A DNA stretch of 24,643 nt from Candidatus Micrarchaeota archaeon (GTDB lineage: Archaea > B1Sed10-29), in NCBI GenBank assembly GCA_964388265.1, contig CAYLXZ010000011.1, positions 1-24,643 of the forward strand, read 5' to 3'. Of the stretch, positions 1 through 24,643 are shown one piece after another. Both the position numbers and the translations under genes were made by a program. How positions within the stretch are numbered: position 1 is the first letter of the stretch; each line of letters opens with the position of its first letter. The notes beneath the pieces are model-generated. The model was not told the DNA's origin. It made no database searches and was given only the letters and a program-made list of their open reading frames with translations.

Positions 1-68
1 ATATAACTCCTTCTATTTAACCGTTTTTCTAAACTCTTAGGTGAAAAAGAGTGAATCGCTGTGGTGAG

Positions 69-141
69 TGGGTCCGGGGAGATTTGAACTCCCGATCTTC
101 ACCACGTCAAGGTGACGTCGTAGCCACTAGACCACGGACCC
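69..141 (-). tRNA. tRNA-Val(GAC)
   Basis: Reverse complement GGGTCCGTGGTCTAGTGGCTACGACGTCACCTTGACGTGGTGAAGATCGGGAGTTCAAATCTCCCCGGACCCA folds as a cloverleaf; anticodon arm TCACC-TTGACGT-GGTGA; T-loop TTCAAAT; no intron, no encoded CCA. Confidence 0.95.
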
Positions 142-181
142 CTAATAGAGATTAAAGTAAAGATAGAAGAAGTAATGGGTT

Positions 182-475
182 CTATTCTTTCTTAACGTAC
201 CTGACATGAGTTTCTTTAGGTGTAGTGATTACTCTTAGGTTAGGATGTTTTCTTAATTCTTTCACTGGGTACTCTTCCTTGGTAACTTTACTTTCTCTTC
301 CAGGTTCAGCTACGTTTACAACTTCAGCTATCTCACCTAGAGTAAGGGCTTTTCCATCGAACTCCTTAACCACGGCTATGGCTTCAGCGACCTTGGTTGG
401 CTTGGGAGCGGTTTTGATTCTTCTGAGCACCTCTTCGTTCAGGTTGTTCTTAACATCTCCACGAAGTTCTCTCAT
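182..475 (-). CDS. hypothetical protein (97 aa, basic; possible winged-helix-like fold)
   Basis: ORF preceded by the SD-like GGTGATTGA; A-rich coding strand like neighbouring genes; LTLGEIAEVV is weakly HTH-like. Confidence 0.6.
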   Translation of the reverse strand: MRELRGDVKNNLNEEVLRRIKTAPKPTKVAEAIAVVKEFDGKALTLGEIAEVVNVAEPGRESKVTKEEYPVKELRKHPNLRVITTPKETHVRYVKKE

Positions 476-531
476 TCAATCACCATCTAATTAATAACCA
501 GGGGGACTTAAAATACCTTAAGGTCAATACG

Positions 532-978
532 ATGATTAACCTGGTTAAACTCTTGTTCATATCATTCCTACCTGGCATCGAGTTAAGAGGCTCAATACCC
601 TACGGAGTAGCCATAGGGATGAACCCATTCCAAGTCGTTCTAGTATCTATAGCCGCGAATATACTGCTCATTCCAGTGGTATTCACTGGCTTGAATCTAT
701 TCTGGCACCTAGTAGAACACTGGAATATAGTAAAGAGATACGTCACAAGGCTCAGAACCAAGGCAGATCCCTACGTGGATAAATACGGAGCCTTCGGATT
801 ATTCTTCTTCGTATCCGTGCCTCTACCAGGATCAGGAGTATACACCGGTGTACTGATAGCTTGGTTACTTGGAATAAAGAAAAGAAGAGCATTCCTACCT
901 ATAACTCTAGGTGTATTCACCGCAGCAGCCCTAGTAACATTCTTCACATTAAGCACGGTCAGCATACTAGGACTATAG
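532..978 (+). CDS. putative small multidrug export family membrane protein (COG2426-like)
   Basis: Signature motifs LPGIELRGSIPYG and FVSVPLPGSGVYTG; four hydrophobic segments. Confidence 0.85.
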   Translation: MINLVKLLFISFLPGIELRGSIPYGVAIGMNPFQVVLVSIAANILLIPVVFTGLNLFWHLVEHWNIVKRYVTRLRTKADPYVDKYGAFGLFFFVSVPLPGSGVYTGVLIAWLLGIKKRRAFLPITLGVFTAAALVTFFTLSTVSILGL

Positions 979-998
979 ATCAAAAGAAAGATTCGAGT

Positions 999-1166
999 TT
1001 ACATCAAGACCGATAGAATTATTTCTAGGATTATTATACCTATAGCAGCGCCTATAACTACTTGTGGAGATATCTGTGGTCCTCCACCTGATACATCGAA
1101 GAACCTCATTAAACCAGCGCCGCTCTGAGGGCTTTGATTAGATTTCTGTTGTTGAACTCCTTTCAT
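999..1166 (-). CDS. secG: preprotein translocase subunit Sec61beta/SecG (55 aa; not in ORF track)
   Basis: Hand translation MKGVQQQKSNQSPQSGAGLMRFFDVSGGGPQISPQVVIGAAIGIIILEIILSVLM; SGAGL.RFFD...P.ISP plus a C-terminal TM is the archaeal Sec61beta pattern; SD GAGGAG upstream. Confidence 0.9.
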   Translation of the reverse strand: MKGVQQQKSNQSPQSGAGLMRFFDVSGGGPQISPQVVIGAAIGIIILEIILSVLM

Positions 1167-1201
1167 GTTATCTCCTCACTATAATTTTTATTGTACCTCA
1201 A

Positions 1202-1209
1202 TTTATAAA
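1202..1209. promoter_or_regulatory. palindromic TATA box between divergent secG and the 1262 gene
   Basis: TTTATAAA in the 95-bp divergent intergenic region. Confidence 0.5.
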
Positions 1210-1261
1210 TAACCCTAATGTATTAGAGTAACAAGTAAAAAATATACACGGGAGAATACAC

Positions 1262-2554
1262 ATGCCCCCATTCGATGAGATAAAGGAAAACATCCCCCAC
1301 ATCATAGCGATCATAGCCCTAGCACTAGTTCTATTAACCGCTTTAACCAAGTTCGGATACATGAGATGCGATGATGTACCAGGGTTCTGCGGAATATACT
1401 ATGGAATATTCGGGGAACCAAAAGTAGCGATAGTACACGGAGAAGGAGCAATAGGAAAACCAGAAGTCCTCAGAGACTCACTGGGAAAGACAACAGTCTT
1501 CCCCACCTATATGAACATAGATAACGTTCAGTCAACCGGGATACTCGGCAGCTACGACGTAGTGATAGTAGAAGGACCAAAGAAGATGTCCACCAAGACC
1601 CTACGCGTATTCGCAAACTACGTGAAGAAAGGAGGGAAACTAGTATGGGTCGGAGACGCAGGCACACAACTAGGTGAAAACGACTACATATGCAGACAAC
1701 CCAAGATAGCCTACATAAACCAGATAACGAAGAAAGTTCCCTACAACTACTCCAAAGGAAGCTACAACTACTCCGAGGAAACCGCGAATATCACGGAATG
1801 CGGTAACTGGGTAACACTGTCCAGTGGGCCAGGTGGACAGCTCAACGACCCAGAGAAACTAGAAGGTGGTATCTGCGGAAAAACATTCGGAGAAGTAGTT
1901 GACACATTCCACGACATAAACCAAGAAGTGCGCGATGACGCTACCTCGGGAGAACTCGAACTATGCCAAGAAGTAGACAACCCATACCGAGTCAAGAACG
2001 TGGAAGGAATCGAAGAATGCATCTCACATCTTAACAGCAGTGGATTAGAGGTCACGGAAGAAAACGCCAACAAAAACTGCTCCGCAGGAAACAACTACTG
2101 GAACAGAGGACCATCACTAACCGAAACAGGTGAAAAAGTCCAAGGATATGACTTCTCAACAGGAGTACTAGGAGTACAGTACCTCGGAGATATAAGCAAA
2201 GAAAAAGGATCATTCGAACTCGATCCAGTTAACCGAGACCACCTACTCACATCAGGATACACAGCAAGGCTAGAAATGAGTTACTTCTTCAAAAACACAG
2301 AATCTACCTACAACTACTCCAAGGTAGATACCGTTCCACTGGAACTTAGAAACGAAGTAGTATTCACCCTATCTAAACCAGGAGGAGATAACTGGCCAGC
2401 GGTAGTGGTATCAAACCCCACAGGTCCAAGTATCCAAGGAAGAGGAAACGTGGTTTACTACGCCTTCCCACCAGAGATAGGTTACTGGGAAGGATCTCAG
2501 GGAAAAGGATCCAACCTTCTCTACAATCTAGTTGATTTCATGATTCCAAAATGA
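1262..2554 (+). CDS. membrane-anchored protein, class I GATase-like/ThuA-like fold with a Cys-rich insertion (paralog 1 of 3)
   Basis: N-terminal TM; YDVVIVEG...YVKKGGKLVWVGDAG; C-terminal GNVVYYAFPP; many Cys and N-x-S/T sequons. Confidence 0.7.
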   Translation: MPPFDEIKENIPHIIAIIALALVLLTALTKFGYMRCDDVPGFCGIYYGIFGEPKVAIVHGEGAIGKPEVLRDSLGKTTVFPTYMNIDNVQSTGILGSYDVVIVEGPKKMSTKTLRVFANYVKKGGKLVWVGDAGTQLGENDYICRQPKIAYINQITKKVPYNYSKGSYNYSEETANITECGNWVTLSSGPGGQLNDPEKLEGGICGKTFGEVVDTFHDINQEVRDDATSGELELCQEVDNPYRVKNVEGIEECISHLNSSGLEVTEENANKNCSAGNNYWNRGPSLTETGEKVQGYDFSTGVLGVQYLGDISKEKGSFELDPVNRDHLLTSGYTARLEMSYFFKNTESTYNYSKVDTVPLELRNEVVFTLSKPGGDNWPAVVVSNPTGPSIQGRGNVVYYAFPPEIGYWEGSQGKGSNLLYNLVDFMIPK

Positions 2555-2580
2555 CATCTCTAAAAAACATCTCTAAAAAA
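2555..2580 (+). repeat. 13-bp tandem duplication CATCTCTAAAAAA x2
   Basis: Directly visible at 2555-2567 and 2568-2580, right after the stop codon. Confidence 0.8.
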
Positions 2581-2591
2581 GTAAATTTAAT

Positions 2592-2605
2592 GAAAAGTTA
2601 TATAA
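2592..2605 (+). promoter_or_regulatory. BRE-TATA promoter for the 2647 and 3484 genes
   Basis: GAAAAG-TTATATAA about 40 bp before the ATG. Confidence 0.6.
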
Positions 2606-2646
2606 ATACCCGGTGAATAAATTAACTAGAAATAGAGGATGATAAC

Positions 2647-3477
2647 ATGGCAAATTACTACGGTGGACCGGAAGGAAGTCAATGGAAAAAGAAATACGAG
2701 TTCACAATACCTATCTTACTCCTTATACTGGTAGTAGGGGTACTAGCCTGGCAAGCAGGATGGCTAACTAACATACCAGTAATAGGAGGACTATTCGGAG
2801 GACAAGAAGTAGTAGACGTAATGATAATAGGAGAAGACGACCAAGTAACCCATACACTAGACGAAGTAAAAGTAGGAAGACCAATAAACTACAAGACAGT
2901 AAGCAAAAAGGAAATAAACGATATCAGAGACGCCTCATACCTAGATGACTACGAGTTATTCATACTAACAGAAAACGTAGGCAATGAAACAGGAGAACTA
3001 CCAAACCTATTCAGAGACTACTTATCCCAAAGACTCGGAGACGGAACAGACCTGATCATGTACGGAGTAGCAGGAAGCAGAGGAACAACAGGAACAGAGA
3101 TAAACGGATGGGTACAACATGGGATGGACAGCTACGTTCCAGTAACCTGCCCGAGCGTAGGAGCATGCGCAACAAACAAAACAACCCATGGAACAGAAAT
3201 AACCACGCTTAAAATAACGGAAATTAACCACGATATACTGAAAGAGTTCGGAGTAACTACGGACTTCACAGGACCAACACTAGAATACAAGAAAGTGAAC
3301 TCAAAAGACGGGTCAAATACACTAGCCAACATAGAAGTAGAAACACAGGACGAAACCGCGACACCAGGAATAGTGGAAAAATCCTATGGAATGGGCGGAA
3401 ACGCAGTGTACTTTGCGTACCACCCATCAAAAACTCCGGTTGTATTTAAAAACACTATAGAATATCTAGCAGGGTGA
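2647..3477 (+). CDS. membrane-anchored GATase-like-fold protein (paralog 2 of 3)
   Basis: TM IPILLLILVVGVLAW; YLDDYELFILT; GTDLIMYGVAG; GGNAVYFAYHP; SD GAGGATGA. Confidence 0.7.
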   Translation: MANYYGGPEGSQWKKKYEFTIPILLLILVVGVLAWQAGWLTNIPVIGGLFGGQEVVDVMIIGEDDQVTHTLDEVKVGRPINYKTVSKKEINDIRDASYLDDYELFILTENVGNETGELPNLFRDYLSQRLGDGTDLIMYGVAGSRGTTGTEINGWVQHGMDSYVPVTCPSVGACATNKTTHGTEITTLKITEINHDILKEFGVTTDFTGPTLEYKKVNSKDGSNTLANIEVETQDETATPGIVEKSYGMGGNAVYFAYHPSKTPVVFKNTIEYLAG

Positions 3478-3483
3478 TAAAAA

Positions 3484-4368
3484 ATGGCTACATATGGCGG
3501 ATACAGCACAAAAAGCGACACTAGGAAATACCTAGAGGGAATAATCCCAATAATCATCTTAGTGCTAATAGGAGTAGTAATAGCAGCTAAAATGGGATGG
3601 ATAAGCGGAATACCTTTCCTAGGAGATATGTTCGGAGGAGGATCAGTACAAATAGCTGTGATAGGACAGTTATCCGGTGGAAACACGGAAGTAAGCGCTC
3701 AGTATCTAGAAGATTATTTCAATTCACCAGAAGCCCAGTCGTATGAATTCCAGGAAGTAGAGTTTGATCCAGAAACAGCTAAATACAGTGGAGAAAAACT
3801 ATTAAATCAATTTGATATGGTTATACTAGCAGGAGAAAGAAACTTCTCACGTCCAGTGAAAGAAGGAATAGGAAACTACATTAAAGGAGGAGGAAAACTA
3901 GTTGTAATTGGAGACGCAGCAATAAATGATCCTAATGATCCACTGGTGCTCGGGTGGAACGTTGACGAGATGGCTGGAACCTTCCCAGTAGCCCTTGAAT
4001 ATGACCTAAGTAAGGAAGATATTGATGAACCAAAGACACTGATAGGAGACTTAACATTCTCCTTCACAACTATAGATCATCCGATCTATGAGAATACAGG
4101 GTACCCTATGGAAAGTAACTTCAGCGACCTTGAGGGAGTTCACAAAGAATGCAGTGAACACCTCCACGTAATCCCAATAATGCCTCAAGGAGGAGACATC
4201 CTAGGAGTTATAGAAGGAGAAATTGATGGAGAGGAAGGATCTAAGACAATACTTGCTATCGCAGAGAAGAAAACTTCCTTCGGTGGACATGTAGCTTACT
4301 TCTCGTATGACCCTGGATGTACAAGAGGACTCTGGACATCTACGGTTAACTACATGGTAGGAAGATAA
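3484..4368 (+). CDS. membrane-anchored GATase-like-fold protein (paralog 3 of 3)
   Basis: TM IIPIIILVLIGVVIAA; LNQFDMVILAG; YIKGGGKLVVIGDAA; DHPI; GGHVAYFSYDP; 6 bp after paralog 2. Confidence 0.7.
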   Translation: MATYGGYSTKSDTRKYLEGIIPIIILVLIGVVIAAKMGWISGIPFLGDMFGGGSVQIAVIGQLSGGNTEVSAQYLEDYFNSPEAQSYEFQEVEFDPETAKYSGEKLLNQFDMVILAGERNFSRPVKEGIGNYIKGGGKLVVIGDAAINDPNDPLVLGWNVDEMAGTFPVALEYDLSKEDIDEPKTLIGDLTFSFTTIDHPIYENTGYPMESNFSDLEGVHKECSEHLHVIPIMPQGGDILGVIEGEIDGEEGSKTILAIAEKKTSFGGHVAYFSYDPGCTRGLWTSTVNYMVGR

Positions 4369-4370
4369 AA

Positions 4371-4394
4371 TCTTTTTCTTTCTTCTCTATTTTT
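4371..4394 (+). terminator. T-rich archaeal terminator
   Basis: TCTTTTTCTTTCTTCTCTATTTTT immediately after the stop at 4368. Confidence 0.5.
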
Positions 4395-4437
4395 AATATA
4401 AACAAATTTTTAGACAATAGTTAAAACAGTTAGGTTC

Positions 4438-4454
4438 AAAGCCCACCCGAGGCT
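4438..4454. repeat. 17-bp direct repeat AAAGCCCACCCGAGGCT, copy 1
   Basis: Identical to 5031-5047; the two copies flank the TA pair. Confidence 0.9.
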
Positions 4455-4460
4455 TCTTTC

Positions 4461-4736
4461 TTATTCTAGGAAGTCGTAGCCTTTGGATCTGTGGATTATC
4501 TCGGTTATCTTGACTTTTTCATCTTGGATAACGTATATGGCTCTGTAGTCCCCTATTCTTAACCTATAGAGTTTTGGGTTCTTCGATCCTTTTAGTTTCT
4601 TTATATCTAGTTTTGCTCTGGGTTTCCATGGTTCTTTTTCCAGCTTCTTGAGTTTTTTCTTTATTCTTTCAGGGTCTTCCGTCTTTTGCAGTTGCTTGGC
4701 TGCTTTTTTGCTTATTTTGACTTTATACTTGGTCAA
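4461..4736 (-). CDS. relE: type II toxin, RelE/ParE family
   Basis: YKVKISKKAAKQL...IKKLKG...YRLRIGDYRAIY...IIHRSKGY; TTG start overlapping the antitoxin 3' end. Confidence 0.9.
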   Translation of the reverse strand: MTKYKVKISKKAAKQLQKTEDPERIKKKLKKLEKEPWKPRAKLDIKKLKGSKNPKLYRLRIGDYRAIYVIQDEKVKITEIIHRSKGYDFLE

Positions 4737-4911
4737 TGTCGACGAACTCCTCTTCCTCTAGTATTTTTTCCTGTCTTTTGAAGAAGTTTTCTCTCTTAGC
4801 TAGCTTTATAAGTTTCTCTATTATGTCGTTGTAGGTCTCTCCTTTTCTTCCGATCTTCTTAAGCTCTTTTTTTGATTCTTTATCTACGGCTATAGTGGTT
4901 GTAGTGGGCAT
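4723..4911 (-). CDS. antitoxin (archaeal RHH-like, RelB/VapB-type)
   Basis: TTTIAVDKESKKELKKIGRKGETYNDIIEKL with acidic tail EEEEFVDIDQV; upstream of and overlapping the toxin; ATG at 4911 follows SD GAGGTG (the ORF track starts at the GTG within the SD). Confidence 0.85.
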   Translation of the reverse strand: MPTTTTIAVDKESKKELKKIGRKGETYNDIIEKLIKLAKRENFFKRQEKILEEEEFVDIDQV

Positions 4912-4920
4912 TATATACAC

Positions 4921-4957
4921 CTCTTATATCTCTTATAAGTATTATAATCATTATAAT
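4921..4957. promoter_or_regulatory. 9-bp-periodic TTATA(A/T) array, putative TA operator
   Basis: CTCTTATAT|CTCTTATAA|GTATTATAA|TCATTATAA directly upstream of the antitoxin SD. Confidence 0.55.
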
Positions 4958-5030
4958 ATATAAATATTTCCTAATTGGAATTGAATATTGATGCTGTGTG
5001 TTGAGACTCTCTATGTTTACATTTTATGTA

Positions 5031-5047
5031 AAAGCCCACCCGAGGCT
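5031..5047. repeat. 17-bp direct repeat, copy 2 (overlaps the lig stop codon)
   Basis: Identical to 4438-4454. Confidence 0.9.
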
Positions 5048-6794
5048 ACTCTTCTATCTTTGTCTCTTCTTGCATTCTGTACATGTCTATTATTTCCTTA
5101 ACAGAAGTAGCGTCTTCTGGTTTCTTATCTTCTCTTATCCATCCTTCTAGCCTTGGGAATCTTAATGCGTATCCTTTTCCTTTTTTCTTTTTCCCTGCGG
5201 TGTGTTCTGGGCTCTTTGTTATTTCATCTGCGTTTATCTCCACTACGTATCTTGGCTCTACCCAGTGATCGGGCTCTATTCCTGAGTCCACTCTAGCGGG
5301 CTTGGTGTCTACCTCTATCTCTCCCAGCGTGTCAGCAAATTTCTTCATCTGTTCTTCGGTGAAACCGGTTCCTACTCTTGTGATTGACTTGAACTTATCT
5401 TCTTCTTTGTCGTACACGCATCCTAGTAGTCCTCCGAACCCGAACTGTGTTCTGGATCCTTTTCCTTTGTAGTACCCGGCTATAACTATGTCTACGGTGT
5501 CTGTGAGTTTTCCTTTGTAGCTTCTTTTGAGCTTGATCCATTGCCATCCTCTTGATCCGGCTTCGTAAGGTGCCTCTGGGTCTTTCGCGATTATTCCTTC
5601 AAGTCCTTTTGACACTTTCTCCTCGAATAGCTCTTTGACTCTATCTGGGTCATTGGTGTATTCTACTTTGCTTCTTCGCAGTGTCTGTCCTTTGGTGAAG
5701 TGTTCTTCCAGGGTTTTTCTTCTTTCTCTGTAGGGTTTCTTTGTGTAGTCTCTGCCTTCTAGGTACATTACGTCGAACACGAATAGCTTCAGGGGATACT
5801 TCTTGGACATCTCTTCTATTCCGTACTTCCTTCGCCTTCGCATGGTTTCTTGGAATGACTGGAACTGTTCTGATTCTTCGCTGTAGCTCAGTGCTTCCCC
5901 TTCGAATATCGCTTCATCTATATCTAGGTCTTGGATTGCTTTAACTACTTCTGGGAACATGTGTGTCATGTCATCGAGCCTACGGCTAAATAGCTTGACT
6001 TCTTCTCCTTTTTTATGGCACTGTAGTCGGAACCCGTCGTACTTTCCTTCTACAGCGGTTTCTTCTTGTTTCTCTATTATCTCTTCCGCTGACTTCAGTC
6101 TCTCGGCTAATGCGGGTCTGATGGGGTTGAACACCTGTACTTCTATGTCTTTAACTGCGTCTATACCTTCCTTGATGAATAGTTTAGCTATCTTGCCGAG
6201 GTCGGAGCATAGGTTGTATCCTCTTTCCAGTGGCTCTCGCAGTGTCTTGTCTCCTTTCTTCATAACGCTTAATGCGTCCATGATGGTTGGGTCACCGATA
6301 CCTAGCCGTAGTTTATCTAGAGGTATTCTCACAATGTACTTAGCTTCCTTTGGCTTGGAGTTGTTAAGCATCTCTACGAGTATCTTGATCTTCAGATCCT
6401 CTGACCCTTCTCCACTGGCTTCAGCTATGTCTAGGAAGGAGCTGTATACGTCTTCAACTGTTAGTTCCTTTTGTCTTAGGCTTTTTTGAGTTCTCTTGGA
6501 AACTAGTTCAGCCGCGGTTTCTCCTAGGTCCCCTGTTTCGGTGAATTTTTCCTCGACTTCTTTCTTTGAGTACCCTGTGGAGATTGATATTGCTTCTTCA
6601 ACGTATTTTTCACCTAGACCTATGTCAAGTTCCTCGAAGGGTGGAGTTACCTGTCCTTGTAGCAGGTAGATCAACTTATCTATCTCTTTCTCCGTTGCTT
6701 CTTCGAATAACTCCGCTAGGATATCCGTCATTTCCAGTCTCTTGGTCGTTGATTCAAGAGAACTGAATCTATCTGCAAGGTCCTTGAACTTCAT
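5046..6794 (-). CDS. lig: ATP-dependent DNA ligase
   Basis: Adenylation motif EGKYDGFR, plus EGE, VFDVMY, EGIIAK, WIKLK and ALRFPR; N-terminal DNA-binding domain. ATG at 6794 preferred over TTG at 6803. Confidence 0.97.
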   Translation of the reverse strand: MKFKDLADRFSSLESTTKRLEMTDILAELFEEATEKEIDKLIYLLQGQVTPPFEELDIGLGEKYVEEAISISTGYSKKEVEEKFTETGDLGETAAELVSKRTQKSLRQKELTVEDVYSSFLDIAEASGEGSEDLKIKILVEMLNNSKPKEAKYIVRIPLDKLRLGIGDPTIMDALSVMKKGDKTLREPLERGYNLCSDLGKIAKLFIKEGIDAVKDIEVQVFNPIRPALAERLKSAEEIIEKQEETAVEGKYDGFRLQCHKKGEEVKLFSRRLDDMTHMFPEVVKAIQDLDIDEAIFEGEALSYSEESEQFQSFQETMRRRRKYGIEEMSKKYPLKLFVFDVMYLEGRDYTKKPYRERRKTLEEHFTKGQTLRRSKVEYTNDPDRVKELFEEKVSKGLEGIIAKDPEAPYEAGSRGWQWIKLKRSYKGKLTDTVDIVIAGYYKGKGSRTQFGFGGLLGCVYDKEEDKFKSITRVGTGFTEEQMKKFADTLGEIEVDTKPARVDSGIEPDHWVEPRYVVEINADEITKSPEHTAGKKKKGKGYALRFPRLEGWIREDKKPEDATSVKEIIDMYRMQEETKIEE

Positions 6795-6906
6795 GTTACC
6801 CAAGTAAGATAACCCTTGAAAATATTTAAAACTTCACTTACTTCACACTCCGGTAAAGATTAAAGTAATGAAGAAAAAAACTAAACATGAACAAGAAGGT
6901 GATTGA

Positions 6907-7440
6907 TTGAAGAAAACTCTGATAACTGCATCAATATTTCTAATTCTATTAACAGTTTCCTTATCAATGCCTCCTCCCTGGAACTACTACCCAGAGAAAT
7001 GTGAAGACAGTGGAGGGAACTGGCCAGGAGAAACTGAACTTAACTACAGTGAATGGCAGGAAGGAAACTATTCAACCCAGTCCTGCATATGCCCGGAGAA
7101 CACCTCTCTGCTCTGGGGAGAATGCTGGAAGAAGACACCCAAGAAAGCATGTGAAGAACTAGGAGGAGAAGTAACCACACGTGCAGAGGAGGGAAAGACC
7201 CCTATAGCAGGTCCACCAGGAGCCAACTTCCTATGCGTAGACGAATCAGATGGAGATTTAACCGAGAAAGTGATGAACAACAGCTTCCTAGCGAACCAGG
7301 AGATGGAAGAAACCCCAGAGAAAACCGAAGAAGATTCAGGCGGATACCAATGGCTATTCACATACGCCTTACTCGGATTAGCAGCCCTACTAGCAGGGAC
7401 GCTGACCGGTAAATACTTGAGAAAAAGAAAAGAAAGTTAG
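6907..7440 (+). CDS. secreted Cys-rich surface protein with C-terminal membrane anchor
   Basis: Signal peptide MKKTLITASIFLILLTVSLS; six Cys including two C-E-x-x-G-G repeats; acidic linker; TM plus KYLRKRKES tail; SD GAAGGTGA before the TTG. Confidence 0.75.
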   Translation: MKKTLITASIFLILLTVSLSMPPPWNYYPEKCEDSGGNWPGETELNYSEWQEGNYSTQSCICPENTSLLWGECWKKTPKKACEELGGEVTTRAEEGKTPIAGPPGANFLCVDESDGDLTEKVMNNSFLANQEMEETPEKTEEDSGGYQWLFTYALLGLAALLAGTLTGKYLRKRKES

Positions 7441-7454
7441 AATCTGGTGATGGA

Positions 7455-8408
7455 TTGCCCAAACCCATAATAATCGGAATAGACCCAGGCACCACAGCAG
7501 CCATAGCGTTCTTAGACGCAGAAGGCGAACCAATAGAAGTTAAAAGCAGCCGAAGATACTCAAAGAAAGAAATAATCAAGCAGATAAGAAAGAAAGGAAC
7601 CCCATTAATCATAGGAACGGATAAATCCTCGCTACCAACCACTATAGAAGAGGTAGCCGCCAAGTTCCACTGCAAAGTAAACACCCCAGACAAAGACCTG
7701 TCCAGAGAAAAGAAATCCGAGCTAGTGAGCGAATACACACACCTAGCAGGAAACGAACACGAGAAAGACGCCCTGGCATCCGCTTTACAAGCCTATAAAT
7801 CCTACGCAAGCCACCTAGGAAAGATAAAACAAAGAAACAAAGACAGCTATGAAGAAATAGTTCGAGAAAAATTCCTAGATCTACCTGAAGAAACAGGGAG
7901 ACAAGAACAAGAGGAAACCAAAGCCCCTTCGAGATCTAAATCAACTGAAAACTACAGGAAACAGGTGAAAAGACTTCAAGAAGAAGTAGAATACCTTAAA
8001 AGCAAGCTAGAAGACAAGGAAAATCAAATAAAGTCACTAAAAGATAAATTAAGCAGATTAAAAGAGAAAAAAGGTCTAACAGATAGAGAAGCATTGCTCG
8101 AAAGCAAGATAAATAAACTTAAAAGAAAGAAAAACAGGTTAAGAGAAAAATTACAGGAATTCGCAGACGCCTATGATAAGGGGAGTATCAAAAAGGTAGA
8201 TGAAGGTCAAATGAAGCGAAGGCGGATAACCGAGGACCCGGAGACATTCCAAGAGCTAAAGGAAGAAGGAAAAGAAGCTTATCTGGTTAATATACTGCTG
8301 GAGAATGATGAAGAGCTCTACTACGAGGAAATAGACCACTGCGAATCAACCGGAAACGTGGTTAAAGAAACAGTGAACAAATACCAAGAGAAAAGAAAGA
8401 AAAGTTAA
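7455..8408 (+). CDS. DUF460/COG2433-like RNase H-fold protein with coiled coil
   Basis: IIGIDPGTTAAIAFLD, GTPLIIGTD, DLSREKK and NEHEKDALASA, followed by a coiled coil. Confidence 0.85.
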   Translation: MPKPIIIGIDPGTTAAIAFLDAEGEPIEVKSSRRYSKKEIIKQIRKKGTPLIIGTDKSSLPTTIEEVAAKFHCKVNTPDKDLSREKKSELVSEYTHLAGNEHEKDALASALQAYKSYASHLGKIKQRNKDSYEEIVREKFLDLPEETGRQEQEETKAPSRSKSTENYRKQVKRLQEEVEYLKSKLEDKENQIKSLKDKLSRLKEKKGLTDREALLESKINKLKRKKNRLREKLQEFADAYDKGSIKKVDEGQMKRRRITEDPETFQELKEEGKEAYLVNILLENDEELYYEEIDHCESTGNVVKETVNKYQEKRKKS

Positions 8409-8476
8409 GGGAAAAATGTTTAAAAGATGGGGAATAGAATTATACCACAGCAATAGCAAAACAGAGGTGAATCAGT

Positions 8477-8749
8477 ATGGCAGAAGACAACGTAGTCTAC
8501 GTAGGAAATAAAGGAGTAATGAGCTACGTTCTAGCTGTAGTAACACAATTCAATCAAGGAGAAGACGAAGTAGAAATAAAAGCAAGAGGAAAAGCAATAA
8601 GCAGAGCAGTAGACGTTGCAGAAATTGTTAAAAACAAATTCCTTGATGAAATAGAAATAGCAAGCATAGATACAGCTACAACAGAGATAGAGAATGACGA
8701 CGGAAGTAGCTCCAAAGTAAGCTCCATCAACCTAACAATGAGAGCTTAG
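8477..8749 (+). CDS. albA: DNA/RNA-binding protein Alba
   Basis: [40 protein letters not shown]. Confidence 0.97.
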
Positions 8750-8779
8750 AAGACAGTGAAAACCCTTAGACATAACCCA

Positions 8780-8800
8780 TTCTTTTTTATTTTTCTATTT
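8780..8800 (+). terminator. T-rich terminator after alba
   Basis: TTCTTTTTTATTTTTCTATTT. Confidence 0.45.
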
Positions 8801-8813
8801 CCTTATTCTACAC

Positions 8814-9317
8814 ATGAAGTTACCAATATGCAGCCAAGACGCAGAAAAAGGACAACTCTGCACTGGATGTGAAGAAAAACTACAACAAGGAGAAATAAAT
8901 AAACTAGACGTAGAGTTAAGCAAGATACTCTACAAACTAAACAAGAAAAACACAATCTCCAACGAAGTAAATCTGATTAAGACTAAAGAACTTGAGGAAG
9001 ATCAGGTAATAGCTCTAGTGGAAGGAGATCCCTCCACACTCATAGGCAAAGGAGGAAGAATAATAAGAATGATCTCCGAGCAACTAGGCAAGGAAGTTAG
9101 AGTTGTAAAAAACGGTTCCGTGATACAGATAACCAACGACCTCATCACACCAGCAAGAGCCTGCGGCATAAACACACTATACAGAGAAAACGGAGAAACC
9201 GAGAAATACATCACCGTACCCAGAGAACACAAGAGCAGGATCAATATAGACTTGGGAAAAGCAAGAAAAGCACTTAACAAAATCGCAGAAGAAGAATACG
9301 GCTTGAAGTTCATTTAA
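8814..9317 (+). CDS. archaeal NusA-like KH-domain protein
   Basis: N-terminal MKLPIC...LCTGC; KH motif LIGKGGRII; ITPAR.CGINTLY. Confidence 0.85.
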   Translation: MKLPICSQDAEKGQLCTGCEEKLQQGEINKLDVELSKILYKLNKKNTISNEVNLIKTKELEEDQVIALVEGDPSTLIGKGGRIIRMISEQLGKEVRVVKNGSVIQITNDLITPARACGINTLYRENGETEKYITVPREHKSRINIDLGKARKALNKIAEEEYGLKFI

Positions 9318-9332
9318 CAAACAGGTGATTGA

Positions 9333-9737
9333 ATGAAGAAGATAACCTTCTCAACAGATAAAGAGATGGAGATCATACAGCTAACCAATAAAATAAAGAA
9401 AGAAATCAAGGACATAGATGTAGAGAAAGGGTTAATCCATATCTTTGCTCCTCACGCCACTGGAGCAATCATAATAAATGAATCAGCAGATCCAAAAGTA
9501 CAGGAAGATATAATAAATAAACTAAAAGACCTTTTCCCAAAGGGAGCTGGATACAAACATGATCTAGTGGATGGTAACGCCCACTCACACCTCATGTCCA
9601 CGTTCCTCGGATGCAGCGAAACCATACCAATCAAAGATGGAGAGATACAGCTTGGAACATGGCAAGATATATCCTTCGTGGAAACAGATGGGCCAAGAAC
9701 AAAGAGAAATGTGTATATACAGGTTATTGAGAAATAA
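9333..9737 (+). CDS. yjbQ: YjbQ / UPF0047 family protein
   Basis: PHATGAIIINE, YKHD..DGNAHSHL, LGTWQ.I.FVE.DGPR.R. Confidence 0.93.
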   Translation: MKKITFSTDKEMEIIQLTNKIKKEIKDIDVEKGLIHIFAPHATGAIIINESADPKVQEDIINKLKDLFPKGAGYKHDLVDGNAHSHLMSTFLGCSETIPIKDGEIQLGTWQDISFVETDGPRTKRNVYIQVIEK

Positions 9738-9751
9738 ATTTTAGGCACTAC
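9737..9751. repeat. AATTTTAGGCACTAC repeat, copy 1
   Basis: Same 15-mer at 10326-10340; 13-mer core at 10381-10393 and 12994-13006. Confidence 0.9.
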
Positions 9752-9811
9752 GCTTTAAGGTTAATCCAAAGTATTATATTAGAAAATCTTTTTTCTAAAC
9801 CAGTGATTCAG

Positions 9812-10327
9812 ATGACTGGAAAAAAAGATTTAGGGGGAAAATTCGATGAACTAGTCTTAAGAGAGGTATGGGGCGAAGAGGCAGAGGAATATCTTGAAAA
9901 ATACGATGGAGATCCGACAAAATCTCTAGATGCGGCGCATTTAGATGAAATACGTTCCCAAGAAGAGATTGAGGAACTCCTTGAAAAATACGACCAGGAC
10001 ATAGTAAAAGCGTTTAACGCTGCAATGCTCGAAGAAAAATACCCTAGAGAAGCAGATGAATACCTTGAAAAATACGATGGAGATCCAATAAAAGCTCTTG
10101 ATGCAGCTGACTTACATCACGAATACCCTGAAAAGGCTGAGCAATACCTCGAAGAATACAATGGAGACCCAAAGAAGGCGTGGATCGCAGCTCTCTTGGA
10201 ACATGAATACCCAGAAGAAGCTGAAAAACTACTTGAAAAATACAATGGAAATATAGTGAAAGCTCATAGCGCTGCAAGCTTAAAGGAAGAGTACCCTGAG
10301 AAGTACAGGGAATTAATGAAAGAGTAA
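9812..10327 (+). CDS. acidic helical tandem-repeat protein (five ~28-aa repeats)
   Basis: Repeats of YPEEAExYLEKYDGDPxKAxxAAxL; ATG at 9812 follows SD GTGAT. Confidence 0.8.
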   Translation: MTGKKDLGGKFDELVLREVWGEEAEEYLEKYDGDPTKSLDAAHLDEIRSQEEIEELLEKYDQDIVKAFNAAMLEEKYPREADEYLEKYDGDPIKALDAADLHHEYPEKAEQYLEEYNGDPKKAWIAALLEHEYPEEAEKLLEKYNGNIVKAHSAASLKEEYPEKYRELMKE

Positions 10328-10393
10328 TTTTAGGCACTACATAAACTTTTTCGAAAAGAAAAAGTTTGCAAAAAACTTGGTTTTAGGCACTAC
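10326..10393. repeat. two TTTTAGGCACTAC copies enclosing a 10-bp inverted repeat
   Basis: Copies at 10326-10340 and 10381-10393; hairpin AAACTTTTTC(10343-52)-GAAAA-GAAAAAGTTT(10358-67). Confidence 0.85.
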
Positions 10394-10408
10394 TCTTTCT
10401 TTTTATCT

Positions 10409-13400
10409 TTAAACCGCTTGTATTTCATGTACCCTCTCTTCACCATCACGAGCGTAGATTACTTTCCACACTGGAACCAGCACTGGCTCCACGTTATCTA
10501 GATTGCAATCCATGTAGAGTGAGGGTAGTTGAGCTAGTTTATCTTCATCTACTTCTGTTTCTATGTTTTCTTTGACTGTGTGGAATGTGAATCTGTTTTC
10601 TATTCCTGTGAATTTAGGGTCATCCAGGTCTTCAGGTAGATCTATGGTTCTTTGGTACCTTCCGTCTCCGGTTTCCTGGATCAAGTTCTTCTCTTTGAAT
10701 TCCTTGATGTAGTTCCTTACGGTCTGTCGTGTTACATCTACTTTCTCTGTTAATTCACTTAAGTTATGAGCGTTCTTAAGAATCTGTAGCGTGTTTACCT
10801 TGTTTTTGTTCAAATCAAGTATCTGTTTCAGTGTGTCTGTTTGTTTGAGGTCTCCGTCCGTGTAGTACAGTGAGTAGTTGTTTCCTACTATGATGGAAAG
10901 GGGTTTGAATCCTTTGCTGAGTTTTTTCTCGTAGTTTACTTTGTAGGCTACTTTGTAGGTTAGCTCTAGGTTTTTTATTTCTTCTGATTCTCCGAATAAC
11001 CCTAGTTTCTTCTTTTTTCTTTTCTTGTTAGCTATCTGTTCTGCTTTCTCTTCATCTATCCTTGGTTGGAACGCCTTCACTTCTTTTCCTTTGACTTCTA
11101 GGTCTTGTTTTTCTTCGAATTTAGGTACCTGTAGTTTTCCGTCGACCAAGTTGCAGTTTTTCTCGGTTGTGAGTTTATCCACTACTTTGTCGGAGTCTAT
11201 CTCTATGTCGTAGCGTCTTGACATCAGGTCAGTTATTTCATCTATTCTGGATAGAGGTATTTCCCCTGTTTCTTGAAGTTTCTGGTAGGATAGATCCACG
11301 ACCATTCCCATAACTTTCTCTGGATCGGTTTCTTCGTCTAGTTCAACGCTCTGTGTTTCTCTTCCTTCATGTTGACTTAGCCTTGGTCTTACTTTTATTG
11401 GGAAGGCTCTGTCGGTTTCTTCGGATCTGTCTCCGACTAATGCAACTCCTACTGGTAGGTCTTTGAAGAATTCTTCTTCCTTGTATTCGCTTGGAACTTT
11501 TGTAGGTATTCTTTTCTGAACTTCTTTTATATCTTTGTCGAATATGAGTTTATGGCTCATCAGGATATCCATCTGTGACATTACTTTGGTGTCTATAGCG
11601 CTAGGTTGCTGTGTTGCTAGCACCATGCTGCATCCTGGTCTACGTCCTTGTTTAACGTACTCTATTATTGGCTCGGTGGCTGCTGTTTTTGATGATCCTG
11701 ATGGAACGAGTGTGTGTGCTTCGTCTATGAATATCCAGGTTGGTGGGATCTCTACATCCATTAGTTCGTCTATTGATTCTAGTTCGTATTTGTCCATTGC
11801 GGCTTTTCTTGTAACTATTTTCCTTGCGTTCAGCACTTTCCTGGCTAGTATGCCTATGACTAGTGAGGCTACGTTTTCTTCTAGGAATGAGGTGTCTATG
11901 ACTGAGACTTTTCCTTCTTGAGCTATTTCTGCTAGGCTGGTTCCTGTTTCTGAGAGTACTCCCCAGTTCTTAGCGGCTTCGAACCTTGATATCAGGGCTC
12001 TTCTGGTTCCTTTGGTGTATCCTTCTTCCTTGCTGGTTAGTTCTTCGTTGTTTCGAATTGTTTCTATTAGGTCCCTGATGCTGTAGTTGTTTTTCTTCTG
12101 TTCGGTCTTCTCTATTGCTTTCTCTAGCAGCAGTCCAGTTGGTGAGAACCTCTTCAGGTCGAAAGTTAGGCACCAGTCGTCTGTGGTGAGTTCGCTTGGT
12201 CTTATGGAGAATAGCTTGTCGTAGGTGTCGCTTGGAACCTCGTCCTTCAGTCCTAGTGGTATGAATACCTCTGTTTCCTCTATTCCACGTGGCTCGAGAC
12301 CCCATTCTCCAAGCATCTCGATCTCTTCGTTCTCCTTGTTCGGTTGGTTCATGCTCCAGAATATACCTATGGGGTCTATTATGATTGAAGCAACGTTAGG
12401 GTTACGTATTGTTAACTCCTCGGCTATACAGGCCGCGGAATAGGAGTTGTGTGATATTACTCCACCATTATCTCCTGCTATGAAGTTATGTGTTCCTTTT
12501 ACCGTTATATCGTATACATATCCTTGGTAGGGAACTTCTTTTATTTCAGTGATTTTGTCCCAGTAGATACTGCTCTTTGCTAGTTTTTCTAATTCTTCTA
12601 TTTTACCTCGGCTTTTCTGGAGTTTCTTGCTGTATGTTTGTCTCAGTTCTTCTGTGAGTGCTTTCATTTGGTTTTTGTCTACTTTACCGAGAAGTTCTTT
12701 TCCTGAGGCTGAAGTGATGTTGAATTTATCTATAAGGTTTTTCCAGGTAATGTTGGTGGATTCCACTGCTTTTATTATTGTTTTATCTTTTGAGTTATTT
12801 TCTAAGTTGTTTTTTATGTTTTTCATCTTTTCTAGGTGTTTTTTACAGTTTTCAAGGATTTTAAGGAGCATTTTTCTGCTTGGGTAGTAGTCTTCTCTTT
12901 CGTAGCTGAAGATTGTGGATCTTGATTTATTTGGTGATATGTCTTTGCCTTTTATTCCAAGGGTTTCTCTTAACTCTTTTAGTTGGGAACCGATTTTAGG
13001 CACTACATCGAAGTTTGGATTGGATTCCTTTTCAAGGTGTTTGCCTAGTCTTCTTGACTTTTTCTGTATTTTGAAGCCTATTTCTTTTTGGAATTGCTGT
13101 AAATTGTTTTTTCCATTTATCTCAATTGAGTAGTATTTTCTCTTGATCTGTTTTTCAGTGTTGGTTGCGCATTTTTCTTTTTTTGTAACGGAGGACTGTA
13201 TATTAAACCTAAGAAGGAGGTAAGATAATTTGTTAGCTATTTTTTCACTTGCTGTAGAAATTTCTATTAAGGGTCTTGTTTTTGATACATAAGCTTCACA
13301 GTCACAGTAGGTTCTAAGGAATGTCCTCACTGTCTCGTTGTCGCTTTTCACTATGGGGGTAGGGATATCTTTTTCTCGAGATTTTGTTCCTGGTTTGAAC

Positions 13401-14300
13401 CCTGTTTCTTTTAGGATTCTTTCCAGGGGTCGAGAGTCTATGTAGTAGTCGTTGGTCTTTGTTTCTTTGGGCTTTAATCCGAATAGTTCTTGGGTGAGTT
13501 TCTTGTATTCTTTGGTTAGTGTTTCATCTTGGTTTGTGAATATTGTTCTATATGTGCGTCCGGTATCTTGATCTGTTCCTTCTGCTATGATGTATGCTAG
13601 GAATTTAGCGAATTTTTCATTAATTTTTTTAGGAATCTTGATTGGTTTAGAGTTGCTGGATAGTCTTTGGTAGTTGTTGTCGAAGGAATTGGTTTTCTTC
13701 TGGTTTAGTATGTATTTGGCGTGGGAGGGCGATGAAGTCCTCTTCTTTAAGTTTCTCTGTTTCTTTCCATGTTGTTTTCTCGTTTATTGTAAGGAGAGGA
13801 TGTGTTTTCGTGGTTGTTATCTCTTTACCTGTCTTTGTCTTGATCTTTATTAATTTCTCATTTACTTTCTTCCTGTAAACATGTGTGATTTCTTTTGTTG
13901 TGGTTTTAAAATCTTCATTGAGAGCAGGAATTTTTATTTCTTCGTTTGATTTCACAAGTTTTTCTTTTTCTGTATCCTGAACAACTGTTCCTGTTCCTTC
14001 TACATTTTTGAATATATCTTCTATCTTCTTTAGTTCTCCAGATTCTGTTAGAACTTTTTCCCCGGGTTTCAAGCATTTTCCACTGCCTCTAGCTCCGAAT
14101 ATCCCTACTACATGTGGGGAAACCGCGTCCATGTATATGTGTTGACCGTAGTTCTCCGTGTCAACTGATTTACCTAGTAATAGAGCTCCGTCTTCCCCGT
14201 ATTCATCGTGGATAGAGCTCTTTCTCCCTATGTAGCCTTTGGATTCATCATCCTCCAGAATATCCAGATCTTCATCTGTTCTAGCCTTGAAGTCACTCAT
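10409..14300 (-). CDS. HerA/FtsK-like (DUF87) ATPase with C-terminal winged helix; intein-containing and frameshifted (joins ORFs 13647-14309 and 10409-13351)
   Basis: Walker A GARGSGK|intein|SYS; IIDPIG; Walker B IFIDEAH; KQGRRPG.SMVLATQQP; wHTH LSELTEKVDVTRQTVRNYIKEF. Spliced length is about 753 aa from ATG 14300. Confidence 0.85.
12446..14075 (-). mobile_element. intein with LAGLIDADG homing endonuclease and HTH insertion
   Basis: Starts CLKPGEKV; block B ITTTKTHPLL; LAGLIDADG motifs FLAYIIAEG (upstream of the ORF-track start, same frame) and FLRTYCDCEA; ends VYDITVKGTHNFIA...ISHN followed by Ser. Length 1630 nt = 3n+1. Confidence 0.93.
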
Positions 14301-14394
14301 CTCAATCACTTAAGATAAAGGGAATCCATCCTTAAAATTCAAAGGGTTTATTTAACGTGGGTACTTTTAACTAAATGGAAAAGAAGGGTATAAT

Positions 14395-14748
14395 ATGATA
14401 ACCAAGATGCCGAAGTACATGAAGTGGGCGAAGATAACAAGCCTTCTAGCCAGTGGATTAATCACACTATGGATACTCATAGTGTTCTGGGGATGGCTAA
14501 CACCAGCCACGTTCTGGCAGAAAGTAGCAGGATTCCTCTTATCACTAGCAGGAGGAGGAGTAATATTCGTATTCCTACACTTCCTATTCATGATGTCTAT
14601 AGGCCTACTCATAGCACGGAGAATGAAGAAAAAGATGATGCAGGGTTTCCAGATGCCACAGCAACCAGAACAACTAGAAGAACTCAATGAAGGAGAACCA
14701 GGCGAAGGATCTGGAGACGAAGACGAAGAAGGAACGATGTTCCAGTAA
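14395..14748 (+). CDS. two-TM membrane protein with acidic C-terminal tail
   Basis: Two long hydrophobic segments, then EELNEGEPGEGSGDEDEE; divergent from the ATPase. Confidence 0.7.
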   Translation: MITKMPKYMKWAKITSLLASGLITLWILIVFWGWLTPATFWQKVAGFLLSLAGGGVIFVFLHFLFMMSIGLLIARRMKKKMMQGFQMPQQPEQLEELNEGEPGEGSGDEDEEGTMFQ

Positions 14749-14749
14749 C

Positions 14750-15223
14750 TTACCCTTTAGACATAGCCACAATCGCATCTCTACGAGTCACTATCCCAAC
14801 TAACTCACCGTTAACCACGGGTATATGGTTGATATCCCTATCCGACATCGCCTCCGAAACATCAGACAAAGAATCATCCCTGGAAACACAGAAAACATCC
14901 CTAGTCATCAACTCCCTGACCTCAGTGCACAGGAACTTCTTGATCTTCCGAGTAGGAAAACTCTTCTTCGCACTAGCAATATCATCCAAAGCAGTGAGAG
15001 TGTCAAAAGTGGAAGAGAGCTTTCTGTCAACCAACCTAGTAGAAAGATTCTCCTGAAAGTACTCCAAGAAATCAGATTCAGTTACCATACCAACGACTTC
15101 ACCGTCCTCAACAACAGGAGCACCCGAGATCCCCTTGTCAGCCAACCTAGAAAGAGCATCTTCAACACAAGTATCAGGTGAAAGAGTAACCACGTCACCC
15201 GTCATGAAATCCTTTACCTTCAT
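14750..15223 (-). CDS. CBS domain pair protein
   Basis: MKVKDFMT.DVVT...ISGAPVV...VVGMVTESD and VRELMTRDV...INHIPVV.GELVGIVTRRD; start reset to ATG 15223 because the longer ORF overlaps argS. Confidence 0.92.
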   Translation of the reverse strand: MKVKDFMTGDVVTLSPDTCVEDALSRLADKGISGAPVVEDGEVVGMVTESDFLEYFQENLSTRLVDRKLSSTFDTLTALDDIASAKKSFPTRKIKKFLCTEVRELMTRDVFCVSRDDSLSDVSEAMSDRDINHIPVVNGELVGIVTRRDAIVAMSKG

Positions 15224-15279
15224 ACCAACACCAAGATATATAACAAACACCACATTTAAATAACCTGGACGGGACCCAG

Positions 15280-16989
15280 ATGAACGTATATGAAGAGACT
15301 GTGGAATCAATAAAAACAGAACTCGAAGAAGCAACAGGCCTCGAACTCAGAGAAAAAGACCTAGATAAACCGCCAGACCCATCACTCGGCTACATATCAA
15401 CCAACATAGCATTCAAGTCATCAGAACAAAGATCCAAGGACCCAGCCCAAGAAGCCCAAAGAATAGCCGGAGAAATAGATCCAGAGAACATCTCCGAGGT
15501 AAACACCAAAGGACCCTACATCAACTTCAAACTAGATAGATCAAAATACTACCCAAGAACCATAAAAGAATCCAAGAAACCCAACTACGGATCAAGCTCC
15601 GAAGGACAAGGAAAAACCATAATCATAGACTACTCATCCGTCAACATAGCCAAGCCATTTCACATAGGACACATGAGATCCACAGCAATAGGACAAGCGC
15701 TCAAAAACACCTACGAACACCTAGGATACCAAGTAAAATCCGTGAACCACCTAGGAGACTGGGGAACACAGTTCGGAAAAGTCATAACAGCCTACCTGAA
15801 ATGGGGAGACAAAGAAAAACTCGAAGAAAACCCATTAGAATACCTATACGAACTTTACGTCAAGTTCCATGAAGAAGCCGAAGAAAACTCAGATCTAGAA
15901 GACGAAGCAAGAGAACACTTCAAAAACCTCGAACAAGGAAAACAAAAAGAAACAGAGCTATGGGAAAAATTCAGAGAAATAAGCCTAAATAAACTGAAAC
16001 AAACATACAGCAGACTCAACATAACATTCGACTCATACAAAGGAGAAGCCCACTACGTCAGGACAGGCAAAGCCAAAGAAATGGTGAAAGAATCTCTAGA
16101 GAAGAATATAGCTAGAAAAGAGGAAGATGGATCCATCGTTATCCCCCTTGAAGAACAAGAATTAACCAACTTCCTTATAAGAAAAAAAGACCAATCCACA
16201 CTCTACTCCACCAGAGACCTCGCAGCAGCTAAAGACAGATGGAAAAACCATCAATTCCACAAAAACCTCTACGTAGTAGGATCAGAACAACAACTTCACT
16301 TCAAACAGCTATTTAAATCACTAGAACTGCTAGGATACGACTGGAACAACAAATGTGAACATGTCTCCTACGAACTAGTAAACCTACCAGAAGGCAGCAT
16401 GTCAACAAGAGAAGGAAAAATAGTAAAACTAGAGGATCTTCTCAATGAAGCCAGAGAAAGGTCACTAAAAGCAATCAAAGAGAAAAACCCAGAGCTAGAA
16501 GCCAAAGAAGAAACAGCCGATGAAGTGGGAAAAGCAGCAGTGAAGTTCATCAACCTAGACCAAAAAAGAAACAAAAACCTTAAATTCGAATGGGAAAAAG
16601 CACTAGACTTCGAAGGAGACACAGGACCCTACCTACAGTACGCACACACCAGAGCAAACGGAATAATGAACGAAGTAAACCAAGAAAACCTACCAAAAAA
16701 AACTAATACAGATCTATTGACCCATGAACACGAAGAAAGACTAATAAAGAAACTATCGGAGTTCCCATCAACAGTGAAAGAAGTCAAAGACAAGAAAGAA
16801 CCCCAAGTAATGACCAGGTACCTCCTGGACCTATCCCACAGATTCAGCGACTTCTACCAAAACTGCCAGGTGAAGAACGCCGAAACAAAGAAATTAAAGA
16901 AAGCACGAATAGAATTAGTTAAAGCATTCAAAAACACACTAGCCAACGGACTTGAACTCCTTGGAATAAACCCACTCAAAGAAATGTAG
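15280..16989 (+). CDS. argS: arginine--tRNA ligase
   Basis: DYSSVNIAKPFHIGHMRS (HIGH), NHLGDWGTQFG, LYSTRDLA, MSTREG, FEGDTGPYLQYAHTR; ends PLKEM. Confidence 0.97.
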   Translation: MNVYEETVESIKTELEEATGLELREKDLDKPPDPSLGYISTNIAFKSSEQRSKDPAQEAQRIAGEIDPENISEVNTKGPYINFKLDRSKYYPRTIKESKKPNYGSSSEGQGKTIIIDYSSVNIAKPFHIGHMRSTAIGQALKNTYEHLGYQVKSVNHLGDWGTQFGKVITAYLKWGDKEKLEENPLEYLYELYVKFHEEAEENSDLEDEAREHFKNLEQGKQKETELWEKFREISLNKLKQTYSRLNITFDSYKGEAHYVRTGKAKEMVKESLEKNIARKEEDGSIVIPLEEQELTNFLIRKKDQSTLYSTRDLAAAKDRWKNHQFHKNLYVVGSEQQLHFKQLFKSLELLGYDWNNKCEHVSYELVNLPEGSMSTREGKIVKLEDLLNEARERSLKAIKEKNPELEAKEETADEVGKAAVKFINLDQKRNKNLKFEWEKALDFEGDTGPYLQYAHTRANGIMNEVNQENLPKKTNTDLLTHEHEERLIKKLSEFPSTVKEVKDKKEPQVMTRYLLDLSHRFSDFYQNCQVKNAETKKLKKARIELVKAFKNTLANGLELLGINPLKEM

Positions 16990-16997
16990 GTGATCAA

Positions 16998-17213
16998 ATG
17001 AACCAAAAACTACTGAAAAAAAAGGCAGAAGGCGTCATAGACCGAGAAGCAAGCGAATCCGACTTCGAACCAGAACACAGAGAAAAAGCACTAAAGAAAC
17101 TGAAAAAAGCAATCGAAGAAGGACAAGTAAAAAGATTCCAAGACCTAAAGAACAAAGCAAACTCAATACTCGCAGACATAGCCAAGGAAGAAGACATAGA
17201 GTTCTACGATTAA
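16998..17213 (+). CDS. hypothetical protein (71 aa, charged, helical)
   Basis: SD AGGTGA; fills the argS-tRNA gap with 8-bp and 7-bp spacers. Confidence 0.65.
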   Translation: MNQKLLKKKAEGVIDREASESDFEPEHREKALKKLKKAIEEGQVKRFQDLKNKANSILADIAKEEDIEFYD

Positions 17214-17220
17214 AGAAAAA

Positions 17221-17293
17221 GGGTCCGTAGCCTAGTGGATAGGGCAACGGCCTTCTAAGCCGTAGGTCGTGGGTTCAAATCCCACCGGGCCCG
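17221..17293 (+). tRNA. tRNA-Arg(TCT)
   Basis: Acceptor stem GGGTCCG/CGGGCCC plus discriminator G; anticodon arm ACGGC-CTTCTAA-GCCGT; T arm GTGGG-TTCAAAT-CCCAC. Confidence 0.95.
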
Positions 17294-17304
17294 CTGGTGA
17301 AACC

Positions 17305-17805
17305 ATGTACCTCAACAAAGAAAAAATAAAGAAAAAGATAAATAAAGAAAACCTAATAGAAGACTACATCCACCTAGACACACAACTAGGAGAAAAAAAC
17401 TTCGACCTAACAGTATCAGAAATAAAAGAAATCAAAGAAAAAGGAAAAGTAGACTTCAGCAACGACGAAAGACACATCCCAGACACCAACTCCCTACAAC
17501 CAAGAAAAAAGAACCCAGAAGACGACTACGGATGGTGGATCCTGCCACCAGGAAACTACGTTGGAAGAACAAATGAAACAATCAACATACCGGAAAAAAC
17601 AGTCGTAATACAACAACCAAGACTCACACTCACCAAATCAGGAATAGACATGTCCACCAGGCTCTACACAGGAAAAGACAAGATCCAACCCGAATTCCAC
17701 TTCTCAGTAACAAACAAAGAAGGATTCGAAGTCAAAGAAAACGCCCGAGTACTAGAAATCTACTTCCTAAAAGGACAGGAAAAGAAATTCGGAGGCCTAG
17801 AATAA
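17305..17805 (+). CDS. trimeric dUTPase/dCTP deaminase family homolog, degenerate motifs
   Basis: FDLTV, GKVDFSNDER, WWILPPGNY, NETINIP, ENARV; ATG 17305 after GGTGA (the ORF-track start lies inside the tRNA). Confidence 0.8.
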   Translation: MYLNKEKIKKKINKENLIEDYIHLDTQLGEKNFDLTVSEIKEIKEKGKVDFSNDERHIPDTNSLQPRKKNPEDDYGWWILPPGNYVGRTNETINIPEKTVVIQQPRLTLTKSGIDMSTRLYTGKDKIQPEFHFSVTNKEGFEVKENARVLEIYFLKGQEKKFGGLE

Positions 17806-18746
17806 TGAACAAACTTAAAAACCCAATAAGAAAAACCGTGAAAACCGCATTCAACATAACAAAAGGAGAAGAAGTAGTAATAGTTACAGACGAAGATAAA
17901 CTAGACATAGCAAGAGTATTCGCCGATGAACTAGATAACCTAGGAGCAAAAGTAAACGTAGATCTATTACTAGAGGAAAACAGACCCTACACAGAACTCA
18001 CAGACACCTTCAAAGCCTCCATATCCAACCTAGATCTCTTAATCTACATGATGAGAGACATAGTGGAAGAAAAGCCATTCAGAGTCCAGATGGTAGCAAA
18101 AGGAAGAAAAAACGCCAGAGTATGCATGATGCCAGGCGTAACCAGAGATATAGTGGAAAGAACCTTCGACATCGACTACCACGAACTCGAAGACTTCACA
18201 GAAAAAGTAAGAAACTTCCTCAAAAACAGCAAAGAAGTAACAGTAACCAACAAAAAAGGAACAGACATATCATTCTCCGTTGAAGGAAGAGAATTCGAAG
18301 CAGACACAGGTAAAGTCACCAGAAAAGGAGGATACGGAAATCTACCAGCAGGAGAAACCTTCACAGCCCCTGTAGAAGAAACCTTCACAGGAGCAATCCA
18401 CTTCAAATTTATAAGCGACTTCGAAAGCGATAGAGGATTCTTCAAATTTGAAGAAGGCGAAGTAGTGGAACACGGAGGCATATCCCCAAAACTAGAGGAA
18501 ATCATGGAAAAAAAAGAAAACAGAACAATCGGAGAATTCGGAGTAGGAACAAACCCTAAAGCAAGAGCAGTATCGGACTTCCTAGAAGCTGAAAAAGCAA
18601 GAAACACAGTTCACTTCGCCATAGGAGACTCATACGGAAAAGGAAAAAACGAATCCGAATACCACTTCGACTTCCTCCTAGAAGAACCCACAGTCACCGC
18701 AGATGGAAAAGTACTAATGAAAGAAGGAGAGTTCCAATTTTCCTAA
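17805..18746 (+). CDS. aminopeptidase, M29 (thermophilic metalloprotease) family
   Basis: GTD, GNLPAGETFTAP, IGEFGVGTN, EK...TVHFAIG, HFD; TAATG overlap with the upstream gene. Confidence 0.9.
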   Translation: MNKLKNPIRKTVKTAFNITKGEEVVIVTDEDKLDIARVFADELDNLGAKVNVDLLLEENRPYTELTDTFKASISNLDLLIYMMRDIVEEKPFRVQMVAKGRKNARVCMMPGVTRDIVERTFDIDYHELEDFTEKVRNFLKNSKEVTVTNKKGTDISFSVEGREFEADTGKVTRKGGYGNLPAGETFTAPVEETFTGAIHFKFISDFESDRGFFKFEEGEVVEHGGISPKLEEIMEKKENRTIGEFGVGTNPKARAVSDFLEAEKARNTVHFAIGDSYGKGKNESEYHFDFLLEEPTVTADGKVLMKEGEFQFS

Positions 18747-18752
18747 CCACAT

Positions 18753-19238
18753 TCACTCTTTCCTCTGCAGGAGATAACGATCCCTCTCCTGTACACCTAT
18801 CTCACCTTCTCCAACCACCTTCATGTCTCCATATCTTTCTAGTTCTCCTTCATACTTCATAGGAACCGACTGCAGCAAATAACCATTCTCTGAAACAAAA
18901 TCGGGAAGCTCCCCAGCGTAATCGATCAGGTGAACCGAATCAAAAGCCACGACAAGGTCAAAAACTCTCTCTAAACCAGGAGAATCACTGTAAATATAAT
19001 CTATGTAACTTTTCTCAGGCTTCGTAGCCCTTTTAGAAACATCAACACCTTTCAAAACATTAAAAACATATCCTTCATCCTTTAAATAATCCCAGAACCA
19101 AGCCTTACCAACACCTATATCCAAAGCCGTTTCAACCTCCTCCAGAACCTCTCCCATCATAGGAACAAGTTCCCTGTACTTCTCAAGCTGCTTTGACCTC
19201 CAAGACTCATAGATACCGATCGATAAATCCATCTTCAA
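18753..19238 (-). CDS. class I SAM-dependent methyltransferase
   Basis: ALDIGVGKA, GVDVS, FDLVVAFDSVHLI. Confidence 0.85.
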   Translation of the reverse strand: MKMDLSIGIYESWRSKQLEKYRELVPMMGEVLEEVETALDIGVGKAWFWDYLKDEGYVFNVLKGVDVSKRATKPEKSYIDYIYSDSPGLERVFDLVVAFDSVHLIDYAGELPDFVSENGYLLQSVPMKYEGELERYGDMKVVGEGEIGVQERDRYLLQRKE

Positions 19239-19288
19239 TCCCTTTTATTGACACCGCAACATTTATAAATTAATTACTCCTTCTTAAA

Positions 19289-19729
19289 ATGGTAGTTATG
19301 GAAACAGTGAAATGCCCGAAATGTGAATCACCACTTAAACTTCTCACAAAAGGAGAATCATTCGAAGGATGGAGAAAATGCCATAAATGCGAAGAAATAA
19401 CCCACATAATCGCCTCCCATCCAGGAGAATTCTCTTCACAGTCCCTCAGAGAAATTCTAGATAAGCTCAAAGACAACGAAGTAGGAATACAGACACTTCA
19501 ATTCATACTGGACAGCGGCACAGCCCAAGAAAAAGACATATTCTTCTGCGTAGGGAAAAAGTCACAGACAGTTCTAGATCTCCTCGTGAACCTAGAAGTA
19601 CTGGAAAGAAACTCAAAGAGATACAAAATCAAGAAACCATTCAAAGAATACATACAAGAATACATAGAAGACGAGTTAAGAGAAAAAAGCTACAACAAGA
19701 GAAAGATGAAACAGAAAATCAACATATAG
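19289..19729 (+). CDS. zinc-ribbon plus winged-helix-like protein
   Basis: CPKC...CHKC, then ...VLDLLVNLEVLERNSKRYKI. Confidence 0.65.
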   Translation: MVVMETVKCPKCESPLKLLTKGESFEGWRKCHKCEEITHIIASHPGEFSSQSLREILDKLKDNEVGIQTLQFILDSGTAQEKDIFFCVGKKSQTVLDLLVNLEVLERNSKRYKIKKPFKEYIQEYIEDELREKSYNKRKMKQKINI

Positions 19730-19754
19730 AAACCCCACATAGAGAGGAAGAAGA

Positions 19755-20531
19755 ATGAACTCCCCAGAGAATTCTCTGAAGACACTGAAGAAATCAATCA
19801 AGCAAATACCGGATAAACTATCCGAAAAACAAGAACTCTACAATCTAACTAGATTCACAGCTATACTAGCCATAGCAGCGATAGCACTCTTCTACCTCTC
19901 ATCACTCAACCTAAAGATGGAGTTTACAAGAAGACAAGTAGCAATACAGACCACAGGAGTACTCCAACTTACAGGAATCAACAGCAGCTTCTACCCCCAC
20001 TCAGCAATGATTCCAAAGAACTCCGAAGCGCTACCAGAAGCAAGGCAGAAGTTCCTTAACCTCGGATTCCGAGAGATACCAAGAGAAAACACAACCCAGT
20101 TCCTCTCAGGACCACTTCACCCACAGAAACAGGAAGTATACAACTCCTACGTTCAGAACCTCAAAGAACAGGGAAACCGAATCTACACCTCCCCAGCCAT
20201 GATAACAATTCAGAACCCTAGAAAAGGGATCAAGCCGTTTCAAGTGAATCTAGTACCCGAATGTGTGGGTTGGATAGGTATGTTCGCAGTGATAGCGCTT
20301 ATAATAGCCTACCCAGACGCCGATAAAAAAGAAAGATTCCTAGGAATAATTCTATCCATACCACTAATCCACTTAATGAACATAGTGAGACTATCCACCA
20401 CGATATATGCAGGATGGAGCATGGGAAAACAGACACTGCACCTCGTGCACGATGTGCTCTGGAAAACAATACTCATAATCTGGGCACTCATACTATGGAT
20501 AATCTGGATAAAATACATAGTGGAAAAATAA
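19755..20531 (+). CDS. archaeosortase/exosortase family protein
   Basis: Catalytic-type residues V..ECVG, NIVR and HDVLW set in a multi-TM C-terminal half. Confidence 0.85.
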   Translation: MNSPENSLKTLKKSIKQIPDKLSEKQELYNLTRFTAILAIAAIALFYLSSLNLKMEFTRRQVAIQTTGVLQLTGINSSFYPHSAMIPKNSEALPEARQKFLNLGFREIPRENTTQFLSGPLHPQKQEVYNSYVQNLKEQGNRIYTSPAMITIQNPRKGIKPFQVNLVPECVGWIGMFAVIALIIAYPDADKKERFLGIILSIPLIHLMNIVRLSTTIYAGWSMGKQTLHLVHDVLWKTILIIWALILWIIWIKYIVEK

Positions 20532-20594
20532 GAAAGGTTATAAAAAAAGAAACCTTATTCAATAAACAACTAAGAAAGTCAAGGGAGCTACACC

Positions 20595-22532
20595 ATGACC
20601 AATAAAAAATCCAAGGCAGATGAACTCAAAGAAAGACAGAAAGAACTAAACAAAAAACTAGAAGAGCTAGAAGAAGGATCCGAAGCAGAAGAACTAGAAG
20701 AAATACTCCAAGAAGACTTCAGAGAAAACAAAGAAATAGCCGAGAAGATAGACAGACTCACAGAGATACTAAAAGAAGCAGCAGAAGAGGAAGAAGAAAC
20801 AGAGCTAGAAAATATGATGGATAGCATCATGAACTCACAGATGAAGCTAATAGAAGAGATAAAAGATATCAAGGAAGAGAGCAAAGGACCATCCACAGAT
20901 CTCGAAGAAAAAATAGATAATCTTAACAAAGCAATACACGAACTACCTGATGAAAAGAAGCTGGATACATTTGAAAAAGAAGTCTCCAACCTCGAGGAAA
21001 AACTCAACGGAATAGATGAAAAACTAGAAAAAGAACCCAAAGGATCCAAGACAACGCTAAAAACAATGAAGAAGGACCTGGATTCCCTACAGGAACAACT
21101 AAACAATCTCCCCCAAGAAATAGCCGAAGAAGAAGGAAAACACGGAGAAATAGAGAAAAAAACCCAGAAACTGATGAATCAAGTTCAAGAGATGGATAAT
21201 ACCCTTGAAGAAACCGAGCTAGGTAAACTTGAAGAGATAACCGAACAGCTCGAAAGCCTACAGAAAAAACAAGAAGAAAGAAGAAAAAGCAAGATCGACA
21301 CAGTAGTGCAGTCCTTGGACAAAATAGAGAAAGAATTAGAATCCAAAGAAAAACAAGGAACATCAAACCAGCTATCTAAATCAATAACCAAACTGCATGA
21401 GAAAATAGATTCAATAGACAAACAGATAGATAAAATAGAAAGCTCAACCGATCAAGAAACAGTTAAATACTTCGAAGCCGTGAGCAAAGATCTATCCGAA
21501 GTGGAAGAAACCCTAGAAAACATAGAAGAACACTTAGGAGAATCTCACGTATCGGAGAAGACAATGAGGAGTACAAGGGAAAAAATAAAGGAAGCTAAAA
21601 AAGCAACCGAGAAAGCGAAAGAAGAAAAACCAAAAGAAGAAGATGTGGAAAAACTGAAATCCAAACAGAAATCAGTGAAACCCCCGAAAGCAAAAGCAGT
21701 GAAAGAAGAAGAAAAAGAAAAACTAAAAGAAGCAAAAGAGAAACTGAAAAAAGCAGAAGAAAAAGCAAAGGAAAAACAACCAGAGATCAAAGGCACAACC
21801 TGCCCAATATGTGGAGAAGAGTTCGACAGCGAAAAAGGAATGAAGATACACAAATCCAAATCACACGAAGAAGGAGAAGAAAAGTCAAGAAAGGTCAAAT
21901 CAGAGGAAGTCAAGGAACTCAGAGAAAGGCTGGAAAAACCACTTGAAAAAATAAAGAAAAACGAAGAAGAATACGAAAAAACACAGAAAGAAGCCGAAGA
22001 GATGAAGAAACACGCAGAAGGAGTGAAAGAGAAAAATAAAGCCAAGTTAAATGAATTCGTAGATGAAATGGATCCTCAAGAAGAGATAGAAATCAAGAAA
22101 GTATCAGAAAAGCTCGACATCTCCCAAAAAACCACAATAAATTACCTTAAAGAAAAAGTAAAAGATAGAAAAGACCTCGAACTAAAAGGAACAGGCATCA
22201 TGAGTAAACTCCTAAGGAAAAAACCCAAATTACTCAAGATAGAGACTGAAAAGTGCCCAATATGCGAGAAAGAGATGAAAGAAGAAAAAGTAGATGATCA
22301 TCTCAGAGGAGAACACGAAGAATACAAAGAAATCGATGAAATAGTAGATAAAGTTCCATTAAACAAGAATGTAGATATAAAGAAAGCCGGGGAAGACCTA
22401 GATCTCTCCAAAGAAGCCATGGTCAAGATACTGAAGGTCTACAAAGACAGGAACCCAGATAAGATAAAGCTGCTTGATGAAAAGTCAAAATCCACGGAAA
22501 AAAATCCAGAGTACTTCATAAAGAAAAAATAG
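20595..22532 (+). CDS. long coiled-coil protein with two C2H2 zinc fingers and two HTH-like modules
   Basis: About 400 aa of E/K-rich heptads; CPICGEEFDSEKGMKIHKSKSH and CPICEKEMKEEKVDDHLRGEH; BRE-TATA AGAAAGG-TTATAAAA at 20531-20545. Confidence 0.75.
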   Translation: MTNKKSKADELKERQKELNKKLEELEEGSEAEELEEILQEDFRENKEIAEKIDRLTEILKEAAEEEEETELENMMDSIMNSQMKLIEEIKDIKEESKGPSTDLEEKIDNLNKAIHELPDEKKLDTFEKEVSNLEEKLNGIDEKLEKEPKGSKTTLKTMKKDLDSLQEQLNNLPQEIAEEEGKHGEIEKKTQKLMNQVQEMDNTLEETELGKLEEITEQLESLQKKQEERRKSKIDTVVQSLDKIEKELESKEKQGTSNQLSKSITKLHEKIDSIDKQIDKIESSTDQETVKYFEAVSKDLSEVEETLENIEEHLGESHVSEKTMRSTREKIKEAKKATEKAKEEKPKEEDVEKLKSKQKSVKPPKAKAVKEEEKEKLKEAKEKLKKAEEKAKEKQPEIKGTTCPICGEEFDSEKGMKIHKSKSHEEGEEKSRKVKSEEVKELRERLEKPLEKIKKNEEEYEKTQKEAEEMKKHAEGVKEKNKAKLNEFVDEMDPQEEIEIKKVSEKLDISQKTTINYLKEKVKDRKDLELKGTGIMSKLLRKKPKLLKIETEKCPICEKEMKEEKVDDHLRGEHEEYKEIDEIVDKVPLNKNVDIKKAGEDLDLSKEAMVKILKVYKDRNPDKIKLLDEKSKSTEKNPEYFIKKK

Positions 22533-22540
22533 GTTAAACC

Positions 22541-22957
22541 ATGAATAAAGAGGAAGGATCCTTCTCAGCCCTAGGAACCATGTTTTTAGTATGGATATCG
22601 ATAACCGCAGCGATTGGAGTATACTACTGGGCGGAAGGGCTTAACACCCAACCCAATGTAGCTACTAAATCTGTAAGAGCTTTCACAGTGGAAGGCTGCG
22701 ATATAAACCCCGCTGGAAACCCTAAAGTAGAGGTTAGAAACGTTGGTTCACTCCCCATAAACAGATCTATTAAATTATATAACTCTCAAAAGAACTATAT
22801 TGGGTATCTGGATTTCTCTAAGGCCATAAATGGTAGTTTGGATCCAGGTGAAGCTGATTTCTTGGACGTAATGGAACTAAATGGGACATTAGAAGAAAAA
22901 AAGACTTATATATTACTCGGAGAAGGAGTGCCTGAAGTGAACTTTATGTGCCATTAA
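22541..22957 (+). CDS. type IV pilin-like protein (divergent paralog)
   Basis: EEG|SFSALG...IGVYYW; shares FT.E.CD, VRN.GS and TY....G.P.V.F.C with the two downstream pilins. Confidence 0.8.
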   Translation: MNKEEGSFSALGTMFLVWISITAAIGVYYWAEGLNTQPNVATKSVRAFTVEGCDINPAGNPKVEVRNVGSLPINRSIKLYNSQKNYIGYLDFSKAINGSLDPGEADFLDVMELNGTLEEKKTYILLGEGVPEVNFMCH

Positions 22958-22983
22958 CACAACTTTTATAAATAAGGATTGTC

Positions 22984-23154
22984 TTACTAGGATAGAGGTG
23001 ATAAGATATGGAAAAAGGTATCTCACCAGTGATAGCAGTCGTGCTATTAATTGCTATTGCAGTTATTTCTGCAGTAGGTGTCTGGTACTGGGTAGGAGGA
23101 CTAGCCAGCAAACCAGGAGGAGTCCAACAAGCGCAAACAGGATTCACAATAGAA
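22984..23154 (+). repeat. 171-bp perfect repeat, pilin 5' region (partner at 23463-23633)
   Basis: Base-by-base identity from TTACTAGGATAGAGG to TTCACAATAGAA. Confidence 0.93.
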
Positions 23155-23418
23155 AGCTGTGACACCACAGCTGGAGACCAAAAAGTACTAGTAAGAAACA
23201 CAGGCTCCACAGACCTTACTGGAAACGCATCAGTATACGATCAGAGCAATGAAGAGGTAGGAGTCCTTAGATTTGACAACGCTAGTAATGGTGAACTAGG
23301 TGTAAGCCAAGTAGAATATGTCAGATACGATAACATAACTGTTAACGGCAGCTTAGGTTCAGGAGAAACCTACACTGTAATTGAAGGTGGATTACCAACA
23401 GTACAGTTCACCTGTTAA
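23008..23418 (+). CDS. archaeal type IV pilin (class III signal peptide)
   Basis: MEKG|ISPVIAVVLLIAIAV; own TATA TTTTATAAA at 22964-22972; SD GAGGTGA. Confidence 0.92.
   Translation: MEKGISPVIAVVLLIAIAVISAVGVWYWVGGLASKPGGVQQAQTGFTIESCDTTAGDQKVLVRNTGSTDLTGNASVYDQSNEEVGVLRFDNASNGELGVSQVEYVRYDNITVNGSLGSGETYTVIEGGLPTVQFTC
23358..23414 (+). repeat. 57-bp perfect repeat, pilin 3' region (partner at 23816-23872)
   Basis: TTCAGGAGAAACC...CAGTTCACCTG is identical in both genes. Confidence 0.93.
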
Positions 23419-23486
23419 AGAGTTCCGTGAAAAACCACAAAAGGTTTATAAGTAGGAACGTGTTACTAGGATAGAGGTGATAAGAT

Positions 23487-23876
23487 ATGGAAAAAGGTAT
23501 CTCACCAGTGATAGCAGTCGTGCTATTAATTGCTATTGCAGTTATTTCTGCAGTAGGTGTCTGGTACTGGGTAGGAGGACTAGCCAGCAAACCAGGAGGA
23601 GTCCAACAAGCGCAAACAGGATTCACAATAGAAGACTGTGATACAGATGAAGACCAAGTACTAATAAGGAATACGGGCTCTATAGATATAGCGAGCAGTG
23701 CCTCGGTTTACAACTCCAGCAATGACGAGGTAGGAGCAATACAGATGAATGCCTCGGAACTCGTCCTAGGAGTAGAGGAAGTAGGATACAGAAACGTCAC
23801 AGGCGCTAACTTGACTTCAGGAGAAACCTACACTGTAATTGAAGGTGGATTACCAACAGTACAGTTCACCTGCTAG
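23487..23876 (+). CDS. archaeal type IV pilin (class III signal peptide)
   Basis: Same N-terminal 49 aa as the 23008 gene; own TATA TTTATAA at 23445-23451. Confidence 0.92.
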   Translation: MEKGISPVIAVVLLIAIAVISAVGVWYWVGGLASKPGGVQQAQTGFTIEDCDTDEDQVLIRNTGSIDIASSASVYNSSNDEVGAIQMNASELVLGVEEVGYRNVTGANLTSGETYTVIEGGLPTVQFTC

Positions 23877-23920
23877 AGAGACCGCGAGGTCTTTCAAACC
23901 TTGTTTTTTATTTATGTTTC
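23877..23920 (+). terminator. hairpin plus T-tract after the pilin genes
   Basis: AGACC-GCGA-GGTCT followed by TTGTTTTTTATTTATGTTTC. Confidence 0.55.
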
Positions 23921-24037
23921 TTGATCTAATTTTGATGTGTTTTAAGTTCTAGTTGAATCTGTCTCGATTTATCTTAACTTGCTCTATATTATATAAAAAG
24001 AGAAAGGGCCAGGGAGAGAGGGAGGTGGGTGGCTGAA

Positions 24038-24478
24038 TTACCCCTTGGCCCAGTAGAGAACCCTTTTTCCAGCGCGTTCCTTTTCAAGGAACCCTTTCTT
24101 GTACAGGGAGTTAAGTCTTGCGGAGGCGGCGTTTCTCCCTTTGTATCCGAGTGCGTCTTGAATTTCGGCTGCGTCGACTTTACCTTTGTCCTTTACGTGG
24201 TTGTACACTTTTTTATCAACTTTAGATAGTGTCTCTTCATTGGCTACTGTGTTTTTTTCTTTGTTTGAGTTTTTGCTCTCTCCTATTTCTTGGTGTAGTT
24301 CGTCTAGTTTATCTGTTATTTTCTTGAATAGTTCATTGGTTTTTTTTCTTTCTTTTGAGAGCCTGTACATCAGTAGACCAATGGTTTCTGGGTCGTTGAA
24401 CTCTTCTTTATCGTACTTCACGTCGAAGAGCATGTTCTGGAACTCTTCTTCCGTTTCATCCTGTGGATCGATACCCAT
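24038..24478 (-). CDS. coiled-coil plus winged-helix DNA-binding protein
   Basis: LSKVDKKVYNHV...AAEIQDALGYKGRNAASARLNSLYKKGFLEKERAGKRVLY. Confidence 0.8.
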   Translation of the reverse strand: MGIDPQDETEEEFQNMLFDVKYDKEEFNDPETIGLLMYRLSKERKKTNELFKKITDKLDELHQEIGESKNSNKEKNTVANEETLSKVDKKVYNHVKDKGKVDAAEIQDALGYKGRNAASARLNSLYKKGFLEKERAGKRVLYWAKG

Positions 24479-24595
24479 TTTTTCACGTTCGTGTGATGTG
24501 TTCGGGTTCTCATCATGACTGGGTACTTACCAGTCACATGTATCATGATGGAATCATGATTTATATAACTTTTGGTTTTAAATACCTACAGGGTG

Positions 24596-24643
24596 ATGGG
24601 TCAAAAAATCATGACAAGTTCAAGAATTGAAGAAAGAGAATCA
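24596..24643 (+). CDS. probable 5' end of a gene running out of the window
   Basis: TTTAAATA TATA, GGGTGA, then in-frame ATGs at 24596 and 24611; frame stays open to the window end. Confidence 0.4.
   Translation, partial: MGQKIMTSSRIEERES

Follow-up and report, generated by a model that had tools for sequence, protein, structure and literature searches.

The window analysed here, a stretch of 24,643 nucleotides from a Candidatus Micrarchaeota archaeon, ends with two adjacent, complete type IV pilin genes that are identical in DNA at both ends and strongly diverged in between. The pattern is probably the outcome of concerted evolution, in which old tandem duplicates had their ends converted by general homologous recombination and their heads diverged. 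Judged from the codons, the flanks appear to have been homogenised by recombination and the heads not. The genome holding the window is small (726 kb), and its assembly is 82 % complete.

Three pilin-like genes close the window, all on the forward strand: 22541-22957, 23008-23418 (copy 1) and 23487-23876 (copy 2). The synteny markers of the locus are an exosortase/archaeosortase-like gene and a coiled-coil zinc-finger gene upstream (19755-22532, forward strand) and a convergent winged-helix gene downstream (24038-24478, reverse strand). The first pilin-like gene, overlooked in the initial annotation, heads the array directly after the coiled-coil gene. Its product of 138 aa is diverged (tblastn E 6e-23 to copy 1; 34 % aa identity with copy 1, dS saturated), and the gene is without conversion; neither a TATA box of its own nor a Pfam match was seen for it. 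Copy 1 encodes 136 aa. Its 5' identical block (22984-23154) holds the leader, the ribosome site, the class III signal peptide, the core helix, the linker and the start of the first strand (codons 1-49), its diverged centre (23155-23357) most of the beta-strand head, and its 3' identical block (23358-23414) the last two strands up to the final Cys codon. In copy 2, with 129 aa, the corresponding parts are at 23463-23633, 23634-23815 and 23816-23872. A TATA-like box (TTTATAA, 22965-22972) with putative promoter function stands before copy 1, outside the identical block, and that of copy 2 (23445) lies in a unique 48-bp spacer (23415-23462), which also contains the stop codon of copy 1. GAGGTGA ribosome sites are found at 22995 and 23474, and both reading frames are intact; the two copies are thus complete and each has its TATA box, unlike pilS, as the initial annotation had said. 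A stem-loop followed by a T run, terminator-like by consensus match only, lies 3' of copy 2 (23884-23914). The sigma-70 promoter scan is not applicable to archaeal promoters.

Elsewhere in the window, a HerA-like ATPase gene with an intein and a LAGLIDADG domain is split into two open reading frames on the reverse strand (13647-14309 and 10409-13351, together 10409-14309), suggesting a break inside the intein. A 174-aa acidic protein with about five 28-residue repeats and weak UBA-like Pfam matches is encoded at 9803-10327 (forward strand). Three successive membrane-anchored proteins with alike N-terminal layout, two of them with weak ABC_transp_aux matches, are encoded at 1262-4368 (forward strand) and are possibly a paralogous surface-protein cluster.

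The identity of the flanks is exact over 171 bp at the 5' side (22984-23154 and 23463-23633; 24 bp of leader plus codons 1-49) and over 57 bp at the 3' side (23358-23414 and 23816-23872), and the centres, of 203 and 182 bp, differ with indels, all as described in the initial annotation. Divergence begins at codon 50, one codon ahead of Cys51, and all N-x-S/T sequons, four in each copy, do lie in the centres (73, 91, 109 and 113 in copy 1; 76, 88, 103 and 108 in copy 2). Among the exact repeats of at least 40 bp in the assembly, the 171-bp block ranks second in length. The longest, of 633 bp (contig C13, 1-633 and 886-1518), lies in a glycine-rich, surface-protein-like open frame.

Codon statistics separate the blocks from the centre. 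Degenerate codons for identical residues match in 46 of 46 cases in the 5' block, compared to 19.6 expected from genome codon usage, and the last 19 codons have 18 synonymous matches with 8.6 expected. In the centre 14 of 32 synonymous codons match, which is the random level (13.5 expected). The difference from the centre is significant both for the 5' block (Fisher P 2e-9) and for the 3' end (P 2e-4). The dS is 0 in the 5' block and about 1.9 in the centre, a rough and saturated value, with a dN of about 0.43 and a dN/dS of about 0.23. The GC content is unremarkable (0.43 and 0.47 in the centres, 0.43 in the 5' block). Outside both blocks the copies are still homologous, yet diverged: the TATA-like box lies about 42 bp before the start in both but has different neighbours, and the stop codons are TAA and TAG. 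It follows that the duplication is old, whereas the identity is recent. Codon bias was rejected as the cause of the block identity, as usage predicts only 19.6 of the 46 matches observed. Since synonymous identity of 46 out of 46 is also beyond the reach of protein-level selection, recombination is required, as the initial annotation had argued. Its further proposal, that the exposed domain is swapped or homogenised, was right as regards recombination and wrong as regards homogenisation of the head: the synonymous sites of the head are saturated, and it was the conserved ends that were copied. Swapping of heads was not borne out either, with no silent donors in the assembly, no third centre among the contigs listed, a dN/dS below 1 and no integrase or reverse transcriptase found in the 82 % complete genome.

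Copies 1 and 2 are archaeal type IV pilins. Both exceed the Pilin_N (PF07790) cut-off of 25.2 bits (31.2 and 32.1 bits, respectively), and in the AlphaFold model (mean pLDDT 86) residues 7-33 are helical and seven strands form the head. The best match in the structure search, 8fk7, was modest (E 3.4e-4, TM 0.42); other archaeal pili and archaellum proteins were also in the top ten. Pilus ATPases, platform proteins and prepilin peptidases scored above cut-off on other contigs (C1, C3, C14 and others), away from the array, and a gene of the Rad51/RadA family is located on another contig. We anticipate that both pilins are expressed and co-assembled. The sequons are predicted sites at which the heads may be N-glycosylated. 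The STT3 family was not found in the 82 % complete assembly; it is present in 13 of the 18 genomes of the order, including all of the near-complete ones (8/8).

The tandem was tested against the reading that it is an assembly artefact, in which two strain alleles were set one after the other or the assembler fused nearly identical flanks. The read evidence consists of three runs (X1, X2 and X3) of one study, available as contigs only and at shallow depth. The contigs of X1 span 23125-23387 and 23604-23845, and another begins at 23843. Exactly these limits are expected if the repeats are truly exact, the words have 31 letters and the 3' block has two exits, and they support the tandem. In the same run the centres have depths of 8.6 and 6.1, compared to 3.9-10.7 for other single-copy pieces and 6.75 for the spacer bin. 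Both centres are at single-copy depth; the depths of two alleles would be expected to sum to that of the flanks. In addition, the spacer has its own diverged promoter, the 57-bp block would be too short for bubble merging at 55-letter words, and relatives have tandem arrays at the same place. In favour of an artefact, this is a metagenome assembly with 55-bp contig overlaps, coverage is only about 4-11, none of the listed contigs reaches across the whole locus, and the join from the spacer to the second 5' block was not among the displayed contigs. Run X1 is also probably the source sample and hence not independent. Bubble removal could erase single differences midway along the 171-bp block, and a few may have been merged in this way. 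An artefactual tandem as such is nevertheless highly improbable. Runs X2 and X3 reach at most 23 bases into either centre and so carry no information on variants; X2 covers 22915-23177 without a difference. Further centres between the same flanks, which the initial annotation had expected, were not seen: the contigs listed for the three shallow runs of this one study contain no third centre, and those of X1 no variant letters in either centre.

The same locus was recognised in relatives. Matches were obtained in 38 of the 61 genomes searched, none of which belongs to the species or genus studied here, and the pair is without a close orthologue that would date the duplication directly. Throughout the family and order the array follows the same coiled-coil gene, mostly precedes the same winged-helix gene and contains one to three pilins. 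In one relative, G001, the identity of the two copies extends over the entire gene (460 bp), and their flanks are diverged. In G015, copies a and c share an identical 5' end of 213 bp with another pilin in between, G021 has a 127-bp block with one mismatch, and G018 an 89-bp block; apparent blocks at offset -90 were left out as overlapping flank windows. At the beginning of locus L054, 101 bp from the 3' end of its own first pilin are repeated exactly. L062, of the same metagenome, closes with the first 33 pilin codons of L054 behind a different promoter; most simply, these would be the two ends of one repeat that broke the assembly. The contigs of L023, L047, L048 and L062 break off within the first 21-39 codons of a pilin, as would be expected where an identical 5' block is repeated, and the copy numbers in these assemblies are probably too low. 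Two pilins at this locus deserve mention, the sole one of G002 (L002:272-1114), which has a C-terminal extension (280 aa), and that of G005 (L003:1282-1677), which has an in-frame TGA after about 64 codons.

Synonymous identity in the 5' block was at least 96 % in 5 of the 12 within-locus pairs (4 of 11 without the genome of the window), and the mean of the between-locus pairs (n = 172) was 0.48. Two between-locus pairs reached 100 %, namely the same DNA entered twice and L054/L062. These counts take in only pairs with at most three residue differences in 30 codons, drawn from 135 pattern matches which gave 60 loci after removal of duplicates and 55 genes in which an aromatic motif follows the helix; the search pattern did not catch a G018 pilin whose N-terminus is altered, and the genomes are kin, the pairs not being independent trials. 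Seven of the 12 within-locus pairs have no long block. Short tracts in G024 and G026 match at 12 and 10 of 13 codons, respectively, compared to 5-9 between genomes.

Concerted evolution is recognised by a tract that is nearer to the paralogue with the rest of the gene nearer to the orthologue, and G018 and G024 fit this description. The 5' block of G018_a is closest to its own paralogue (0.94) and its head to a G019 pilin (73 % vs 43 %). In trees of 28 hand-picked genes, the majority of whose branches have low support (stars on 4 of 23 and 4 of 25), copies A and B of G024 join at 98/98 by their 5' blocks and are split by orthologue in the head tree. G015 is mixed: the head tree keeps a and c together (92/69, unstarred), and pairwise scores put a nearer to another species. 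Across the family the pilin N-termini are strongly conserved in protein, and the heads are generally fast-evolving. When loci L053 and L054 are compared, the head of the first pilin is 37 % identical and that of the second 57 %, compared to 95 % for the winged-helix protein, with a head dN/dS below 1. The degenerate DNA pattern for the conserved peptide had no matches in metagenome contigs. The protein search gave 26 matches, of which, besides the window's own two, the closest was 57 % identical.

The following course of events would account for these observations. Recombination of the RadA type between the neighbouring copies would copy DNA tracts from one gene into the other, and it is conversion that we infer as the molecular route. 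Tracts over the signal peptide, the core helix and the terminal strands would be tolerated or favoured, and would persist, given that the same peptidase has to process both subunits and that both have to fit into one filament core. The diverged head would escape, low similarity and indels stopping the tracts at its edges. Selection probably keeps two different heads, for which adhesion targets, glycan display or virus receptors are conceivable reasons. The pair in G001 may then represent the fully converted state and the present pair the state with an escaped head. Unequal exchange and loop-out should also be possible between the direct repeats, whose spacings are 479 and 458 bp, and would account for the one to three pilins of the relatives. 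As both genes are complete and have promoters of their own, a swap from flank to flank would do no more than exchange the promoters of the two heads. No new head can arise by exchange within the identical blocks; for this, a crossover within the centre, or import, would be required.

Import of a foreign head would likewise be expected to leave an abrupt boundary at codon 50. It is possible, although unlikely, that the pair was once fully homogenised and that one head was then replaced from a divergent donor (another strain or species, or a paralogue) by crossovers in the conserved flanks. The sharp borders, the full homogenisation seen in G001 and the low identity of the first pilin head between L053 and L054 beside a nearly unchanged winged-helix protein would all suit such an event. 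The head dS of the latter pair (0.86) is, however, within the range of neighbouring genes (0.41, and 1.02 in L053/L062), and fast protein evolution suffices. The genome itself also contains a transferred head: a secreted beta-propeller protein (PF09826; locus L101, contig C33, 2043-4397, reverse strand) carries a C-terminal pilin head, joined in frame and without the N-terminal helix. Such a fusion occurs in one of eight beta-propeller homologues of the class, and it means that pilin heads can move. This head was rejected as an active donor, as it is equally far from both centres (44 % aa identity with each), its 3' end differs too, and it has no exact 40-bp tract in common with them. No other donor was found, the nearest outside protein being the one at 57 % identity, and the GC content of the centres is ordinary. 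A recent duplication with very strong diversifying selection on the head alone, or identity due to codon bias or protein constraint, is exceedingly improbable. It would be in keeping with the conservation of the N-terminus across the family, but it is contradicted by the saturated synonymous sites and the dN/dS below 1 of the centre, by the diverged promoters and stops, by the excess of codon matches over the prediction from usage, and by the mean identity of only 0.48 with which the same peptide is encoded at other loci.

Programmed antigenic variation of the Neisseria pilE/pilS type, in which variant heads stored in an archive are frequently copied into the position between the flanks, would lead to the same conserved-variable-conserved layout between two Cys. 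The assembly was searched for its parts. The additional cassettes that the initial annotation had envisaged did not appear, BLASTN and tblastn on the 82 % complete assembly giving no further copy of either block. Silent copies truncated at the 5' end were not found in it by BLASTN, tblastn or the Pilin_N search (five matches), and both copies of the array are complete with promoters. Neither a reverse transcriptase (PF00078) nor a tyrosine recombinase/integrase (PF00589) was found in this 82 % complete genome, in which nothing qualifying as a diversity-generating retroelement or shufflon was seen. RNA-templated copying was rejected, as the 5' block begins about 10 bp before the likely transcript start, placed by TATA spacing, and no reverse transcriptase was found in the 82 % complete assembly. 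Other pilin homologues in the assembly are a weak N-terminal match on C14, the fused head on C33 and a further pilin, cut off after 24 codons at the end of C2 (locus L102, 1-73, reverse strand), with 18 differences in its 73 bases. That C2 ends at a repeat common to another contig of the bin was rejected, its terminal 55 letters being on no other contig. An X1 contig of depth 11 carries the five diagnostic letters of the C2 pilin, and two X1 contigs continue into other sequence behind 23123. As contigs with the C2 letters run into unassembled heads, at least one more pilin is missing from the assembly; this favours an archive and is the main gap in the negative cassette result. One of only two canonical G4 motifs of the assembly (24006-24029) lies 130 bp downstream of the array. 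In Neisseria a G-quadruplex and a small RNA start the pilE event, and the G4 lies upstream; the event also depends on a RecA-type recombinase, and the present genome has a RadA-family gene. As a trigger of this type the present motif was set aside as improbable, because of its downstream position and because it is better read as a hairpin arm of the winged-helix gene: its complementary strand forms a C-rich arm, paired with the last winged-helix codons in 6 of 6 family loci (a seventh row, from a wrong region, is left out), and the four-run motif is absent from all 14 other distinct flanks. Taken by itself, the hairpin does not reach significance (z -1.26). Rfam gave no matches at 22900-24200. 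The whole G-rich element (23998-24051) is conserved where the winged-helix gene ends at the loci of the family, and with the last codons of that gene it forms a hairpin ahead of a T run; it holds the word GGAGGTGG, the complement of which resembles an anti-ribosome-site sequence. Programmed variation is also disfavoured by the centre itself, the dN/dS and synonymous saturation of which indicate long separation and not recent shuffling, and by the uniform centre letters of the X1 contigs listed. It is thus very unlikely, and the sequences so far give no sign of a dedicated Neisseria-style switching system. A broader view is that the pilin array at the sortase/coiled-coil/winged-helix locus is, across this DPANN class, a recombination-driven contingency locus that works without silent cassettes or a dedicated recombinase. 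Conversion would keep the flanks identical, and heads would be looped out, re-duplicated, fused to other surface proteins or replaced by foreign ones, by which a host-dependent archaeon would change its attachment or virus-receptor surface within populations. We regard this as rather unlikely; were such head exchange within a population true, it would be the first archaeal pilus-variation device.

Concerted evolution of old duplicates thus being the preferred reading, the process is one already known; what is new in detail is the lineage in which it occurs and its repeated appearance at one orthologous locus. In the literature covered, mostly open-access papers without supplements, no description of pilin gene conversion in DPANN archaea was found. 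A prokaryote-wide screen reported seven archaeal genes evolving in concert, all of methanogens, and the word 'pilin' is nowhere in its main text (PMC6053082); the word 'conversion' is absent from a 2026 survey of archaeal type IV filaments (PMC13705601). Concerted evolution of surface-filament genes thus seems to be undescribed in this lineage. The pattern singles out the head as the part on which a pressure to differ acts, and so as the likely host- or virus-binding surface of an archaeon with a small genome. It also implies that the pilin copy numbers of these genomes are underestimates, since such arrays break or collapse in short-read assemblies.

Identical ends are also ascribed to the archaellin genes of Halobacterium, for which the literature covered gave no confirmation at the DNA level. 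The other systems are compared here as far as the available parts of the cited reports describe them. Archaeal type IV pili are common virus receptors, and the tandem pilins of Natrinema (73 % identity) each form filaments (PMC12426801). The adhesion pilins PilA1-6 of Haloferax volcanii, the pilus of which (8fj5) was among the top fold matches, are likewise PF07790 proteins with an identical N-terminal hydrophobic domain and different heads (PMC7002104). Their identity is stated for a 30-residue peptide, the H-domain, whereas here it is at the DNA level, includes the leader and the 3' end, and concerns adjacent genes. The lpl cluster of Staphylococcus aureus also consists of tandem surface-protein paralogues that recombine at a conserved block (PMC2568036), but that block is central, the ends vary, and the case was made from many conspecific genomes.

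Neisseria pilE/pilS resembles the present pair in its conserved pilin N-terminus and Cys-bounded variable surface part (PMC4877100, PMC13463697). The Neisseria variation proceeds by gene conversion and needs silent pilS donors (PMC4877100). Here, in contrast, there are two promoter-bearing genes, no silent archive was seen in the 82 % complete assembly, the constant parts appear to have been converted instead of the variable ones, and no variant centre was seen among the contigs listed for the three shallow runs. Closer are pilA1/pilA2 of Sulfolobus islandicus, which are also two complete archaeal type IV pilin paralogues at one locus (PMC7217056, PMC9319562). They are identical in 7 of 12 strains, and their joint loss leads to virus resistance (PMC7217056). 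Recombination between them was inferred from an interval that occurs in both orientations (PMC7217056, PMC9319562); in the available text, reassortment was sought in resistant clones and not found (PMC9319562). That pair has inverted repeats and modest differences (26 positions in M16.4), whereas the present one has direct repeats and a saturated head between identical ends. The flagellin genes flaA/flaB of Campylobacter jejuni are, as here, tandem, complete and separately promoted filament genes. Their products are glycosylated, intragenomic recombination and concerted evolution have been reported for them, and a role in antigenic variation or phage escape has been proposed, although the available part of the report states that the recombination was not found in phage-escape mutants (PMC5126078). 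They differ from the present genes in encoding a bacterial flagellin and in being 95 % identical overall (PMC5126078). On present evidence, the locus described here works like flaA/flaB or pilA1/pilA2 and is not of the pilE/pilS kind.
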